Part shown: piece by piece, positions 1 to 64,000 of the stretch
How positions within the stretch are numbered: the stretch's first letter is position 1
How the letters are laid out: every line of letters starts with the position of its first letter
Assembly (NCBI GenBank): GCA_001784285.1
Contig: MFQC01000009.1
Span: 8,828-72,827, forward strand
Source: Candidatus Magasanikbacteria bacterium RIFCSPHIGHO2_02_FULL_48_18
Lineage (GTDB): Bacteria > Patescibacteriota > Patescibacteriia > Magasanikbacterales > UBA922
DNA length: 64,000 nt
Direction: 5' to 3'
Program-made: the position numbers and the translations under genes
Notes under the pieces: model-generated
The model's input: the letters and a program-made list of their open reading frames with translations, nothing else
The model's database searches: none
Told to the model about the DNA's origin: nothing

Positions 1-3000
1 TCCTATAAATCCAAGATATTTTCTTTCTATGCCCTTCATTGCGGCGTCAAATACTTGCTCAGGACTGGTGATATTCTCACCTCTGTCATCTTTCAACACT
101 TTTCCACCCTTCAAAAAAGCGCCTTTCAAAACAACCTGCCCGGCAAAAAGTTCTTGAACCGATGAAGCGGTTTGCCAATCTTTTTTTCCTTTGTTTGGAT
201 CTTCAATTCGAATAATCTTGCCATCCTTATCGGCAAATCCGTCTTTTTTTATTTTTTTAATTTTTCCTTGCCCCTCAAGGACTTGCTGGCCAGCGGACAA
301 CTGAGTAATCGCGTTCCCTTCCGCATCACGCAAAATAATGCCCTGTTCATCATAGTACGAACCCTTTTTTACCGCAGTCATCGCCCCGTATTTATTGTTC
401 AAAAATTCCTCTTGTGTTACCACGGATCCATCTGCATTTTCAATGAGGTGCTCTTTATGTTCAATACCATGAACATTGTTCTCCAATAGCTCGTCGACAC
501 TTGCGGCCTCCCTTTCGCCTCCCTTTCCATCGGGAACCATAAGCACTTTGCCATCCTCACCAACAAATCGCTGTTCTGAATTGAGAACACGCTCGAGCAT
601 CTTAAATTCTCCTTCCGGTCCAAAGGCTCTTTTTGTGGCTTCAAATTCATCCCGTTCTGCCGGGGAAAGACCATTTCTGTATTCTTCATCGGTTTCGTAT
701 CGTTCAATAGCCTGTCCCATGGAGTTAATGGCATCATCAAGATTTGCATTTTCCGCGAGATTACTCAACATGCCATACATGTGTTTTTGCACATCCATGG
801 AAACTCCTTCTTTCCCCTGCATACGCGCCTGCTCTCTATGAAACGCAAGCCGCATCAATGCCGCGCCGCCAAACTCGGCGCGTCCGGCTTCGTCAACGCG
901 GTTTAATGATTCGGCAATACGCTTTGCAGACGCCACAAACGACTGCGCGTAGGTGGCTTTCCCTTGCGCAGGCGCTTCAATAAAGGTGCCTTCCACTTCG
1001 GACTGCGTTTCTCCTTTAACAATGGCCATATTTTCTTCGTGCTCTTCCGCAAATTTTGCCTGTTGAATGGCGCGCGCAAAAACAGACGCGGCGTCATTGC
1101 CTTGAAGAAGCCAGAGATCCAAGTTGCCTTTATCTTTCATTTTTCTAAATTTGTCGAGCGACGACTCAAACACTTTTTCGAGATGCGCATTTTTCATGCC
1201 CTTGACGATGTCCTCGCCGATTTTCGCGCCTATCTCGGCTTCGCCAAGCTGTTCGGCGAGCTTTTTGCCGAGTGGCCCCATCCACACAGCCTCGGTGGCC
1301 TTGCTTTGCGCTTCTTTCAGTTTTTCTTCGGCCACGCGATTGGTTTCATGTTGCACAATATACTGGGCCGCGTTTCGAGAAGCCCTGCTATACACGCCCT
1401 CATCGCGTTTTGGCACCCAAGTGCGTTTGGATCCTTTCCACCGTTCCGGATGATTGATCCCGCTGATAGTGTCCCCGACCGCTTTAACATTTGCGGGGTT
1501 ACTGCGGAATTCTTCAAGACGAGAGTCGCTGTCAATCACCACTTCTTTGCCTCTCTCGTCCTTAATTGTTTTCTTTTGTTTTCTGCGTTTAAATTCTGCT
1601 TTTCCGGCTTCATCCATTCCTTGATACCCATGGTACTCATCGCCATGTTTTTTCTGCATCCACGCGTCAAATTGTTTATTTTGTTGTGCCACAATTTCCG
1701 GGTCCGCCAAAAATTCATCCTCTACCTTTACCTCTTGGTCCGCCCCTATCTGAGTGAATTTCATCCATCCTGACCTCGACTTATCACTGGAAAGAGCGGC
1801 ATACTCCTTATATTCATTAGGATGCTCAACCTCCAGCCATTGTCCAAATTGTTTTAGTTGCTCTGCCGAGACTTCCGGATCCTTCGCAAATTCTTCGTCT
1901 AAGGAACCAAGATCTTTTTGCACCTCAACGGACTTAGTTACTTTTTTCTTTTGTTTGTCAGTGATAAGTTTTGTTTTCCCGGGTTCGTCCGCGGCAGTGT
2001 AGTTCACGTACGCACCCGCATTTTCTTTTTGAAGCCATCGTTCAAATTGTTGTGTTTGTTCAGGGGCAACCATAGAATCTTTTCGAAATTCTTCCAGATG
2101 TTGTTTTTTAAATTCCCATTGTTGGAGCGTATTCATTTCCTTATACCCGTTGTATTGCACCGGATCTTTTGCTTTTATCCAATTTCGAAACTTTTTATCC
2201 TCATCTTCCACAAATTCCGGCGTGTGACGAAACTCGTCAATAAACGAAGGGGCATCTTCTTCCACTTCTTTTTGCTGTTTTACCGTCGTGGTTCGTTTCT
2301 TTTCGCGAAACGCTTTTTTCCCCTCGTCATCCAGCGCGGCATAGCCTTGGTACTCGTCCGCGTGCTCTTTTTCCATCCACCCCTCAAACTCATGATCTTC
2401 CGCGGCGACCACCAATTGGCGCCCTTCTTTGAGAAGGCGTTCTCTGTTTCGATGTTCACGCGACTTTTTGTTTTCCGGACTGCGCATCTGAATCGCGGCC
2501 ATCTCCTGATATTCCGCAAAATTTCTCCGAGCGGTCATGGCATCAAGCCCAACTATACCCACATACTTTTTCTGTTTGATTTTATTCCCATCTTTATCAA
2601 CTTTATCTCTCATTTCATACGCTGTCGTGCCATCCGCGTTCTTTTTTTCCACTCTTTCTTGTTCATATTTAAAGTCGCCTTTTTCATCGTCCCATTCATA
2701 GTCAACCTGGCCCAATCTTTTTAGAATTGGTATTTGGCCAAACACCTTATTAACCAGAGCCGTACCGGCCAAAGACAGAGGGGGTTCATTTTTACTCATG
2801 TCTTTGGCGCGACTGTCTTTTTGCTGTTTTTTTACCGCCTCGACACGATCATCGAGTTTATCCTGATATTCTTCATTATACCCCCCAATAAGAGGGATAT
2901 GACGAATATACTTATTTTGCCGTCGAAACTCATCCAAACGTTTCCCGGCGCGAATCCAACTTCGGCCGCCAATAAAAGGCGCGTTCATAAGGCTCTTCTT

Positions 3001-4125
3001 GCCTTTTTCCAATCCTTTCCCCACCAACCACCGTCCGGCCGCGTACCCGCTCGCGATGGTTGCCACTTTCTTTCCAAAATCAAGGACTCCCCCGACAAAA
3101 CTGCCCCCGACAGCGCCAACTTTTTGGACCGCCGTGAGCCCGACAAACAAAAATGCGATAGCAATAAAAAAATTTGCCATGTTTTCCCACGTGGTCACTT
3201 CGCTTGAGGACACTTTGAGCGTGCCCCCGGGAACGCCTGCCTGCTGAAGCACTTTTTGCGCGTCCGAGCCGTCAATATTGAGTCCCAAATCCGACATGGC
3301 AACGTCGCCCGTTCCAAGCGTGGCAAACGCAAGCCAGAGAAAGAATACCGCGACCGGCGCCACAATCACTTCTTTACCAAACATGGACCACCATTCTTTT
3401 GCGTACTGTTTGGTTTGCGGAATAACGTTCATGATATACGCCATTGGCGACAAAATAATCAACACCCACAATACAATGACCCGGAGTATCATCACAAACA
3501 AATACGCGCCAACAACCGCAAGTCCCATGAGCGCAAAAACAAAGGCCATAACCGCGCCGCCAAAGAGTTTAATGTCAATGCCTCCGGTCATAATATCTTC
3601 ACCGACCACATTGAGAATCGAGTTCATGCGGAGCATTTCAATAAGGTTGCCCCCGGCCGTGTTTTGGATGGCCGTCACAAAGGTCATGGTAAAGATATGC
3701 GCGGCGTCAATAATAAGGCCGGCAATGAGTTTGCTGAAATTGACAAGAAGCGCCGCCAAGATAAAATGCGCAAGCGTTTTTTTCCATTCGTATTGTTCAA
3801 TACCAAGGACCGTGCCAAACGCGATAACAAGCAATACCACCACAAAAAACATATTGGCAACGTCGCGCACCATAAACCAGCCGATGACGACGGTCGGTGT
3901 GTCAACATAGCCATTATATTTTGCGAGTTCGACAAAAAATTTGAAGAAAAACATGGTCAAGCTCATGAGCACAGTGGCAAGCTCAATCAAAATCCACGAC
4001 GCAAAGTGCAAGAGCGCGTCAAAAACGCCGGTTGCGACATCACCCAGCAAATCAAAAATCGCGTTTGCCGGTGTGGCGGTGAAAACCAGCCCGGAGACAA
4101 CAAAAAATAAGAAGATCGGCGTCAT
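1..4125 (-). CDS. TrbL/VirB6-like polytopic membrane protein with long charged C-terminal tail (partial, runs off the left edge; at least 1375 aa)
   Basis: Absent from the ORF track, consistent with no in-window stop. Manual spot translation from ATG 4125 (alternative GTG 4176) is open at every point checked, including the window edge, and gives MTPIFLFFVVSGLVFTATPANA...GWFMVRDVANMFFVVVLLVIAFGTVLGIEQYEWKKTLAHFILAALLVNFSKLIAGLIID, a motif typical of Patescibacteria VirB6/TrbL-like proteins. The long + strand ORFs 172/964/1918/2734/3256 are its antisense shadows. Confidence 0.8.
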   Translation of the reverse strand, partial: MTPIFLFFVVSGLVFTATPANAIFDLLGDVATGVFDALLHFASWILIELATVLMSLTMFFFKFFVELAKYNGYVDTPTVVIGWFMVRDVANMFFVVVLLVIAFGTVLGIEQYEWKKTLAHFILAALLVNFSKLIAGLIIDAAHIFTMTFVTAIQNTAGGNLIEMLRMNSILNVVGEDIMTGGIDIKLFGGAVMAFVFALMGLAVVGAYLFVMILRVIVLWVLIILSPMAYIMNVIPQTKQYAKEWWSMFGKEVIVAPVAVFFLWLAFATLGTGDVAMSDLGLNIDGSDAQKVLQQAGVPGGTLKVSSSEVTTWENMANFFIAIAFLFVGLTAVQKVGAVGGSFVGGVLDFGKKVATIASGYAAGRWLVGKGLEKGKKSLMNAPFIGGRSWIRAGKRLDEFRRQNKYIRHIPLIGGYNEEYQDKLDDRVEAVKKQQKDSRAKDMSKNEPPLSLAGTALVNKVFGQIPILKRLGQVDYEWDDEKGDFKYEQERVEKKNADGTTAYEMRDKVDKDGNKIKQKKYVGIVGLDAMTARRNFAEYQEMAAIQMRSPENKKSREHRNRERLLKEGRQLVVAAEDHEFEGWMEKEHADEYQGYAALDDEGKKAFREKKRTTTVKQQKEVEEDAPSFIDEFRHTPEFVEDEDKKFRNWIKAKDPVQYNGYKEMNTLQQWEFKKQHLEEFRKDSMVAPEQTQQFERWLQKENAGAYVNYTAADEPGKTKLITDKQKKKVTKSVEVQKDLGSLDEEFAKDPEVSAEQLKQFGQWLEVEHPNEYKEYAALSSDKSRSGWMKFTQIGADQEVKVEDEFLADPEIVAQQNKQFDAWMQKKHGDEYHGYQGMDEAGKAEFKRRKQKKTIKDERGKEVVIDSDSRLEEFRSNPANVKAVGDTISGINHPERWKGSKRTWVPKRDEGVYSRASRNAAQYIVQHETNRVAEEKLKEAQSKATEAVWMGPLGKKLAEQLGEAEIGAKIGEDIVKGMKNAHLEKVFESSLDKFRKMKDKGNLDLWLLQGNDAASVFARAIQQAKFAEEHEENMAIVKGETQSEVEGTFIEAPAQGKATYAQSFVASAKRIAESLNRVDEAGRAEFGGAALMRLAFHREQARMQGKEGVSMDVQKHMYGMLSNLAENANLDDAINSMGQAIERYETDEEYRNGLSPAERDEFEATKRAFGPEGEFKMLERVLNSEQRFVGEDGKVLMVPDGKGGEREAASVDELLENNVHGIEHKEHLIENADGSVVTQEEFLNNKYGAMTAVKKGSYYDEQGIILRDAEGNAITQLSAGQQVLEGQGKIKKIKKDGFADKDGKIIRIEDPNKGKKDWQTASSVQELFAGQVVLKGAFLKGGKVLKDDRGENITSPEQVFDAAMKGIERKYLGFIG

Positions 4126-4315
4126 CCATTTTTTTGCTCGGAAGAGCGACGTTATTTTTTTTCCAACATGCTTCACAGCCAAGAAATCATGGAGTGATCA
4201 ATTGTGAAGAAGTATAGCATAAAAAAGAAAAAAAATGGAGAAAAAATCGTTATTTTGGGGATAGTATTTCATAAACACGTTATCCACTTTTTATCCTTGA
4301 CAAACCTTTGTCACC

Positions 4316-4344
4316 TTGACAAAACGGCTTTTTTGTGCTTTAAT
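4316..4344 (+). promoter_or_regulatory. sigma70-type promoter facing the tRNA-like array
   Basis: TTGACA(4316-4321)-17 nt-TTTAAT(4339-4344), preceded by an extended -10 TG. Confidence 0.45.
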
Positions 4345-4399
4345 AGAATTGGAGAATTGTGTTTATTTTTTCGCTTGAAAAAAGCAAAAAGCTCTTTAA

Positions 4400-4462
4400 A
4401 AAAACAAAAAGGCTTGCACACACAAGCCTCCTTCGGTGGTGGACCGTGGGGGAATTGAACCC
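4400..4462. repeat. 63-bp exact direct repeat A, copy 1 (terminator plus tRNA-like 3' end)
   Basis: Identical to 4735-4797; identity ends just beyond the T-loop. Confidence 0.95.
4401..4429 (-). terminator. intrinsic terminator downstream of tRNA-like RNA 1
   Basis: Minus strand AGGCTTG-TGTGTG-CAAGCCT followed by TTTTGTTTT. Confidence 0.8.
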
Positions 4463-4509
4463 CAAGAGTGAGGATGGTAAGCCTACTCGTGCACCTGCAC
4501 ACACGGCCC
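4437..4509 (-). tRNA. atypical tRNA-like RNA 1 (73 nt; anticodon ambiguous, TAC/Val or ACC/Gly; G3.U70)
   Basis: GGGCCGT GT GTGC-AGGT-GCAC GAGTAGG-CTTACCAT-CCTCACTC T TGGGG-TTCAATT-CCCCC ACGGTCC ACCA: 7-bp acceptor stem, 4-nt D-loop, 8-nt anticodon loop with a bulged stem, canonical T-loop, encoded CCA. Confidence 0.55.
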
Positions 4510-4525
4510 ATAGTCCACCAAAAAA

Positions 4526-4534
4526 AGTATACCA
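4526..4534 (-). promoter_or_regulatory. extended -10 promoter for tRNA-like RNA 1
   Basis: TG-G-TATACT, then 6 nt, then GGTGGAC leader; same spacing as in cassette 2. Confidence 0.55.
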
Positions 4535-4535
4535 T

Positions 4536-4577
4536 AAAAGAAAATCCTCAACAAAGAATTTATGTTGAGGACTTTCT
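4536..4577 (-). terminator. intrinsic terminator of sRNA 1
   Basis: AGAAAGTCCTCAACA-TAAATTCTT-TGTTGAGGATTTTCT-TTT. Confidence 0.7.
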
Positions 4578-4631
4578 CCGGGATTCACCCGACCGAATAT
4601 GCAGTTTTATACGAAGTAGGTTTACCATCCT
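4536..4631 (-). ncRNA. putative ~95-nt small RNA complementary to tRNA-like RNA 1
   Basis: Bounded by TTGACA-17-TATCCT and a 15-bp terminator hairpin. Its predicted 5' end AGGAUGGUAAACCUACU pairs 16/17 with the anticodon arm AGUAGGCUUACCAUCCU. Confidence 0.55.
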
Positions 4632-4637
4632 AAAACA

Positions 4638-4666
4638 AGGATACCCCATTTTAAAAACCCTGTCAA
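4638..4666 (-). promoter_or_regulatory. sigma70 promoter of sRNA 1
   Basis: TTGACA(4666-4661)-17 nt-TATCCT(4643-4638); the same -35/-10 pair occurs upstream of nusA. Confidence 0.65.
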
Positions 4667-4709
4667 GTGGAAAAATGATAGATCACTCCATCCAAACAAA
4701 CCAATTGAG

Positions 4710-4738
4710 ATAGAGTAATCCATCGTTCTTTCACAAAA
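4710..4738. repeat. 29-bp exact direct repeat B, copy 1
   Basis: ATAGAGTAATCCATCGTTCTTTCACAAAA, identical to 5017-5045. Confidence 0.95.
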
Positions 4739-4797
4739 ACAAAAAGGCTTGCACACACAAGCCTCCTTCGGTGGTGGACCGTGGGGGAATTGAACCC
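4735..4797. repeat. 63-bp exact direct repeat A, copy 2
   Basis: Identical to 4400-4462 (offset 335 bp); contains the terminator and 3' end of tRNA-like RNA 2. Confidence 0.95.
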
Positions 4798-4847
4798 GTT
4801 CCACTGTGTGTCAAGTACAGCATGCTCACCAGATACACTACTGGCCC
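4772..4847 (-). tRNA. atypical/chimeric tRNA-like RNA 2 (76 nt; probably GAC/Val, alternatively TGA; G3.U70)
   Basis: GGGCCAG TA GTGT-ATCTGGTGA-GCAT G CTGT-ACTTGACAC-ACAG TGGA ACGGG-TTCAATT-CCCCC ACGGTCC ACCA. U8, D-loop GG, T-loop and CCA are present. Acceptor pairs 6-7 and the two outer T-stem pairs are mismatched. Confidence 0.5.
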
Positions 4848-4866
4848 TTACTAGTCCACCAAATTT

Positions 4867-4875
4867 ATATTAACA
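4867..4875 (-). promoter_or_regulatory. extended -10 promoter for tRNA-like RNA 2
   Basis: TG-T-TAATAT, then 6 nt, then GGTGGAC leader. Confidence 0.5.
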
Positions 4876-4946
4876 TAAAAATCTCCCCGGAGGAAGATCT
4901 TTACGTTGACACACAGTTTCAACCAGTAGAAATCTAGTTGCTGTAC
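4876..4946 (-). ncRNA. putative ~70-nt small RNA complementary to tRNA-like RNA 2
   Basis: GUACAGCA-ACUAGAU-UU-CUACUGG-UUGAA-ACUGUGUGUCAA-CGUA followed by a terminator hairpin (AAAGATCTTCC-TCCG-GGGAGATTTTT). Each block complements part of tRNA-like RNA 2. Confidence 0.55.
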
Positions 4947-4952
4947 AAAAAT

Positions 4953-4982
4953 ACAATATCACATATCTGGAAACTTTGTCAA
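4953..4982 (-). promoter_or_regulatory. sigma70 promoter of sRNA 2
   Basis: TTGACA(4982-4977)-18 nt-TATTGT(4958-4953) with an extended -10 TG. Confidence 0.55.
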
Positions 4983-5016
4983 GCGAAAGCCCGATGGTTT
5001 ACCCGATTAAAATACA

Positions 5017-5045
5017 ATAGAGTAATCCATCGTTCTTTCACAAAA
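5017..5045. repeat. 29-bp exact direct repeat B, copy 2
   Basis: Identical to 4710-4738. Confidence 0.95.
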
Positions 5046-5194
5046 TGACAATTCTCTCCATAATGGACGAGAACTGTCTTACAAATACAGCGCGTGTGAG
5101 GCGGAAATTGCTCTGCTTCCGGAAATACCCGGGAGAGAGCCATGAAAGCCTAATAATATTGCGAACTCCTAAAAGCAACACGGCGCCTGCCGAA

Positions 5195-5246
5195 TGGAGC
5201 GGTTGGATGTGTCATCCTGATCAGAATGACATACCCAACTGCTCCA
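5195..5246. repeat. 52-bp imperfect inverted repeat centred on CTGATCAG
   Basis: TGGAGCGGTTGGATGTGTCAT...ATGACATACCCAACTGCTCCA. Confidence 0.8.
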
Positions 5247-5308
5247 CGGACAAGGCGAAACCGTGGGACCACAATGCCGCATCCAGGCGGCGAGACAGGA
5301 GGTGCCAC

Positions 5309-6043
5309 ATGGCACGTTTCATCGCCCTCGCCGCCACCCTGGCGGCGTGCTTCTTCCTCGCGTGCGAGGAGGAAGGGACTGGTCCCACCGACGGGACCAC
5401 TGCGACGACAACGGGCTCCGCCGCAGGCGAGCCCACCACCCCCAGCAACGACGGCAACGACTGCACCGACAACAACCCGTGCACCGAGGAGACGTGCGAC
5501 GGCGACGTTTGCACGACCCATACTGAGTCGTGCAACGACAACGGATGCACCGAGGAATGGTGCAACCAATGGGGGTGCTCCAGTTGCACCAACTGGAGCA
5601 GTGGCGCCTCGGGGTGCACAGGCACCCCGGGCGGCCCTACTGCCCCCATTGTCGACCCCGACCCCCCTGGCGACGACCCCGTCCCCCCGCCGGAGGTCGA
5701 CTGCTCGGCCTGGACAACTCTCCTTTCCGGCACGTTCTACGAGCCGGAGCTGATCGGGGAGTTCGAAGTCCCTGGTTTTATTCAGTACCTCGAACCGGAC
5801 TTCGAGGGGATCGTCGGCGCGGGCTACGGCCTGTGCCGGTCGTCTGTTGATGACGCAATCGGCGTCGTCGACAACGTGTGGGGTGTGCTCGATGGAGCAG
5901 GAAAGAACATCGCCTGTGGACCGTTCCCGGGCGATAGTGTGCTCCACTTCGAGCCGATCGACAGCGACTGCATCAAAATCGGAGGGACTGCCCTTACAAA
6001 CTGGAGCATCCCCAACGATTTTTTGATTGCATGCCGACTGTGA
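5309..6043 (+). CDS. GC-rich Cys-rich putative lipoprotein (244 aa)
   Basis: AGGAGG at 5297-5302 before ATG 5309; signal peptide with lipobox FFLAC; Thr/Gly linker; DCTDNNPCTEETC repeats; Pro-rich linker. Confidence 0.8.
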   Translation: MARFIALAATLAACFFLACEEEGTGPTDGTTATTTGSAAGEPTTPSNDGNDCTDNNPCTEETCDGDVCTTHTESCNDNGCTEEWCNQWGCSSCTNWSSGASGCTGTPGGPTAPIVDPDPPGDDPVPPPEVDCSAWTTLLSGTFYEPELIGEFEVPGFIQYLEPDFEGIVGAGYGLCRSSVDDAIGVVDNVWGVLDGAGKNIACGPFPGDSVLHFEPIDSDCIKIGGTALTNWSIPNDFLIACRL

Positions 6044-6124
6044 AACCCAAGAGCGCCAGGTCCCGCCTCACACGCCTGCGCTCGCTGTATATAGAAACAC
6101 TTCTGTTCTGTATAGAGCGTACCA

Positions 6125-6150
6125 AAAAATCCCCGTTCGGGGGATTTTTT
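6125..6150. terminator. bidirectional intrinsic terminator
   Basis: AAAAAATCCCC-GTTC-GGGGATTTTTT between convergent genes. Confidence 0.8.
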
Positions 6151-6177
6151 GTTTGTCTTCGTTGAAGAAAAGGAATC

Positions 6178-6310
6178 CCTGCCTGCCGGTAGGCAGGGCA
6201 GGCAGGCTTCTGCGCCCAGGGCGCATCAGGATGACAACATCAAACCCAGAAAACTTAACCTCCGCCCAAGGCAGCCCGCCCGCCTTTGGCGGGGATCAGC
6301 CTTTGGCTGA
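6178..6310. repeat. cluster of short GC-rich REP-like palindromes
   Basis: CCTGCCTGCCGGTAGGCAGG, TGCGCCCAGGGCGCA, CCCGCCTTTGGCGGG, TCAGCCTTTGGCTGA. Confidence 0.6.
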
Positions 6311-6326
6311 AACTCAGTCAACTATT

Positions 6327-9300
6327 TTACTTCTGCTCCGGCACCACAATAATAACACCATGATAATAGGTCCATCGTTCTTTGTTATAATTATCCTCAC
6401 ACTCTTTATTTCCTCCGGCATTAAAATCATTATACAACCCCTCCTCACTCGGAATCATATCCTTATTCTTCCCGCCCGGAATCCATGCCGGGCCGCCGGT
6501 CGCGGAACTCTTTGACGCGTTGCACCAACCCCAGTTGTCAAGGACCTGTACCCGCGGGCGGTACGCGCACACTTTGGACGGTTCATAGCCAACCAAATCC
6601 ACGACGCCTTTTTTCTGCCACTCGGTGAGCGCGGAAAAATCCACATTCGCGCTTCCTGAAGAACATTCATACGTATACTCGGCCTTAAACGGCTTGTCGA
6701 CGCACGCGCGGTCGCTGTTGCCAAAGCGCGGTTTATTGTATGAATCAGTGTATGTTTGTTGGTACGATGGAAGATCTTTTTCCTTATAACACAAGAGGTC
6801 GTCAAATCCGAGAGCATGCGGACAATCGTCTTCTTTGTCGTACGCTTTGCAGGTCATAAGGTCGGGAAGCTGTTCTGAGCCGCCGCCCCAACACACCCCA
6901 ATATCGCCTTCGGAGAATTCGCAGAACGGTTTGTAGTTTTCGTAATACCCATGCGTTTTTTCGTTCGTAATATAACCGGTTGCCGAATCGTCCCAATCAA
7001 TCATAATGCGCCGGATGGGCATATGATTATCGTCGGCCGCGACAAAAAATTCGGCTGTGGCTTTGAACGTTTTTTGGGCTATATGCATGGTCGGTTCCGG
7101 CGCGTTGTTTGGCGCTTCGTCCGGATCATTATTGGGATCACGATCATAATTATACTTTGTGCCATTTTTTCCTGTAACAGTAAAATTGTGTTTGTCACCC
7201 GCAGTACATGGTCCATGTTCTCCATAACAACGGTATGGATTGAGCGAATAGACAACAGGCGGGCGATTATTGGTTGGTTTGTTATACTCTGATCCTTCAT
7301 CCCATGCCGTTTTACTCTCAAACTCATCCGGCTTCTCGCCCGTTTTGCGCATTTTTATAGAAAATGTTTTTGCAAACAATTGAGCGAGCCGACTCTTGCC
7401 AATATAATCCGGATCATAACTAGCATAATATGACCCAATGCCAAATTCCATATCACCGGGAATCGTTAAACCATCGCCCAAACTACTGCATCGGAAATCA
7501 TTGGTACCACTCCAATCCGGGATTGTTTGCCACATGTAATCCCATAAATAATCTGAACCACTTGGACCAATATTATCATCCGCCACGGGTTCGGCATTCA
7601 GTTCATTCGTACCCGCATAGATATTTTTTCCAAACAATTTTCCGCATGCGTATGGAACGCCCTGGTTATCATTAAAAGTATATTTGCGTAAGATACTATC
7701 GGTTTCCAAATCATCTTCAATTAAATCGAGAGACCCATATGGTGGATTTTCTGTTTCAAACCATTTTACCTCATCACTGAAAAATTTTGGTTCGCCTACA
7801 TCCCAGTGGGGTGATGGCGGATAAATTTGAGATGCCTGCCACACACGATTGGTCCACGCCTTATTCGTCGGTTGATCCGTATCAATCTTGGTGTCATCGT
7901 AGACGCTCGCAAATTCAGTACATCGGGGGTTGAGCTCAACCAGAACAGAGAGAAGCGCATGTCTTCCTACAGCATGATTTTTAACATCGTCATCATCATT
8001 TTTATATCTCTCGCTATATTTATACCACAAATTACCCCCGTCATAAGAGAGTTTTCCATCTCCATTATTGAATCGAATCATCCACACATTGTATGGCGCT
8101 TTCGCTTGTGTTTCTATAGGCACATTATACAAACTTTCTTCAATTATACTACGATATATTGTGTTTCCATCATCTTCTCCACTTTGGAAAATAGCGATAC
8201 CATAGACATGCTTTCCGTCATTAGAATCCCCTGTATACGCATCTTTGTTTATTCCAAAAAATTGCACAGCCTGAAATTTCTTTGTTTTGCCGAGAGCAAA
8301 TTCTTTCACACTAAAAGCATACGTTTCATCTTTTGGCGCATCCTCATGAAGAGGAGACTGGGGATTGTCTATTTTCATTGCTTGGAGATTTTCAAAATCT
8401 ATTTCAAGCCCTGGATAAAAATGAGGTAAATTGAGTTCATTATAAGCACCCGGATCTCCTGCCAACATCATCGGGCCCATATGAAATTTCTTGACATCTT
8501 GTTCATACAGATCCCCCTGCATTCGATAATCCTTGCCAAAGGTACCAATAATATACTTGGCAATAGGAGTCTTTCCTTTTCCATCTTCATCCCAAGCCTT
8601 TGTCTCTTCTACGTCGGTATATATATAACCGGAAGCATCCGTGACCGGAATTTTTTCGCTCAGCATGGACCACCAGCCCGGGCTGTCAATCCATAATACT
8701 TCCGTATTGGGACTTCCTTTCCCATCGTTAATGCCATGCCAACCATACAATTTCATAAACGTATATATTTTTTTCTGGTACGCTAAAGACTGCAATTTCA
8801 AATCGCTTCCGAGCTCGCCGGTAGTCGCCCCCTTTGGAATATTCATGGGTGGGAGATCGGCGATATTATCATATTGCGTACCGCCATCTGACCACCATGT
8901 AACCCAAAGAGGAGGCGCATTCAAAAGTGAAGTCCAGCGCTCATCGCCAGTATCCCCCGCAAGATCGTCTATTTCTGGACCCAAAATATCTTCCAATTCA
9001 ATATATACCGGAGCATCGCTATCATCATAGGTAAGAGAATTAGAATGAAAAATTTTATAATACATATCCTTTGAATAAGTTAACCCAGAGCTAGGATAAG
9101 CATAATTTATTGCTTTCAACATTTCGACACCACTCAACACCATACTTTGGTTATAGGCCGGCGCGGCGGCGGCGACCGTGCAATACACCTGGCCCTTGCC
9201 ATTATTGGAATCCAATGCCACATCATAGCCGGTTGTCGGATCGTTGTTATAAATATCAACACCGGTCACATTGACGTCCAACGGCAACCATGTTTGACAT

Positions 9301-12300
9301 GCATAGAGGCCGGTGCCACCTCCCAATGGGCGGCTGAGATCGCGCTCCAGACAAAAACCGCTTGTTCCCACGTGCATGGATTTGTTGGTATAAGGCGATT
9401 CTTTGCAAATCAATCCGTCGCCGCACTGACCGTCGTCGGTTTGGCATGGCTTGCCTATATTTCCCGCGTCTTCCACTTCGCCCGACCCCGAAAGGCCCGA
9501 ATCCGCCGGCAATTGACACGTTCTCGGACCGTGGCTTGCTTGCCCGAGCGGCCAATACCCAACATTGCCATCCGCATATTCGTTAACGAGATAACTGCAC
9601 GAACAGTCGCCCTTTTGGCAGATATTCGCTTTGTCGTATCCTTCTATTTTTTGCGTATATAATTTGAAAAACGAAGGCGACGGCGTGTTTCCTTCCACGT
9701 CTTTTTGTAGATCTTTTGCAAAATTGACCGGAAACGGACTGTCTTCTTCCGGATAGACTTTACAGCTTGCCGGGATAAGATCATCCTTGGTAAATTCATC
9801 CTTTTCACCCAAGCCCGAAATTGGGTAGACGCATTCGCCGCTGTAACACTTTCCTTTGCTGTCCTCGCCGCATAAGGCTCCATCATTTTTCGGCACTACA
9901 TTGCCAGAGACTGTTTTAAAACAAGAACTTTGATCCGGATTGGACGACGAATCGGCATAAAATTTGTACGCGAGGTAGCTGGTTTTCCCGGTCGTGCCGC
10001 TGTCAATGCCAATATAGGTAAAATCATTGATTTGGTATCGGTTAAAAAGCGAGTAGCCCGTATACTCCGGATCGCCATACCACGTCGTGTCGCGGGCAAT
10101 GTATTTTTCTTCAGTCAAAAACTTGGACTCATGCGGGTAATCGCTCTGTTCCACCCAATCCACGCAATCTTTGCCATCTCGTTCGGTGCATGCCCGATAA
10201 TCTTCGCACACGTCAAGCGTCAGTCCCGTTTCTTGCTGTTGTTTTGTCTGCGACGACCGGCAGGCCAGCCACTCGGCGCATACGCGATCGCGATTCACTT
10301 TCAAAATGATATTGCTGTCCCCGCCGGACACGCTACTTGCTTGTTTTGGCGAGACCAAATTGTCATTATTTTTTTCGCTGTCCGTATACGTCGCCTGGGC
10401 AAGATACGGACGGGTTGACTCGTCCACCTTATTCAACAACACGCACCCTTCTTTTAAGCTCACCTTGCCGCCGCATTCGTCAATACGATTGGTAATAGTA
10501 CTGTTGAAAATAACGGGATATGGGGTGCCGTTCGGATATTTGGCCGTTTTGTCAACCGGATCAACCAACTCGGTACAGCCATTAAATTGTTCCGGGCACT
10601 GCCCCACCAATCCATCATATTGAAATGCGCCATTGGAATAAATACCAAACGATGTGTCGGCAAGAATATACCCCGGATAACACGGAATTTTATTTTTATT
10701 TTGGCACATGCCGGAAGCGCATTCTTGATCGGCAGTACACAATGATCCGTTGGTACATTCGCCCACATCTTTCTTTACCCACCCGGAACGGGTAATACCG
10801 GTCTTGTCGACAAAAGACTCCTGATAGACGCATTGCGCGTTGCCATTTTTGAGCGGATCTTTAAAGAAAGACACCGTGTTTCCGGAATTGAACTGGCCGC
10901 ATCCGAGCAAATCCTCGCGGCACAGCACGCCTTCCGGACCAAGATATTTGTCCGGATTGTTTTTGATGTACTCTTTCTCAAAAGAATATGATCCCGCCGC
11001 AGTAAACCCGTCCGGGACCGCCTGTTCGCGCAATGCGATTTTTTCACATCCCAAAAATGCCTGATCGCACACGGTATTTTTGGTTTTGGTAAGGAAAATG
11101 GGGTCGTTTTCGGGCGTATCCGCGCCAATCAGCACGCTCGAATCATCCACAAACAAAATATCCGGCGAGGTATTGGTGCTGTTTTGTTGCACGGCAAGAA
11201 ATGTCACAAACGGCTGCAACTCAAATTTCCCAAAAGAATACGTTGCATCGGGCAATGCTATGGGGCCGGGAATATAACATATTTTTGAACCGGTTGGAGG
11301 CGTGCAGGTATGGTTGGCTCCATTCAAATTAACCGTGCAGGTATTCCCAGACGAGGTATTTTTATAGCACGCAATGTTGTAGACGATCCGGTCTTCCGCG
11401 CCATCCATGGCAATGGTATTTTGGGTGTCATATAGCGCGGTACATCCGACTGCTTCTGGCCGGCAGAGCGACGCAAAACCGGTCGCGTACCACAGCGTAT
11501 TTTGCGTATCCGTGTACATTTGACATCCCAACGCTTCGCCCGGCAACCCGTCGGTCGGGTCGCTGTCGCACGCTATAGGCGCGTTTGCACTCACCAATCC
11601 GCCCTCATACTCTATCGTGCGTTGCCATGAATTTTTGATAAGATGATATTGATCCACGAGACGCGTCAGGCGCACATTGTCCAGAAAATATCCTCCCGGT
11701 GTACCTTCGCGTTTGAATACCAAAGAAACCGGATCGGTTGTGTTGCCGGTAAATTGAACAGGACCGATATGATACAATTGCCAGGACTCCTGGAGCTCGA
11801 TTTTATTTTCCTTGTTCAAGAGAGGATCAAAGGTAAAATACCAGCTCGTCTCTGTCTTGCCATTTTGCGACAAGTTGATGGACAATTGTTGCCCCGCGAC
11901 GCCGCGCGCCCAGAACGAAAGCTCGTACCAATTGGCGGCATCCTCTGCATTGCCGCTTTGGATGGTTCCGGTTGCAATGATCCGTTCCACTTTTTCGGTA
12001 TTGACCAATAACGAATACAGCCCGACTTGGATAGATTCGGCCGCGACGGAAATGCTTCCGGCGGCGATATCGACTTTTTTCCAATCTTTTTTGGCATCGT
12101 TCAGGGCGTTTGCGTCGTCTCCGGACGGTTCAAAAATATCAAGAAATACCTGTTCGACATTGTTTCCCGAATTGCCTACATACAAACGGCACCCGCTGGC
12201 TTCTTTGGGACAAGCATTTGCCTGGCCGGGCGTATTGATGGTGTTATACACGCACGATCCTCCGGAGGCCGGATTATTTTCGTCGGGTTTGTATGCTCCG

Positions 12301-15300
12301 CCGTTCGCGCACACCATACAGCTCGCGGTACTCTCTGCCCACAATCCTTTTCGTTCGGCGCACAATTGTTTGGACGTATCGAGCGACAAAAGATCGTCTT
12401 TGACCAAGGTTACACTGGTTTTGCGCAATGGATGGCACAATTCATCGACCAGCGCGACCTCCGACAATACGCGATAAAACACCTGCCCGCTTTTATCATA
12501 GAGCGCACGACAATCAAGGCTTGCCGCGTCAATACTCCCGGGATTATTCACTAATATGCTATAGGTATCTTCATTGCACACGGCCTGTAAATTTTTGAGC
12601 GCCATATAACTCGTGTCCGCGTACGCGGGGGATCCTTTCGGGTAAGCGGCCGTGAGCGCATTTTTTACCACTGTATCTGTGACTAAATCAAACATCTTCG
12701 TGAGATACGAATTTTTGGTATCGTCGATCTGGAGCAGGCGATGCGTCCGCAAGACATACCCCTTCTGCACCGACCCTTCCCACGAATAAAATATTTTTTC
12801 ATTATCATCGGCCGGTTTTTCACAATAGGTGAGATCCGTGTAATATTCCAAACCTTCGCCGCCTTTTTCCACAGTATCGATATTGGTAAATTCATCACAG
12901 CCTTCATACGCAACCGTACAGGAGAGTCCCTGTTCTTTCATGAGATCTTGCGCGTATGTCGGCACAAAATACAATGGAAATTGCGCCCCCTCAAAATTGG
13001 TCTCCGCTTGCTTGTACGCGTCATACCCGACACAGCTCAGATCGCACTGATTATTTCCAATAAGCGCGGGAACCGCAGGTCCGCCCGCAAGCGGGGTATA
13101 GGCATCGCACCCAACTTCTTCGGCAACGCACGCTCCCGCAAAGTTGCCGCATTCGGGATTGCCGGAAAGAAAATTCAAATCCGCTTTTTTCTTTGGGTAT
13201 TCAATCGCCTCGGTTCCCGCATTGGTATCATAACATCCCAAATAGTCCGGCGCTTTTTTGAGATACAGGGTATTCTCCGGGCTCGTATCTTTCACATACG
13301 CGTTTGCCGCCGCGTCGAATACGCGAGGATAAAAGGCCGAACAGCCCTCATTGTCTCCGGTACACGTTTGCGAAGCGATTTTTGCATTGAAATAAAGTGT
13401 TGGATTTCTCCCCGCTTTTTTATACTCTTTCCATATTCCCGAATCGAGCATGCCCGGATATACCCATGCTTCATTGACCTGTTCCGCCCCATACGCGGAA
13501 CACCCCACGGATTGGGCCGAACACTCCCCGTACTCAAGCGTTCGCGTGAGGTAGGATGACACTGTGTTCGTTCCCGCGTTGACAAATGTTTGACAGGAAG
13601 TAAATGGCAAAGGACACGAATCTCCCGGTATTCTCCAGGTATTTTCTTCCTTTGTGCAGTATCCATAGAGTTGCGGCGCCTCGCACACGCTGTTTGGCCC
13701 TTCTGAAATGCATGTAGAAAAATCAAGACATTCTTCCATGCGCTTTGCGCCATCGCTCGTCAGCAATTGATCGCTATACCCATAGGCCATACAGCGGGTT
13801 TCCGGAACTCGAATCACCCAGTTCGGATCAATAAGATGACAATATGGATATTCCGCGCTCGGCGCTCCGCTTGGGTGGCACTGATCAAATCCTTTGACAA
13901 CCTCTTCAAGCTTCCATGGGTTGTCGGACGGCGACTTGAGCGCGGCAATTTCAAACCCAATGGGAAGAATGCGCGCTTTTCGTATTTTTTGGATATTGGA
14001 ATAACAATAGGCCTCGCGGAAACAATTGCGGTCCCGATTTTGCAATTCTCGTTTGGGAGAAATCAACTCCCAGTCGCCATGCAAAAACGACCCTTTCGTG
14101 TCAGCGAGCGCTTCGCCAATGGTCATGGCCCGGCCGGTCTTTGCCTGCGCGATGGCGTTTGCAAGCCCTTGTTCCATGACACAATTATTGATGCCAACCG
14201 GAGTATTGCCCTCCGGACACGCGGTAAATTGCTGAACGATATTAAAATTTTCTATCTGAACAGGCGTCTTGGTCAATAAAAAGCCAAAGACCTGTTGTGC
14301 AATGCTCTTTTTACTTGCTCCGCTTGGCGATTGGGAATACGGGTTGACCACCGAATCCGGATTTGCCGCGTCTTCTCCTCCTCCGCCTGAGGAAGGAAAC
14401 AATCCTCCGGTCAATAATTGCTCCAACAACTGCGTCGTCAAGGTATTCAAAAATACCGACGCGGCATACGGAAGTATTTGAATGGTTGGCGCGGCGTAAA
14501 TAGCACTAATCTGCCCGGCAGTAATTTCTTTTGATTTCAATCCAGTCAATTCCTTCGATTCTTCTTTGACCAGTTGTGCCGGTGAAATAGTTGTTCCGGA
14601 AATAAGTTCTTTCACTGCCTTAAAGCCGTCTCCTTCCATCCGCTCTTGGAGAGCGCCCAATTCCTGCTGGAAACTTTTCTGCCGCACCTGGCCCAAAGCG
14701 CCGAGCGAAACTCCAAAATCCGTACTGTCCGCGTTGAGAGAGGCGCTAAATGATTCGGCAATAAATTTTTGTCCGTAGGGACCGAATTTTTCTTCAAACG
14801 CTTCCGGGCTATACGCATTTTTGAGATCTTGCCAGGAACAATCCAGCCCTCCACCCATAAATTTTTGACTTAATCCCAACTGCAGACTGATTTGCAACGC
14901 TAAATTTGGCTGACAAATATCTATCCCAAATGCTTTTTCCCCCAACGTCTGGATGGATTGCGCGGCGGCATCAAGCGCCACATTTTCAAAATAGGTGGCC
15001 GCCCCTTCCTGAAAGACCAACGGCTCTTCGCCAGCCGCTTTGGTGGAAAGCCATGTCGCGGCGTCGTACGCCAACTTATTTAAAAAATAGGATACACCTT
15101 CAATGAGGGCGCTTAATCCCCCAGCAAGGAGACTCTGCCACATGTTGAAATCCAATTTTTTTTCCGCTTTTTCGGCCAGCGCTCTGGCTTCATTTCTGGC
15201 TTGAATGGCTTCGCGTTGGGCAGTCGCAGGCGCGTCAGTCCATTGTGCAAAGACCATTGTCGGAAAAAAAGAAAAAAGAAAAAGACAGAGACAAAAAATT

Positions 15301-15362
15301 GGCTTCATTTTTGAAGAAAAAAAATGGAAATAATGTTGTTTTCTTGAAAAGAAAGGAATCAT
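6327..15362 (-). CDS. giant (3011 aa) secreted Cys-rich surface protein with a carbohydrate-binding-like module
   Basis: Long ORF; N-terminal signal peptide; helical N-terminal region; many Cys-rich modules; WYELSFWARG...YFLDNVRL resembles a galactose-binding/CBM4-9-like fold. Confidence 0.85.
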   Translation of the reverse strand: MIPFFSRKQHYFHFFSSKMKPIFCLCLFLFSFFPTMVFAQWTDAPATAQREAIQARNEARALAEKAEKKLDFNMWQSLLAGGLSALIEGVSYFLNKLAYDAATWLSTKAAGEEPLVFQEGAATYFENVALDAAAQSIQTLGEKAFGIDICQPNLALQISLQLGLSQKFMGGGLDCSWQDLKNAYSPEAFEEKFGPYGQKFIAESFSASLNADSTDFGVSLGALGQVRQKSFQQELGALQERMEGDGFKAVKELISGTTISPAQLVKEESKELTGLKSKEITAGQISAIYAAPTIQILPYAASVFLNTLTTQLLEQLLTGGLFPSSGGGGEDAANPDSVVNPYSQSPSGASKKSIAQQVFGFLLTKTPVQIENFNIVQQFTACPEGNTPVGINNCVMEQGLANAIAQAKTGRAMTIGEALADTKGSFLHGDWELISPKRELQNRDRNCFREAYCYSNIQKIRKARILPIGFEIAALKSPSDNPWKLEEVVKGFDQCHPSGAPSAEYPYCHLIDPNWVIRVPETRCMAYGYSDQLLTSDGAKRMEECLDFSTCISEGPNSVCEAPQLYGYCTKEENTWRIPGDSCPLPFTSCQTFVNAGTNTVSSYLTRTLEYGECSAQSVGCSAYGAEQVNEAWVYPGMLDSGIWKEYKKAGRNPTLYFNAKIASQTCTGDNEGCSAFYPRVFDAAANAYVKDTSPENTLYLKKAPDYLGCYDTNAGTEAIEYPKKKADLNFLSGNPECGNFAGACVAEEVGCDAYTPLAGGPAVPALIGNNQCDLSCVGYDAYKQAETNFEGAQFPLYFVPTYAQDLMKEQGLSCTVAYEGCDEFTNIDTVEKGGEGLEYYTDLTYCEKPADDNEKIFYSWEGSVQKGYVLRTHRLLQIDDTKNSYLTKMFDLVTDTVVKNALTAAYPKGSPAYADTSYMALKNLQAVCNEDTYSILVNNPGSIDAASLDCRALYDKSGQVFYRVLSEVALVDELCHPLRKTSVTLVKDDLLSLDTSKQLCAERKGLWAESTASCMVCANGGAYKPDENNPASGGSCVYNTINTPGQANACPKEASGCRLYVGNSGNNVEQVFLDIFEPSGDDANALNDAKKDWKKVDIAAGSISVAAESIQVGLYSLLVNTEKVERIIATGTIQSGNAEDAANWYELSFWARGVAGQQLSINLSQNGKTETSWYFTFDPLLNKENKIELQESWQLYHIGPVQFTGNTTDPVSLVFKREGTPGGYFLDNVRLTRLVDQYHLIKNSWQRTIEYEGGLVSANAPIACDSDPTDGLPGEALGCQMYTDTQNTLWYATGFASLCRPEAVGCTALYDTQNTIAMDGAEDRIVYNIACYKNTSSGNTCTVNLNGANHTCTPPTGSKICYIPGPIALPDATYSFGKFELQPFVTFLAVQQNSTNTSPDILFVDDSSVLIGADTPENDPIFLTKTKNTVCDQAFLGCEKIALREQAVPDGFTAAGSYSFEKEYIKNNPDKYLGPEGVLCREDLLGCGQFNSGNTVSFFKDPLKNGNAQCVYQESFVDKTGITRSGWVKKDVGECTNGSLCTADQECASGMCQNKNKIPCYPGYILADTSFGIYSNGAFQYDGLVGQCPEQFNGCTELVDPVDKTAKYPNGTPYPVIFNSTITNRIDECGGKVSLKEGCVLLNKVDESTRPYLAQATYTDSEKNNDNLVSPKQASSVSGGDSNIILKVNRDRVCAEWLACRSSQTKQQQETGLTLDVCEDYRACTERDGKDCVDWVEQSDYPHESKFLTEEKYIARDTTWYGDPEYTGYSLFNRYQINDFTYIGIDSGTTGKTSYLAYKFYADSSSNPDQSSCFKTVSGNVVPKNDGALCGEDSKGKCYSGECVYPISGLGEKDEFTKDDLIPASCKVYPEEDSPFPVNFAKDLQKDVEGNTPSPSFFKLYTQKIEGYDKANICQKGDCSCSYLVNEYADGNVGYWPLGQASHGPRTCQLPADSGLSGSGEVEDAGNIGKPCQTDDGQCGDGLICKESPYTNKSMHVGTSGFCLERDLSRPLGGGTGLYACQTWLPLDVNVTGVDIYNNDPTTGYDVALDSNNGKGQVYCTVAAAAPAYNQSMVLSGVEMLKAINYAYPSSGLTYSKDMYYKIFHSNSLTYDDSDAPVYIELEDILGPEIDDLAGDTGDERWTSLLNAPPLWVTWWSDGGTQYDNIADLPPMNIPKGATTGELGSDLKLQSLAYQKKIYTFMKLYGWHGINDGKGSPNTEVLWIDSPGWWSMLSEKIPVTDASGYIYTDVEETKAWDEDGKGKTPIAKYIIGTFGKDYRMQGDLYEQDVKKFHMGPMMLAGDPGAYNELNLPHFYPGLEIDFENLQAMKIDNPQSPLHEDAPKDETYAFSVKEFALGKTKKFQAVQFFGINKDAYTGDSNDGKHVYGIAIFQSGEDDGNTIYRSIIEESLYNVPIETQAKAPYNVWMIRFNNGDGKLSYDGGNLWYKYSERYKNDDDDVKNHAVGRHALLSVLVELNPRCTEFASVYDDTKIDTDQPTNKAWTNRVWQASQIYPPSPHWDVGEPKFFSDEVKWFETENPPYGSLDLIEDDLETDSILRKYTFNDNQGVPYACGKLFGKNIYAGTNELNAEPVADDNIGPSGSDYLWDYMWQTIPDWSGTNDFRCSSLGDGLTIPGDMEFGIGSYYASYDPDYIGKSRLAQLFAKTFSIKMRKTGEKPDEFESKTAWDEGSEYNKPTNNRPPVVYSLNPYRCYGEHGPCTAGDKHNFTVTGKNGTKYNYDRDPNNDPDEAPNNAPEPTMHIAQKTFKATAEFFVAADDNHMPIRRIMIDWDDSATGYITNEKTHGYYENYKPFCEFSEGDIGVCWGGGSEQLPDLMTCKAYDKEDDCPHALGFDDLLCYKEKDLPSYQQTYTDSYNKPRFGNSDRACVDKPFKAEYTYECSSGSANVDFSALTEWQKKGVVDLVGYEPSKVCAYRPRVQVLDNWGWCNASKSSATGGPAWIPGGKNKDMIPSEEGLYNDFNAGGNKECEDNYNKERWTYYHGVIIVVPEQK

Positions 15363-16060
15363 AGTTCTTCCTCAACACCAAGAGATGACGATGCGGTTTG
15401 ATTCGCCTGAAGTTCGGCGAGTGATTCTTCTGAAAGAATGCCGCTGTTCATAATCTGCTGTACTACCTGAACAAGCGTATTATCATCAATTTGTGACAAT
15501 TCTTCTTCGGTCATCTTGCCGGAAGCAAGCAACAATTCCCGTATTTGTTGAGGGCTATTGAGGAGGACATCAAAATCAATAGTGGATGATGTCTTATTTA
15601 CCACAGAATTGGCATAGTTTAAAATATCAGACACATCATTCGCCTGCTGAAATAATTCGGTACTGATATTTTTTGGTTGCCCCATCTCTTCGGATATGGT
15701 CCGGGTCGAACAACCCTGGCTATCCGGACAGAGCGGATCCGTCCCTGTATTTATTTCTTCTTTGTCCCCCACCCGATCGGAGTCCGTATCCGGCAGATAC
15801 GGACTGGTTTGGTAAAAATACAATTCTTCGTAATCATTGAGCCCGTCTTTGTCCGTATCAATACCCTGGAGCCGCGCGGTTTCGTCCATCACAAAGGCCG
15901 GCTTTGCCGGCGCCGATTTTTTTCGAGAAAGAAACGGACCGTAAATGGTATTCCGCATTTGAAAAAATCCCAACCCTACCGCTAAAATAGCAAAAAGAAG
16001 CAATAAGGCAAAACCGACCTTTTGCTCTTTGGTCAAATGTTGTGACGGGGTGTGTGCCAT
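15359..16060 (-). CDS. membrane-anchored protein with thrombospondin type-3-like Ca-binding repeats
   Basis: N-terminal TM helix; DTDKDGLNDYEE and DTDSDRVGDKEE repeats; 4-nt overlap with the giant gene. Confidence 0.8.
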   Translation of the reverse strand: MAHTPSQHLTKEQKVGFALLLLFAILAVGLGFFQMRNTIYGPFLSRKKSAPAKPAFVMDETARLQGIDTDKDGLNDYEELYFYQTSPYLPDTDSDRVGDKEEINTGTDPLCPDSQGCSTRTISEEMGQPKNISTELFQQANDVSDILNYANSVVNKTSSTIDFDVLLNSPQQIRELLLASGKMTEEELSQIDDNTLVQVVQQIMNSGILSEESLAELQANQTASSSLGVEEEL

Positions 16061-16198
16061 ACAGGCATTCGCAATTTGTGCGGAGAGTATAGTATAGTAT
16101 GCCTAGCCTCGAGTATAACAAAAAAAAACAAAACAAACAATCAATAACTGGGGAAATCTTATACATGATCGCCTATGCGCCGACGGTACAGTCCCTGC

Positions 16199-18283
16199 AT
16201 GCAAAAAAAAATACTCATCCCGTTTCTTTGCATGGCGGCGGTTATGGTTTTTTTGTTCTTTGCCCATCGTTCGAGCAATACACTCCGTGATGTATACCAA
16301 AAAAACGAGTCCGTGGCGGTGCGCGATCGGCATGGGGCGCTTCTCTCTGTACTCCCAAACCCCAAAGGATACTACGCCATCTATGCCACCTCGACGCCGC
16401 AATCATTTGCCGAGATGCTCATCGCAAAAGAAGATCGATTTTTTTATGCGCATCCGGGGATCAACCCGATCAGCACAATTCGAGGAGCCATTCGAGCGCT
16501 CGAAAACCGTCCTCCGACATCAAGCACGTTGGCCCAGCAACTGGTCAAAATTTTGCTTGAAAACGAACAAGAGCGCACTGTGCGAAACAAAATAACCGAA
16601 GCATGGTATGCGATTGCGCTTGAACTTTTTACGACCAAACATGAAATCCTCGAGATGTACGCCAATTCGGCTTATTTTGGAAACCAAATCCAGGGCGTTC
16701 ATTCGGCAAGTCTTTTTTATTTTGGCGCGCGTCCGGAGGCGCTCTCGACCGAGCAAACGCTTTCTCTTCTTGCCGCAATGAATGCGCCGTCGGCAGACCA
16801 CCCGTTTTCGGGAAGCAACGCAAAAAAAACCGAACTCCTCGCCAACCGGCTCAATATATCGTTCTCTCCGGATTCCTTTGCGCCGGTCACAATGACGCAG
16901 ACACCGGGCAATTTTTTTGTATCCCCGGAATTTTTTGAACTTCGAACAGCAGGCGTTTCCTGCGCCGCGTCGTGCCGTGTGTCGATTGACGAGGCATTGT
17001 CAAAAAAAATACGAGCCATTCTGAACCGCGACATTGAACGGCTTGCCGAACAATCCGTGCAAAACGGCGCCGTGGTTGTTTTTTCGTTTCCGAAAAATGA
17101 ACTCCTTGCCATGGTTGGTTCGCTCAATCCGCTTTCCGACCTACAGGCAAGCAAAATCAATATGGCCATCCAGCCCCGCCCGATCGGATCCACCATAAAA
17201 CCATTTTTGTTTCTCAAAGGATTTGAACAGGGTTTGCGACCGTATTCGCTGGTCGACGACCGCGAATATAAATACGCCATTGCCGATACGTTTGCGTTTT
17301 ATCCCAAAAACTACAATTACCAATACCATGGCATCGTATCCCTCCAATATGCCCTCGCAAACAGCCTCAACGTTCCGAGCGTGAAAGTCCTCGAATATAT
17401 CGGCCTTGATTCGTTTTACCACTTTTTGGAAGATGATCTCGGATTTTTACCGCTCCAGCCGCTCAATACCTATCAACTCGGCATCGCGCTTGGCGGCCTG
17501 GAAATGGATCTCTTAACCTTGAGTCATTATTTTACGATATTTTCACAGCACGGGATGCTCAAGCCTTTGGAGATAATGCAGGAAAACCCTGGACAACGGC
17601 TGTCCCCTCCCATGGAAAAAACTTTCCCACAACCAAAACTGATTGCCGACGATGCGTACATCCAATTGGTGAATGCAATCCTCAGTGATCGAAAAACCGG
17701 CATAGACGCGTTTGGCCTCGTCAGTCCATTCAATCTTTTCGCGGATAATTACGCGCTGAAAACCGGCACCTCGCGGGAATATCATGACAGCTGGATTATT
17801 GGATACACCCCAGACTTTTTGGTGGGCGTATGGGTGGGGAACGCGGACAATACGGCCATGGACGCGGTATCCGGCCAAAATGGCGCCGGACGCATTTGGC
17901 ACGACGTCATGGAAGTGTTGTTGAATTCTCCCTACCATCGGCGGACGCCATTTCCCGACGATGCGCTCACATCGCTATTGCTGAATGGAACGGCAACGCA
18001 TGGATTGCCCAAAGAAAGGCCGGAAGGCCATCTCAGTATCCTCCTTGACACGGTCATCATCACGAGTCCGCATCAAAGCGACGTTATCCTCCTTGAACCC
18101 CATACGGCCATTCCCCTTCATGCCAAAACATCCGTGGATTGGTTTGTGAACGATGTCTTTTTATCTTCCGGCCCGGACGCGCTGTTTGAGCCAACATCTG
18201 CGGGAACGTACCGGATACGGGCGATGCCAAAAGACGATAAGGGAAAAGAAGAAACCATCACGCTTTTTATTGAAGAAGGATAA
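16199..18283 (+). CDS. pbpC: penicillin-binding protein 1C (transglycosylase/transpeptidase)
   Basis: TM anchor; KEDRFFYAHPGI and STLAQQLVK transglycosylase motifs; STIK, SLN and KTG transpeptidase motifs; C-terminal PBP1C-like beta domain; adjacent to alpha-2-macroglobulin. Confidence 0.85.
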   Translation: MQKKILIPFLCMAAVMVFLFFAHRSSNTLRDVYQKNESVAVRDRHGALLSVLPNPKGYYAIYATSTPQSFAEMLIAKEDRFFYAHPGINPISTIRGAIRALENRPPTSSTLAQQLVKILLENEQERTVRNKITEAWYAIALELFTTKHEILEMYANSAYFGNQIQGVHSASLFYFGARPEALSTEQTLSLLAAMNAPSADHPFSGSNAKKTELLANRLNISFSPDSFAPVTMTQTPGNFFVSPEFFELRTAGVSCAASCRVSIDEALSKKIRAILNRDIERLAEQSVQNGAVVVFSFPKNELLAMVGSLNPLSDLQASKINMAIQPRPIGSTIKPFLFLKGFEQGLRPYSLVDDREYKYAIADTFAFYPKNYNYQYHGIVSLQYALANSLNVPSVKVLEYIGLDSFYHFLEDDLGFLPLQPLNTYQLGIALGGLEMDLLTLSHYFTIFSQHGMLKPLEIMQENPGQRLSPPMEKTFPQPKLIADDAYIQLVNAILSDRKTGIDAFGLVSPFNLFADNYALKTGTSREYHDSWIIGYTPDFLVGVWVGNADNTAMDAVSGQNGAGRIWHDVMEVLLNSPYHRRTPFPDDALTSLLLNGTATHGLPKERPEGHLSILLDTVIITSPHQSDVILLEPHTAIPLHAKTSVDWFVNDVFLSSGPDALFEPTSAGTYRIRAMPKDDKGKEETITLFIEEG

Positions 18284-18285
18284 AA

Positions 18286-21200
18286 TTATTGTTCTCCCTT
18301 TTCAATGGTAAACAGTCCGCCGTTTGTTCTCCCGAAATGTTCCGGAAAATACATTTCGCTTGCCATAGCCGGAAGATGATGAAAGGTCCCGGGAATGAGC
18401 GCGCGCACCGCGTAATCGATTTTGTAAACGCCGGGCGAGGCGTATTCTTTGAAAAGAAACAAGCGGTCATCATGCGTCTCTTGAAAATCCGGATAAAACC
18501 CGTAGGGGTCGTAATACCCGCCTTTGCCATAATACTCGTCGCTGTATTCGGTTTCTTCTTCCGTCTCGTAGCCGGAAAAAACGCTTTTATCCTCGGTCGC
18601 GAGGTTCATATTGACGAGCTCCATGCCGGCAGGAATCATATCTTCAATCGCAATAAAATTTCGCCCTTCAGGAATAGTGACGGTCAGGTGTCCGCGGAGC
18701 ACATCGCCGACCTTGGCGGAATTCAGCGGACGTTCCAGACGGACATCACTGAGCGCGTAGAGTCCTCGCTCGATCGTGAACCCCTGATCGCGCGGCGGTA
18801 TCTGTTCGATGGGTAAAAAATACTTGAGGGCAACGTCATAATACAATGTATTCTTTCGGGAATTCTTTGCCGATTTTGTGAAAGTAAGAGCGTTATTTTT
18901 GTTGAATGGAATATCGCCGAGCGGAATTGCTGTTTCATACTGGTCAAAAATCGTCTCCGGACCAAACGCGTACGATCCTTTCTCGCGCTCATTCAAAGAA
19001 ACTGCCAGGTCAAAGACCGACTCGGTTTCTCTTTGCCACAACAGATAGTCGGTCAAGGCGTCGGCCACAGTGACCGTATTGTTGGTCGATCCCCAGGCGC
19101 CCTGGTTGTCTCTTCCTGCCAACACCCACCGCAGGAGCTTGTCCAAAATATCGTTGTCCCGTTCGTCTTTTGCCAGGGCTTGAATATAGAGCGCCGTATT
19201 TTTTATCGGGGTTTCATAATAGTGATACAACGCTTGTTTGCCCGACGAAACAAAAGCGCCGCGCGCGTCAATGACGACGCGGTTATCCAGTTGTTTGAAG
19301 ACCGTGTCCTTTATTTTTTTACTGTATCCATCCAACACCACCATTGCGAGCTTTGCCAAGGCGACACTGCTCGCGTCTTCCTTAAGGTATTGATCATCGC
19401 CGACCAGCTGAAGAACTTTTTGTTTCATGGCCGACGATTGTTTTCCGTCATCTCCGGTGACAAAGGCGGCAAGAATAACGGCATCGTAATTTTTTGCATA
19501 CATGTCGCTTTGCAAAACCGTTTGACGCACATAGGCGACCGCCCGCTCCACGCTTGACGTATCAACCGAAAAACCAGCTTTATCCAAACGCTTGAGCACA
19601 TCAAGAATATGGATGGTGAGATAAAAATCGCTCGATCCGGCATAATAGCGAAACCCTCCGTCGCTGTTTTGTTTGGTATAGATGTCGCTCAGCCCTTTCT
19701 GAACGAGCGCATCAAGATCATATTCTGCCCCCTCAAAGAAAATCGGGCCAAGCGATAGTTTGTCGCCCACGTTTTTGAGCTGTTTGGCCCGCGCAAAGGC
19801 GGCAATGGTTTCAAGTTTGCTCGCGATTTGTTCCGAACAGCCGTACGGATAGTCAATCATGGACTGAAACGCGTCGCTCAAAAATACGGCGAGGGTCGCG
19901 CTTGCCTTAACCGTCACGCCGCCTTTGTCCGGAACAACATTGCCGGGAATATACACATATTCTTTGGCAACCGGCTGGGCGGTATAATTGGCGGTCGCAA
20001 CGGTTTCGTGCGTCTGATTCGGCGTGATGGGAATTGTACCCTCAACCGTATCGTCATACGCGTCATTTTTGACCGATGCGACAAAGCGGTGAAGCCCCCG
20101 TTCGCGGCCTTTCGGCGCGACTGCGTCAACGTATATCGTTTTGGTTTCGCCCGCCGAGAGCGTGATTTTTTCCTCGACCGTTTCCGGCAAAGACAGCGAA
20201 TCGCTCTTGAGGGTAAACGTCAGCTTTTGTTTTTTGCCGGACTGGTTGAAAACCTTCGCGCCAATTGAAAAGGCATCGCCCGGAACAACAAACCGAGGCG
20301 CAAGCGGGGTCAACATCACGTCTTTTTTGGAGACAAAGTCGGCGTATCCCGCGCCAACCTTGGTATCCTTGGTGACTCCCACCAATTCCGCCTGCCACTG
20401 CGTGAGATTATCCGGAAGGCGAAACGACGCGCTGGCTTTTCCGTTTGCATCGGTTTCAACAACGGCCTGCCAAAATGCGGTGTCCAAAAATGTTCCGCGT
20501 TTCTTTTTGGCAAGATCCCCTTCGTCGCCGCCTCCGCCCCCGCCTTTTCCGGGGGCGATATTCACCTCATGCAAGATATTTTTAATGTTGCTCGCGGTTG
20601 ATACGGTGAGCGGAAATCCATTATAGAAAAAAACCACCGGATTCTTTTTCGGGTTGCCTTTCAGGGCAAGAACACTCATATCCACGACGGCAACGGACAG
20701 TTCGGCTTGCACCGGTTTGCCTTCGTGGTCGCGCACCTCAAACGACAATGCCACGTCTTCTCCCGGAAGATAATTGGACTTGCCGGGTGTGACGTCAATC
20801 GTCAAATCTTTTTGATCGCGTCCGATAAAAAACTCCTGTTCGCCGAATTTGACATCAGGATCCGGCGAGAGAAGAACAACCGACGCGGAAATGTTCGGAA
20901 TATAGGCCTCGGCTATGGGAAACGTATAGCGATACATGTTGCCGGAAATATCGACGACGTCATAGCGATAGATGTTGCCCCGCTCAATGGCAATCAGCGC
21001 TTTTGCCTTTTCATAAGGAGATTGAATGATGATCTCCGCTTCTTCGCCCACGTCAAGCGTCGTATCGTTCACAATAAGGGAAAGCGACGTATCGTTTGAC
21101 GGGCGCACATCGGCAGGCCCGGTTCCATACACATACACGCGCGACGTTCCCGCGACCTCGTTGCCGCGGCCGTCTTTCCCGGAAACGCGCAGTTCATAGG

Positions 21201-24200
21201 TGCCCTCTTCTTCCAGCGTAACCGACTCTTCCGCATTTCCATCGCGGTCTGTTTGTATCGTTTTCGTGACAACAGGGGTGCGTTTTTCTTCCCAGCGATA
21301 ATAATAGCCGCCGTCCACTTCTTTGCGCTTGTATTCAACCCATTCCAGCCTGTTGACGACAAAATTCATGTCTGACACGCCGCGCGGCTTTCCTCGGGTA
21401 TCAACCGTCTTTACTTTTACGGTAAATGGCTCTTTGGGAGTCAAAAACGATTCGGCCGCGCCGACGCCCGCATACCATTCTCCGGCGTGAAGAATAAAAG
21501 ATGCTTCGGTCGCGATGCTTTGCCCGGTGGCATTTTTGACGGTGATATTCACCACAATAATTTTGCTCTCTTGATCGGTTGCATCCGGAAAAAATTTCTT
21601 GAGATCAAGCGCTTCGCGAATAACGGCTTTTCCGTCCGGCGAAAGCGGAATGGTTTTGCGAAAGAGAAAACTGTCTCCATACGAACACTCCCAAAAACAG
21701 CCATACCACCCGGAGCCAAACGCAGTGACATCATCTTCATACCGATCAAAATAATAATTTTGACTGCTCACGGTGTATGTCACTTCTCCCCCTTCAACCG
21801 GCGGACCAAAATAATACGACGCCCCAACGTCAAGAACCATGGCGTCTCCGGAAATATATTCCTGTTTGTCGGGACGCGCGGTCACCTGGAAGGCCGCCGG
21901 CACATATTCTTCCACGTCAAAATAGGCGCAGTCATATTTAGAACACGCGCGATAAGTCCCGAGGGCCGCATCGACGCCCAAATGGAACGATGTCGCAAAC
22001 GTCCCATACGCGGTGAGAGACGCTTCCTTTGCTTCCACCTCTTCTCCTTCGCTGTCAACAAGAGTAATCGTGACGTTTTGGTCTTGAAATATCTCATAGG
22101 CGCCGTCATACCCAACACGATAAATCCCTTTCAGTTCTACCGTATGGCCGGGCCGATAAATGGGGCGATCCGTATACATAAAAATTCTCCTCGCCTGAAA
22201 TGCGGATTCTCGGTAGCGAAAAGCGGTGTCCGACTCGGCGATAAGCGCGGAATCTTGGCCGGACCGAACAACCGCGCCAACCAGACGGTTGGCCGTCTTC
22301 GTCCGCGCAATGCCTTTCTCATCCGTTGTCGAGGTTTCTTCAAGGACAATTCCAAACGCATCTTTTTGCCCGCTCTCGCGATAGAGAGACACAGACGCGA
22401 GAGAGACCGGTGCGAGCGTATGCATGTTTGTCACCCAATAGATATTTTGGAGCGCGTCCAGTTGTTGCCGATTCAACACGTCCGGAGAATCCGGAGTTTC
22501 AAAACGACTCACTTGTTTTTCCAAAACGGACATGTTGGTCACCGTCAGATAGGTGCGCTCATATACCCGCTCGCGCGTGTCTCCCTGCGTCGTATAGTCC
22601 GGATGAGAAAAGGTAAGGACGTAATGCCCAAGAGGCGACGCCACATATTCCTTCACATCAACATGAAAAAAATTCTTTATCCAATATCGCTTTGGAAGCG
22701 CCACCCGATGCTCCGACCGCCCGACACAATCGGGAATCGCCTGCGGCCCAACGGTCGCGGATGGTTTTTGATTGAGATAAAAAAGCATGCGCTCGGGCAA
22801 GAGCTGACAGATCTCCATGTCAATATATTCCAAATTTTCAACCGCGTATGTGAGCGAAGTCTTGGCGGGAGACGTGACGGTGTATTGTTTCTGATACGAA
22901 TAAAAATTTGTTGTATAGGGCGGCAGAGGACCGGTTTTGAATGTCACTGATCGTTCGGCGGTTTGCCCAAAGTGGTCTTCCACGGAAACTCGCACCGTAT
23001 AATCGGTCTCCGGCATAAGGCCGTATCGCAAGCGTGTGGCAAACAAACCTACCGCGCAAGGAGGATTGCTGTTATTGTTTGGAGTGACTCGATAGGACGA
23101 ACCCCACTCATAAAATTGATACGCGGGCGTAATATGTAACACCTCATCAATATGGGCAAGATCGGGTCGGACGAGCGGAGTCGGCGTGCACAGCGTCAGC
23201 TCAGCAAGCGTGTCTTCCGGGTTGGGGGCCATCGCATCAATCCGAAGCGATTGAAACGACGTGATCGCGTATGGAATATCCTCGGTATTCAATTGAAAAC
23301 CTTCTTGATTGACGATTTTTTTCAAAAGAACATCAATGGTTTGCCCTTTTTGAATTTGCGATGCGTCAAAAGACAAGAACAGGCGAGTGCGGTCTTCTTC
23401 TTTTTCACAGGCGATGTCATCGGAAATTTCTTCACCTGGCTCCAATTCCGCGCATTTTTCTCCATACACAATGTTTTTGAGATGGTTGGCTTCAATACGG
23501 GTTTTCCCCAAATCAATATCCTCATAAAACGCAATTGCCAAACTTCCTTCCGGGTCAAACACATCGGTTTCAACCGACGAAGAACGGTCTGAAACCGCAG
23601 TGAGACTTTCCACAATATCGGACGCTACAACCACTGTCTCGCGCTCCTCTTCCAAAATAATGTTTCCTTCTTGGGGGAATGCCTTATTCACCATAAGCCG
23701 GTAGGACGTGTTGAAATCCCAGAGCTTTTTTCGTCCATGACGATCATATTCCTGATACACACGCAAAACCGACGGGTCAATCGCTTCATGCGATGTTTTT
23801 CCGCCGTCGTCCGGCACTCGCATCGTTCCATACTCAACCACGATATTGACGTCTTTCTGTTCCGTCTCGCTATACACGCGAATTTCCTTTTCTGTTTTGT
23901 CCTTATCAACCGGCTGGTTGAATCGAATAATCATGGGCTGATTATATGTGATTCCGTCGCTCGTGAGCGAAACATACCGAAGAACGCGCGTCTGAAACCG
24001 GTGTTCCAAGGGCGCCACGGACAATCCTTCAATCGAGGCAAAATTCGATCCGATACGGACGAGATACTCTGAAGAACGCACAAGATCATCCGTGGGAATA
24101 AACTGAAGATTCCGCGTGCTGATCCAGCGAAATATCCCTTCGGTTTTTGGAGTAATCTCGACAGGGATATCCGCTGACGCTGTCGCATCAATGGTCGTAA

Positions 24201-24756
24201 TCGGGACCATAGGCCGGTTGAACACAATGGTAATGGCGGCATCTTCATTCGTTTCGGAATCTGCCGCCGGAAATATGGCGGACACCGCCGGATTTTCATC
24301 AACAAAAAATTCATGCCGCATCGTGCTTGAGCTTGAGACAAGCGCCAATTCCACCGCGTAATATTTTCCAACGTCCAAATCTTTTTTGGGTTTGTAGAGA
24401 ACGGTCTCTTGGTCGGAGGATTCGAGCCATTCCCCTTTTATGTCAGGATAAAAAGTAATGTTTTCTTGCGCACTCGCAGGCTCCACGCCTTCCGGAAGAT
24501 GAATGGGAATAGGCGCGCTTTTTGACACCGTATCGCTCGTCAACGCATATGCCGTGCCATAGGAACGCCCAATAGGCCCCCGTTTATACTCCTGCCACAA
24601 GGCGTACCCGCCAAATATGAGGATGACAACAATCAAAAAAATACCCGCGCCAACAAATGGCGCCGGCAGAGAACGGCGAGGGGTTTCCAAAGCATCCTTT
24701 CCGACATTTGGACGAATATAATCCCGAAAACGACGAACAAGAGAAAGAAGCGACAT
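18286..24756 (-). CDS. bacterial alpha-2-macroglobulin family protein
   Basis: YTDRPIYRPG (MG domain), FRLPDNLTQW, thioester motif YPYGCSEQ, C-terminal EMYFPEHFGR; N-terminal TM anchor and Ig-like domains. Confidence 0.92.
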   Translation of the reverse strand: MSLLSLVRRFRDYIRPNVGKDALETPRRSLPAPFVGAGIFLIVVILIFGGYALWQEYKRGPIGRSYGTAYALTSDTVSKSAPIPIHLPEGVEPASAQENITFYPDIKGEWLESSDQETVLYKPKKDLDVGKYYAVELALVSSSSTMRHEFFVDENPAVSAIFPAADSETNEDAAITIVFNRPMVPITTIDATASADIPVEITPKTEGIFRWISTRNLQFIPTDDLVRSSEYLVRIGSNFASIEGLSVAPLEHRFQTRVLRYVSLTSDGITYNQPMIIRFNQPVDKDKTEKEIRVYSETEQKDVNIVVEYGTMRVPDDGGKTSHEAIDPSVLRVYQEYDRHGRKKLWDFNTSYRLMVNKAFPQEGNIILEEERETVVVASDIVESLTAVSDRSSSVETDVFDPEGSLAIAFYEDIDLGKTRIEANHLKNIVYGEKCAELEPGEEISDDIACEKEEDRTRLFLSFDASQIQKGQTIDVLLKKIVNQEGFQLNTEDIPYAITSFQSLRIDAMAPNPEDTLAELTLCTPTPLVRPDLAHIDEVLHITPAYQFYEWGSSYRVTPNNNSNPPCAVGLFATRLRYGLMPETDYTVRVSVEDHFGQTAERSVTFKTGPLPPYTTNFYSYQKQYTVTSPAKTSLTYAVENLEYIDMEICQLLPERMLFYLNQKPSATVGPQAIPDCVGRSEHRVALPKRYWIKNFFHVDVKEYVASPLGHYVLTFSHPDYTTQGDTRERVYERTYLTVTNMSVLEKQVSRFETPDSPDVLNRQQLDALQNIYWVTNMHTLAPVSLASVSLYRESGQKDAFGIVLEETSTTDEKGIARTKTANRLVGAVVRSGQDSALIAESDTAFRYRESAFQARRIFMYTDRPIYRPGHTVELKGIYRVGYDGAYEIFQDQNVTITLVDSEGEEVEAKEASLTAYGTFATSFHLGVDAALGTYRACSKYDCAYFDVEEYVPAAFQVTARPDKQEYISGDAMVLDVGASYYFGPPVEGGEVTYTVSSQNYYFDRYEDDVTAFGSGWYGCFWECSYGDSFLFRKTIPLSPDGKAVIREALDLKKFFPDATDQESKIIVVNITVKNATGQSIATEASFILHAGEWYAGVGAAESFLTPKEPFTVKVKTVDTRGKPRGVSDMNFVVNRLEWVEYKRKEVDGGYYYRWEEKRTPVVTKTIQTDRDGNAEESVTLEEEGTYELRVSGKDGRGNEVAGTSRVYVYGTGPADVRPSNDTSLSLIVNDTTLDVGEEAEIIIQSPYEKAKALIAIERGNIYRYDVVDISGNMYRYTFPIAEAYIPNISASVVLLSPDPDVKFGEQEFFIGRDQKDLTIDVTPGKSNYLPGEDVALSFEVRDHEGKPVQAELSVAVVDMSVLALKGNPKKNPVVFFYNGFPLTVSTASNIKNILHEVNIAPGKGGGGGGDEGDLAKKKRGTFLDTAFWQAVVETDANGKASASFRLPDNLTQWQAELVGVTKDTKVGAGYADFVSKKDVMLTPLAPRFVVPGDAFSIGAKVFNQSGKKQKLTFTLKSDSLSLPETVEEKITLSAGETKTIYVDAVAPKGRERGLHRFVASVKNDAYDDTVEGTIPITPNQTHETVATANYTAQPVAKEYVYIPGNVVPDKGGVTVKASATLAVFLSDAFQSMIDYPYGCSEQIASKLETIAAFARAKQLKNVGDKLSLGPIFFEGAEYDLDALVQKGLSDIYTKQNSDGGFRYYAGSSDFYLTIHILDVLKRLDKAGFSVDTSSVERAVAYVRQTVLQSDMYAKNYDAVILAAFVTGDDGKQSSAMKQKVLQLVGDDQYLKEDASSVALAKLAMVVLDGYSKKIKDTVFKQLDNRVVIDARGAFVSSGKQALYHYYETPIKNTALYIQALAKDERDNDILDKLLRWVLAGRDNQGAWGSTNNTVTVADALTDYLLWQRETESVFDLAVSLNEREKGSYAFGPETIFDQYETAIPLGDIPFNKNNALTFTKSAKNSRKNTLYYDVALKYFLPIEQIPPRDQGFTIERGLYALSDVRLERPLNSAKVGDVLRGHLTVTIPEGRNFIAIEDMIPAGMELVNMNLATEDKSVFSGYETEEETEYSDEYYGKGGYYDPYGFYPDFQETHDDRLFLFKEYASPGVYKIDYAVRALIPGTFHHLPAMASEMYFPEHFGRTNGGLFTIEKGEQ

Positions 24757-24789
24757 AAAAAATATACACAAGAACTTTTATGTATCGTC

Positions 24790-25641
24790 TCACAACCCAA
24801 TTTTCCTGTCAATCAAGGCATTTGCCAACTGCACCCACTGTTCTGCCGAGAGCGCTTCGGCGCGAATTTTTTCATCGCGAGAGACCTGCCGAAAAATCTC
24901 CTGAATACGCGACGGCGGGACGTTGAACTCTTTTGCAATTTGCGGTATTGCCTGTTTTCGCTTATGGGCAAAACCGGCCCGGACCAAACGGAAAAAGAAA
25001 TCATCAAACGCGTGAGAGCGGCTTTTTTCTTGAATATCACCAATGGCGACAACTGCAGAATCAACCTTTGGCACCGGCCAAAATAATTCTTTTGGCACAT
25101 ATCCTGCAATGCGCGGACGGCCAACATATTGAACCGACACGGCCAGCAAACTCATATCCCCCGGCTTCGCGCATATGCGATCCGCAACTTCTTTTTGCAC
25201 CATGACCACAATAGTTCTCGGACGTTTTTCGAGCGTTAAAATCATCCGAAGTATGTTGCTGGTGATATGATACGGGAGATTGGCCGCCACAACATATCCT
25301 GCCGGCAATGTGTCCGCCATTTTCGGAAGCTGATACAACGCATTTCCCCAATGGATGGTTATGTTTTTTTGTTGCGCCGCCTGCTCGTCCCAAAACGGGC
25401 GTATCTTTTTCTCAATTTCAAACGCGATCACGCATTTCACGCGCGCGGCAAGCGGGAGAGTGAGGACGCCGAATCCCGGCCCAATTTCGACAACGGTGTC
25501 ACTCGGTTGAAGATTGGCCGCGTCAATCATTGTTTGAATAACATGATGAGACAATAGATAATGCTGTCCGTAGTGTTTGCTTGGAGCAAGATGATATTTC
25601 TCGCATAGTTCTTTTAGGTGAGAAACAGACATATGATTCAT
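24790..25641 (-). CDS. rsmA: 16S rRNA m6,2A dimethyltransferase RsmA/KsgA
   Basis: YGQHYL, VEIGPGFG, ANLPYHIT, QKEVADRI, PVPKVDS; start 25641 has an ATGA overlap and GGAGG. Confidence 0.93.
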   Translation of the reverse strand: MNHMSVSHLKELCEKYHLAPSKHYGQHYLLSHHVIQTMIDAANLQPSDTVVEIGPGFGVLTLPLAARVKCVIAFEIEKKIRPFWDEQAAQQKNITIHWGNALYQLPKMADTLPAGYVVAANLPYHITSNILRMILTLEKRPRTIVVMVQKEVADRICAKPGDMSLLAVSVQYVGRPRIAGYVPKELFWPVPKVDSAVVAIGDIQEKSRSHAFDDFFFRLVRAGFAHKRKQAIPQIAKEFNVPPSRIQEIFRQVSRDEKIRAEALSAEQWVQLANALIDRKIGL

Positions 25642-26792
25642 AATGAAACCTCCTCCAGTTTCAATCCCGCGTCCGTATACCGATTCGCCGCATTCCACAA
25701 AAGCCACCCCGCGTCGGTAGCGGTTTCCACAGCATCAATTTGGGCGCGGATATTCTCGGCGCCATAGATTGCGCCAAGATGAAACGCCTGAATCCATGGA
25801 CGAATCTTTGCCCGCTTACCGGCGACATATGGCATCCCCTGTTCCATGCCATGCGCGATCACTTCTCCCGGAAACGCCGCGGGATTATCGAGCCCGAGAT
25901 GCCCGGCCGGATAATGAGAGGGATACATCATGGGAGAAATATAATCAACCGAGTCAACCGCGTCTTCCAATCTCTGCCCGATATTCATGCCGTCATGGCG
26001 CTCCATGACAAACCCAAACATATCAACCGAAATCCATGCCGGTTCTTCCGCCATCTCTTGGCCTAAAAAAAAGAAAAAATCACCCATTACATCATACGAA
26101 GGACGCGTCTCATCATGATACACTGCGGTACTGATATCGCCATCGGATGGAAAGCGAACATAGTCAAAATTAATTTCGTCAAAGCCCAAGGAAACCGCCT
26201 CTTTTGCGATTGCTATATTATAGTTCCACACGTCGGTCACGCTCGGGTCAACCCACGCCAAACCTTTATGATCGCGCCAGACCCCTCCGCCGATTTGCTG
26301 GACCGCCCATTCCGGTTTTTTTTCAGCGAGCAATGGATCTTGAAATACGGTCTGTCGAGCAATCACATACATATTATGCTCATGCAAAAGAGAAATGAGC
26401 GCGGGAAGGTCATGAATCCTCTTTTTTTGAGTGCCAAGGGCAGCCACGGCGGGAACCGAACTCTCATATAACACGCTCCCGCTATAATCTTTGATATCAA
26501 TGATGACCGCGTTCAATTCGGTCGCATCAGAGAGCGCAATAATTTCTTTAATTTTTTCTTCACGCGACGCGGAGTACGCCGTGAGATAGACTCCTTTGAC
26601 CGTTTTGGCCGGCGGTTTTTCTCTGTTTTGTTCCATTATTGTTTCATCGACCGAAGACGCCATCGCAAAAGAAGGAAAAGGCAGGGTGCGCGACACCAAA
26701 ACAACGAGCGAAAAAATAACTGCAACAATTGACGAAAAGAAAAAGAGCAGAAGAAAGAAGAGCGCGCGAAAATGGCTGGAGGAGAACATCAT
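25638..26792 (-). CDS. putative glycoside hydrolase (DUF4015-like TIM barrel), membrane anchored
   Basis: KGVYLT, NAVIIDIKD, GFDEINFDYVRFP, PMMYPSHY, RPWIQAF. Confidence 0.8.
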   Translation of the reverse strand: MMFSSSHFRALFFLLLFFFSSIVAVIFSLVVLVSRTLPFPSFAMASSVDETIMEQNREKPPAKTVKGVYLTAYSASREEKIKEIIALSDATELNAVIIDIKDYSGSVLYESSVPAVAALGTQKKRIHDLPALISLLHEHNMYVIARQTVFQDPLLAEKKPEWAVQQIGGGVWRDHKGLAWVDPSVTDVWNYNIAIAKEAVSLGFDEINFDYVRFPSDGDISTAVYHDETRPSYDVMGDFFFFLGQEMAEEPAWISVDMFGFVMERHDGMNIGQRLEDAVDSVDYISPMMYPSHYPAGHLGLDNPAAFPGEVIAHGMEQGMPYVAGKRAKIRPWIQAFHLGAIYGAENIRAQIDAVETATDAGWLLWNAANRYTDAGLKLEEVSL

Positions 26793-28027
26793 ATGGTTTT
26801 GAGTTCACGGATCTCGGCGAGATGTTTTAGTGAAAGAAAAACGACCGCGATACACCCAATGGCAAACGAAAAAAGGAAGGTATAGCGCGGATCAAGGACA
26901 ATAATAAACGATGCGCCGATAAGCAACGGAAATTCGAGCACATTATGGAGCAAATTGGAAAGGGATACGGTGGTGGCTCGGTTATAGGAAAAAAAACGCT
27001 TATGAAAAAATTCATCAAATAACGGATACCGGATGCCTTCACATATCGTAAACGCGAGAAACAAGAAAAAAAGCAGGATCGGCTGGGGATACGCAAACAA
27101 GGCGATAAGAAAAAAGAAAAATGCTGTCAAAAACCACGTATTATAGCGGTCAAGAACAACCAGTAAATTTTTTCCTTTTTGAAAACGGGAAATATACCAT
27201 AGATACAAAAAGACCACGCCATGACGTGCCGCCCATCCAGCGCCAATCACCAGAATGGAAATGCCCCTATCGAAAAAAAACTTTTGAAAGAAACTCCAGC
27301 AAATAAACACCGAAAAAAAGACAACTTCTTTATTGAGCATTGTACGAAAAAGGAGCGCGTCATTTCGCAAAAGACGCCATGCGTCAAAAAAGATTCCGGA
27401 TTCGATTTTTTCCACATCCATCGTATGTCTTGGCTCGGTAAGGCGTACGGAGAGCCAAACCGCCATAAGCGTGGCGACGACATCAATGCCAATCAAAAAA
27501 CGAAATTGGAGCGGCGATAAATCTTTTGCAATAAGAACACCAAGAACGGGGGCAACCACTTTAAACATTCTTGCGGCGGCATGAAACTTGCCAAGCGCGT
27601 CCAATGTGGTCACTTCACGGCCGAGTTCGCGTTCCGTATCATAGAGAAGCGCCTGATCGGTCCCTGAAAAACACGCGAAAGAAACGCCATACACTATCAT
27701 CGCGATTGAGAGCTCCGCAAAACCTTCCGCAAAAAAAAGAACCACCCAGTGAAGAACCATAAGGCTCGTTCCAAGCATAATGGTTTTTTTTCGCCCCCAC
27801 CGATCGGCAAGATAACTTGATGGTATTTCAAATACCAGGCTCCCGGCCGCCCAAAAAAGATTCAACAAAAAAATTTCCGACAAGGCAATGCCCCGGCTCA
27901 GATAAAACAGAGAAAGAACGATATTCAGCATCTTGATATTGAGAAGCGCCCGAATCCAAAAAAGCCGGGAAGAGTTTTTTTCAAGATATTGTTTTCGTGC
28001 GTCATCCACCGCCATACCACGCGTCAA
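26789..28027 (-). CDS. MFS transporter
   Basis: About 12 hydrophobic segments; EIPSSYLADRWGRK motif A; SGTDQALLYD. Confidence 0.85.
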   Translation of the reverse strand: MTRGMAVDDARKQYLEKNSSRLFWIRALLNIKMLNIVLSLFYLSRGIALSEIFLLNLFWAAGSLVFEIPSSYLADRWGRKKTIMLGTSLMVLHWVVLFFAEGFAELSIAMIVYGVSFACFSGTDQALLYDTERELGREVTTLDALGKFHAAARMFKVVAPVLGVLIAKDLSPLQFRFLIGIDVVATLMAVWLSVRLTEPRHTMDVEKIESGIFFDAWRLLRNDALLFRTMLNKEVVFFSVFICWSFFQKFFFDRGISILVIGAGWAARHGVVFLYLWYISRFQKGKNLLVVLDRYNTWFLTAFFFFLIALFAYPQPILLFFLFLAFTICEGIRYPLFDEFFHKRFFSYNRATTVSLSNLLHNVLEFPLLIGASFIIVLDPRYTFLFSFAIGCIAVVFLSLKHLAEIRELKTI

Positions 28028-28668
28028 AAATAATCAAAGTGCACTTCGCCTTGTCGCAATACCTGAATTTTCCCCTCATCAATGCGGACAATCGTGGAGG
28101 GATTGTGGTGCGGCAGTGGTCCGGCGTCAATAATAATATCCGGTTGCTCGGCTTCACGCGAAAACATGGAGATGACCCCCTCAATATCATAGGGACTTTC
28201 AAGCGAAGCGATATTGGCCGAGGTGGAAACAAGCGGCGCCTTGAGTTCTTCCACCACATCCCGCACAAAATCATAGCCGGAAATACGAAACGCAATGGTG
28301 TGGTCACGGCCCACAACGCCCGGCGCGAGCAGGGCGTGTTCTGCCATTGGCACAACAACGGTGAGCGGGCCGGGCCAATACCGGTCAGCGATTTTTTCAA
28401 GGAGCGGAGACCACGGCACATACGCCATGGCCATCTCAACCGAAGAAAAAATAACCAGAACCGGCTTGTCTTTTTGACGTTTTTTGATTTCGAATACCCG
28501 CCCCACTGCCGCCGTGTTTGTGGCGTCGCATCCCAGCCCGTAGCAGGTCTCCGTCGGATACGCAAGCGTTTTGCCCTGTCTCAGGAGTGTCGCCAAGAGA
28601 GGCACAGCAACATTTTTTTCCGCGATAATTTCCATAGACAAAAATTTTACGCGCTCTTTTTTTTCCAT
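28024..28668 (-). CDS. tsaC: L-threonylcarbamoyladenylate synthase (TsaC/Sua5/YrdC)
   Basis: YPTETCYGLG, IKKR, WPGPLT, STSAN motifs. Confidence 0.92.
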   Translation of the reverse strand: MEKKERVKFLSMEIIAEKNVAVPLLATLLRQGKTLAYPTETCYGLGCDATNTAAVGRVFEIKKRQKDKPVLVIFSSVEMAMAYVPWSPLLEKIADRYWPGPLTVVVPMAEHALLAPGVVGRDHTIAFRISGYDFVRDVVEELKAPLVSTSANIASLESPYDIEGVISMFSREAEQPDIIIDAGPLPHHNPSTIVRIDEGKIQVLRQGEVHFDYF

Positions 28669-29759
28669 CGGAGATACGCTTCCACAAAGCCGCTCAAATC
28701 GCCGTCCAATACGGCATCGGGGTCGTTTTCTTCGTAGCGGGTCCGAATGTCTTTCACCATTTTATATGGGTGGAGCACATACGAACGAATTTGATTGCCC
28801 CACTCCGCGCTCTTGTATTCGCCGCGCAACTCTTGGCGTTCTTTTTCTTCTTCCTCTTCTTTTAGGGTCTGCAATTTTGATTGTAAAATCCGCATGGCCG
28901 TTTCTTTGTTCTGCAGTTGAGATCGCTCATTTTGGCACTGCACCGTTATGCCGGTTGGAATATGAACAATGCGAACCGCACTGTACGTGGTATTCACGCT
29001 TTGCCCTCCATGCCCGCCGGACATAAACGTATCAATGCGAAGATCTTTCGAGTCAATCATAACCGATTCTCCATGTTCCAATTCCGGTATCACTTCAATC
29101 AGCGCAAAAGACGTATGCCGCATCTTTTCCGCGTCAAACGGGGAGATGCGGACCAATCGGTGCGTGCCGTGTTCTGACTGGAGGTGCCCATACGCATATC
29201 GGCCCTCCACGCGAAATACGGCCGACTTGATCCCCGCCTCCTGGCCCCGCGACTCATCAAGCGTCGTTGTTTTCCATCCTTGCTTTTCACAGTAGCGAAG
29301 AAGCATCCGGAGAAGCATTTCCGCCCAATCCTGCGCCTCGGTGCCGCCACTGCCGGCATGGATGCTCACAATCGCATTTTTTGTATCATGCTTCCCATCC
29401 AAGAGAAGAAAAAATTCAAGATGTTCAAAATCGGTCTCCAGCCGCTGAATGTCTTTTGCAATATCCTCGATCAAGACCGGATCGCGTTTTCCTTCCTCTT
29501 GAGACGCCAGATCTCGGCAGAGATCCAAAAGACCCACGACCTCTTGCCGCATGGTTTGCCACCGCTCTACTTCTTTCCGGATTTCTTCATGACGCTGGCT
29601 CACGTCTTTCGCCCGATCTGGATTGGCCCAAAACTGCTCGGCTTGCATCTCTCGCTCAAGGTTGTCTTGTTCAATAATTTTGCCATCAATATCCAAAAGA
29701 TTCCACGTGGAGAGCACGCGATCCCGAAGCGCTTCAAGCCGTTTTATTTCATCTTTCAT
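28647..29759 (-). CDS. prfB: peptide chain release factor 2 (uninterrupted ORF)
   Basis: GGTEAQDWA, SPF tripeptide, GGQ, WGNQIRSYV. Confidence 0.96.
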   Translation of the reverse strand: MKDEIKRLEALRDRVLSTWNLLDIDGKIIEQDNLEREMQAEQFWANPDRAKDVSQRHEEIRKEVERWQTMRQEVVGLLDLCRDLASQEEGKRDPVLIEDIAKDIQRLETDFEHLEFFLLLDGKHDTKNAIVSIHAGSGGTEAQDWAEMLLRMLLRYCEKQGWKTTTLDESRGQEAGIKSAVFRVEGRYAYGHLQSEHGTHRLVRISPFDAEKMRHTSFALIEVIPELEHGESVMIDSKDLRIDTFMSGGHGGQSVNTTYSAVRIVHIPTGITVQCQNERSQLQNKETAMRILQSKLQTLKEEEEEKERQELRGEYKSAEWGNQIRSYVLHPYKMVKDIRTRYEENDPDAVLDGDLSGFVEAYLRWKKKSA

Positions 29760-29805
29760 ACATCATTTTTTCCCTTAGGCTTTTTTATCGACAAAAAAAT
29801 ATACA

Positions 29806-29836
29806 AAAAGTATCCTTTCCACCAAAGGATACTTTT
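29806..29836 (-). terminator. groEL terminator
   Basis: AAAAGTATCCTTT/AAAGGATACTTTT hairpin followed by a T-rich tract on the minus strand. Confidence 0.75.
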
Positions 29837-29869
29837 ATCCTAACCGATTATGAGAGAAAAAACAACTCT

Positions 29870-31510
<1,641 letters not shown>

Positions 31511-31532
31511 TTAGCTGAGTTATCTGAGTTGT

Positions 31533-31823
31533 TTATTTCAAAAGAGCAAGCACGTCTTCCTGAGAAATAATTTTATATTCTTCGCCGTCCACTTCCACAT
31601 CGTCCCCGCCCCATTTTTTGAAAAGAATCCTGTCTCCTTGAGACACCTCCATAGTTGAACGCTGTCCGCTTTTTAACATTTTTCCAGGACCAACCGCGAC
31701 AACCATGCCTTCGGCCTTTTTGTCCTTTTCCACAGTATCCGGAAGCACAATGCCGGATGCGGTGACTTCCTCCTCTTTGATACGTTTGACCAAAATATGG
31801 TCATTCAGTGGCTGTATATTCAT
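31533..31823 (-). CDS. groS: co-chaperonin GroES
   Basis: MNIQPLNDHILV, TASGIVLPD, VVAVGPG. Confidence 0.96.
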   Translation of the reverse strand: MNIQPLNDHILVKRIKEEEVTASGIVLPDTVEKDKKAEGMVVAVGPGKMLKSGQRSTMEVSQGDRILFKKWGGDDVEVDGEEYKIISQEDVLALLK

Positions 31824-31898
31824 ATAATAGAATATAAATAAATTGAACGTTATGAATAAAATTGAGGACTCCCCCATGGTACAGGCGGGGAATCAAGG

Positions 31899-31925
31899 TT
31901 ATCACTCTATATATTTGAGTGATAA
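31899..31925. promoter_or_regulatory. CIRCE-like operator (HrcA site), variant sequence
   Basis: TTATCACTC-N9-GAGTGATAA versus consensus TTAGCACTC-N9-GAGTGCTAA, upstream of groES. Confidence 0.8.
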
Positions 31926-31935
31926 TCCTGGTCCC

Positions 31936-31963
31936 ATTGTACCGAAAAAAAAATACCTGTCAA
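31936..31963 (-). promoter_or_regulatory. groESL sigma70 promoter
   Basis: TTGACA-16 nt-TACAAT directly upstream of the CIRCE-like site. Confidence 0.7.
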
Positions 31964-32313
31964 GCCGTGACAGCGTACACGTTTTCCACATCCCCGTCAA
32001 TGGCGGGGATGAAAAAAGCCCAGGAGTGACAACGAGCTCAAGATGCCGTCTATATATGAACCCATGATGCCTGTCAGTAACATGAATTCGATAGCGAGCA
32101 TTTGTGCCTGTTGTCAATTCTAGGCTTTTTTGAGAGTACCCTCAGTATCTCATGAGGAAACGAAAAAGTCAATCACAAAAAATACCTTTCCTTTAGCAAA
32201 AAAATGGTCAAAAATTCCTTTCTGTGGATGTTGTGTGCAAAACCTCTGCATAACTTTTTTCCTTTTTATATTCCTGCTATACTATAAGGGATTTTTATCC
32301 CGCACCGTTGCAT

Positions 32314-33228
32314 ATGAGCGGACAACTCGTCCATCATTATATACAGCAGAGACTTAAAAACGTATTTTTAAACGGTATCGCCATTACCGTGCTTTTTTTC
32401 TTTTTTCTCTATCTTCTTGCCCTTACGACTACCGCGGATACATTTTTTGCTCAAATGATTCTCCTCGGAATGGCATTTATCCTCACCATCGGCTACCTTT
32501 CCCTTATTCCCGATACAGAAAAAGAACACCATTTCCCACTTCTTCTCTTTTTTCTTCTCAATCTTCTCACGACCGCGCTCGTGTGGGCGACCGGCATTTT
32601 ACAAAGCCCGTTTATTATTCTCTACGTCGTTCTCATTATTATTACCTCTCAGCTCTATAGCTATGGATACGGCCTCGCGCAGACCTGTTTGGCGCTCGTG
32701 GGATTTGTTGGAATCTACACCGCGGCCATCCAACACCTTATTCCCTATATCACTCTCCTCCCAAAATCAACCATCGCAATCCTCTACCAGCCAACGATTG
32801 TTATTTTTGTGTATGGATCGCTCTATGGCCTGCTCTTCTTTTTTACTGTATTTTCCTCATCAAGCGCGCGTACTGTTTTGTTTCGTCCCAAAAGACATGG
32901 CGATCTCGACACGACCTACCAGGAAAAAATCATTCAGGACATGCCGGTTGGCGTTTTGATTGTGGACCACGATCTTACCATTATTGGGAACAACCCTGCC
33001 GCGTCTTTTAATTTTCCTTTCCGCGGAACCCCGGCCATGTTAACGGATTATCTGTCACTCAGTAAAATCAATCCCGCCCAAGAGCTAAAGCATCTGGCGA
33101 AAAACACGAAAGAAAAAAATCTCACCTGGAAAGTGGATACTGGCGAGGTGCTCGCGGTCACGGTTTCGGTTCGAAGAATTCCTGGAGCAAAAAAGGACGA
33201 CGATACATTTATTCTTTTTATTCAATAG
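32314..33228 (+). CDS. multi-TM membrane protein with a C-terminal PAS-like domain
   Basis: About 6 TM helices (TGILQSPFIILY), then IIQDMPVGVLIVD...NNPAA; no kinase domain follows. Confidence 0.75.
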   Translation: MSGQLVHHYIQQRLKNVFLNGIAITVLFFFFLYLLALTTTADTFFAQMILLGMAFILTIGYLSLIPDTEKEHHFPLLLFFLLNLLTTALVWATGILQSPFIILYVVLIIITSQLYSYGYGLAQTCLALVGFVGIYTAAIQHLIPYITLLPKSTIAILYQPTIVIFVYGSLYGLLFFFTVFSSSSARTVLFRPKRHGDLDTTYQEKIIQDMPVGVLIVDHDLTIIGNNPAASFNFPFRGTPAMLTDYLSLSKINPAQELKHLAKNTKEKNLTWKVDTGEVLAVTVSVRRIPGAKKDDDTFILFIQ

Positions 33229-33670
33229 GAGCAAGTTGCCACGATTTTTGCCATTCTCGGCAATGGATCGCGACGCTGCCAGGTATATTTTCTCCCGGGT
33301 AGGGCGAACCATCCTCATCAAAAAACCACACCGTACGATTTTCATCGGTGTTGTTCAAAATTGCAATGATTTCTCCGGTATAAAGCGTACGGCGTGATCT
33401 CAGACGCTCAAACATCCCAAAAGGCCCATATTCCTCAGGAAAATCGTTGAGATCCGACATATATCTGGCATCTAATGCAACACGGCATTCGCTCAGCGGG
33501 GAGCCAGCATTTTGTATTTCCAAACTCCAGGAACGTCTGTCTGCCAGGCCTTCCAAAAAAACAGAGAAGCGAATATGCACCGGATCTTCTTCATAGAATA
33601 CTTCCGTCAAATCCTTAGACTGGCGCCCTCTACAAATATAACCTCCTTGGAGCGACCAATGCAAACACAC
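33218..33670 (-). CDS. hypothetical protein
   Basis: 150-aa ORF filling the gap downstream of the lipoprotein gene; start uncertain. Confidence 0.45.
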   Translation of the reverse strand: MCLHWSLQGGYICRGRQSKDLTEVFYEEDPVHIRFSVFLEGLADRRSWSLEIQNAGSPLSECRVALDARYMSDLNDFPEEYGPFGMFERLRSRRTLYTGEIIAILNNTDENRTVWFFDEDGSPYPGENIPGSVAIHCREWQKSWQLAPIE

Positions 33671-33684
33671 CGGCCGCTCTATCT

Positions 33685-34179
33685 TTATTCTTCTTTCAGG
33701 GTCGCGAGGTCGTCGTCGTTATACTCGAGGTCGGAAATCCCGAGGTACTCGGGATCGTACGGTTCCGAACCGTAGTAGAGCGCTTCGATATCGCCGATAT
33801 CGACAGTCGGTTCATCATCTCTCAGCTCGAAGGCGTAGTCCTTCTGGAACATGCCGTTTCCGGACGAACGACTGACGAGCAAGAGATAAGAGCCGGCGCC
33901 GGGAACGGAGAGAACAAAGCGTCCAACCGCGTCCGTGTTGGCCGTGGAGATAGCCGCGCTCATGTCGGCCCGATCGAGAACCATGACCTCGGCATCCGGT
34001 AGCGCCACGGTGTCGAAAGACACCATGCCGGTGAGCTCGGTCCCCAAAGCCGCGAGAGAGGCCTGAGAGGAGGCGTACTGGTCTTCGAAATCGGTGTCGC
34101 AACCGGCGGCGAAGAACCCGAACGCCAAGAGAGAAAAGAACCACGTGACAATCCGCTTCATGCGGGACGTGATGTACAT
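33685..34179 (-). CDS. GC-rich putative lipoprotein with a carboxypeptidase-regulatory-like beta-sandwich
   Basis: AAAGGAGG Shine-Dalgarno; lipobox FAAGC; LTGMV...ANTDAVGRFVL...GSYLLLV. Confidence 0.7.
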   Translation of the reverse strand: MYITSRMKRIVTWFFSLLAFGFFAAGCDTDFEDQYASSQASLAALGTELTGMVSFDTVALPDAEVMVLDRADMSAAISTANTDAVGRFVLSVPGAGSYLLLVSRSSGNGMFQKDYAFELRDDEPTVDIGDIEALYYGSEPYDPEYLGISDLEYNDDDLATLKEE

Positions 34180-34279
34180 GATGTCACCTCCTTTGTTGTG
34201 GGACATGCACACCAACCAGAACACTAGAACCAAGCATAACACTTTTTGGGTGTATCAAAAAGGTGCGCTGTGGATAACA

Positions 34280-34693
34280 TTATCGCCCGCCATATTCTTT
34301 TTTTTCATCAAGTGGCAAAACCAATAATACACACAATGTCCTGCCTTGAGACGATACATAGACACTCACCTGTTCAAACTGAATGGGCGTGCGGTCAATA
34401 TCAATAGTATGTTGCATACAATAATGCCGCGCCGTCCGAAAAATTCGTTTCCGTTTCTCCGCTCCTGTCGCCCATTCGGCTGTCCCTTTTTCTTTTGCAT
34501 GTTGCCGCGTTTTTACTTCGATAAAACAGAGCGTCCCTCCAAAATGGGGTTTGGCATGGCGGGCAATAATATCAATTTCTCCCGAACGAATGCGGTAATT
34601 CCGTTCTATAATGTGATACCCTTTCTGCAATAAAAAAAGAACGGCCTGTTCTTCTCCCCAATCGCCAAATCGGCGTTTTTTTGTCTGCGGCAT
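34280..34693 (-). CDS. YraN/UPF0102 family nuclease-like protein
   Basis: GDWGEEQA, ERNYR..SGEIDII, FIEVKTR. Confidence 0.9.
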   Translation of the reverse strand: MPQTKKRRFGDWGEEQAVLFLLQKGYHIIERNYRIRSGEIDIIARHAKPHFGGTLCFIEVKTRQHAKEKGTAEWATGAEKRKRIFRTARHYCMQHTIDIDRTPIQFEQVSVYVSSQGRTLCVLLVLPLDEKKEYGGR

Positions 34694-34726
34694 ACCCTCC
34701 TTCTCAAAAATTATTTTCCATTTTCA

Positions 34727-35278
34727 TCACTGCTGTTGAAATAAAATAATCCCATGATGATACGGGCCGCTATCAAACTGTTCTTGAATCACCAAACCGT
34801 GCCGTTTTGCCCACTGGCCAACTGTTGCAAAATCAACCACCTGTTGCAATGACGGGCCAAATCCCGGCCCTGGTTTTTTCCAATCAACAATCACAATGCG
34901 GGCTTTGTCCCGCAAAAGACGCACTGCTTCGTCAAGCGGAGCAAACATATTGGACATCGTCCATACTATATTCACCAAAAAAACAACATCCAACGAATGT
35001 TCCGGAATGGAAACCGATCCTTTTTTTTCAATATCGGCCCATAACGTATGAATATTGTGCAGATGATGGGTCGCGGCTGTCTTTTGGATATCAAGGATCA
35101 CATCTTGCAAAATATCCACCGCATAGATAATCCCATCGTCCCCAATAATTTTGGAAAGAGGAAAAACAATATGTCCGGTTCTGCCGCAACCAAAATCCGC
35201 CGCATGCATTCCGGGATGAAGATGTATTTTTTCAAAAATGAGATGCGGATCGACGAGCCGATCGCCACTGTGGTACAT
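34727..35278 (-). CDS. class I SAM-dependent methyltransferase
   Basis: ADFGCGRTG, YAVDI, IVIVDW. Confidence 0.85.
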   Translation of the reverse strand: MYHSGDRLVDPHLIFEKIHLHPGMHAADFGCGRTGHIVFPLSKIIGDDGIIYAVDILQDVILDIQKTAATHHLHNIHTLWADIEKKGSVSIPEHSLDVVFLVNIVWTMSNMFAPLDEAVRLLRDKARIVIVDWKKPGPGFGPSLQQVVDFATVGQWAKRHGLVIQEQFDSGPYHHGIILFQQQ

Positions 35279-35286
35279 AGAATGCG

Positions 35287-35526
35287 TTATTGGAGACGTC
35301 CAAAAAGCGGAGCAAAAATGCTCAAAATAACACTGCCAAGAATTCCGGAAACGCCGAGAAGCGCAAGAAGAATAATGGCGATACCAACAAATTTATATAA
35401 TGAGCGAGTGGGAATGCCATGCTGTTCGGCCCACGAACTTGATCCAAAATTTTCAAAAAACCACTCGGTTTTCATAATAAGCAAGCTCCCCGCCGCAATG
35501 GCAATGAGCGCGATAATGTATTTCAT
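35287..35526 (-). CDS. small membrane protein
   Basis: Two hydrophobic helices flanking FGSSSWAE; tightly packed in the operon. Confidence 0.7.
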   Translation of the reverse strand: MKYIIALIAIAAGSLLIMKTEWFFENFGSSSWAEQHGIPTRSLYKFVGIAIILLALLGVSGILGSVILSIFAPLFGRLQ

Positions 35527-35538
35527 ATACCAAAAATA

Positions 35539-35892
35539 TTACCGTTTATAATCATCTTCAAGCCGGACAATGTCATCTTCTCCAAAATACGTTCCCCGCT
35601 GTACTTCAATAAAAATAAGATCTTCTTTCCCTCGATTGCCAATGCGGTGCTTTGTCTCAAAATCAACTTTGATGGTATCCCCCGGGACAACGACTTGCTC
35701 TTTGTCATTCAAAATCACAAACCCTTCTCCCTGGATAATCACCCAATGTTCCGTCCGTTTGGCATGATATTGATAACTCAGCCGATGCCCTGGCCAAACG
35801 ACGATCTGTTTTACTTTGTGGGTTGGCGTATCGAGGAGCACAAGGAAGCCTCCCCACGGCCGCTCTTCGGTAAATGAATAATAGTCTGTCAT
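35539..35892 (-). CDS. mannose-6-phosphate isomerase type II C-terminal cupin protein
   Basis: RPWGGF, LSYQYH..RTEHW, IEVQRG.Y.GEDDIVRLEDDY. Confidence 0.9.
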   Translation of the reverse strand: MTDYYSFTEERPWGGFLVLLDTPTHKVKQIVVWPGHRLSYQYHAKRTEHWVIIQGEGFVILNDKEQVVVPGDTIKVDFETKHRIGNRGKEDLIFIEVQRGTYFGEDDIVRLEDDYKR

Positions 35893-37199
35893 AATTCCTT
35901 ATTTTTTTTAAACAACAAATCCTTCGTTAATTTTTTTCCCAACTCCACTCCCGGCTGGCTATAGGCATCCACATCAAAAAACTCGCCAAGAAATGCCACC
36001 GACCCTTCAAATAAAAACAAAAGCTGTCCGAGATGGAACGGATCAATGCGGTCAATCGTGATGGTCAAATTTGGCCGATCATGGCGCGTCAGCGCCATGG
36101 ACGTTCCTTTTTGCTCCGCATCCAACAATGCGTTGAACGACGCACCCCTCAAATACTGCAACGCCGGTTCTTTGGAAAAACGGCATGGAATGGGAACGGT
36201 TTTTGCCAAAGAACGAACCGAAAGAAACATGACTAATTTATCGTTGGGGCCTTCCATATAAAGCTGTATTTGCGAATGCTGATCGGTCGTTCCGAGCGCC
36301 GATACGGGCGTCAACCCCGCATGGACAACGTTGCTGGACCGGTCTTTCTCTTTCCCAATGCTCTCAGCCAACAGCTGGCTATACCACTCGGAGAAACGCG
36401 CCAATTTTTGCGCGTATGGCATCATGACGACTATATTTTTTCCTTTGTGAAAAAGAAGATATTGCGCCGCCGCCAGCTGAAACGGATAATTTTTTTCAAA
36501 TGACAAAGAGAAAAAACGATCGCGCATGTCTCGCGCGCCGGCAAGAATTTTTTGAATGTCAATGCCAAGGAGAGCCGCCGGAACAAGCCCGACCGAACTC
36601 AACACAGAAAATCGCCCACCAACATCCGCGTGATCAATGGCCGGCAATTCCGTCTGTTTCGCAATCTGTCGCAACAATCCTTTCTGTGGATCGGTAATGA
36701 ACAAAACATGTTCGCGAATATCCAATTTTTTCTTTTGTAAAAGATTCGTAACATAAAAAAATTGGGATACGACTTCCGGCGTCTCCCCGGATTTCGATAT
36801 GACCAAAAATAACGTCTTTTTGAAATCAATAATTTCTTGTATTTCCAATATCAACACCGGATCTATATTATCCAAAACATACAACCGCGGTATTTTTTGT
36901 TGAACACGTTCATGAGAAAAAAGATGCCCCAGGCTCTCCGCAAGACACCGCGCGCCAAGCGCAGACCCGCCAATACCACAAATCACAATCGCGTCATAGC
37001 ATCCGCGATTTTTTTTTGCAAAATCCAATATGTCCTTGATGCTTTTCGCATCATCAAGCATTTCATGAAAATGCTGTCCTCGGCCATGAAACTGTTTAAG
37101 AAAAGGCTTGAGGAATTTTTTTGTCTTAGCCAGTTCTTTTTTTTGAAGCCCATGCGATGGTTCGACGCGGAACAAATTGGAAAAATCAATCGAAAGCAT
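35889..37199 (-). CDS. pgi: glucose-6-phosphate isomerase
   Basis: GIGGSALG, ISKSGET, VGGRFSVLS, QLLAESIGK, DQHSQ, QPGVELGK. Confidence 0.95.
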   Translation of the reverse strand: MLSIDFSNLFRVEPSHGLQKKELAKTKKFLKPFLKQFHGRGQHFHEMLDDAKSIKDILDFAKKNRGCYDAIVICGIGGSALGARCLAESLGHLFSHERVQQKIPRLYVLDNIDPVLILEIQEIIDFKKTLFLVISKSGETPEVVSQFFYVTNLLQKKKLDIREHVLFITDPQKGLLRQIAKQTELPAIDHADVGGRFSVLSSVGLVPAALLGIDIQKILAGARDMRDRFFSLSFEKNYPFQLAAAQYLLFHKGKNIVVMMPYAQKLARFSEWYSQLLAESIGKEKDRSSNVVHAGLTPVSALGTTDQHSQIQLYMEGPNDKLVMFLSVRSLAKTVPIPCRFSKEPALQYLRGASFNALLDAEQKGTSMALTRHDRPNLTITIDRIDPFHLGQLLFLFEGSVAFLGEFFDVDAYSQPGVELGKKLTKDLLFKKNKEL

Positions 37200-37200
37200 A

Positions 37201-37455
37201 TTACGCGTTCAATTTTTCCATAAGTTTGCCTTGTGCCTGAAGTTCGGCAAGGTCGTCAAATCCGCCAATAAATTCTTCTCCAATAAAAATCATGGGGACC
37301 GTTTGCCACTTGTAGGTTTCCACAAGCCGATTTCTCAATGTTTGATCCGCTCCAACATCAATTTCTTCGTATGACACACCTAGCGCTTGGAACAGTTTTT
37401 TTGCCCGCATGCAATAGGGACAAGACATGGTGGTATAAATTTTGACCGGCTTCAT
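37201..37455 (-). CDS. grxC: glutaredoxin (Grx3-like)
   Basis: CPYC, TVP, IGGFDDL. Confidence 0.88.
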   Translation of the reverse strand: MKPVKIYTTMSCPYCMRAKKLFQALGVSYEEIDVGADQTLRNRLVETYKWQTVPMIFIGEEFIGGFDDLAELQAQGKLMEKLNA

Positions 37456-37540
37456 ATCAAAAAGTTAAAAGTATCCTTCCTCCTGTATCATATCAAAAAA
37501 AAACCGTACCGACCAGCTTGTGAGATAAGAAGAAAACACC

Positions 37541-37795
37541 TCATCTCCAATTTTTTTCTTTCTGCAAAAGTTCTCCCTTACTTTTTCCCAAAAGATTGTT
37601 ATACCCGCCCAATGATCCATCAGACCGAATAACACGATGACATGGAATAGTTTTATCCGTATTCCGCTTCACAATGTGACCCACCGCGCGAGCGGCATTT
37701 TCATTTCCCGCTTTTTTCGCCACTTCTTTATAGGTCATGGTCTTGCCTTTTGGAATGGCGCGGACAACAGAAAGAACTCGGTCGGTAAATGTCAT
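37541..37795 (-). CDS. stand-alone O6-methylguanine-DNA methyltransferase (MGMT) domain protein
   Basis: IPKGKTMTY, AARAVG, PCHRV with the acceptor Cys. Confidence 0.9.
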   Translation of the reverse strand: MTFTDRVLSVVRAIPKGKTMTYKEVAKKAGNENAARAVGHIVKRNTDKTIPCHRVIRSDGSLGGYNNLLGKSKGELLQKEKNWR

Positions 37796-37868
37796 ATCTT
37801 ATGCTTTTATTTCCGGGCAATAGTCAAACATGAATTGAAACCACGTCTTGTAACTCTCGGCCAATGGT

Positions 37869-38129
37869 TTATTTGTACAATTCACTATGCGTGCCAATCG
37901 CAAAGAATCGGAGATCACCATTTTTTTCTTCTAGAAAAATCGTCCGCCAATCTCCTGTGACATTAATACTCACCTTACCCTCAAACGGACCATGGAGAGG
38001 ATGATAATGAAGAGATGGATGAGATCGATTCTCCAAAAATAATTTAAGACGTTCATCAAAACTCTCGTGAATATACTTAGGTGCTTTTTGATATTGTTTT
38101 AAAAATCTCTTTGCGTAAAAGATTGTCAT
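37869..38129 (-). CDS. RelE/YafQ-family toxin
   Basis: HPLHG, SINVTGDWR, IGTHSELY. Confidence 0.88.
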   Translation of the reverse strand: MTIFYAKRFLKQYQKAPKYIHESFDERLKLFLENRSHPSLHYHPLHGPFEGKVSINVTGDWRTIFLEEKNGDLRFFAIGTHSELYK

Positions 38130-38425
38130 ATTTTGATCTTCCCGTCGCTTACATCTTTTAAGAATGCCAGCGCCTCCTTAGGATCATCGAATGAATAATA
38201 ATCACCATTTTTATAATCTTCTTCCGATTCTTTCAGAGCTTTCCGTAAGTATGCGCTTGGCTTTTCTTCTCGTGCATCAAAAAAAATCTGTTTTGTGCGA
38301 ACAAGATCCTTGAGATAGGCATTCACAATACCGCTCAAACTCAACCCCAACTCATCCGCGGTTTTCATTGCGGCGTCTTTTAAGGAGGATTCAATTTTTA
38401 TGGTGATAACAGCTTGTTTTTTCAT
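38126..38425 (-). CDS. RelB/DinJ-family antitoxin
   Basis: N-terminal ribbon-helix-helix (ITIKIE..LK..A...ADELGLSLS); 4-nt overlap with the toxin. Confidence 0.85.
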   Translation of the reverse strand: MKKQAVITIKIESSLKDAAMKTADELGLSLSGIVNAYLKDLVRTKQIFFDAREEKPSAYLRKALKESEEDYKNGDYYSFDDPKEALAFLKDVSDGKIKI

Positions 38426-38445
38426 AAAATACGATTTTACTGTAA

Positions 38446-38483
38446 ACTATACAAAGTATAGTCTTTTGCAAGTCCTTTGTCAA
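38446..38483 (-). promoter_or_regulatory. TA operon promoter with overlapping palindromic operator
   Basis: TTGACA-17 nt-TATACT; palindrome ACTATAC-AAA-GTATAGT (38446-38462) overlaps the -10. Confidence 0.75.
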
Positions 38484-38496
38484 TTCCTCCAAATTG

Positions 38497-38531
38497 AAAA
38501 ACCCTGTATATCTTTAGAACACAGGGTTTTT
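38497..38531. terminator. intrinsic terminator
   Basis: AAAAACCCTGT...ACAGGGTTTTT. Confidence 0.7.
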
Positions 38532-38558
38532 GTATTTATAACTGATTGTGTATACCTC

Positions 38559-40670
38559 TTAAGAGGCCTGAGCGACCCACAGAAGATCATCAATCTCTTC
38601 ACTCAAGAGAACGTCGCCATAGTCAACCGCCACTCTGGAAACTCCTTTTGTAGAGCTGAATCCAACAAAGGTGGTCACGGCATCCGTGATATTGGTTTTG
38701 GTCACTCTTCCAACCACTGCCCCGCTGTTATCATAGGCGGTAACGGTCGCAGTAACTTTTACGCCATACGCCGTGCCGTTGCCAAGGTACATCCCTGCGG
38801 CCTGAACAGGCTTTTGAAAGGTAATAATAAGCGGATCGTTGGCGCTGGTATTTGGATATGTCGCGTCGTTGGCAATGGAATATTCTCCGGACGCGGTCGC
38901 TTCATAACTTCTGTTATAGGGCGTAATATAGATGGCCTTCCCTTTTTGGGAAGAAAAGCCAACGCCCTTGGCGTCCCAATATTTTTTGGTAAGATCCGCG
39001 CCAAAGGTCATGTCTTCAAAATCAATTTTCGAAGGATTGCGCGCCAATAATGATTGAACAGAAATCTCTGTCAGCGTATTGGCATCACTCTCGTCATCCA
39101 CGACGAGTGGTTCCTCATCCGATGTGTCGTAAGAAAAATAGACATAATCTGACCATGGTCCTTTTGACCCGTCTTTTCCAACCGCGCGGACATGCACTTT
39201 ATAGTCATTGTCTCCGGTCAATGGCCCGGCGACAAAACTGGGATAGCTTGATACGTAGACAATTGGCTTTCCATACCAAGAATATGTTCCGTTTTCTTTG
39301 AGGCCCCATTTGAGGCCCCAATAGATTTCAATATCATAATAATCGATATTGGAAACCGATGTCCATGCCAATTCGGCCCTTCGCGGATAATTGGTCAACA
39401 CCGTATTTTGTGATGGTTTTGTAATGGTTGGCGTTCCAAGCGTCTGCGTCTCGACGGGAGCGGCATCCAAGGAAACACTAAACCCAGCCGCGTTGTTTGA
39501 TTCGTTGTGTTCTTCCATAAGGTCTGCCGGGTCAACCGCAATGCTGTAGGCCTGCGCGAGAGAGGTTCGGAAATAGAATGAACCGGCGAGTGACTTGCCC
39601 GCGTCCAGACCAGAGCGGGTGAGCAATCTGCGGCTTCCTTTTCCTTTTTCATTTTTCACCGTAAAGTAAATGCGTCCATCCGCGTCCGCCTCTCCCTTAT
39701 TTTTGACGGAAAAACTTACTTTGAACCGCTGGTACTTGGTGCCCCCGCTGGTATACGAGACTGCGCCTTTTTCAAGAGACACGCTTTCCACAACAAGATC
39801 CGGAAGTTCATCCGAGCCGGGTAATTCCGGGCTTTCTTCATCTTCAAAAATGGTATCCTCTGCATCATTCGTATTCGTAGTATCATTGGATTGGCTGTTG
39901 TCACCTGTTGTTGGCGGCTCCCACTTCACGTTATACATAGTGGAAGAAACACAAGCATACGTGTACTTTTTCATTCCAAGGTTATAACTATCAACATCTT
40001 TCACCCCATCAAGAAGATTGTACACTTGACCAAATTTTGTCACTTTGATTCCCCCCGGGATATTACGGCAATACTCGACCGGAACCGGATTCCACCCGCT
40101 TTCGGGCAAAACACTTTGCGATGGCGTCGCGCTGGTCGCTGAAGAAATGGTAATGGACGCCCCGGTCTTTTCCAAATTCACATCGCCTAAAATAGAACCC
40201 CAGTATCCGCCAGGGATGACCGTTACTTTGATATCATTTTCTTTTGCAATGCCACATCGTGTCTGTCCTGAGGCTGATTGTGCCACGTTAGCAAAAACGC
40301 GAAAATTGGCAGTTCGTCCTTCTGTAAATTGTTTATCGACCGCAAAGAAGATGCGTTCGGTATTATCCGTTAACTTTTGCCAGCTGGTTTGTCTATCAAG
40401 CAAAAGCGAATTCATGTATAAAGTTGCTTCGGTAAAATTATTCCACCCTTCGCACGTTACAGCAATTTGCTGAAGATTGGAATTAAGACTTGCCGTCAAT
40501 TGAAATGCGCTCACTAAGACATCCGGGTCTCCTGGACGAACGGTTTTGGCGTCGAGCGCGACGTGTCCAATCGTCATGGTTGAACCTCCGGCCTGAGCGG
40601 GGTTTGCAATGCCGACCATCGTACCCACGACAAAAACGAAGGTCAAGAATGAAAGAAATACTCTTTTCAT
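38559..40670 (-). CDS. secreted multidomain protein (Ig-like, CARDB-like, FN3-like)
   Basis: Signal peptide ending ANPAQA; LPDLVV...VKNKG...VDP..EHNESNN (CARDB-like); VHVRAV..KGPWSD (FN3-like). Confidence 0.8.
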   Translation of the reverse strand: MKRVFLSFLTFVFVVGTMVGIANPAQAGGSTMTIGHVALDAKTVRPGDPDVLVSAFQLTASLNSNLQQIAVTCEGWNNFTEATLYMNSLLLDRQTSWQKLTDNTERIFFAVDKQFTEGRTANFRVFANVAQSASGQTRCGIAKENDIKVTVIPGGYWGSILGDVNLEKTGASITISSATSATPSQSVLPESGWNPVPVEYCRNIPGGIKVTKFGQVYNLLDGVKDVDSYNLGMKKYTYACVSSTMYNVKWEPPTTGDNSQSNDTTNTNDAEDTIFEDEESPELPGSDELPDLVVESVSLEKGAVSYTSGGTKYQRFKVSFSVKNKGEADADGRIYFTVKNEKGKGSRRLLTRSGLDAGKSLAGSFYFRTSLAQAYSIAVDPADLMEEHNESNNAAGFSVSLDAAPVETQTLGTPTITKPSQNTVLTNYPRRAELAWTSVSNIDYYDIEIYWGLKWGLKENGTYSWYGKPIVYVSSYPSFVAGPLTGDNDYKVHVRAVGKDGSKGPWSDYVYFSYDTSDEEPLVVDDESDANTLTEISVQSLLARNPSKIDFEDMTFGADLTKKYWDAKGVGFSSQKGKAIYITPYNRSYEATASGEYSIANDATYPNTSANDPLIITFQKPVQAAGMYLGNGTAYGVKVTATVTAYDNSGAVVGRVTKTNITDAVTTFVGFSSTKGVSRVAVDYGDVLLSEEIDDLLWVAQAS

Positions 40671-40755
40671 ATAGATTATCCGATTATTCCTTTAAAAAAG
40701 GAGGAAATAAAATGAATGATGTTTATTCCCTTTCTTAAGGGGAAGCTACTATTAA

Positions 40756-40782
40756 GAGACGGGCGGTCGGTACGTTTCTTAC
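40756..40782 (-). promoter_or_regulatory. putative ECF sigma promoter
   Basis: GTAAGA-16 nt-GTCTC, identical boxes and spacing to 43044-43070. Confidence 0.65.
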
Positions 40783-40830
40783 TCATGACACTAACATATA
40801 GTATTTCTTGCCTCAACAGAGCAAAAATTG

Positions 40831-42537
40831 TCAATTCAAAATAACCGAGACTTCATTGCCAGTGTTTTTCTCCTTGAAAAGGAGATCTTTGGAACGCTCG
40901 ACACCGCAAGTGGGCAAAAGACCTGTGGCGCCAACATCAACCACGAGATGAATGTTACCGCTCTTTCCCTTTTCAAAATAAAATGATGGCGCAACACGCA
41001 AAAAAGAAGCTCCTAAACCGGCATCGTGCGTCACATTCCCTGAAACGACTGCCTCATCATGCGCAATTTGGAAAGCGGAAACTGCTCTCGCGGGCCGGCA
41101 TACGACCATCATGGTTTCCAAGGTCACATCACCTTCTGGCACAATGTCAAACGATGTAATCGTATATTGTTTTTCTCCCCTTCTTTCGGACATATCACGA
41201 TGTGTTTGGCGCACCACAACAGAGATATACTCCTGTGACTGCGGTTGCCATAACTCATTGCTTTGCGTGGGCAGGAGAGCATCACTTTCAAAAGTGGACA
41301 CTGGAGGAATGACCGTCTTTTCCGGAAGAATACCCACAGGAGACGACGTGACAAACTCCGCCCTATTATTGGAAGGATCATTGTCCGAGACTGATTCCGT
41401 TCGCTTCGTATCAATTTCAAAACGCACCTCTCGCCTTTCACCGGAGGAAACCGAAAATGATTGCATAAATTCCTGCGTGTATCCGTTTGGCGTGACAAAT
41501 ACAGAATAAGCGCCTTCTGCAACATCGGAAAAAAACATTCCATACAGCCCATTAAATCCTTTGTGGGCCACCAGCCGCTCTCCATTTTCCAAACGGATGT
41601 TGCTACCAGAAATTTCGTTGCCTTCGGTATCGACAACATGAATCCACACGCTGGCGTATACTTTTGGCTCCAGCGTCGCAAAACTCTCGAGACTCTGAAG
41701 AGAAGGAGAGGGTTCTGAGGGAATGGTCGTATCAGCGGCCGCCGTTGGGGCAGACAATATCTCTGGCTCGTTTGGCTCCAGGAACGCCACATCACTTGTT
41801 GTCGTGATAGCAACAGGAAAGGGAACGGACAATTGATACTGCGCGGCGCGCGCTCGCTGTTGTGTTTTCTCAACCGTATCAAAAACGGTTTGGATGTTGT
41901 TTGCGGTGTCTCTTGTATTTTTTTGATCTGCGGACGACACAACACTGCGATATGACTCAAGTGAAAAATCAAGATTGTCTGCGATTGCGACAATCGTTGC
42001 GGTGTCGCCTGCCTCTTCAAAAGAGGCAAGGGCTTGATTGACTTTTTCGCTGTGCTTTTGAATATATTTTTCAAGCTGTACGACAACCGCCGGATCGACC
42101 GCTCCCTGGGACGCCACCAGCGTTTGAATTTCGGTCAATCGCCGACGAACGCGTTCGACTTCCCATTGGGCTTTTTGTTTTTGGGATATTAACATACGGG
42201 AGCGAATTTCCTCGGTGACATTGACTTTGACCGGATAGAGCACATCGCCGGGAAGAGCATGCTCGGCGGCAGACGCCGTACCCGCAAAAAGAGACACAAT
42301 CAAAACACCCACCAATGCCCCATATGCAAAACGTTTCTGAAATACGACGTGCCAAAAAACAAAACCGCTCGGCTTTGTATTGTGCCCGGGCGCATCGCTT
42401 GCGGCTGGCTCATGCGCTTCTTCAAGAGGATGCATTTTCATAAACGAAAAAATTGCTTCGTCCATGGAAGCGCGTTCGTCTTGCGTCAACAGAATAGTTT
42501 CTCGAAATTGTTTTATTTTTTTTATGTTTTCCTCCAT
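40831..42537 (-). CDS. putative anti-sigma factor (DUF5667-like) with extracellular domains
   Basis: Directly follows the ECF sigma gene; TM helix then ALPGDVLYPVK..TEEIR. Confidence 0.75.
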   Translation of the reverse strand: MEENIKKIKQFRETILLTQDERASMDEAIFSFMKMHPLEEAHEPAASDAPGHNTKPSGFVFWHVVFQKRFAYGALVGVLIVSLFAGTASAAEHALPGDVLYPVKVNVTEEIRSRMLISQKQKAQWEVERVRRRLTEIQTLVASQGAVDPAVVVQLEKYIQKHSEKVNQALASFEEAGDTATIVAIADNLDFSLESYRSVVSSADQKNTRDTANNIQTVFDTVEKTQQRARAAQYQLSVPFPVAITTTSDVAFLEPNEPEILSAPTAAADTTIPSEPSPSLQSLESFATLEPKVYASVWIHVVDTEGNEISGSNIRLENGERLVAHKGFNGLYGMFFSDVAEGAYSVFVTPNGYTQEFMQSFSVSSGERREVRFEIDTKRTESVSDNDPSNNRAEFVTSSPVGILPEKTVIPPVSTFESDALLPTQSNELWQPQSQEYISVVVRQTHRDMSERRGEKQYTITSFDIVPEGDVTLETMMVVCRPARAVSAFQIAHDEAVVSGNVTHDAGLGASFLRVAPSFYFEKGKSGNIHLVVDVGATGLLPTCGVERSKDLLFKEKNTGNEVSVILN

Positions 42538-42540
42538 ATA

Positions 42541-43038
42541 TTATGTGGTTATATTTTTTTGTACTTGTTTTATGCCACGATGGATCCGGACAGATACTAC
42601 ATTTTCCGACAACCCCATGATCGTTCCTATTTCTTTTGGCGAAAGTCCATCCATATACCGAAGAAACAAAATTTCACGATATTTTTCACCCAGCTGTTCC
42701 ATTTCGTGGATCACGGCATGAATATCGAGGGCATCCTGCTTGCTGAGTTCTTTGGATACGACGTCAAATCCTGATTCCATCATTTCATCAAGTGATTGTT
42801 CCTTTTTCTTTCGAGAATGATCAACCACAATATGGTAGGCTACTCGGTACAGGAAGGCTTTGATATGGGTGATGTCTTTGCCATCAACCATGTATTTCCA
42901 GACCTTCATAAATGCCTCTTGCGTGAGTTCCCGTGCCAATTCTCTATCGTAAACCCGAAAAAAGAAATAACGCAATATTTCCTCTGCATAGGCACGGTAT
43001 GCTTCCACATACTGATTTTCTCTTTCCTGGTTTGTCAT
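42541..43038 (-). CDS. ECF RNA polymerase sigma-70 factor
   Basis: ARELTQEAFMKVW, FLYRVAYHIVVDHSRK, LSPKEIG..MGLSENVVSVRIHRG. Confidence 0.92.
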   Translation of the reverse strand: MTNQERENQYVEAYRAYAEEILRYFFFRVYDRELARELTQEAFMKVWKYMVDGKDITHIKAFLYRVAYHIVVDHSRKKKEQSLDEMMESGFDVVSKELSKQDALDIHAVIHEMEQLGEKYREILFLRYMDGLSPKEIGTIMGLSENVVSVRIHRGIKQVQKNITT

Positions 43039-43043
43039 AGTAT

Positions 43044-43070
43044 GAGACTATCTTTTGACGAAAATCTTAC
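43044..43070 (-). promoter_or_regulatory. putative autoregulatory ECF promoter (near-leaderless transcript)
   Basis: GTAAGA-16 nt-GTCTC ending 5 nt before the sigma ATG. Confidence 0.65.
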
Positions 43071-43316
43071 AGATGGCCCTAAAACCATACCCTGGTTATA
43101 ATGATACGCGAGAAGTGAACATAAAAAATATAGCCTAAAAAAAACGAAAAAACAACCCTCACGGATGGCCATCTCGATATTTACTGTATTCGCAGACAAT
43201 GGAGACAATTCAGGCAAGCCTTGTGGAAAACTGGTATTGTCAAAAAAAAACGATGCGCTATATACTATGTCTGTTGGATATTTCTTTCCACAAAATCATT
43301 CTTATCCATTTTCTTT

Positions 43317-43421
43317 ATGGCAGAATGTGTCACATGCGGCATGGAGGTCGAAGACGGCCAAACATGCCCAAAATGCGGCAGCTGTTACGACTGCGGCTGT
43401 GAATGCGACGGAGAGGTATAA
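43317..43421 (+). CDS. 34-aa Cys-rich microprotein (zinc-ribbon/metallothionein-like)
   Basis: MAECVTCGMEVEDGQTCPKCGSCYDCGCECDGEV; promoter TTGTCA-18 nt-TATACT (43237-43266) upstream; terminator AAAAACGAGG...CCTCGTTTTT downstream. Confidence 0.65.
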   Translation: MAECVTCGMEVEDGQTCPKCGSCYDCGCECDGEV

Positions 43422-43478
43422 AAGAAAAACGAGGACTTCCCTCGTTTTTTGATTGGAATGAAAAAGTATTGTCTATTG

Positions 43479-46400
43479 TTATGCCCCCCTTCCAAAAAAA
43501 GAACGGAAGAATTCAAAAATTTTTGTCCAAAAATCAAAGGATTTTCGTTCCAAACTCACCGGAGCATGAATAATCGTGGATTCATCCAATATCATAATAC
43601 CCCCGTGATATGGCGCATATCCTGATTTTTCCGCGGCAATATAATATCGGCCGGCAGGAACATGGAACGAATACTCCCCTTTTTCATTGGTAAGAGTCGG
43701 ATTTTCTTGTCCATAGAGTTCTCCGGGCCAGAGAGCATACGCGCCATCCTCTTGCCATTGAAACAATTCCACGCGCGCATGAAACAGCGCTCTCCCCTTT
43801 TGGTCTGTGATCGTGCCGTTGGATATGCTTTGAACTTTTTTGGATACCTTCGTGCGCCCGCCATCTGTTTCGTTGATGGTCATGACCAATGTATATTCCC
43901 CTACCGCTCCTTCCGGAATATCCACGGTGGTTCTGTAGATATTGCCTTCCGAGACAGATGCAAAGGTGTAGGCCTTCAGCCAGCCATTTTGCGCGCTCTC
44001 TTCGTTTTGAACAATTTGCGCGGCATGAACCGACGCCCCAAAAAATCCGGCAAGCGCATGGAAGAGACGCTCACGAGCCGACAGGGATTCTTGTGTCTCT
44101 GCTGATTTTGGATACAGACGGGCGGTAATGCTATGGACCGGTTCTGACGGACGGATAAGAATATCAAAAGAATCGCCGCTTGCTACATCAATCGAGGAAA
44201 TTTGCTGTTTATAAAAACCAGGAGTTTGTTTTGACACGATCACCAAAAATGATTCCCGCGTTTGCACTTCTTTCAAAATATCCTGGACTTCTTTGGCAGT
44301 TACTTCTGAAACCACAAGATTTGGAGATGTTGAGGTGAATGATTGCGTATCTTGTGTATTGGGGAGAACAACACCCTCTCCTTCTTCCCCAACCGGCTGG
44401 TTGATTGGTTGTGTTGGTGTCATTTTTGCCGGCGGCGCATACACAAAAAACCATGGGGAGGGTGTGGATGTTCTCCCGAGACTGTCGGTTTGTGTCACGG
44501 ATATTGGATATGTCCCGGCCGGAATTTGATCAAGAATGGTCAATGAAAAAATTCCTTCAGGATCCACCGTAACCGAATATATCGTCTCGAGGATGGAGAC
44601 GGCAATCGTTGCTCCGGGGAAACCAGTCCCTTCGACCACGAACGGAAGTTTTGTAATGGTGGCGCCATTCTTCGGGGCAATAATAACAGGCGGCGCGAGC
44701 GGCCCCGTTTTTTCAAGAACGACCTGCGCGCTTTTCACAGCTGAAACAACGCCGCTCACGGTTCGCACTTTCGCATAGACGACATATATCCCTTCCATGT
44801 CAGGAAGATCAAAACCAATATCCTCACCGGTGTACGATTGCCAGCCGATACCTTGAAATCCAGAACTGAGAGAAAATGCAACTTCTACCGCATCGGGTGA
44901 AACCCCCTCAAGACGAAGCGTAATATGCGAATTGGTGGTTTGCGTTTTTGCGGCGCCATCGATAAGAAGTCCATCAAAGGCAATGGCCGATGGCAATGCC
45001 AACGGTCCAACAGGGAGAGAGGCGCCGGAAGTACTTCCGGAATCTGACGATACCGCAGTCTGGGAATAGACGCCAAAAAATGTCGTATGCACAGTATGAA
45101 CAATCAGATCATTTCCAGAATCAACCGAACACTCCCCGCTTCCTCCAACTCCGACATTTGTGGGATTGTTTTCGTCATCACAGACAACAGTAATGGGCGT
45201 GAGCGTGCCGCCAGACGATGCGGTATATCCGGCCACATAGCCGGCCTGTCCCGGGAAAGTTATTTTGACCGGATTTGTGAGCGAACACGTGGTATTGGGC
45301 GCGCCCACCTGCACCACTTTCTTGGCACTCATAGTGTAGCCGCTGACTGCTGGCAAGGCCACTATTGAGGCGTCAACCAATGTGGGAATTTGAAATTTGG
45401 TCCACGAAGAATCGGCACACGAAATAATAGTCCCCGACGGGATATTCATGTCAACATTATTTTCTTCGGTCGTTGAATTTTTATTGATGCTGATGGCCTG
45501 GCTTGTCGTGACAAACCCGGATTCCTTGACCCGCTTCATATTCAAATAAACCGGGGCGTTGTCGGCGACAGAAGACGCTATGGTGACACTTTGCAACAAT
45601 CCCGTTGTTTTGTTTGGAAGACTGCCGCCCAAAACAATTTCCGCCTGTGCCGCGTCTGTCACCGTCACTGCGTTATTTATGCGTGCGTCAAAAAATACCT
45701 GCGTGCTTTCCACAGCGGAATAATCACAGACTTGAGAAGACAACGCTGTCTCAACTGCATTTCCATTGCGCGCTTTTATTTGAAAACAATATTCTTCGTT
45801 CGGGTCAACGCCGGAAATGCCGACCGCACTCCAGGTGGAGGTTGCCTGCCACGTTTCACTTGCTCCGGAAAGGACCCCTTCAGCATTGGCCCACAAACCG
45901 GTCGACACCTCATACAGCGCATATTCTGTTGCAGAGGGATTGTTTATTGGAATAATGGAAAATGGCATGGTCGTCGAAGTCACTGAATCGGACGATATCT
46001 GCATGGATGGAACGTTCGCGAGCGTATACGTCGTTCCTGTCGCGGTTGTTGTCTGTATGCCGTCGCCGTTCACTCCATAGACTGTGTAGACGTAGGCGGT
46101 ATTCGGGGACAGATTGGTATTGGCCCACGAAGCGCCGCTCGTCACATCTTGCGTCGCCCGGACGCCATTTGAAAAATGCAAGAGCGATGAACCTGATCCC
46201 ATATTGGGGAACGAACCTTCTGCGGTCGCTGTGATACTGCTTGTGGTGACGGACGAAAAAGACACGCCTGTCGGGGCACCAAGCAATGTATACACGGTTG
46301 CCTCTGTCATGGCGGTTTCCGAATCGTCTTGATTTTTTGCTTTTACTTGAATCGTATAGGCCGTATTGGCGCTCAACCCGCTCTGTGTCCAGCTTGTTTC

Positions 46401-49115
46401 GGTGATCCACCCAGAATTATTGGCAGTATTATTTTTGTCCTGGGCAAAAAAGGCGCTCTGAGCATCGTTGTTCCAGCTCCACGCAATGCTCTCCGTGGTC
46501 GGGCCGCTTTGGGTCACGCCCGCGGGAGCGGTCGCCTCAGTAAAGGCGCTCGCTTGAGAAGAGGCAATGCCCCAGCCATTGGCATTATATGGCCGAACAT
46601 ACACGGTATATTGAGTATTGGGTTCAAGAGAACTATAGGTATACTGATTCTCGGTCGTGGTTGCAATAACCGAATCATCCATTGCGGCATATACCACATA
46701 GGAATCGGCTCCAAGGACAGCATCCCATGCCCACACAATGCCTGATGAATCCGTGGCAGAGGCCGTAAGGCCTGTTACCTGCGCAAGCGGCGTCGTTATT
46801 TGATTGGACATGACGACTTCTGAGGTATTGAGCGTCCCATCGGTATTATATGGAGAAAAACGATATTGATAGCACGTATTTGCGGCAAGATCGGAGGACA
46901 CTTGATAGGGAGAGGAAGGGTTGACCGAGGCGTTGTCATAGATCGTCGTATCAAAACCATTGCATCCGCTATCTTGTTCAAATTTTCCCCCGCTATGCGC
47001 GCCATCCACCCACGAAAGCTCAATTTGAATTGTGGATGACGTGGTATTGTTTTGCGCGGTGAGCGTGGCGGGGGGTGCACCCAAGGTAAAAAGACACGAA
47101 GCAGAGACGAGCGCTGTTTCCGTGTCATTGCCGTTTTTTGCTTTTGACGAAAAACAATACTGTGTATTGGGTGTGAGGCCGGCCACCGACGTTCCGCCCC
47201 ATGTGCTTGATGTGTTCCATACGGCAGTATTTGAGGAAAGGGTAAAATCGGCTGCAACGTATTGCGCCGTGCTACTTTCATACAGCGCGTAATTGGTGGC
47301 TTCAGGGTTGGCGCCGAGCTGACTTGTGGATGTGCTGAAAACAGATACGGTCATTGCGGTCGAACTCGCAGTCGCGACGCTCACCAAGCTCGGTGACATG
47401 GCCAGCGTATAGAGAGCGGCGGCGGTTGTGGTCGCCGTGGGAATCGCAGACTGATTTCTTGCAACGTATTCAAACGTGTACTCCGTATTTGGATAAAGAG
47501 AAATGAGAACAGGATTCCCAAGAATACTCAATTGATACCACGTCGGAGAAGAAGCATTGACAAGGTTGTCCCGGCTCAAATATTTGTCAAAAGTCGTTTC
47601 GTGAAAGGTAATGCCTGTCGTTGAAGGATTGCCGTTTGCGTCAACCGTTGCCTGAAGTCCTGGAACGACTTCGCCAAGATAGGTGGTTGTGACTGCGGCC
47701 ATCGTAAGAGGCCCAAGCGCATTGGCGAGTGTCGTTGTAGCATATGCCGTCGATGTGGCCGCTCCATCGCCGTTTACGGCATCCACTTTAAAGTAATACA
47801 CGGTATTGACAGAAAGGCCGGTAACATCTTTTGATTCGATGTCCGCATTTTCTGTAGACACGAGCGTATATGTTTGGTCGTCCAATGACCGCCAAACACG
47901 AAAATTATCTTCATTATCTGAATTATCGTTCCATGTAAGCGTCATGGCGGTTGGTGTGAGAGCGGTTCCACTCAACCCCGTTGGCTCTGCGGGAATATTG
48001 GCGCTCAAAGCGGCAAAAGATCCATTTCTTCCACTGTTTGCGCCCGCGCCCCCATTGACATCATACGAAGACCCTGTATCGGTGTAACTATCGGTATATT
48101 GCAATACCACGCATCCGCCGCCGCCGCCGCCGCCATGCGTATCGCCGCTTCCGCCGGTTGCAGTAATGGCACTTGAAAATGTAATGGTTGGAGCGCTTAT
48201 ACTAACACCCCCTCCCGCGCCTCCCCCGGCATCCCAAGAATCAGTACCGGCCTGTCCGCCGTTTCCGCCATCAGCCGAAATTGTTCCGGCGATGGTCGCA
48301 GTATTGCTTATACTGAAAACAACCAACCCGCCCCCAGCCCCGCCGGTCGTCGTGTTTCCCCCGCCGCCGCCGGATCCTAACGTTGATGGATTTGTTTCAT
48401 CGCAATATCCTGTGCCCCCGCTCGCACCGGAAAATGACGCCCCGCCCAATCCTTCGTGAGCACCGCCGCCGCCATTATCGGATGGTGCGCGGCTCACATC
48501 ATTGCGGCCGGGTCCGGACCCGTTTCCAACAGATTGACTGGCTCCGCCAGAAAATCCCTTTCCATCAACATTAATTGAACCGCCGGAATTGATTGCGAGG
48601 GTTACGGCCGAGAAAGAAACTGTATACGATGTTCCGGAAATGTTTGCCGTATGCGTTAACAGACCACCGCTTTGAATTGTTAATGTTCCGGAAATGGTTT
48701 GTTGTGTTGCGTTATCTTGCTGAAGAGTTCCATTGGCCGAAATAGTAATTGAACCCCCTGTTCCGATATCTTGCGTCAAAACGAGTGTCGCCGTATTGGT
48801 TCCCCCAATGGTGAGCGTAGAAAAATTGATGAACTTCCCTTCTGTCACGCACCCGGATGTGGTCACGGTGACATTGGCATCTATGGCCACAGCACTTGTA
48901 CTTGCCGGTTCGGTGTCTGATGACCAATTCAAGTCAGTACACCAGTCATCATCCGCGCCGCCGCCATCCCAGGTTGGTGTTGCGTTATTCCCCCCGCGTG
49001 CCAATACCAAAGAACTAAAAAAGGTGCCCTGTGTGGCACCAATCACAAAAATAATAAACCCAAAAAAGACACTCCCCATCAATGTAGCAAAAAAATTGAT
49101 CCTCCATCTTTGCAT
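43479..49115 (-). CDS. large surface protein with Gly-rich beta-helix-like region, multiple FN3 repeats and C-terminal Ig-like/carboxypeptidase-regulatory domains
   Basis: GGGAGG repeats; LTWNDNSDNE, GLSVNTVYYFKV, LTPNTQYCF, LEPNTQYTVYV; C-terminal ENPTLTNEKGEYSF. Confidence 0.85.
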   Translation of the reverse strand: MQRWRINFFATLMGSVFFGFIIFVIGATQGTFFSSLVLARGGNNATPTWDGGGADDDWCTDLNWSSDTEPASTSAVAIDANVTVTTSGCVTEGKFINFSTLTIGGTNTATLVLTQDIGTGGSITISANGTLQQDNATQQTISGTLTIQSGGLLTHTANISGTSYTVSFSAVTLAINSGGSINVDGKGFSGGASQSVGNGSGPGRNDVSRAPSDNGGGGAHEGLGGASFSGASGGTGYCDETNPSTLGSGGGGGNTTTGGAGGGLVVFSISNTATIAGTISADGGNGGQAGTDSWDAGGGAGGGVSISAPTITFSSAITATGGSGDTHGGGGGGGCVVLQYTDSYTDTGSSYDVNGGAGANSGRNGSFAALSANIPAEPTGLSGTALTPTAMTLTWNDNSDNEDNFRVWRSLDDQTYTLVSTENADIESKDVTGLSVNTVYYFKVDAVNGDGAATSTAYATTTLANALGPLTMAAVTTTYLGEVVPGLQATVDANGNPSTTGITFHETTFDKYLSRDNLVNASSPTWYQLSILGNPVLISLYPNTEYTFEYVARNQSAIPTATTTAAALYTLAMSPSLVSVATASSTAMTVSVFSTSTSQLGANPEATNYALYESSTAQYVAADFTLSSNTAVWNTSSTWGGTSVAGLTPNTQYCFSSKAKNGNDTETALVSASCLFTLGAPPATLTAQNNTTSSTIQIELSWVDGAHSGGKFEQDSGCNGFDTTIYDNASVNPSSPYQVSSDLAANTCYQYRFSPYNTDGTLNTSEVVMSNQITTPLAQVTGLTASATDSSGIVWAWDAVLGADSYVVYAAMDDSVIATTTENQYTYSSLEPNTQYTVYVRPYNANGWGIASSQASAFTEATAPAGVTQSGPTTESIAWSWNNDAQSAFFAQDKNNTANNSGWITETSWTQSGLSANTAYTIQVKAKNQDDSETAMTEATVYTLLGAPTGVSFSSVTTSSITATAEGSFPNMGSGSSLLHFSNGVRATQDVTSGASWANTNLSPNTAYVYTVYGVNGDGIQTTTATGTTYTLANVPSMQISSDSVTSTTMPFSIIPINNPSATEYALYEVSTGLWANAEGVLSGASETWQATSTWSAVGISGVDPNEEYCFQIKARNGNAVETALSSQVCDYSAVESTQVFFDARINNAVTVTDAAQAEIVLGGSLPNKTTGLLQSVTIASSVADNAPVYLNMKRVKESGFVTTSQAISINKNSTTEENNVDMNIPSGTIISCADSSWTKFQIPTLVDASIVALPAVSGYTMSAKKVVQVGAPNTTCSLTNPVKITFPGQAGYVAGYTASSGGTLTPITVVCDDENNPTNVGVGGSGECSVDSGNDLIVHTVHTTFFGVYSQTAVSSDSGSTSGASLPVGPLALPSAIAFDGLLIDGAAKTQTTNSHITLRLEGVSPDAVEVAFSLSSGFQGIGWQSYTGEDIGFDLPDMEGIYVVYAKVRTVSGVVSAVKSAQVVLEKTGPLAPPVIIAPKNGATITKLPFVVEGTGFPGATIAVSILETIYSVTVDPEGIFSLTILDQIPAGTYPISVTQTDSLGRTSTPSPWFFVYAPPAKMTPTQPINQPVGEEGEGVVLPNTQDTQSFTSTSPNLVVSEVTAKEVQDILKEVQTRESFLVIVSKQTPGFYKQQISSIDVASGDSFDILIRPSEPVHSITARLYPKSAETQESLSARERLFHALAGFFGASVHAAQIVQNEESAQNGWLKAYTFASVSEGNIYRTTVDIPEGAVGEYTLVMTINETDGGRTKVSKKVQSISNGTITDQKGRALFHARVELFQWQEDGAYALWPGELYGQENPTLTNEKGEYSFHVPAGRYYIAAEKSGYAPYHGGIMILDESTIIHAPVSLERKSFDFWTKIFEFFRSFFGRGA

Positions 49116-49143
49116 ACAATACGAAGAAAAAGAATATTCAATA

Positions 49144-50505
49144 CTATAGCATATTTTTTTGCTTTTGTCCAACACAATAAACACATAAAAGCATACTATT
49201 GAGCAGAAGCCCGCTATATTGTGTAAACATATAATGATCCAACGAGAGCACTATGAGATAAGGGATTAATATCCAACCCAAAAAAGAACGCGGCTGATTC
49301 TGGTAATAAAAAGAGAAGAGAAAAAATATCCCTGAAAGGGCCAATAAAGATACCCCCGCAAAACCAAACTCCGCCAAGAGCAAGAGAAAAACGTTGTGGA
49401 CAGGCTGATATTGCCAAATCGGCAAGAGAACACCAATACCCATGAGACTGGACGTGTAATTGCCGCCCCCAACCCCAATCCATGGATGCATTTTGACGAG
49501 GCTCATTGCTTGAGATATTTGGACAATACGGTCGGAAACCGCGTATGATTCATGACGGGAGGAAACAGAAAAACGCGTGCGGAGAATAGGAAAAAATGCA
49601 ACACCAAAAATCAATACGATGAAAACAACACCTGCCAAACCACACAATGACATTCGTGGCGGTGGCCGTTTCGTGTCCGCATTTCTGGAAAAAAGAAAAA
49701 AAGAGAAAAGAAAAGATACCGCCGCCAGCCACGCCGTGCGGCTAAAGGTAAAAAACAATGCCACGCCCTGAAGGAAAAGAAGAGACCAATACGCTTTTCT
49801 ATATTGCTGAGCCCGCTCGCCCAAAGACAAAAGTACCACTGTCATAAGCATGGCCACGACCAAATAGCCACCAAACATATTTGGATGAGAAAACGGACCA
49901 TGCGCCCGAAGCACTCGTCCGAGAGACTCGCTCGCGACAATCGATGTTCCCGCCTGGTCCAGGGCATGAAATGACAGCCCCAAGAGCGTAGAAGAAAACG
50001 TTGACTGCGCCGTAAATTGCCATATTCCTAAAAGCGCAGGGATGCCACTGCCGAGTGCAAACCATCGGGCAATATATGAAAACGAACAAGGACCGGCCCA
50101 CAACACGAAAAAAAATAAGAACGCTTCGACAATACGTATCCCTTGCTGAAACGCCAATGCCGAATCGAGCGCCCGCAATGAAGACATCAGCGCATAGAGC
50201 CAAAAAGAAAAAAACAACGCGACACATATCCGGTCAGGCGTCCAGGAAAATTGAAACCTTCCTTGGATTTTGGATTGCCGGATTTTTTGAACATACCACA
50301 CGCAAAACAGAACAATAATGCCCCACAGGAGAATCTCTGTCGCATACAGCCCTAAAACCCCATATTGGAACTTCATGCCGCCAATAATAGGCTCTCGATA
50401 CATCCAGATTGTTTGCCATGGAAAGAGAAAAAGAAAAAGAGCAATACCGAATTGCATCGCGGAAACCAAAGAAACATGTTTGATGGTGCGCATAAGTGAC
50501 ATCAT
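49144..50505 (-). CDS. O-antigen ligase (WaaL/Wzy_C) family membrane protein
   Basis: RAHGPFSHPN, TFSRTAW, HPWIGVGGGNY, PVHNVFLL. Confidence 0.85.
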   Translation of the reverse strand: MMSLMRTIKHVSLVSAMQFGIALFLFLFPWQTIWMYREPIIGGMKFQYGVLGLYATEILLWGIIVLFCVWYVQKIRQSKIQGRFQFSWTPDRICVALFFSFWLYALMSSLRALDSALAFQQGIRIVEAFLFFFVLWAGPCSFSYIARWFALGSGIPALLGIWQFTAQSTFSSTLLGLSFHALDQAGTSIVASESLGRVLRAHGPFSHPNMFGGYLVVAMLMTVVLLSLGERAQQYRKAYWSLLFLQGVALFFTFSRTAWLAAVSFLFSFFLFSRNADTKRPPPRMSLCGLAGVVFIVLIFGVAFFPILRTRFSVSSRHESYAVSDRIVQISQAMSLVKMHPWIGVGGGNYTSSLMGIGVLLPIWQYQPVHNVFLLLLAEFGFAGVSLLALSGIFFLFSFYYQNQPRSFLGWILIPYLIVLSLDHYMFTQYSGLLLNSMLLCVYCVGQKQKNML

Positions 50506-51506
50506 TCCTCTGTTGTATCGTTTTGTTTTTGCAGTTTTGCCATAAAAAATCCTTCTATTTCTTTCGCGGGTTCTACGCGAAAACATTGTTGTATATCCGG
50601 GTGAAGCGATTTTTCTTTCCAGATTGTTGTTACCGGACCGCGCTTCAATCCGTGCCCTGACAATGAAATATCAAGCAAAGATGCGTCTTTTTTATGTCGT
50701 TCCAATAATCTGGAAATTTGGCATTCGTTTTCTTCCGGGGCAAATGTGCACGTGGAATATACCAGGGTGCCACCGGGTTTGAGCGCGCTCCACGCGGCAA
50801 AAAGCAGTTGCCGCTGTTTATATGCCATCTCTTTTATTTTCCGTTCTTTCCAAAAGCCATACGTTTTTGGATCGGCGGCAATAAACCGGGCCTCGGCGCT
50901 ACAAGGAGCATCGAGCAATATCTTATCAAAATAAGCCGGATATTCCTGGCAGAGTTTGGTTCCGTGCTCTAGACGAAGTTCCACGCGCCAACCAGGCGCC
51001 TCACGCAGTACACCGAGATGCTCCAGGTTATGTTTCAATTTAAAAAATCGAGGCTTGTTGTTATCATTTGCAACGAGTTCGCCCTCTTGACGCATCAACG
51101 CGGCAATCTGACTGGTTTTGCTTCCCGGGGCTGCCGTAAGATCAAGAACGCGTTCCCCGGGTTTTGGATCGAGAACGAGCGGAGGGACCATGCTGGCAAG
51201 ACTTTGCACATATATATGTCCGTCCGTGTAGAGCTCGTTCTCAACCAAGTCACGCTTACTCTTATTTTCCAATATCCAGGCATCGGGATACCATGGCACG
51301 GGCCGAAGATGAAAACCCAATCCACGCAATCCATCGGCTACATCTGATCGGGACAAACCTTTTAAAGGATTCCATCGAAACGTAGTCGGTTTTTCTATGA
51401 GTGTTGCGAGAACCCCGCCAACGCGTGAAGCGCCGAACACCGACGAAAGCCTGTTGGAAAATTCGTCCGGAAACGTCCCGGAGCGTTTTTTATTCGACCG
51501 TTTCAT
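50502..51506 (-). CDS. RsmB/RsmF (NOL1/NOP2) RNA m5C methyltransferase
   Basis: DLTAAPGSKT, ILLDAPCS, YSTCTFAPEENE. Confidence 0.92.
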   Translation of the reverse strand: MKRSNKKRSGTFPDEFSNRLSSVFGASRVGGVLATLIEKPTTFRWNPLKGLSRSDVADGLRGLGFHLRPVPWYPDAWILENKSKRDLVENELYTDGHIYVQSLASMVPPLVLDPKPGERVLDLTAAPGSKTSQIAALMRQEGELVANDNNKPRFFKLKHNLEHLGVLREAPGWRVELRLEHGTKLCQEYPAYFDKILLDAPCSAEARFIAADPKTYGFWKERKIKEMAYKQRQLLFAAWSALKPGGTLVYSTCTFAPEENECQISRLLERHKKDASLLDISLSGHGLKRGPVTTIWKEKSLHPDIQQCFRVEPAKEIEGFFMAKLQKQNDTTEE

Positions 51507-52462
51507 ACGGCTGTTTCCAATTGCTGGCACCGTTGAATCCACTCTTGTCGATAAAACGCTCTCCGGTCATTTTCATGAAATTTGAGCATGGTGTCATTGA
51601 TAACAACACGAGAATCCGGCTCATATTGCAGACTTCCATAATTGCAGTCCATTTTTTTCTTTTGTATTTTTTTTATATAATTTTCCCACATATTCCCATA
51701 GTTCCCCGAGGAGAGACGCGTGAACATATGCCGCACGACGCGGGCCACACAACAATCATCCGTTCGATATCGAGGAATGAGGGCATAGCGCGTTGGCGCA
51801 TCCGGAAGATGCGCGCGCACCCATTGATTTTTGGATTGGAGAACAGAAAAAAGATTGTATGGATCATACAAAGGAATGAGCTGATGTATCCAATACAAAA
51901 GATACACGTCCGGATCATCAAGCGCCACATCAGACAAATCCAGGTGATCATCAGTCACATAAAAACTCAAACAAATTTTATTGGCAACGTGTTTTTTGGT
52001 GCGGCGGAGTCTTAACAGATGAAGTAATCCGGTAATAAAAAAACGCGTCATCCATAATCTTCCTTTTTGAATAACAATAAAGACGTCAATGTCGCTGTCT
52101 TCCTTTACCGCGGACGACGCGACAGAATTGCATAAAAAAATGGCCTGCAAAAAAGGGACATACCGCAATGCTCGCGCCGCGCGGCGGGCGATCAGTATTT
52201 TTTTTTCAATCCAGCGGACCGCGCGTTCCCGTTCGCCGATATACGCAGGCGTATTGAAAAGCATGCAATATCCTCCAGTCTCATATATCTGTCCATCAGC
52301 AATCATCGCGTCGACGAGAGACAAAAAATAGGCATAGGAAGAAATAGCGTCATCAATACGATCCTGATAGAGCGCGCCATACAATTCCTCCCGAGTAAGG
52401 GGATAGCGAAATACATCAAAATACGCCAGGGTTTTGAGAACAGATTGCTCAAGCGTATGCAT
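51503..52462 (-). CDS. conserved hypothetical protein with a nucleotidyltransferase-like motif
   Basis: TLAYFDVFRYPLT; NSVA....EDSDIDVFIV; KICLSFY. Confidence 0.7.
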   Translation of the reverse strand: MHTLEQSVLKTLAYFDVFRYPLTREELYGALYQDRIDDAISSYAYFLSLVDAMIADGQIYETGGYCMLFNTPAYIGERERAVRWIEKKILIARRAARALRYVPFLQAIFLCNSVASSAVKEDSDIDVFIVIQKGRLWMTRFFITGLLHLLRLRRTKKHVANKICLSFYVTDDHLDLSDVALDDPDVYLLYWIHQLIPLYDPYNLFSVLQSKNQWVRAHLPDAPTRYALIPRYRTDDCCVARVVRHMFTRLSSGNYGNMWENYIKKIQKKKMDCNYGSLQYEPDSRVVINDTMLKFHENDRRAFYRQEWIQRCQQLETAV

Positions 52463-52480
52463 ATGCGTATAGTGTCCCTT

Positions 52481-52783
52481 TTATTTTTCTGTCCTCATGG
52501 TTAATGGCTCAACACTGGCGCGGATTGGCGGCGGATCTTCCACAGACAGAACAGATTCTTTTGCCACGCTGTCTGTCACAACTATCCGTTTTTCTTCAAA
52601 TCGAACCACCTGATCTCGAGAAATGAGATAGTCTTTGGTATGCAGTAAAGAGCGGACCAGATATTGCGCAATTATCTGTCCTTCCAATTCAAAAACAACA
52701 TCATAGATTTTCCCAAGCTTCTGCCCGGACTCGGTCTCCACGCTTAACTGTTTCAATTGTTTCAAATCAAGACGCATACGCAT
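52481..52783 (-). CDS. PRC-barrel domain protein
   Basis: VETESGQKLGKIYDVVFE. Confidence 0.8.
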   Translation of the reverse strand: MRMRLDLKQLKQLSVETESGQKLGKIYDVVFELEGQIIAQYLVRSLLHTKDYLISRDQVVRFEEKRIVVTDSVAKESVLSVEDPPPIRASVEPLTMRTEK

Positions 52784-52809
52784 TTCTCTTATGTTTTTTG
52801 AATAGCCTC

Positions 52810-53559
52810 TTATAGCACGAGCTGTCCCTCAATGGGGCCGCCATCTGATTTCTTTTTTTTGAACAATAGCCACTGCTGAATCGCGGTAAACAAGGTGGAG
52901 AGAAACCAATACAGTGCAAGGCCGGCCGGAAACTGCATCCCGATAATCACGGTAATGACCGGCATAAAATAGAGCATCTGTTTATTCATCATGGCCATCA
53001 AGTTTTCATCTTTTGCCCCTTCGCCGACGCCCTTAGGCGGTTTCTTCGTCGTCATCATGCGTGATTGCCAAAACTGCGCCCCTCCCGCGAGAAGCGCCAA
53101 CACGACACTCCGCTCGCTTAAATCAAAAAATCCGAGTGATACGCTATTGATGGATTCGGGCGGAGAAATAAACGAATAGAGAAAACGAAATGAGGCCGGG
53201 TCAAATCCATCTCTCAATACATAAAACATGGCAAACAATACCGGCATTTGGATAAGAATGGGAAGACACGATCCCAATGGGTTGACCTTATGCTCTTTGT
53301 ACAGTTTCATTGTTTCTTGAGCGATTTTTTGCTGGTCGCCTTTATGTTCTTTTTTGATTGACTCCAATTTTGGCTGGAGCTCGCTTAATGATTTTTGGGC
53401 GCGAATGGATTTTGCGGTCAGCGGATATAATACAATTTTGATGAGCAGTGTCACCACAATAATGACAATGCCAAGATCGGGAATAACGTGATAAAATCCG
53501 ACAAAGAGATTGTAAATCGGCTGATAAAAAAGCACTTGAAACGGCATCCACATACGCAA
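52810..53559 (-). CDS. yidC: membrane protein insertase YidC/Oxa1 (short form)
   Basis: LQPKL, LYKEHKVNPLGSCLPILIQMP, PAGLALYW. Confidence 0.93.
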   Translation of the reverse strand: MRMWMPFQVLFYQPIYNLFVGFYHVIPDLGIVIIVVTLLIKIVLYPLTAKSIRAQKSLSELQPKLESIKKEHKGDQQKIAQETMKLYKEHKVNPLGSCLPILIQMPVLFAMFYVLRDGFDPASFRFLYSFISPPESINSVSLGFFDLSERSVVLALLAGGAQFWQSRMMTTKKPPKGVGEGAKDENLMAMMNKQMLYFMPVITVIIGMQFPAGLALYWFLSTLFTAIQQWLLFKKKKSDGGPIEGQLVL

Positions 53560-53580
53560 AGAGTAACAAAGAGTAAAAAA

Positions 53581-54897
53581 CTATTCTTTGGACGCTTCTT
53601 TTTCTGTTTCTTCGGCATCCGAAGACACGCTGTTCTCTCTCGGAGATTCTGGTTCGGACTCGGACATACCATCGTCCTCCGTTTGGTCGGCCGGGTCCTC
53701 GAGTTTTTTTTCCACATCGTTGACGTCGTCCTCGCTACTCACTGCGACGTCTGCATTGCCTTCCTGAAGCACGTTGATTTTCCAGCCCGTTAATTCGGCG
53801 GCAAGACGCACATTTTGTCCGCCGCGGCCAATGGCAAGAGAAAATTGGTCTCCGGCGACATGAACGTTTGCCTCGTTGGTATCGGCCTCAAGCTCAACGG
53901 AACTCACTTTCGCCGGAGAAAGCGCGTGTTTAATGAATTCCAATGTCTTATCGCTCCATTGGATCACATCAATTTTTTCTCCGCCCAATTCGTCAATAAT
54001 GGTGGTAATCCGACTACCGCGCTGGCCAATACATGAACCGATCGGATCAATACTTTCATCGTCCGTCCACACTGCGACCTTGGAACGATTGCCCGGGTCG
54101 CGCGCGATCGCTTTAATCTGAACTTCGCCGTTTCCAATTTCCGGAATTTCTTGGGCAAACACCACTTCGACCATGCGTTTATCGGCGCGAGAAAGAATAA
54201 TCTCCGGGCCTCGCGGACTCATCCCTACCGACACAACATAAAATTTCATTCTCATCCCCGGACGATATTGTTCTCGTTGAATTTGGCCATCATGCAATAC
54301 GATGCCGGTGATCTTCCCGAGATCAACAATCACCGCTCCGCTTCGATCGCGGCGCTGAACTATTCCCTGGATAATTTGGCCTTCCTGCGTCTTAAAATCA
54401 TCAAATACGCTGTTGCGTTCCGCTTCGCGAAGTTTTTGGATAATGACCTGTTTGGCGGTCTGCGCGGCCATTCGTCCAAAATCGCTGGGCAAGGGCTGGT
54501 CAATTTCAAGAATGTCGCCAACGGCCGCTTTCTTGTCAATGCTTTTTGCCTCGGTCACCATGATTTCGGTCTTTGGATTGAAGTGCGGAAACGCGCCGAT
54601 TTCTTCTTCGGTCAATTCCTTGCCGTCTTCTTTGACTTTGTCACGGAGGGCCGCCAATGCTTCCTGAGCCTTTTCCAATACCTCCGCGTCGATATCGGCG
54701 ACGACTTCTTTTACATCCCACACCTTCATGTCTCCTGTCTCCGGATCAAATTGAACTTTGTAATTCCCCTGGCGATTGCCAAAATCTTTTCGATACGCCG
54801 CGGCAAGAGCGCTTTCGAGCGCCTCCATGACCACCTCGTACTCAAGGCCTTTTTCTTCACAAAGGATATTTAATGCTTTGACAATGTCTGAACTCAT
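53581..54897 (-). CDS. nusA: transcription elongation factor NusA
   Basis: FGRMAAQTAKQVIIQKLREAER, ARDPGNRSKVAV, SLAIGRGGQNVRLA. Confidence 0.97.
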   Translation of the reverse strand: MSSDIVKALNILCEEKGLEYEVVMEALESALAAAYRKDFGNRQGNYKVQFDPETGDMKVWDVKEVVADIDAEVLEKAQEALAALRDKVKEDGKELTEEEIGAFPHFNPKTEIMVTEAKSIDKKAAVGDILEIDQPLPSDFGRMAAQTAKQVIIQKLREAERNSVFDDFKTQEGQIIQGIVQRRDRSGAVIVDLGKITGIVLHDGQIQREQYRPGMRMKFYVVSVGMSPRGPEIILSRADKRMVEVVFAQEIPEIGNGEVQIKAIARDPGNRSKVAVWTDDESIDPIGSCIGQRGSRITTIIDELGGEKIDVIQWSDKTLEFIKHALSPAKVSSVELEADTNEANVHVAGDQFSLAIGRGGQNVRLAAELTGWKINVLQEGNADVAVSSEDDVNDVEKKLEDPADQTEDDGMSESEPESPRENSVSSDAEETEKEASKE

Positions 54898-54971
54898 ACG
54901 ATGGCTGATAAAAAAGAAATAATCATGATGGTATAAAAAAAGCAGCTATATAAAAAGCTACTCTTACAAAG

Positions 54972-55000
54972 AGGATACCCCACATGTTTTTTCGTGTCAA
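54972..55000 (-). promoter_or_regulatory. nusA promoter
   Basis: TTGACA-17 nt-TATCCT. Confidence 0.65.
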
Positions 55001-55038
55001 GAAAAAAAATATATGACAGAAGACGCAGGGGCACACGG

Positions 55039-55413
55039 TTATGCGCGATCACGGAATCTCCCCAGCACAATATCGAGCGCCTGCAAAAGTTTTTGAAATA
55101 ATTCAGGATGCAATTCGGCCTTTTTCGCTACAATAAAACGCCGGTCAATCGGCATGATGCGCGACAACACGCATAGACCATCCTTGCCAAGGCCGGTTTC
55201 ATTCTTTTTCAACACGACTTCGGTGATTCTGGACCGGCCGTGATCTTCTGTAGGTTCTATTCCAACGCATACAATGGTACCGAGCGTTTCATTGAGCGTG
55301 GTATCCTGAAGCGCTACGTACGCACGCTCCTCACGCGGTTCTTCTTCATACAACACCACATCGCCGCGACGAATAGCGCCACAATACATATTGTCCAAAA
55401 AAGAAAAAGACAT
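55039..55413 (-). CDS. PemK/MazF-like protein
   Basis: IRRGDVV...R..V.LQ...LN..L.TIV; TGL.KD; I..ID.R. Confidence 0.7.
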   Translation of the reverse strand: MSFSFLDNMYCGAIRRGDVVLYEEEPREERAYVALQDTTLNETLGTIVCVGIEPTEDHGRSRITEVVLKKNETGLGKDGLCVLSRIMPIDRRFIVAKKAELHPELFQKLLQALDIVLGRFRDRA

Positions 55414-55419
55414 AGGTAT

Positions 55420-55608
55420 TTACGTCCGAAGTTTTTTAAGCGCCTGCTCTATTTCCGAGACTTCTTGGTTGTGCTTGTATTCCAAAATACATTTTGCGAT
55501 AAATTCACTCCGCCGTCCGTGCGGAAAGGCCTTTCGCAAATAGGTCGCGACACTTTTTGGGAGTTTGAGCGTCACGCGTTCAACGGGTTCTTTGGATACT
55601 TTTGGCAT
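55420..55608 (-). CDS. ribbon-helix-helix antitoxin-like protein
   Basis: RVTLKLP...RSEFIAKCI, directly upstream of the MazF-like gene. Confidence 0.65.
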   Translation of the reverse strand: MPKVSKEPVERVTLKLPKSVATYLRKAFPHGRRSEFIAKCILEYKHNQEVSEIEQALKKLRT

Positions 55609-55757
55609 ACAAAAAATATTATACTGTTGATTCTTTGTCTGGAATTTTGGGACCTTCCGGACGCATGGTTTTGATTATTTCAACCACAAGCTCGGGATCA
55701 TTCAAGACTGCTCCAAGCAATGGGTCTTTTCCGTCTGCAGGCACTGGGATATCAGCA

Positions 55758-57164
55758 TCAGGCGGCGGCACTGTATGCAACCGGCGTTCTGGGTTCGTCA
55801 TATCTGTTTTCCTCAACTAATGCGATTACCTGTTCTAGGGTCGCATGGCTTAAAAAACGAAAAAAAATATTTTCTGGAAATGGATTCCGTTCCGCTATCT
55901 GGCGCGCCACATCTTGGATGTACCGCACGCAATCAGCCTGTTCGGCAAAATAAAAAATGCCTTTTCTGAAAAAATCCATTAATCGAATACTCAACGCTCT
56001 TTCCTTGCGCAACGCTTTTAAATCAATACTCGCAAGCGGGGCAAGCGTCTCACGCAATCCGCCGATATCTTCTCGAAATACCTGGCATACCGCAGTATCA
56101 ATAGTCGCTTTTGTTTGTGCGAAATCGAGCACTTCGCTGGATTGCACTCCCTGCTCCATGCCCTCTTCTGGAACAAATACCTTTCGTATCAAAGATAAAT
56201 TGCGGATAGAAATCCCAAGAAGGTGAGGAAGTCCTTCATATGCGGCGAGCATGCCAAGCGCCTGATCAATCATAGTTTTTTCAGAGCCTTTGAGCAAGCG
56301 ACGAAGCGAATCAAACCTCTGCGCCACTTTCGTTCTTGCCCGCACAATTTGCGACGGTGTTTTCAGCCGTCGCGGTTCACTCGCTAAATCAGTGACCGAC
56401 GGTCGAGCGATCTCTTCTTTATTGGAAAGATATCTCACGACGTCTTCCAAAATTTCTCTCGTGGCAACCACAAGATAATTGGCAAACATTTCATTTTTCC
56501 CGGCAAGTTCCACCGCGCCTACCCCTTCGATATACGTGACTACCGGCTCTTCCCGCGCAATATTTGGATTCCACAGTTGCATGGACCCGCCGCGACTTTC
56601 GCCAAACACTTCCACCAATTCTTTCCCCTCATGAAAAATTGCCAAGCGCTTTGAATGGCCAAATGGACCAACCCGAAAATCAACTTCCCGTTCCTCCCCA
56701 TTCTCCTCTCTTTTATCCGCTTCTTCTTCGGAAACAAGCTCTTGCACCGCAAGACTATACCCATCTGGGAGCACATCTGAGAGCTGTGCCCTCAACAGTT
56801 CAAATCCTTCATCATCAGTATACACATCAATATCATTGATACCCTTTACTTCCCACGGATCAGATTTCGGCCGCTCCAAAATTTCTCGACGAATATCATG
56901 AAACGCATTTGCGGCGCTGCCCCCAAGGCGATAAGAAGCGCCGGAATCACGAAACACGCCAATCACCAAGCGGAGCGGTTCTATAAAACACTCTGGAATG
57001 TGTACATTCTCTCGCGCCTCTTCCAATTTTTCCGGCTCTCCACTTCCTGTTTGATTTTCATGAGCGCCGCCAACATTGGCAGACGAACATGTGCTTTCCG
57101 AATCGGCCAAAAATCCAGTGTCACACGAGGGGGTGGTGCGGGCTCTTTCAAAGAATATCATCAT
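55758..57164 (-). CDS. hypothetical protein with a nucleotidyltransferase-like signature
   Basis: YRLGGSAA...INDIDVY; 468-aa ORF immediately after argS. Confidence 0.6.
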   Translation of the reverse strand: MMIFFERARTTPSCDTGFLADSESTCSSANVGGAHENQTGSGEPEKLEEARENVHIPECFIEPLRLVIGVFRDSGASYRLGGSAANAFHDIRREILERPKSDPWEVKGINDIDVYTDDEGFELLRAQLSDVLPDGYSLAVQELVSEEEADKREENGEEREVDFRVGPFGHSKRLAIFHEGKELVEVFGESRGGSMQLWNPNIAREEPVVTYIEGVGAVELAGKNEMFANYLVVATREILEDVVRYLSNKEEIARPSVTDLASEPRRLKTPSQIVRARTKVAQRFDSLRRLLKGSEKTMIDQALGMLAAYEGLPHLLGISIRNLSLIRKVFVPEEGMEQGVQSSEVLDFAQTKATIDTAVCQVFREDIGGLRETLAPLASIDLKALRKERALSIRLMDFFRKGIFYFAEQADCVRYIQDVARQIAERNPFPENIFFRFLSHATLEQVIALVEENRYDEPRTPVAYSAAA

Positions 57165-57171
57165 ATTGCTT

Positions 57172-58920
57172 TTACATTTCCTCCACGTGGGTCATTCCAA
57201 GCAAGTATAACCCATGTCGCATCACAATGCCAACTGCGCTCACCAAATGGATGCGAAACGATTTTGTCGCCTTATCCGCAGTCAAAACAGGACACGCATG
57301 ATAAAACGCATTAAAATCTTGGGCAAGCTCCAGTAAATACTTGGCAATTTTGGATGGATCCAAATGGTCGGCCGCTTCTTTGGCCGCTTCTGGAAAAGAC
57401 GCAAGGTCAAGAAGGAGCTTCTTTTCTTGCGCGGTTTCCAATGTGTCGCCATCCAACGCGTCAAAAGGCGCGGACACATTTTCTTTTTGGATCTTCCGTA
57501 TGATGGATTGAATGCGCGCGACAATATATAACAGATACGGCCCGCTATCGCCTGAAATATTCACCGATTCTTCCATGTCAAATGCAATATCGTTCCCAAT
57601 GCCAGTCTTCAAAAATCCATACTTGACAGCAGAGAGCGCCACCGTTTCCAAAACTCCTTCCGCGTCCTTAACCGTGTTTTCTTTCATAATCGCGCGAATA
57701 CGATCCTTGACCGCATCGAGCAATTCTTCTCCAAGAACCACATTGCCGGTTCGAGAACTCATTTTTCCATGCTTCAAATGCACCCATCCGTAGACAAGAT
57801 GATACTCTTTCCCCATGCTTTCCGGCACCACATGCTCGAGCGCTTTGAAAACCACTTGAAAATATCCTGTTTGCTCTTTGCCGACGACATGGATAATCTG
57901 ATCCGGATGATGTTCGGCAAACTGCAACGCCCCAAGCGCCATTTCTTTGGCCTCATATCCAGGGAACCCTTGGCTCGTAATAAAGACGCGGTCATGCAAT
58001 CCATACGTTTCTCCGGGGAAAATAATGGCCCCATCGCTTTCTTTAAAGACACCTTTTTTAAGAAAGGCCCGCACGAGTTCTTCACCGCGCGCAAAAACTT
58101 CGGATTCAAAATAAAGCCGATCAAATCGAGAACCGACCCGTTGATAGATTATATCAAAATATTCAAGGCTCCAGGATCGAGTCGTTTGGTATATGTCGTG
58201 AATTGAAGGATCATTCGCGTATATTTTTTTATTAAGCGCAATAATTTCTTGTTTTGTTTCTTCATTGTCTTCATAGCGCTGTCCTCCCCTTGCGTACGCT
58301 TTTCCGAGGAAGGCCATTCGCTCATGAATATCTTTTTCTTGTACGGCGCGGTATTCATCAATCAATTGCTGTATTCCCCAAAGCGATTTTGCGATATGCA
58401 TGCCCACGTCGCCTTGATAATTTACGCGGACAAGCTCGTGCCCCGCATTTTCCAAAATGCGGATAATGCTCTCACCGGTCACGATATTGCGCAAATGACC
58501 GATATGAAACATTTTATGCGTATTCGGATGCGCAAATTCCACCATAATTTTTTTTCTTTTTTCCTCTCGCACGGCTCCGTATGGCTGTTCGGTTTTGTGC
58601 AAAATAAGCGGGAAAAGGAGACTGGCCATTTCCTTTTGGTTCAGAAAAAAATTCACGAACGGCCCTTCGGCGCGCACATCCCGTATAAGAGATGCCTCCG
58701 TTATGTCAGCGTGTATTTTTGCGGCGAGATGTTTTGCAACAATGGCAGGGCTTTCCCCTCGTGTTTTTGCGTACGAAAAACACGGAAACGCAAAATCGCC
58801 AAGTACGGAATTTGGCGGCGCAGAAAAAACAATATCCGCTGGGAGAATATGTTTTTGTATATGCGCTTCAAGATTTTGTTTTATGGTATTCATCATATTT
58901 TTTCTGTATCTCATCCTCAT
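57172..58920 (-). CDS. argS: arginine--tRNA ligase
   Basis: GPFVNF, HPNTHKMFHIGHLRN, KMSSRTG, GPYLLY..ARI.SI, FYHACPVL. Confidence 0.96.
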   Translation of the reverse strand: MRMRYRKNMMNTIKQNLEAHIQKHILPADIVFSAPPNSVLGDFAFPCFSYAKTRGESPAIVAKHLAAKIHADITEASLIRDVRAEGPFVNFFLNQKEMASLLFPLILHKTEQPYGAVREEKRKKIMVEFAHPNTHKMFHIGHLRNIVTGESIIRILENAGHELVRVNYQGDVGMHIAKSLWGIQQLIDEYRAVQEKDIHERMAFLGKAYARGGQRYEDNEETKQEIIALNKKIYANDPSIHDIYQTTRSWSLEYFDIIYQRVGSRFDRLYFESEVFARGEELVRAFLKKGVFKESDGAIIFPGETYGLHDRVFITSQGFPGYEAKEMALGALQFAEHHPDQIIHVVGKEQTGYFQVVFKALEHVVPESMGKEYHLVYGWVHLKHGKMSSRTGNVVLGEELLDAVKDRIRAIMKENTVKDAEGVLETVALSAVKYGFLKTGIGNDIAFDMEESVNISGDSGPYLLYIVARIQSIIRKIQKENVSAPFDALDGDTLETAQEKKLLLDLASFPEAAKEAADHLDPSKIAKYLLELAQDFNAFYHACPVLTADKATKSFRIHLVSAVGIVMRHGLYLLGMTHVEEM

Positions 58921-58931
58921 ACTCCATCATA

Positions 58932-60113
58932 TTATTGAATACGAATAAAAAAGCGTTTCCCTTTTTGAACGACATCGCCTGCTTTGAGGATGACCTCATA
59001 CGAAGTGATTTTTTCATCGTTTATTTTCACGCCATCGCCGTCAATAGCGCGGCGAGCATCTGTCTTGCTTGACGCAAAACCGGCGTCAATCAGCACGTTC
59101 ACAATATCTTTTCCTGCTCCTGCGATCGTCGGCATATCGGCCGGTGCTTCTTTTTTTGCAAACACGGAGACAAAATACGCCTCGGCTTCGCCTGCCGCCC
59201 CGGGGCTGTAATAAAACCGCACAAGTTCTTTTGCAAGGAATACTTTATAATCTCGCGGATTTGCGCCACTCTGTATGGCCGCCTTATATTCACGCACTGT
59301 GTCCATCGGGACGCGCGTCATATTTTCAAAATATGGAATAATAAGGCTGTCCGGAATAGACATGATTTTACCGAACATGTCGTTTGGCGCGTCAATGATG
59401 TTGACTGTATTCCCCCAACTCGAGCTCATCTTGCGGCCGTCAGTTCCGGCAACGAGGGGATTCGTCATAATGGCTTGCGGTTCTTTTTTGTATTTTTCCT
59501 GCAACACGCGCCCTGCCAAGAGATTAAACCGCTGGTCAGTCCCGCCCACCTCGACATCGGCATCAATCGCAACCGAATCATACCCCTGCATAAGCGGATA
59601 GAGCATTTCGCGCAAAGACACTCGCGTACCCGCGTCAAGCCGCCTGCGAATATTCTCGCGCGCAATAAATTCCGCAACGGAAAATGCGTCCGCCTGATCG
59701 CCGATTTCCGCATACGTCAATTTCCCAAGCCATTCGCTGTTGTAACGCACCTCGCACTTCTCAAGATCAATAATTTTGCCTGCCTGCTTGGCATACTGCC
59801 GCATGTTCTCGGCCACGACATCTTTTGCGAGCATGGGCCGTTCGCTCTCTTTGTCCGATGTATCGCCGATCACGCCGGTAAAATCTCCAATAATGAAGAC
59901 AATTTTGTGGCCGAGTTCTTGAAAATCGCGAAGCTTGAGGAGCGGAATGGAACGGCCAAGGTGCAAATTCGGGCTAGTCGGATCAATGCCGAGCTTGACG
60001 CACAGGGTGTTGCCGCTTGCGAGTTTGTTTTCAAGCGTCTCGCGACCGATGATTTCGTGAACGCCCCGGGTGAGAAGATCTTGGAGTTTTTTTGAATCAG
60101 TAGAAATGGCCAT
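58932..60113 (-). CDS. tyrS: tyrosine--tRNA ligase
   Basis: GIDPTSPNLHLG, YPLMQGYD, GGTDQRFN, KMSSS, C-terminal S4 domain. Confidence 0.96.
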   Translation of the reverse strand: MAISTDSKKLQDLLTRGVHEIIGRETLENKLASGNTLCVKLGIDPTSPNLHLGRSIPLLKLRDFQELGHKIVFIIGDFTGVIGDTSDKESERPMLAKDVVAENMRQYAKQAGKIIDLEKCEVRYNSEWLGKLTYAEIGDQADAFSVAEFIARENIRRRLDAGTRVSLREMLYPLMQGYDSVAIDADVEVGGTDQRFNLLAGRVLQEKYKKEPQAIMTNPLVAGTDGRKMSSSWGNTVNIIDAPNDMFGKIMSIPDSLIIPYFENMTRVPMDTVREYKAAIQSGANPRDYKVFLAKELVRFYYSPGAAGEAEAYFVSVFAKKEAPADMPTIAGAGKDIVNVLIDAGFASSKTDARRAIDGDGVKINDEKITSYEVILKAGDVVQKGKRFFIRIQ

Positions 60114-60122
60114 AGAAAGGTA

Positions 60123-60716
60123 TTAATCAATACAAGGTTCGGCTTGGATGAAAACATCATCAATGCGATTGATCGTAACATGATAGTACGTCTTCTCATC
60201 TGCTTCTTCAATGGATGAGTTCTTTGCCGTTATTTTTTCCATCTCGACTTCGGCGAGCACTTTAATGGCGGGGGTGGAAAGAAAACACGCCGGGAGCGCC
60301 TCTTGTTGAAAAATTCGATCCCAGCTATCGGAGTCCAGGTATAACGGAAAACCACTCAATGTGACAATATTTTTTTGATCGTCTAAGACTGCTTCGCCAA
60401 ATCCACCGGTCCAACCAACCGATACAAAAAAAACTGCTTGCTGAGGATCGAATATTTCTATAATCTGGAAAGGCATCATTTTGACTTCGACATTTTGGTT
60501 CGTGAAGGCTTCACCGCCATTGCCATTGTTTATGGAAACTATTTTTTCATCTACTGTTGATGTAACTCCGGATATGGAGAATTCGCTTTTTGTACTTTTT
60601 GGGACATTATTTATCCCCAGCCCATTTTCTTTTACCGGGTTATCGGCCAGACAACCAACACCCACAAGGAGGAGCGCTAAAAACATGCATATAAATAATC
60701 GAAGCCGGCGTATCAT
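60123..60716 (-). CDS. putative lipoprotein
   Basis: Signal peptide ending LLVGVGC; fills the gap between valS and tyrS. Confidence 0.6.
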   Translation of the reverse strand: MIRRLRLFICMFLALLLVGVGCLADNPVKENGLGINNVPKSTKSEFSISGVTSTVDEKIVSINNGNGGEAFTNQNVEVKMMPFQIIEIFDPQQAVFFVSVGWTGGFGEAVLDDQKNIVTLSGFPLYLDSDSWDRIFQQEALPACFLSTPAIKVLAEVEMEKITAKNSSIEEADEKTYYHVTINRIDDVFIQAEPCID

Positions 60717-60746
60717 AAAAAATCCAAGCATACAATATGTACAATA

Positions 60747-63572
60747 CTAAAAATGGCTAAAGGGAGCACGTTGTTGCTCGAGTGCGGACAATTTTGCTGT
60801 TGCCTCTTCATATTTCGCGCGTTCCGTCGCAACCACCGATGCTGGCGCCTGAGCCACAAACTGTTTGTTTGCCAATTTTTTTTCAAGCGAAGAAACATAG
60901 GCTGTCAGATTCTGTATTTCTTTCTCCAGCCGTTCTCTTTCCTTTGCCACATCAATCACATCACTCAATTCCACAAATACCGTCACCCCTTCTCCAGGAA
61001 CAAATGTCGCGCTCTGTTTTGGTTGATCGGGTGTTCCCGTTATGGTGAGCGACGAAACCTTCGCCAAATTTTTAATAATAGATGCATATTGATCAATCAA
61101 TACCTGATATTTTTCTGTTTGGATAATGATACTAAATTCTTTTTTTGGTTCAATACCATACTCATTGCGAATCGTCCGAATGCCGGTTACAATTGATTGA
61201 AGAAGAGAAAACTCACTGAGCACTTCCGAAGCGGGCTTGTCTGTCCGTAACCCCGCATGGAGGACGGAGGAAGGCCACGGTTGCACCATCAACAAAATTC
61301 CTGAATTTCTCATCCTCTGCTGATATATGGCCTCTGTCACAAATGGCATAAATGGATGCCAGAGTTTGAGTAAAATCTCTAAGATATACATAAGTATGCC
61401 AGATTTGAAGGACTTATCTGCTGGCGAAGCGGATTCGATTTTAGAAATTTCGAGATACCAATCTGCCAATTCGCTCCAGGTAAAATCACGCAACTTTTCT
61501 CCAGCTGCGGAAAAACGAAAATTTTCCAGGTCGTCTGTCACTTCAATAATAATTTGATTGAGACGCATCAGAATCCATTGGTCAGCAAGAGTATACTCCT
61601 GTGATGTATGATCTGTCTCAAGTGTGAGGCCATCTGGGTCGAACTGTGTCAAAATAAACCGCGAAATATTCCAAATCTTATTCACCAAATTCCGTGCGCC
61701 TTCCACTTTCTCATCATAAAATCTGGCATCATTCCCAGGTGAAATTCCAGAGATTAAACTAAATCGCAGAGCATCGGTTCCAAACTCCTCAATGACATCA
61801 AGTGGATCAACGGAATTGCCAGCAGACTTAGAAAATTTCTTTCCCATTTCATCGCGCAACATGCCGTGGATATAGACATCACGAAATGGTATGCCATCAA
61901 TGACGTACGTGGAAAACAAAATCATGCGTGACATCCATAAAAACAATATCTCGTATCCCATCTGCATCCAGCCGGTTGGATGAAATGTTTTAAAGTCGCC
62001 GCCCTCAGGCCAGCCTAATGTTGAAAACGTCCACATCCCGCTTGAAAACCAGGTATCGAGTGTATCTGGATCACGTTCCCACTTCTCTTCATCCTTTGGC
62101 GGCTCTATTCCCACATACACCTCTTCACCCTTATACCACACCGGAATCTGATGCCCCCACCAAATTTGACGCGAAATACACCAATCATACAAATTATCCA
62201 CCCAACGAAGATAGCCTTTCTCAAACCGATCTGGAGTAATACGCACTGTTTTATTTTTGTCTCCATTGTGTCCAGTGGTCACTGCCTCTCGCATCAATTG
62301 CTTGAGCGTTTTCCCGCGCCCAGGAATTTCTTTGTCGACATTCACAAACCATTGTTTTGACACCATTGGTTCAACCACAGTGTTTGACCGATAACAGATC
62401 GGCAGGCGATGCACGTATTTCGTGTCTTCACCGACAATCAACCCCATTTCTTTCATAATTTCAACGGCTTTTCTTCGCGCGTCAACAATTGTCATGCCGA
62501 TACAAGGCCCGGCAACATCAGTCATCTTTCCATCAAAATCAATTTTTTGAATAAATGTCTCATTCAATCCTCGGCGTTTGGCCAAATCATAATCATCGGC
62601 TGAATGACAGGAAGAAATCGTCATAGCGCCAGCGCCTTTTTCCATGTCGATCACTTCGTCGGCAATTACATAAAATTTTCTTTTGGCGGCATACGTATCA
62701 TACTCAAAGGCTCGCCCTTCCAACTCTTTTCCGGTAAAAGTCTCTGTAACTTGAAAATTACTCTGCGATTCAAGGTGATTGGTGATGACTTGAAATTGTT
62801 CCTTCTTGTCAAAAAGATTTTTAGAAACAATAAGATGATCCTCTTGCCCCTCTTTGTTTGTAAACCGAAGCCGCAGATACTCCCCATCTCCATGAACAAC
62901 AAGCGGAGAATCGGCACACTTGGTTTCCGGACGGACCGTACCGATCACAAATTCGCCGCAACGAATATAATAAAACGGTTCTTGCCGCTCTTCCCAAAGC
63001 AACTCATCATCCGAAAGCACAGAATGCGCGCCAATCGACCAATTCACCATGCGTGTGCCACGATAAATAAGACCGTCATTATACATGCGCACAAACACGC
63101 CATTGACTGCTCGATTACGTGGCTCATCAAATGTATAAGCAAGCCGTGACCAATCGGCACTCGTCCCCATTTTTTTAATTTGAGAAAGAATCGTTGATTT
63201 TGATTGTTCAGAAAATTCTCGAATGCGTCGCAGCAGTTCTTCCCGCCCCAATTCTTGCCGAGGATTTTTAATGCCTTGTTCAACAAGTAACCGTTCCACT
63301 TTTGCCTGCGTTGCTACTGCCGCGTGATCGGTTCCAGGCAACAGTAGCACTTTCTTCCCGCGCATACGCTGAAACCGCGCCATACTATCCATGAGCGAAT
63401 TTTCCAAGGCATGGCCAAGATGAAGAACACCCGTGACATTGGGTGGGGGCATCATGATGGCATAGGGCTCGCCCGAAAGATTGTCCGGATTAAAAAAACC
63501 GCTCTCTTCCCAACGTTTGTAGATTTCGTCCTCGTAGTGCTTTGGTTCGTATGCTTTTGGCAATTCTTTCAT
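60747..63572 (-). CDS. valS: valine--tRNA ligase
   Basis: PPPNVTGVLHLGHA, DWCISRQIWWGH, DTWFSS, KFSKS, C-terminal coiled coil. Confidence 0.96.
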   Translation of the reverse strand: MKELPKAYEPKHYEDEIYKRWEESGFFNPDNLSGEPYAIMMPPPNVTGVLHLGHALENSLMDSMARFQRMRGKKVLLLPGTDHAAVATQAKVERLLVEQGIKNPRQELGREELLRRIREFSEQSKSTILSQIKKMGTSADWSRLAYTFDEPRNRAVNGVFVRMYNDGLIYRGTRMVNWSIGAHSVLSDDELLWEERQEPFYYIRCGEFVIGTVRPETKCADSPLVVHGDGEYLRLRFTNKEGQEDHLIVSKNLFDKKEQFQVITNHLESQSNFQVTETFTGKELEGRAFEYDTYAAKRKFYVIADEVIDMEKGAGAMTISSCHSADDYDLAKRRGLNETFIQKIDFDGKMTDVAGPCIGMTIVDARRKAVEIMKEMGLIVGEDTKYVHRLPICYRSNTVVEPMVSKQWFVNVDKEIPGRGKTLKQLMREAVTTGHNGDKNKTVRITPDRFEKGYLRWVDNLYDWCISRQIWWGHQIPVWYKGEEVYVGIEPPKDEEKWERDPDTLDTWFSSGMWTFSTLGWPEGGDFKTFHPTGWMQMGYEILFLWMSRMILFSTYVIDGIPFRDVYIHGMLRDEMGKKFSKSAGNSVDPLDVIEEFGTDALRFSLISGISPGNDARFYDEKVEGARNLVNKIWNISRFILTQFDPDGLTLETDHTSQEYTLADQWILMRLNQIIIEVTDDLENFRFSAAGEKLRDFTWSELADWYLEISKIESASPADKSFKSGILMYILEILLKLWHPFMPFVTEAIYQQRMRNSGILLMVQPWPSSVLHAGLRTDKPASEVLSEFSLLQSIVTGIRTIRNEYGIEPKKEFSIIIQTEKYQVLIDQYASIIKNLAKVSSLTITGTPDQPKQSATFVPGEGVTVFVELSDVIDVAKERERLEKEIQNLTAYVSSLEKKLANKQFVAQAPASVVATERAKYEEATAKLSALEQQRAPFSHF

Positions 63573-63581
63573 AAAAACAAT

Positions 63582-63860
63582 CTAGCATTTTTGCGTATAT
63601 TTTTTTATCCAATGGGATCTGATAACCGGAAGCGTCATCGTGGAAAAAAGCCAGCCCAATGCCGGCACCAATGCTTTGAGAAGGGGATACGTGTCATGAA
63701 TACTCCAAAGCCAGAGAGCCGCGACGCTATAGGTAAGAAAAAAAATAACGATCCGACGGGTAAAACTTATTTCCCATGCTTTATCCGCTTCGACTCGCCG
63801 GTTTCGCGCTTCAATATCTGCAATGCGATCTCCAAGGGGTTGCGCGATGTCTCTTTCCAT
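63582..63860 (-). CDS. small membrane protein
   Basis: RNRRVEADKAWE.S.TRR followed by two TM helices. Confidence 0.7.
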   Translation of the reverse strand: MERDIAQPLGDRIADIEARNRRVEADKAWEISFTRRIVIFFLTYSVAALWLWSIHDTYPLLKALVPALGWLFSTMTLPVIRSHWIKKYTQKC

Positions 63861-63930
63861 AGTAAATAGTAAAAGGAGTCATAATGTACTCTGATTTTAC
63901 GTATATTCAAGAAAAAAATCAAGGAGGCCG

Positions 63931-63959
63931 TTGACATGTTGAGGAATGGCTGGTATACT
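63931..63959 (+). promoter_or_regulatory. sigma70 promoter for a gene beyond the window
   Basis: TTGACA-17 nt-TATACT with an extended -10 TG. Confidence 0.7.
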
Positions 63960-64000
63960 GACTCATCCTCCAAAATGGAGGAGTTTTTCTGTGGCCCTCA

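Follow-up and report, generated by a model that had tools for sequence, protein, structure and literature searches.

Paired tRNA-like RNAs and complementary small RNAs in Patescibacteria: a candidate protein-free toxin-antitoxin module

Introduction

The window analyzed here, a stretch of 64,000 nucleotides, carries at positions 4400..5045, on the minus strand, two tandem cassettes that are each predicted to encode a small RNA (sRNA) and a tRNA-like RNA to which this sRNA is complementary. The locus raises the question of whether the two RNAs form a functional pair and of what a cell would do with a tRNA that is provided with its own silencer. The initial annotation proposed that the tRNA-like RNA is a toxic or mistranslating effector neutralized by the co-encoded antisense RNA.

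In hok/Sok, a toxin-antitoxin (TA) pair of type I, the antisense RNA is produced from a strong promoter and the toxin precursor is kept inert by long-range pairing between its 5' and 3' ends until slow processing occurs. Natural missense and +1 frameshift suppressor tRNAs include tRNA-ProA of Streptomyces and sufA, sufD, and sufJ of Salmonella; in +1 frameshift suppressors, four bases are present between U33 and A37. The validated type VIII systems, as given in the account of TADB 3.0 (PMC10767807), are creTA and SdsR-RyeA. According to the main text of Mukai 2017 (PMC5389517), G3:U70 is the main element recognized by alanyl-tRNA synthetase (AlaRS), allo-tRNAs with G3:U70 and an 8/4 fold are charged with alanine in E. 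coli, induction of a missense allo-tRNA killed the cells, allo-tRNA genes occur in the vicinity of mobile DNA and of protein TA genes, and some irregular tRNAs are charged but unused in translation.

Results

Anatomy of the two cassettes

Every part that had been described for the cassettes was found, in the same order and on the minus strand in both of them.

Cassette A:
4953..4982 (-), promoter of sRNA A, a consensus match only (TTGACA 4982-4977, 18-nt spacer, TATTGT 4958-4953)
4875..4946 (-), sRNA A, about 72 nt, predicted to pair with tRNA A; its 3' end, a hairpin followed by U residues, is an intrinsic terminator
4867..4875 (-), promoter of the tRNA A precursor, with the extended -10 sequence TGn-TAATAT
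4848..4860 (-), leader A (GGUGGAC...), with predicted pairing to GUCCACC across the CCA end
4772..4847 (-), tRNA-like RNA A (tRNA A), class A (7/5-type) in its 5' part, with G3•U70, A73, and CCA
4735..4768 (-), predicted intrinsic terminator of tRNA A
4710..4738 and 5017-5045 (strand not applicable), 29-nt direct repeat flanking cassette A, copies 100% identical

Cassette B:
4638..4666 (-), promoter of sRNA B (TTGACA 4666-4661, 17-nt spacer, TATCCT 4643-4638)
4538..4631 (-), sRNA B, about 94 nt, with a terminator hairpin at its 3' end and predicted to pair with tRNA B
4526..4534 (-), promoter of the tRNA B precursor, with the extended -10 sequence TGn-TATACT
4510..4519 (-), leader B (GGUGGACUAU), predicted to pair across C74-C75
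4437..4509 (-), tRNA-like RNA B (tRNA B), class B, with an 8-bp acceptor stem, a 4-bp T stem, a short variable loop, G3•U70, A73, and CCA
4398..4433 (-), predicted intrinsic terminator of tRNA B

The measured sRNA lengths (94 nt for B and 72 nt for A) agree with the values of about 95 and 70 nt initially given. The start 7 nt past the -10 box also held for all four promoters, an 18-nt spacer being then needed for that of sRNA A. The score of sRNA A against the class A sRNA model was 35.5 bits, sRNA A itself being a training member. The interiors of the cassettes, described as unrelated, are not wholly so, since the two tRNAs are identical over their last 26 nt, as are their terminators (68-nt repeat, 97%). 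Because tRNA A shares its 3' 26 nt with tRNA B, its acceptor is imperfect and its T stem is only 3 bp long. tRNA A is thus likely to be a chimera in which a class A front is joined to a class B tail and the T stem is weak; it may have arisen by recombination or be an error of the assembly, and is possibly inactive. This chimeric structure and the alanine-type acceptor were not part of the initial description.

The anticodon loop of tRNA A, U-UGAC-A, can be read as UGA followed by C37 or as the four-base UGAC. That of tRNA B comprises 8 nt (CU-UACC-AU), and the cloverleaf of tRNA B is its minimum free energy fold (z of -2.7). ARAGORN called tRNA A a tRNA-Ser(tga) and missed tRNA B. No Rfam family reached the gathering score in a search of the window, the best match by E-value being tRNA-Sec (23.9 bits for a cut-off of 47). 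Assignment to tmRNA or two-piece tmRNA was rejected on the basis of a full anticodon arm and of the location of the tmRNA-type 3' end of the source genome, which is present by smpB on contig C11.

Each sRNA is predicted to bind the tRNA-like RNA of its own cassette

The 5' block of sRNA A is predicted to pair with tRNA A from the anticodon stem back to the 5' strand of the acceptor, and its second block with the anticodon loop and the 3' strand of the stem. The 5' end of sRNA B is predicted to pair across the anticodon arm of tRNA B and then with the D arm and the 5' strand of the acceptor; a later block could pair with the variable loop and T arm. Duplex energies for sRNA A were -32.1 kcal/mol with tRNA A, plus -29.6 kcal/mol for the second block, versus -15.7 kcal/mol with tRNA B. 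For sRNA B, the values were -47.9 kcal/mol with tRNA B versus -23.6 kcal/mol with tRNA A. The cognate value was reached by none of 300 dinucleotide shuffles on both measures for pair B, and by 4/300 and 7/300 for pair A. The comparison of cognate and non-cognate duplexes with shuffled controls, which the initial annotation had put forward as a check, therefore came out in favor of the cognate duplex in both cassettes. The accompanying claim that each sRNA is complementary to its own tRNA and not to the other was borne out as a preference, but not as absolute specificity, since the sRNA of a cassette located on contig C8 of the same genome also binds tRNA A (ddG of -15.3 versus -14.7 for its own tRNA).

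The source genome (1.1 Mb, 99% complete) contains six cassettes: two in the window, one on C8, one on C4, and two on C11. In the six-by-six matrix of sRNAs and tRNAs, the cognate partner was the best in 6/6 rows by duplex energy and in 5/6 by co-folding, and none of the 44 native tRNAs was predicted to be bound by any of the six sRNAs as well as the tRNA of its own cassette. A scan of this genome for a T arm followed by CCA outside ARAGORN calls revealed no further such element with another acceptor. The genome also carries three ordinary tRNA-Ala genes and encodes AlaRS, RNase P RNA, and RNase III; its smpB gene adjoins the tmRNA-type 3' end on C11. Metatranscriptome contigs, which cannot show short RNAs, cover only the GC-rich genes at the window locus and on C11, not the cassettes.

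Distribution of the cassettes

Homologues were searched for with a pattern combining the leader, the acceptor, and the T arm. This pattern matched 17/201 genomes of the order, at least 118 loci in GTDB (about 140 estimated), many of which are ordinary tRNA-Ala genes, and 76 loci in metagenomes. In a sample of 401 genomes of the phylum, 16 were matched, corresponding to the source genome, four other members, and 11 ordinary tRNA-Ala genes. Models of the sRNAs alone, run on 107 genomes of the family, led to 29 more tRNAs; neighbors of the loci detected by these models were searched with no acceptor filter for 35 loci and with a loose 3' filter for the rest. Matches below 30 bits, many of which cover the promoter only, were left out of the counts. 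A scan for orphan sRNAs based on energy alone was abandoned for want of specificity. Metagenomes added 34 pairs, for a total of 80.

Altogether, 109 distinct genes were obtained for tRNA-like RNAs accompanied by a cognate sRNA, nearly all in Patescibacteria. Among the matches listed, true members in named records carried the labels Magasanik-, Uhr-, Komeili-, and Saccharibacteria, Paceibacter, or Patescibacteria. Several records labelled Gammaproteobacteria contained the same sequences as same-family genomes among the matches of the order. No member was detected in 400 genomes sampled from the phylum to which genome G614 belongs. Copies per genome varied from 0 to 6, with differing specificities and at unrelated sites. 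Cassette counts overstate the number of events because kin are not independent. Viral contigs gave 1 and 10 pattern matches, none with a cognate sRNA, and a blastn search of phages and plasmids gave no match. Addiction modules are common in such elements, and the lack of any member in them speaks against a toxin-antitoxin reading.

sRNA specificity is conserved among homologues

A specificity matrix was built from 46 of 64 flagged genes. Of those left out, four had ordinary Ala anticodons and 14 lacked a promoter-led sRNA candidate; the latter comprised 12 genes with Ala anticodons, L097 (in which an sRNA was seen by eye), and L064 (in which none was found). The cognate sRNA, taken as the best window among one to three promoter-led candidates per locus, ranked first in 36/46 cases, and in 39/46 after normalization. 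The observed mean was reached by none of 5000 within-class permutations in class A (16 pairs), class B (16), and class C (10). The small class O (four pairs) did not pass the permutation test, the mean being reached by 220/5000 permutations. The same procedure applied to ordinary tRNA-Ala loci gave z values between -1.5 and 1.0. The sRNA was predicted to cover the anticodon in 104/106 pairs versus 53/106 with shuffled sRNAs. Thus, the sRNA co-varies with the adjacent tRNA-like RNA across about 100 homologous cassettes, as the covariance-model search suggested in the initial annotation was meant to establish, and the conserved complementarity whose absence would have counted against the proposal is present at homologous loci.

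The sRNA lies upstream of the tRNA in 63 of the 80 pairs and downstream in 17, indicating that it is a separate unit. It pairs with its tRNA in two blocks whose order is swapped, which is not what a plain inverted duplication would give. The gap between the -10 box and the leader is 6-7 nt in 41/46 homologues. A scan of the tRNA precursors revealed no conserved open reading frame (ORF), the longest complete ORFs being scattered from 0 to 49 residues with no common size.

Alanine identity and aberrant anticodon loops

The alanine acceptor (G1-C72, G2-C71, G3•U70, and A73) is present in 109/109 distinct genes, a count that is partly circular since 80 of them were found by a pattern demanding this acceptor; the other 29 were reached via the sRNA models. 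The tRNA-like RNAs carry tRNA-Ala identity elements and are predicted to be substrates of AlaRS. They are 70-79 nt long with a variable loop of 3-5 nt, and CCA was encoded in 103/110 genes in an earlier count. The 7/5 fold of classes A and C (44 sequences) was 94.9% paired, with 14/21 pairs changed on both sides, and the 8/4 fold of class B (24 sequences) was 92.3% paired, with 13/22 pairs changed on both sides; slid controls were far lower in both cases.

Nearly all of the 109 genes have an Arg or Cys anticodon or a stretch of four bases separating U33 from the A that follows. Class C members have a regular 7-nt loop with a purine at position 37 and, by a rough script classification, the anticodon GCG (18 sequences), GCA (4), or CCG (1), so that Arg or Cys codons would receive alanine. 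Class B members have 8-nt loops, such as U-UACC-A, U-UAUC-A, U-UGUC-A, and U-UGCU-A. In class A, U-UGAC-A lies in a loop whose 31-39 pair is weak and can be read as UGA plus C37 or as four bases. Having a pyrimidine at position 37 or loops of 8-9 nt, classes A and B may decode poorly, and their sequences may be compatible with more than one reading register. Missense decoding is not the whole story since Ala codons may be read by a few members, namely L116, L203, and, if the reading is anchored on the 5' side, those with UGCU loops. The alanine identity in 109/109 genes and the non-Ala or enlarged anticodon loops make the putative mistranslating effector better founded. Reassignment of the genetic code was rejected by reasoning: the source genome has native tRNAs for the Ser, Val, Gly, Asp, and Arg codons concerned, and the cassettes are distributed patchily.

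The leader is predicted to lock the CCA end

The GGUGGAC leader, beyond what had initially been described for it, is predicted to pair across the 3' CCA and co-varies with it. A duplex of -6 kcal/mol or lower between the leader and the 3' end was found in 106/108 members versus 11/108 controls, and C74/C75 were predicted to be paired with the leader in 99/108. The predicted probability of the G2-C71 pair was 0.93 in the mature tRNA, 0.20 in the precursor, and 0.83 with a neutral leader. The leader belonged to the search pattern; the compensatory leader/trailer variants (L260, L272, L282, L297, and L313) come from members found through the sRNA. In the window, the cloverleaf was predicted to be kept in precursor B, with the CCA masked, and to be displaced in precursor A.

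Decaying cassettes retain the sRNA

There were 54 sRNA matches of at least 30 bits, training members included, of which 47 had an intact cognate tRNA. Two were located beside a tRNA with a mutant T loop (L252 and L279), one beside a 5'-truncated remnant (L281), and three had no tRNA (L250, L254, and L256); L308 was ambiguous. Additional sRNAs lacking their own tRNA were found beside other cassettes (L020, L022, and L226). Conversely, no intact tRNA of the Patescibacteria type with full flanks was found to lack an sRNA, L189 and L218 being too near a contig edge to judge. L064, an odd G3•U70 tRNA of Burkholderiales, has no sRNA and lies in a different setting. Loss of or damage to the tRNA with retention of the sRNA fits a putative assignment of the tRNA as the toxin and of the sRNA as the antitoxin.

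Genomic neighborhood

One gene close to the window locus stands apart from the RNA module:
5311..6043 (+), GC-rich gene encoding a Cys-repeat lipoprotein-like protein; possible cargo, outside the RNA module

No Pfam match was obtained for this gene. All six cassettes of the source genome, which occupy four regions, have an ORF with a GC content above 0.58 (39/944 ORFs) less than 330 nt away, and the two C11 cassettes flank a single GC-rich gene. In other genomes, 15/43 cassettes had a neighbor with a GC content of at least 0.55 versus 3/83 background ORFs, the units of this comparison being different. The link between cassettes and GC-rich genes is real but not general. Protection of cargo is likewise not general, given these 15/43 cassettes and the many located between housekeeping genes. 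That the window gene is recent cargo is weakened by the presence of GC-rich ORFs at the same site in L316, L325, and L326. The orthologous cassette site was empty in 11/11 relatives. Neighbors included housekeeping genes, genes for Cys-repeat surface proteins, transposase genes, and protein TA genes; the 109 neighboring ORFs scanned had no protein family in common, and no Cas family was detected among them or among 9 window proteins.

Relationship to known systems

The cassettes resemble hok/Sok in combining an antisense RNA expressed from a strong promoter with a precursor that is held, here by prediction, by pairing between its 5' and 3' ends. They differ from it in that the product of hok is a peptide and the Sok gene lies opposite to hok, whereas the product here is a tRNA; type I membership was rejected because the tRNA precursors contain no conserved small ORF. 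The suppressors tRNA-ProA and suf share with the cassette tRNAs an acceptor identity decoupled from the anticodon and an extra base in the anticodon loop. However, tRNA-ProA comes with its own synthetase, and we know of no dedicated antisense RNA or leader lock for these suppressors.

As in the type VIII systems creTA and SdsR-RyeA of TADB 3.0, two small RNA genes are adjacent, no protein is involved, and one RNA is predicted to neutralize the other. The absence of a conserved precursor ORF and of a conserved neighboring protein family corresponds to the protein-free character of this type, and the cognate complementarity and co-variation in sequence would be expected of a specific RNA antitoxin. 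In the accounts consulted of creTA, CreA represses creT transcription via Cascade and CreT sequesters rare tRNAs, whereas here the putative toxin is itself a tRNA; membership was rejected since no Cas family was detected among the neighboring ORFs scanned and since the complementarity of the sRNA is to the RNA product and not to a promoter. SdsR and RyeA are described as overlapping on opposite strands, in contrast to the direct imperfect pairing of non-overlapping RNAs encoded here by one strand. This arrangement and the lack of an Rfam match led to the rejection of SdsR-RyeA membership. Toxicity of the tRNA-like RNA would follow from alanine identity combined with the wrong anticodon and from the one-sided decay. 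The RNA pair is likely to work like a type I or type VIII module, its membership in type VIII hinging on toxicity.

With the allo-tRNAs of the Mukai 2017 main text, class B, including tRNA B, shares the 8/4 acceptor branch and a long D stem with a tetraloop; the 8/4 or 9/3 fold that characterizes allo-tRNAs is not found in classes A and C, which are 7/5. The G3:U70 allo-tRNAs are charged with alanine; allo-tRNAs also have varied non-cognate anticodons and are toxic when induced. The cassette tRNAs share with them G3•U70 and odd anticodons, as well as the occurrence of transposase and protein TA genes nearby. However, the variable arm of allo-tRNAs is long and their identity is mostly that of serine (G73 or U73), whereas in the cassette tRNAs the variable loop comprises 3-5 nt, the discriminator is A73, and there are 8-nt anticodon loops. 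Membership was rejected on the lack of a long tRNA-Sec-like variable arm, in keeping with the low score against the tRNA-Sec model. The term 'antisense' is absent from the main text and one supplement file of Mukai 2017 and, by term search, from Krahn 2020 (PMC7609411) and PMC9897764. No tRNA with a dedicated antisense RNA was found in the titles and abstract beginnings searched, subscription papers being outside the scope. The cassettes thus represent a conserved RNA-only system that is apparently undescribed.

Discussion

We consider it probable, from sequence comparison and structure prediction, that each cassette is a protein-free toxin-antitoxin module whose toxin is a mistranslating Ala-tRNA. 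The precursor is predicted to be made with its leader paired over the CCA, which would delay RNase P and 3' processing and leave the 5' half open. During this delay, the sRNA, produced from the stronger TTGACA promoter, would bind the precursor and commit it to decay, RNase III being encoded by the source genome. If the sRNA were exhausted, by loss of the cassette or arrest of its transcription, AlaRS, an enzyme indifferent to the anticodon, would charge the mature and stable tRNA. Class C tRNAs would then place alanine at Arg or Cys codons, and class A and B tRNAs would cause misreading and +1 slippage at codons of the Gly, Asp, Ser, and Val types. The ensuing mistranslation would arrest growth and render the cassette addictive, and adjacent GC-rich genes could be stabilized. 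By a narrow balance of probability, the cassettes would constitute a family of selfish modules in Patescibacteria, in which a code-scrambling tRNA toxin, locked at its CCA by the leader and disarmed by an anti-tRNA RNA, has diversified into numerous mutually orthogonal pairs.

The same anatomy would be expected of a regulated and non-lethal recoding switch, in which the tRNA is released under stress or upon host contact, the proteome is diversified or growth is slowed reversibly, and the sRNA is a plain repressor without addiction. The chromosomal location of many cassettes by housekeeping genes, none being found on phages or plasmids, and the frequent proximity of surface-protein genes would suit such a switch. 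We regard it as unlikely since the patchy distribution (17/201 genomes of the order with the strict pattern), the 0-6 copies at unrelated sites, and the orphan sRNAs look selfish, and since the genes adjoining the cassettes on C9, C4, and C11 are intact ORFs that need no recoding.

It is less likely still that the tRNA-like RNA has its effect away from the ribosome, whether by decoying anticodon nucleases, by drawing off AlaRS or EF-Tu, or by donating alanine to the synthesis of the cell envelope, with the sRNA setting its level. The aberrant anticodon loops of classes A and B would be explained in this manner, and charged but unused irregular tRNAs are on record in the main text of Mukai 2017 (PMC5389517). 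However, class C has a regular 7/5 fold and a 7-nt loop with purine 37, its GCG, GCA, and CCG anticodons are kept while the stems co-vary, and the loops are conserved within classes though the sRNA co-varies. Furthermore, there is no conserved protein partner.

An exchange of roles, the sRNA being a toxin that binds host tRNAs or mRNAs in the manner of CreT or SdsR and the tRNA-like RNA a sponge, would account for the stronger consensus promoter of the sRNA and would agree with the type VIII systems of TADB 3.0, whose toxins are sRNAs. This exchange is very improbable: sRNAs outlast damaged or missing tRNAs and not vice versa, native tRNAs are bound far less well, and a sponge would need neither alanine identity nor a leader lock. 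There is equally little likelihood that no trans-acting pair exists and that the cassettes are relics of an inverted duplication, single self-folding read-through transcripts, or leftovers of integration at the 3' ends of tRNA-Ala or tmRNA genes. The 68- and 29-nt direct repeats of the window could be taken in this sense, but the two blocks are in swapped order, the sRNA lies 3' of the tRNA terminator in 17/80 pairs, the promoter spacing is conserved, the tRNAs are complete and their stems co-vary, and the genome's own tRNA-Ala and tmRNA genes are located elsewhere. Export of the tRNA to garble translation in a host cell, the sRNA shielding the producer, has a minimal probability: part of the literature presents Patescibacteria as inferred epibionts, and alanine identity would function in any bacterial host, but no conserved delivery partner is found nearby and the distribution is patchy and variable in site.

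If the toxin-antitoxin interpretation is correct, the cassettes would provide the first case known to us in which a tRNA serves as a toxin and in which a small RNA is devoted to the silencing of a single tRNA gene. They would assign a function to natural missense and four-base-anticodon tRNAs, so far unexplained, and would indicate how a minimal genome forms an addiction module from about 250 nt and no protein. The approximately 100 natural pairs may also be regarded as a toolkit of orthogonal and switchable suppressor tRNAs. Finally, annotation tools mis-call genes of this kind, as exemplified by ARAGORN, which took tRNA A for a 'Ser' tRNA and missed class B, and such mis-called cassette tRNAs can distort the inference of genetic codes.

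Leaders of ordinary tRNA-Ala genes and cassette-like tRNAs at other loci

The sequence GGTGGAY lies immediately 5' of ordinary tRNA-Ala genes in many Alphaproteobacteria and Verrucomicrobia (L032, L033, L037, L038, L040-L042 and similar loci), where it is complementary to the 3' end of the same tRNA. These leaders may form the predicted lock over the CCA end on normal tRNAs or may instead reflect the search pattern, which included the leader, together with kinship. A separate type of tRNA-Ala(UGC), with the loop UUUGCAU and a GGTGGAC leader, was found at L059, L118, L126, L130, L177, L179, L199 and L214; the sRNA was absent at these eight loci. This type is a possible ancestor of the class A and class C tRNAs.

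Two further loci contained tRNAs with features of the cassettes:
L195, 496-674, tRNA and sRNA pair on a GC-rich metagenome contig
L064, 1514-1591, Burkholderiales tRNA that combines G3•U70/A73 with an AGA-type loop

The L195 tRNA combines an Ala acceptor with an Asp (GUC) anticodon, its cognate sRNA is located downstream (z -6.7), and the pair is close to the start of a putative nhaA-like ORF. Through this contig, the cassette family may extend outside Patescibacteria. The L064 tRNA is followed by a second tRNA, and no antisense RNA for it was found at the locus.

Sequence context of the cassettes

A recurrent motif, a palindrome and large ORFs were located around the cassettes:
Window 4725-4738 and 5032-5045, source-genome contigs C11:2269 and 4596, C8:162325 and 163655, TTTG(W)AAAGAAC motif
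Window 5195-5246, imperfect palindrome with 29-nt arms, upstream of the GC-rich gene
Window 1-4182, minus strand, giant secreted-type ORF, 1832 aa
Window 6327-15362, minus strand, giant secreted-type ORF, 3011 aa

TTTG(W)AAAGAAC recurs directly past cassette terminators and close to GC-rich genes; such positions account for 6 of its 12 matches in the genome. The motif could be a signal for recombination or antitermination. At other loci, cassettes adjoin dus (L007, L008, L077) or pnp (L005, L010, L013), possibly as preferred insertion sites.

The giant ORFs, on either side of the island, had no Pfam match; a search of 21 genomes showed the 1832-aa ORF to be conserved in 18. Contig X1 (metatranscriptome-labelled, depth 27, from a run flagged as possibly DNA) spans window 5262-6082, just the GC-rich lipoprotein gene. 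Its limits, about 50 nt ahead of the start and 40 nt past the stop, resemble a transcript unit.

ARAGORN found no tRNA-Asn across the source genome (99% complete), a single CAU tRNA gene and one tRNA-Ile(UAU).

Follow-up and report, generated by a model that had tools for sequence, protein, structure and literature searches.

Tandem tRNA-like genes with circularly permuted antisense partners: a candidate RNA-only toxin-antitoxin family in Patescibacteria

The window analysed here, a 64,000-nucleotide stretch of the 1.10 Mb Candidatus Magasanikbacteria genome (G000, contig C9, positions 8828-72827) of an ultra-small groundwater bacterium, contains two tandem cassettes, each with a tRNA-like gene and a predicted small RNA (sRNA) that is antisense to it in circularly permuted blocks. 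On balance, these pairs are probably RNA-only toxin-antitoxin (TA) modules, in which a miscoding or frameshifting Ala-tRNA would be silenced by a dedicated anti-tRNA. The co-evolving tRNA/anti-tRNA family itself stands even should toxicity fail.

Two cassettes in the window and six pairs in the host genome

The cassette pair sits in an AT-rich gap between the end (4182) of a gene of more than 1390 codons and a GC-rich open reading frame (ORF) at 5309-6043. On the minus strand, to which the cassette coordinates below refer, each cassette runs in the order TTGACA promoter, sRNA, terminator, extended -10 box, short leader, tRNA-like gene and terminator. From these consensus elements two separate transcripts are predicted, with a strong promoter and a terminator for the sRNA and an extended -10 box for the tRNA-like gene. 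In cassette 1, a predicted sigma-70 promoter (4638..4666; TTGACA, 17 nt spacer, TATCCT) would start transcription near 4631. The predicted sRNA 1, or anti-tRNA 1 (4536..4631, ~96 nt), comprises a 57-nt antisense region and a terminator hairpin, the latter belonging to a predicted intrinsic terminator (4536..4577; hairpin 4539-4577, U-rich tail). There follow a predicted extended -10 promoter box (TG-n-TATACT, 4526..4534, from the sequence), a 5' leader (GGUGG..., 4510..4519) that can pair with the 3' CCACC and so hide the CCA end, the 73-nt tRNA-like RNA 1 (4437..4509) and its predicted terminator (4406..4433). tRNA-like RNA 1 folds as a cloverleaf (z -2.9) with an 8-bp acceptor stem, G3·U70, A73, a 4-bp T-stem, an encoded CCA, no U8 and an 8-nt anticodon loop (4474-4481; U-ACC-A). 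The unit is not an assembly artefact, as contigs of the other DNA runs X7, X11 and X13 cover 4433-4691 with zero differing letters.

Pairing between the two RNAs of cassette 1 was compared with dinucleotide shuffles on a doubled target, which permits permuted pairing. The four complementary blocks that the initial annotation had proposed were found where it placed them, opposite the T-arm (4578-4587), the acceptor 5' strand (4591-4595), the D-arm (4597-4604) and the anticodon arm (4615-4631). Its description of the differences as mostly A-for-G or C-for-T holds for six of the seven inside these blocks; the seventh, at 4621 within the 17-nt anticodon block, is T-for-C and gives an A·C mismatch on the minus strand. 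The anti-anticodon block does lie at the predicted 5' end of the sRNA, with the start at 4631, 7 nt past the -10 box, and for both sRNAs the predicted start is the first antisense base. The complete duplex reached -64.5 kcal/mol against -34.0±3.9 for the shuffles (n=1000, z -7.8, 0/1000 as good). The 5' seed block (4615..4631, inverted repeat I12) is complementary to the anticodon loop and arm at 16 of 17 positions, the exception being the A·C pair. Pairing outside it was also better than shuffled, the remaining 40 nt giving z -4.8 (0/1000). The same 40 nt gave only z -0.9 on a linear target, which indicates that the permuted order matters. The middle blocks (4591..4613, opposite the D-arm and acceptor 5' strand) gave z -3.7 (0/1000 shuffles); the permuted 3' block (4575..4587, opposite the variable region, T-stem 5' strand and T-loop) was not significant by itself (z -1.4, 107/1000 shuffles as good) and reached z -4.8 together with the middle blocks. 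A neutral alignment at this locus contains 41 Watson-Crick, 6 G·U, 2 A·C and 4 transversion positions. The G·U bias at locus 1 alone (6 G·U to 2 A·C) is thus weak and not significant, and the strand asymmetry is modest (-64.1 for the minus-strand pair, -59.0 for the plus-strand pair).

Cassette 2 comprises a predicted promoter (4953..4982), the predicted sRNA 2 or anti-tRNA 2 (4877..4946, with a terminator at 4877-4902), an extended -10 box with a CCA-masking leader (4848..4875, from sequence and fold), tRNA-like RNA 2 (4772..4847) and a predicted terminator (4741..4768). tRNA-like RNA 2 is of the 7/5 type with G3·U70, and its 9-nt loop presents UGA or, one base over, GAC. sRNA 2 is again permuted antisense to its neighbour, and the duplex reached -53.0 compared with -31.1±3.9 for shuffles (0/1000 as good). 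Through a 68-nt direct repeat (D1, 4730-4797 and 4395-4462), tRNA-like RNA 2 has the 3' end and terminator of tRNA-like RNA 1, a pattern suggestive of gene conversion or unequal recombination between the cassettes. Since the copied 3' end leaves five acceptor and three T-stem pairs, tRNA-like RNA 2 is probably crippled.

Several further features of this neighbourhood were recorded. A contig of run X8 jumps from 4399 to 4735 via the 68-nt repeat and omits exactly cassette 1, both tRNA and sRNA; the skip is absent from seven other runs and represents either a real deletion or a collapsed assembly. A 29-bp perfect direct repeat (4710-4738 and 5017-5045) flanks cassette 2. A GYTCTTT-type motif, which we take to resemble the boxA antiterminator, occurs on the strand opposite the cassettes at ~4392-4404, 4725-4738 and 5032-5045 and elsewhere in the host genome (C8:166851; C11:2270, 4245 and 4596; others), and it marks many borders of GC-rich DNA, with at least 60% GC on one side in 11 of its 27 genome matches. 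The plus-strand ORF at 5309..6043 (GC 63-64%) encodes a Cys-rich, Cys-repeat, lipoprotein-like product with no Pfam or PADLOC hit, and is foreign-looking DNA that the cassettes may stabilise. Giant ORFs lie on the minus strand at 6327-15362 (3011 aa, Cys-rich) and 1-4182 (over 1394 aa, N-terminal multi-pass membrane region) and encode giant proteins of a kind typical for Patescibacteria. An Rfam scan of the window gave nothing at gathering score, and on 4350-5080 it gave only weak tRNA-Sec and tRNA matches (E 0.03 and 0.065).

The host genome holds six tRNA-like/sRNA pairs, the four beyond the window loci being at C8:166889 (an intact 7/5 paralogue, G000:C8:166889-166964), C4:19022, C11:2164 and C11:4494. 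Flanking antisense was found for 6/6 elements at p≤0.005 and for 2/44 ordinary tRNAs at p≤0.01. Along each row and each column of the 6×6 matrix of duplex energies the cognate pair came out on top (z -3.8 to -7.8), and all six sRNAs favoured their own partner over any ordinary host tRNA by 11-22 kcal/mol; for sRNA 1, the best ordinary tRNA reached -42.0. The anti-anticodon is the least paired part of the sRNAs (0.8-0.9 unpaired). Normal genes for tRNA-Ala (UGC, GGC, CGC), Ser, Gly, Val and Asp are present as well, so the tRNA-like genes are extras and do not signal an altered code. In the 7/5 type, the acceptor and the beginning of the D-stem agree with the host tRNA-Ala(UGC), judged from sequence its likely source. 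AlaRS, RNase P RNA and RNase III are all encoded. All four cassette sites in this genome lie ≤1.5 kb from DNA of at least 60% GC, compared with 13% of the genome and 7/44 ordinary tRNAs. A stretch complementary to the 5' end of tRNA-Thr(GGU) was also seen just downstream of that gene in GC-rich DNA (G000:C3:259257-259400, p<0.005); it has no promoter layout and is probably due to chance. ARAGORN reported no tRNA-Asn, a single CAU tRNA and a tRNA-Ile(UAU) in this genome, and the missing genes may hold introns or be unassembled.

A family of tRNA-like RNAs with private antisense partners

Searches with sequence patterns gave matches in 21/107 family genomes and, at the class level, in 13/401 genomes; the 13 matches outside the host genome comprised seven elements and six ordinary tRNA-Ala genes. 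With a GTDB scan that covered 26 of 64 parts and a metagenome scan that gave 117 loci, 203 distinct hits were collected, and 25 were excluded because the acceptor paired poorly, G3·U70 was absent or the length fell outside 70-78 nt. The retained hits comprised 112 with G3·U70 that were called as something other than Ala, and 66 with a tRNA-Ala call. For the 8/4 class, a covariance model gave hits in 26/107 family genomes and 8/151 phylum genomes, with seven copies in one genome (G033). Presence is patchy (32-33/107 family genomes), with up to 6-7 diverged copies per genome. Named taxa with pattern hits include Magasanikbacteria, Uhrbacteria, Peribacteria, Peregrinibacteria and Saccharibacteria, and some hits are in records deposited under the title 'uncultured Gammaproteobacteria'. 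Four viral scans with the pattern gave eight loci, one of which (L346, a viral contig) has the tRNA and antisense layout, with a 7/5 G3·U70 tRNA-like gene at 1500-1574 on the minus strand and a promoter and antisense segment downstream. BLAST against a plasmid set and the GenBank phage set gave no match.

The antisense partner is close to constant. Where both flanks were available, an antisense segment at p≤0.02 lay ≤260 nt away from 96/108 non-Ala G3·U70 tRNAs and from 1/56 ordinary tRNA-Ala genes, and at p≤0.005 the counts were 85/108 and 0/56. The single Ala-called hit with an antisense segment (L263) has an element-type body. The covariance model provided 40 further hits for examination; 38 were non-canonical, and 34 of these had an antisense neighbour. 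Genes without a detected partner are therefore few (12/108 at p≤0.02, 4/38 among the model-only hits). Five ordinary-looking tRNA-Ala(UGC) genes (L090, L224, L228, L255 and L277) carry the same CCA-masking leader with no clear antisense partner and are possibly ancestors or tamed forms.

The bodies of the tRNA-like RNAs are 70-78 nt long with a variable region of ~5 nt, and fall into an 8/4 type (44/112, including tRNA-like RNA 1) and a 7/5 type (the other 68). In the 8/4 class, 16 of 22 pairs change on both sides (39 sequences). The GG of the D-loop and A37 never vary, while conservation is at least 90% for U33 and for C36; none of these was part of the search pattern. The search patterns themselves demanded G3·U70, A73 and the leader; the model-only hits test these features, although the model also favours them, and G3·U70 and A73 were kept in 38/38 of the non-canonical ones while pairs 4:69 and 5:68 vary. 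CCA was encoded in 26 of these 38 and missing in 12. In the CCA-less variants compensation by the leader is partial, the own 3' end ranking among the top five in 6/12. About ten of the model hits have a weak leader seal or none. A -10-like box precedes the leader in 92/112 elements compared with 10/66 ordinary tRNA-Ala genes. The anticodons differ widely and are almost never an in-frame Ala anticodon. The 8/4 class (44/112), which is missing U8, has 8-nt loops, most commonly U-ACC, U-AUC, U-GUC and C-GUC. One 7/5 class has a 9-nt loop on a 4-bp stem, reading UGA or, one base over, GAC, with the 31·39 pair open and C at canonical position 37. The remaining elements have normal 7-nt loops with GCG, GCA or GUC. 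The absence of U8 in the 8/4 class, and the open 31·39 pair with C37 in the 9-nt-loop class, suggest that both may decode poorly. ARAGORN labels the elements as Ser, Arg, Cys, Gly or Asp tRNAs or overlooks them, an annotation that is corrected here. G3·U70 is reported to be sufficient for AlaRS, which ignores the anticodon (PMC11415595), and 8/4 allo-tRNAs with G3·U70 inserted Ala in E. coli (PMC5389517). Judged by sequence, the tRNA-like RNA has the make-up of a molecule that takes part in translation, and of one that would introduce errors.

The initial annotation had suggested that pairing between the two RNAs was selected and that an inverted duplication of DNA does not account for it; the family supports this suggestion more than locus 1 does. 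We aligned 91 pairs without any G·U bonus; as kin are not independent, the p-values overstate. A tRNA G stood opposite U at 212/1283 positions compared with 90/908 for tRNA C opposite A, and a tRNA U opposite G at 85/1165 compared with 24/940 for tRNA A opposite C. G·U exceeded A·C in 68 elements and fell below it in 12, so that the G·U bias extends across homologs. The tRNA-sense duplex was the stronger one in 65/91 pairs, and the cognate partner was the best in 69/91 and among the top five in 90/91. The 5' end of the sRNA maps to tRNA positions 29-43 in 88/91 pairs, and the last 20 nt of the tRNA are targeted in only 3/91. The permuted 3' block was significant alone in 49/54 pairs of the 7/5 type and 20/37 of the 8/4 type; since a 'wrap' flag (89/91) also fires on noise, the permutation rests on the block-deletion and separate-block tests. 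The positions of the 5' ends and the permuted block together describe an anti-cloverleaf cut at the anticodon, whose unpaired end carries the anti-anticodon. It is an established logic of antisense RNAs that a free RNA end enters a loop without the topological penalty incurred when two loops pair. Open anti-loops are partly automatic for any cloverleaf complement. The sRNA gene is upstream in 78/91 pairs and downstream in 13/91, a variation that disfavours a local hairpin relic. A perfect TTGACA box precedes 79/91 sRNAs, partly imposed by a TTGAC filter, a terminator-like hairpin separates the sRNA from the tRNA-like gene in 59/78 upstream cases, and only 21/91 sRNAs hold an ATG frame of at least 10 codons. 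By a rough test, the final antisense block extends into the foot of the terminator stem that ends the same sRNA in 26/34 pairs of the 8/4 type compared with 10/46 of the 7/5 type (e.g. L003:4380-4440, L019, L027, L031), and feedback on termination is possible. Collectively, the sequences show cloverleaf covariation, retention of G3·U70 and A73, partner-specific permuted complementarity and a G·U bias.

The gene neighbourhoods share little. No protein family is conserved beside the cassettes among 147 neighbouring ORFs (about half of the loci), which include ribosomal, chaperone and Cys-repeat surface proteins, AbiEii, HEPN and one transposase; no transposase or integrase consistently adjoins the cassettes, and there is no integrase among the 147. 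For 28 neighbours, the PADLOC hits were limited to PDC-S01 and to weak matches for Csa3 and AbiEii. In relatives, only 15/42 loci are close to DNA with a GC content of 58% or more, and many loci are between housekeeping genes. The same sites hold a cassette across genera, between rpsA and ftsH (L019/L041) and beside dus (L006/L026), and at these sites, as between O-antigen ligase and groES (L024/L161), the anticodons or even the folds differ.

A proposed mechanism and its alternatives

We infer transcription of both genes, charging and decoding by the tRNA-like RNA, its toxicity and a differential decay of the pair. In the proposed mechanism, the primary tRNA transcript would be inert, with its leader paired to the RCCA end required by RNase P. 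RNase P pairs with RCCA and needs a single-stranded leader (PMC11143913), so the leader seal would be expected to slow maturation. The free anti-anticodon end of the sRNA would dock on the anticodon loop and the sRNA would then zip up with the tRNA over three quarters of its length from the 5' end, while the 3' ~20 nt would stay unpaired. This duplex would be neither matured nor used, and RNase III would probably clear it. Should sRNA synthesis halt, through cassette loss, phage shut-off or starvation, the stable precursor would mature and be charged by AlaRS, and Ala at Gly, Asp, Val/Ser, Arg or Cys codons, or four-base reading (GGUA for tRNA-like RNA 1), would arrest the cell. Toxicity of the leftover tRNA after cassette loss would, we propose, make the cassette selfish and stabilise nearby acquired DNA. 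The TA module is the best fit to a harmful-looking tRNA with a near-constant private antisense, a strong promoter, an inert precursor, copies that do not cross-react and a patchy spread. Several points stand against it: tRNA-like RNA 2 looks crippled yet retains sRNA 2, the 8/4 and 9-nt-loop classes may decode poorly, several allo-tRNAs were inactive in E. coli (PMC5389517), some hits have no encoded CCA or a weak leader seal, GC-rich DNA is near only 15/42 loci of relatives, and no transposase or integrase consistently adjoins the cassettes.

Two alternatives accept the antisense pair and differ on what the tRNA-like RNA does. It could be a non-decoding, Ala-marked mimic that is stored or switched off by the sRNA and serves as bait or competitor for AlaRS, EF-Tu or anticodon nucleases, or as a processed regulator of the C4/CI kind. 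The loss of U8, the odd loops and the 12 of 38 elements without CCA are compatible with such a role, inactive allo-tRNAs are known in E. coli (PMC5389517), and the overlap of the last block with the terminator in the 8/4 type would let the tRNA-like RNA act on transcription. We nevertheless rate the mimic as rather unlikely: U33, C36 and A37 are conserved around a varying anticodon, as for decoding, there is no Rfam C4 match, and harmlessness would not explain a near-obligatory private antisense partner. The six tRNA-like RNAs of the host also have no second multi-block target in the genome, by a 14-mer scan so weak that it missed even the partner of tRNA-like RNA 1. Alternatively, the sRNA could set the level of a useful recoding tRNA, whereby the proteome is diversified or frameshifted surface-protein genes are read. 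The anatomy would be the same as for a TA module, many neighbours are Cys-repeat surface-type genes, cassettes are kept at the same sites across genera, and dedicated mistranslating tRNAs (tRNA-ProX) exist in Streptomyces (PMC11415595). However, anticodons at the same site differ between genomes, presence is patchy, the promoters look constitutive and there is no conserved regulator, and we consider a regulated switch unlikely.

The remaining alternatives concern the antisense segment itself. That the 'sRNA' is a leader or trailer masking the tRNA in cis within one transcript seems improbable for the family as a whole, although no terminator lies between the tRNA and the antisense segment in 10/13 downstream-type loci, where a joined, self-masked transcript is therefore likely, and read-through is possible at other loci. 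Against a single transcript stand the hairpins between the genes at most upstream-type loci, the -10 box that most tRNA-like genes have of their own, a spacing that varies from 93 to 181 nt, the reversible gene order and the -35/-10 boxes of the downstream antisense segments. Were the roles reversed, the sRNA would be a toxin of the CreT kind that ties up a host tRNA, and the tRNA-like RNA would serve as its sponge; tRNA-sequestering RNA toxins provide a precedent (PMC11610964; PMC8501985). This arrangement is very improbable, and a host-tRNA-sequestering sRNA was rejected, as each of the six pairs best with its own partner by the margin given above. Finally, the locus could be a relic of a DNA inverted duplication, or the scar of a tmRNA or tRNA attachment site, with no function as RNA. 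tRNA 3' ends are common integration sites and the 68-nt direct repeat involves a 3' end. Such a relic is hardly credible in view of the permuted block order, the promoters and terminators, the co-variation of sRNAs with about 100 different partners and the lack of an integrase among the 147 neighbours; the G·U bias across 91 pairs led us to reject a DNA hairpin relic. A tmRNA or its attachment site was likewise rejected, as the host tmRNA (G000:C11:23030-23428) has ends different from those of the elements.

Relation to known systems

If the TA module is correct, it is a protein-free addiction or abortive-defence module of ~250 nt. It would explain the persistence in genomes of lethal-looking allo-type tRNAs, a question standing since 2017, and would offer genetic-code expansion ~100 tRNA bodies from nature, of the 8/4 and expanded-loop kinds, together with the off switches that fit them. 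More tentatively, and with real doubt, we suggest that selfish two-RNA modules are widespread in Patescibacteria, in which the toxin is a natural Ala-tRNA with a four-base anticodon that frameshifts the proteome and the antitoxin is a circularly permuted anti-tRNA. These would be the first TA systems with a tRNA toxin and the first dedicated antisense repressors of a tRNA, and would amount to a natural collection of tRNAs that decode quadruplets, every one with an off switch to itself. We know of no gene that silences one tRNA by base-pairing and of no TA system with a tRNA as toxin. A literature search that covered mainly openly available papers gave no description of such a tRNA/anti-tRNA pair.

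The closest relatives of the tRNA-like RNA are the allo-tRNAs (PMC5389517), which share the 8/4 acceptor branch, a long D-stem closed by a small loop, anticodons that do not fit the charging identity (GCG and GUC in both) and a G3·U70 subgroup that in allo-tRNAs is charged with Ala. Allo-tRNAs of Ser identity killed E. coli cells upon induction, and allo-tRNAs are reported near TA loci (PMC5389517). The 12-bp branch (8/4 or 9/3) that distinguishes allo-tRNAs is present in tRNA-like RNA 1 and the 44/112 elements of its class, and the mismatch between anticodon and identity is present as well. The elements lack the long tRNA-Sec/Ser-like variable arm and carry A73 (38/38 model-only hits) where allo-tRNAs mostly have G73 or U73. 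Unlike allo-tRNAs, they often have 8- or 9-nt loops, a 7/5 sister class, a CCA-masking leader and Patescibacteria hosts. The word 'antisense' occurs 0 times in the text and one supplement file of the allo-tRNA paper (PMC5389517), and it is unmentioned in the portion of PMC7609411 that our search covered. The allo-tRNAs may be toxins of this sort too, with a partner that has escaped notice.

An 8-nt anticodon loop with U33-N4-A37 is also known from the +1 frameshift suppressors sufD and sufA6 and from engineered qtRNAs, which are lab mutants or designs; the elements with this loop are natural, recurrent and paired with a silencing RNA. As in type VIII TA systems, the cassettes consist of two adjacent small RNA genes (by predicted promoters and terminators) and no protein, with cognate antitoxin specificity in computed duplexes, and a working pair would by definition fall under type VIII, where neither part has a known counterpart. 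SdsR and RyeA, a type VIII pair, overlap on opposite strands, unlike the elements, whose partner is non-overlapping, imperfect, permuted and on the same strand. CreT sequesters a tRNA and CreA acts via Cas proteins (PMC11610964, PMC8501985), whereas the putative toxin here is the tRNA itself. The cassettes have no repeat-flanked guide with adjacent Cas genes as in CreTA, there being no Cas family among the 147 neighbouring ORFs (Pfam), and the sRNA pairs with the RNA itself.

The C4 antisense RNA of P1/P7 and the CI RNA of P4 are tRNA-like processed RNAs with a complementary site nearby. In contrast to these, the elements have no Rfam match, conserve Ala identity and anticodon-loop features, and have a complementary segment that ends in its own terminator and leads no conserved operon. 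In hok/sok, the toxin transcript is kept inert by a fold-back of 5' on 3' end and a free antisense end docks on a U-turn loop. The elements likewise combine a free-end antisense to a loop, a 5'-3'-sealed transcript and several non-cross-reacting copies per genome. Type I systems of the hok/sok type, as defined in PMC11610964, make a protein toxin from the targeted mRNA, whereas the target here is a covarying 70-78-nt cloverleaf, a pre-tRNA. In architecture the element resembles an allo-tRNA; should it be toxic, its mode of action would be that of a type VIII or hok/sok-type TA pair.

Follow-up and report, generated by a model that had tools for sequence, protein, structure and literature searches.

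The locus raises a simple question: why should a tRNA-like gene be preceded by a small RNA gene that reads as its own antisense, with the parts in exchanged order? It lies in a window of 64,000 nt, the whole stretch of DNA that was analysed, and comprises the sRNA 2 gene, a promoter-sRNA-terminator unit at 4946–4876 on the minus strand, and the adjoining gene of tRNA-like RNA 2 (4847–4772). A second unit of the same plan is found at 4666–4406, also on the minus strand. In each unit the elements succeed one another on one strand as promoter, sRNA, terminator, −10 element, anti-CCA leader, tRNA-like gene and terminator (Table 1), a layout of two separate predicted promoter-terminator units per cassette. 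The terminator-like hairpin of sRNA 2 was absent from the output of a simple terminator scan.

Table 1. Features of the two units and of the repeats around them (positions in the window).
Feature	Position	Strand	Remarks
Predicted sigma-70 promoter of sRNA 2	4953–4982	−	TTGACA, 18 nt, TG-extended TATTGT
sRNA 2 antisense core	4906–4946	−	segments A and B around a GAA linker
sRNA 2 segment A	4946–4921	−	pairs with tRNA index 33 to 2
sRNA 2 segment B	4917–4906	−	pairs with tRNA index 45 to 34, anticodon included
Terminator-like hairpin and U tract, sRNA 2 3′ end	4877–4902	−	fold z −4.0; 0 of 200 shuffles as stable
Predicted extended −10 of the tRNA-like RNA 2 gene	4867–4875	−	TG-T-TAATAT, from sequence
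RNA 2 5′ leader, UGGUGGAC	4854–4861	−	complementary to the tRNA 3′ GUCCACCA end
tRNA-like RNA 2	4772–4847	−	G1:C72, G2:C71, G3.U70, A73, encoded CCA
RNA 2 anticodon UGA	4813–4811	−	with C37 and A31.C39
RNA 2 terminator	4741–4768	−	within the 68-nt repeat 4730–4797 common to unit 1
29-bp direct repeat, copy 1	4710–4738		flanks unit 2; copies 100% identical
29-bp direct repeat, copy 2	5017–5045		flanks unit 2; beside the GC-rich lipoprotein ORF
Predicted sRNA 1 promoter	4638–4666	−	TTGACA, 17 nt, TATCCT
sRNA 1	4538–4631 (terminator 4577–4539)	−	antisense to RNA 1, begins across the anticodon loop
RNA 1 extended −10 and anti-CCA leader	4513–4534 (−10 at 4534–4526; leader 4520–4513)	−	
tRNA-like RNA 1	4437–4509	−	intact 8/4 cloverleaf, G3.U70, tetraloop D arm; fold z −3.1
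RNA 1 anticodon loop	within 4437–4509	−	8 nt, CUUACCAU; RNA 1 has no long variable arm
RNA 1 terminator	4406–4433	−	

The original prediction described sRNA 2 as a mosaic of five blocks complementary to tRNA-like RNA 2. The words on which it was based are all present on the plus strand, namely TTGACACACAGT at 4906–4917, TTCAA at 4918–4922, CCAGTAG at 4923–4929, ATCTAGT at 4932–4938 and TGCTGTAC at 4939–4946. As these words are sense to the minus-strand gene at 4847–4772, a minus-strand RNA starting at 4946 is antisense to tRNA-like RNA 2. Exact blocks of at least 5 nt cover 32 nt, a figure reached by none of 2000 dinucleotide shuffles (mean 13.2, maximum 28), and an exact block of 12 nt occurred in one shuffle of 2000.

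The same permuted complementarity was sought at tRNA-like genes of other genomes, as had been suggested. It is present in the homologs, whose lack of it would have spoken against the prediction. In total 41 distinct cassettes were found, six of them in this genome (1.1 Mb; contigs C4, C8, C9 with two and C11 with two) and the rest mostly in other Patescibacteria. Each consists of an alanine-acceptor tRNA with a non-alanine anticodon or an enlarged anticodon loop, together with its own sRNA, and all 41 have two RNA units, with predicted transcription, and no conserved ORF. Before three cassettes from outside the class were added, removal of duplicates had left 38 distinct RNAs, of which 28 are of the plain 7/5 type, the class of RNA 2, and 10 have an 8/4 acceptor-T branch, RNA 1 included. 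The search patterns demanded an alanine acceptor, which is therefore not independent evidence in the homologs.

Scans with the leader pattern yielded 9 loci in genomes, 1 in viruses and 11 in metagenomes, and these split cleanly into loci that combine a non-alanine anticodon with an sRNA and ordinary tRNA-Ala genes that lack an sRNA and have their leader by chance. Leader-free patterns added six further cassettes in five carrier genomes. Applied to the order, they matched in 19 of 240 genomes; one match was an ordinary tRNA-Ala, leaving 18 true carriers of 240 and a patchy distribution. A scan of the phylum (401 genomes) gave three more cassettes outside the class, while the strict 8/4 pattern, run on 401 genomes of the class, matched in this genome alone. 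Two carriers are labelled otherwise: a 0.9-Mb MAG with the unverified label Gammaproteobacteria (L016) and a ‘bacterium’ (L014). A blastn search against phages and plasmids gave no match, viral scans with the leader pattern found ordinary tRNA-Ala genes only, and none of 208 distinct alanine-acceptor-like sequences on viral contigs had an sRNA partner among the matches listed. Three matches from the phylum (L076, L081, L082) were dropped because they are not tRNA-like, and a BLAST match on contig C1 proved to be coding sequence. Two other kinds of locus were seen. L083 (G405:C1:74245–74327), possibly representing a third structural class, has an alanine acceptor but is atypical in its D and anticodon region; the sRNA downstream of it shows an exact match of 14 nt. 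Five loci (L013, L017, L023, L024, L029) hold an ordinary CPR-type tRNA-Ala with a chance-looking anti-CCA leader and no sRNA; their leaders continue into longer inverted repeats of the flanks and into incomplete tRNA copies downstream.

Each of the 38 non-alanine RNAs has a permuted antisense on its own strand no more than 250 nt away, with scores of 38.5–58.5, compared to 24.5–34.5 at 15 ordinary tRNA-Ala genes, none of which has an sRNA partner. The split is imperfect, as two of the host's 44 ordinary tRNAs (Thr at 43 and Arg at 38.5) attain the lowest cassette score. Upstream of the sRNA, a hexamer that agrees with TTGACA at five or more of its six positions was seen in 36 of 38 cassettes. 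The tRNA has a −10-like hexamer of its own in 37 of 38 (extended in 26), compared to 6 and 2 of the 15 ordinary tRNA-Ala genes, and a GGTGG leader precedes it in 27 of the 30 cassettes found without requiring one and at none of 6 ordinary tRNA-Ala genes. Four of the 41 cassettes (L006, L019, L075, L083) have the sRNA downstream of the tRNA, served by its own promoter and terminator; this arrangement speaks for action in trans.

The homologs also refine the description of the pairing. The block order is indeed a circular permutation (tRNA nt 33 to 2, then 45 to 34), and the break differs from that of sRNA 1 as proposed: it falls at the anticodon in the 7/5 class, at 32/33–33/34 and thus at the 5′ edge of the anticodon, and at about 39–42, just 3′ of the loop, in the 8/4 class. 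The block assigned to the T-loop (TTCAA) is a chance match, a 5-nt T-loop complement being present in 6 of 38 sRNAs and in 14% of shuffles, and the linkers of homologous sRNAs differ in sequence. In sRNA 2 the UU extends the acceptor helix by pairing with G3 and G2 as G.U, and the linker consists of GAA. Thus, the complementarity holds but the mosaic of five blocks resolves into two collinear segments, with 24 + 12 of 41 nt paired. They span about nt 2–46 of the tRNA, i.e., the acceptor 5′ strand, the D arm and the anticodon arm. The sRNA had also been proposed to wrap around the tRNA-like RNA and open it; specific pairing of a kind that would open it is strongly supported by covariation in 38–41 cassettes, but the predicted pairing spares the T arm.

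We evaluated specificity with sRNAs that were defined solely by promoter position. The cognate tRNA ranked first for 37 of 41 sRNAs, second for three and third for one, with a mean duplex energy of −51.8 kcal/mol for cognate pairs vs. −25.8 kcal/mol, and the permuted order beat the collinear one in 38 of 41 cassettes. When the six cassettes here were compared with one another, the most stable duplex was the cognate one in 6 of 6 rows, and paralogs in one genome are mutually specific. The two helices of sRNA 2 have energies of −32.1 and −19.3 kcal/mol on RNA 2 and −11.3 and −2.5 on RNA 1; opening would cost about 10 kcal/mol for sRNA 2 and 17–19 for RNA 2, the helices being scored singly because the joint ring is beyond folding tools. 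Scored against the genome's other 45 ARAGORN tRNAs, sRNA 2 reached −29.1 at best, compared to −51.4 on its partner. In segment B of the 7/5 class, facing tRNA positions 34–44, 294 of 308 cells are Watson-Crick pairs (row shuffles: mean 162, maximum 197, in a set whose kin are not independent and whose tRNAs have a median identity of about 68%). Two to four pair types occur in 10 of the 11 columns, and position 38 is invariant. Antisense matches on the opposite strand score 25.5–41; the sRNA and the tRNA lie on the same strand and do not overlap. The excess of G.U over A.C (95:27 in cassettes) was discarded as proof of the strand, since controls show it too (50:23). From these sequence comparisons we conclude that a selected, cassette-specific antisense pairing is nearly certain.

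tRNA-like RNA 2 itself is a hybrid. Its 5′ part is of the 7/5 type, with the first 10 nt the same as in host tRNA-Ala(UGC), and its last 26 nt and terminator are those of RNA 1 (the 68-nt repeat), so that it forms only 5 of 7 acceptor pairs and 3 of 5 T-stem pairs. It is the only one of 38 RNAs with both stems broken. Its score against the Rfam tRNA model (RF00005), 21.8 bits, is under the cut-off of 29, and ARAGORN calls it tRNA-Ser(UGA). The sRNA 2 is intact although its partner is damaged, and an intact equivalent of RNA 2 is found at G000:C8:166889–166964. An assembly chimera could be ruled out as the origin of the hybrid, because the junction lies inside unbroken contigs of three sequencing runs that cover 4768–5400 with zero differing letters (no single piece covers the whole locus, and the runs may include the source sample). 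Thus, RNA 2 is a real recombinant, and probably a weakened one. The exact 26-nt 3′ end of RNA 2 had no match in the collection of genome contigs. Two observations concern the source population. In the three runs the depth between the two 68-nt repeats (4433–4764) was above that of the flanks (13.5–17.5 vs. 8.5–12.7), possibly reflecting copy-number variation. Same-sample contigs from a search with 4100–5400 match a tRNA-like stretch and then diverge into other leaders or terminators, so that co-occurring organisms probably carry further cassettes.

Could the intact RNAs work as tRNAs? In the 7/5 class all 28 members retain the invariants U8, G18G19, G53, A58 and C61, the variable region has 4–5 nt (it is short in the 8/4 class as well), and intact homologs score 37.7–62.4 bits against the Rfam tRNA model, above its cut-off; the 8/4 copies were not among the matches. 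The RNAs lack the tag reading frame and the body of a tmRNA, the genes being 73–77 nt long and none called tmRNA by ARAGORN. The program likewise left uncalled a tmRNA-like 3′ end near 23054 of contig G000:C11 (minus strand), in a genome without a called tmRNA. G3.U70 is the main determinant recognized by AlaRS. In the cassettes G3.U70 and A73 are combined with the anticodons UGA (16), GCG (6), UGG (4) or GCA (2), and in the other ten with loops of 8–9 nt, so that identity and anticodon clash. AlaRS, RNase P RNA and RNase III are encoded in the genome.

The anticodon loops are fully canonical in the GCG and GCA classes (8 of 28), and these members should be missense readers. All 16 UGA members show a pyrimidine at 37 and a 31.39 mismatch, compared to 0 and 1 of 44 host tRNAs, and share the pattern U33-UNNN-A with the 8–9-nt loops of the 8/4 class. 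Both kinds of loop may decode poorly or not at all; for the UGA members this may mean weak reading of Ser codons, frameshifting or no decoding. The host keeps an ordinary tRNA-Ser(UGA) and tRNA-Arg(GCG), which rules out reassignment of these codons. Allo-tRNAs offer a comparison: those with G3:U70 inserted alanine in Escherichia coli, missense allo-tRNAs with serine identity killed it, and several irregular tRNAs failed to translate (Mukai et al., 2017; PMC5389517). tRNA-ProX was toxic in E. coli, and the toxicity of mistranslation depended on the codon (PMC10404621). Substitution of alanine for serine may be only mildly harmful.

The predicted folds suggest a reason for the permutation. Segments A and B complement the two strands of the anticodon stem, and the free sRNA would therefore fold as a hairpin; at least three of the expected outer pairs were predicted in 23 of 28 sRNAs of the 7/5 class. 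In the same class the bases opposite tRNA 34–38 have a mean predicted unpaired probability of 0.79 (above 0.6 in 28 of 28), compared to 0.31 for adjacent bases. In sRNAs of the 8/4 class the anti-loop forms the 5′ end, with a predicted unpaired probability of 0.48–0.95, and segment B overlaps the 5′ arm of the terminator. We infer that the permutation would leave a toehold where the hairpin is open and enable a four-way strand exchange. Such an exposed anti-anticodon toehold would account for the permutation, as it would be trapped in a loop if the antisense were collinear. In 29 of 38 modelled precursors, pairing of the leader with the tRNA 3′ end beat the acceptor stem; displacement of the acceptor stem by the leader would free the strand bound by the sRNA.

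Taken together, we consider the cassette to be probably an all-RNA toxin-antitoxin system, with a miscoding alanine-type tRNA as the putative toxin and the antisense sRNA as the antitoxin. The tRNA would accept alanine and then misread codons, and the sRNA would bind and unfold it: the toehold would dock on the anticodon loop, and both strands of the anticodon stem would swap partners by branch migration. The leader would slow maturation by RNase P, allowing the sRNA to capture the precursor, possibly for cleavage by RNase III. After loss of the genes or a shut-off of transcription the sRNA would decay, and the mature tRNA, now free, would put alanine at Ser, Arg, Cys or Pro codons or shift the frame, leading to growth arrest. 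A more elaborate version is quite possible, though we would not call it probable. It is that of a new RNA-only addiction or abortive module, in which a code-corrupting tRNA (Ala missense in members with canonical loops; +1 frameshifting via the four-base anticodons of U33-UNNN-A in those with enlarged loops) would be paired with an anti-tRNA whose permutation makes the toehold for four-way exchange, giving dozens of orthogonal tRNA off-switches.

Regulated and useful mistranslation is another way to read the same parts: the sRNA would be a rheostat that releases a little miscoding tRNA for diversity of proteins, e.g., at the surface, or for stress tolerance. In this genome 6 of 6 cassettes lie within 1.5 kb of a 600-nt window with a GC content of 66% or more (in the genome as a whole, 2.7% of windows reach 60%), and several neighbours encode Cys-repeat proteins, as would fit this proposal; tRNA-ProX also increased the carbenicillin tolerance of E. 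coli (PMC10404621). We nevertheless hold it to be unlikely, for the loci have no evident regulator or condition-specific promoter, and the patchy presence of the cassettes, their many mutually specific paralogs per genome and their insertion between varied core genes fit selfish modules better.

If the tRNA-shaped RNA did not decode at all, it could be an antisense regulator, or a decoy baiting anticodon nucleases, EF-Tu or AlaRS, with the sRNA as a sponge. The abnormal anticodon loops would agree with this. So would a known precedent, the C4 RNA, which has a cloverleaf-like shape and nearby targets. This antisense RNA of phages P1 and P7 is processed by RNase P (PMC11143913). Unlike C4, however, intact cassette copies carry CCA and alanine identity and are scored as genuine tRNAs, and it is apparently the tRNA that is targeted. 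As Rfam gave no C4 match, the invariants and the CCA are conserved and the GCG and GCA classes are canonical, we rate a non-decoding RNA as less likely still than useful mistranslation.

The miscoding tRNA might also be an effector against the host cell of an episymbiont, with the sRNA providing self-immunity. Alanine identity is valid across bacteria and the genome is of the CPR type, but no conserved export or packaging partner was found at the loci, and simple toxin-antitoxin behaviour accounts for the same data, making this very improbable. A T-box-like attenuator in cis, in which the upstream RNA would be a leader that binds the tRNA through its codon and a UGGN motif and controls read-through, would make sense of the codon presented by segment B, of the UGGU in the leader and of the overlap of segment B with the terminator in the 8/4 class. 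It is extremely improbable given the four downstream sRNAs with their own promoter and terminator, the separate −10 of the tRNA and the absence of a T-box match in Rfam. Finally, a DNA-level relic of an inverted duplication, or mere chance with no function at the RNA level, is scarcely credible: a tandem inverted copy of nt 1–46 with a trimmed middle would yield the same permutation, and may be how the antisense arose, but duplication does not suffice as an explanation when covariation is maintained across such divergent tRNAs, spacing to promoter and terminator is fixed, the breakpoint is constant in each class, and nothing similar accompanies ordinary tRNA-Ala genes or, among the matches listed, the 208 viral look-alikes.

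How does a toxin-antitoxin cassette of this kind compare with known systems? The literature searched (partly top matches, and few subscription journals) described no tRNA that has an antisense partner of its own, no natural antisense RNA reserved for a single tRNA and no toxin-antitoxin system with a tRNA as toxin. As proposed here, the cassettes would resemble hok/sok and CopA/CopT in having an unstable antisense RNA, a toxin precursor kept inert by 5′-3′ pairing and multi-helix pairing initiated at a toehold. They differ in that the toxin of type I systems is a peptide and that in those systems and in CopA/CopT the antisense RNA comes from the opposite strand and is hence collinear. The cassettes would operate in the manner of type VIII systems (CreTA, SdsR-RyeA), which have an RNA toxin and an RNA antitoxin within 200 bp (TADB 3.0; PMC10767807). 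SdsR and RyeA overlap on opposite strands (PMC10767807). In CreTA, according to published abstracts, CreA represses transcription via a Cas effector and CreT sequesters host tRNAs. In contrast, the predicted toxin of the cassettes is a tRNA itself, they have no protein partner, and their RNAs are permuted, on the same strand and non-overlapping. The hallmark of CreTA, a CRISPR-repeat-like antitoxin beside a cas operon, is not seen, as no Cas family was found among 103 flanking ORFs (within about 1.5 kb) and there was no Rfam match.

Among irregular tRNAs, the allo-tRNAs (8/4, 9/3) come closest. They have a 12-bp acceptor-T branch in the 8/4 form, a tetraloop D arm and a mismatch of identity and anticodon, including G3:U70 with GCG, they are toxic or missense in E. 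coli, and they often lie near toxin-antitoxin genes (Mukai et al., 2017; PMC5389517). By the same account they have a long variable arm, which is lacking in the cassette tRNAs, 28 of 38 of which are plain 7/5, and their hosts are Clostridia, Proteobacteria and Acidobacteria; the main text does not contain ‘antisense’ or ‘complementary’, nor one supplement spreadsheet ‘antisense’ (PMC5389517). tRNA-ProX of Streptomyces and Kitasatospora is likewise a natural tRNA with the identity of one amino acid and the anticodon of another; its identity is proline, it has a dedicated ProRSx, and no mention is made of an antisense partner (PMC10404621). A partner RNA would explain how genomes can carry toxic tRNAs with mismatched identity and anticodon, a question that is open for allo-tRNAs and tRNA-ProX. 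The cassette pair occupies less than 250 bp and would depend on universal enzymes alone. As annotation tools call its tRNAs tRNA-Ser or tRNA-Arg or miss them, such cassettes are hidden in plain sight. Orthogonal tRNA off-switches, and possibly natural quadruplet-decoding tRNAs, would be of use in engineering the genetic code.

Finally, we looked at the surroundings of the cassettes. No protein family is common to the 36 loci. The neighbours include core genes, protein toxin-antitoxin genes at 5 of 36 loci and Cys-repeat proteins at five (raw counts, without a background rate). GC-rich ORFs flank the six cassettes here and several elsewhere (L019, L020, L040, L061), and C11 and G084 have alternating gene-cassette-gene arrays with such ORFs. 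Beside unit 2 the ORF at 5312–6043 is GC-rich (63–64%), Cys-repeat and lipoprotein-like, with no Pfam match. A Cys-rich giant protein of 3011 aa is encoded at 6327–15362 (minus strand), and on the other side of the locus a long ORF with many hydrophobic stretches runs from 4125 leftwards (minus strand) off the end of the window, with no Pfam match in 1000 aa. An imperfect 24-nt inverted repeat (79%) at 4985–5039 lies directly upstream of the sRNA 2 promoter and overlaps copy 2 of the 29-bp direct repeat, and a promoter-like TTGACA-17-TTTAAT from 4318 on the plus strand could transcribe both units in antisense. BoxA-like antitermination words are seen at 4391–4400, 4725–4735 and 5032–5042 on the plus strand, opposite to the cassettes. 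They directly follow each tRNA terminator and precede the GC-rich ORF, similar words follow the genome's other cassettes, and the motif is slightly enriched genome-wide (53 matches vs. 35 for the control).
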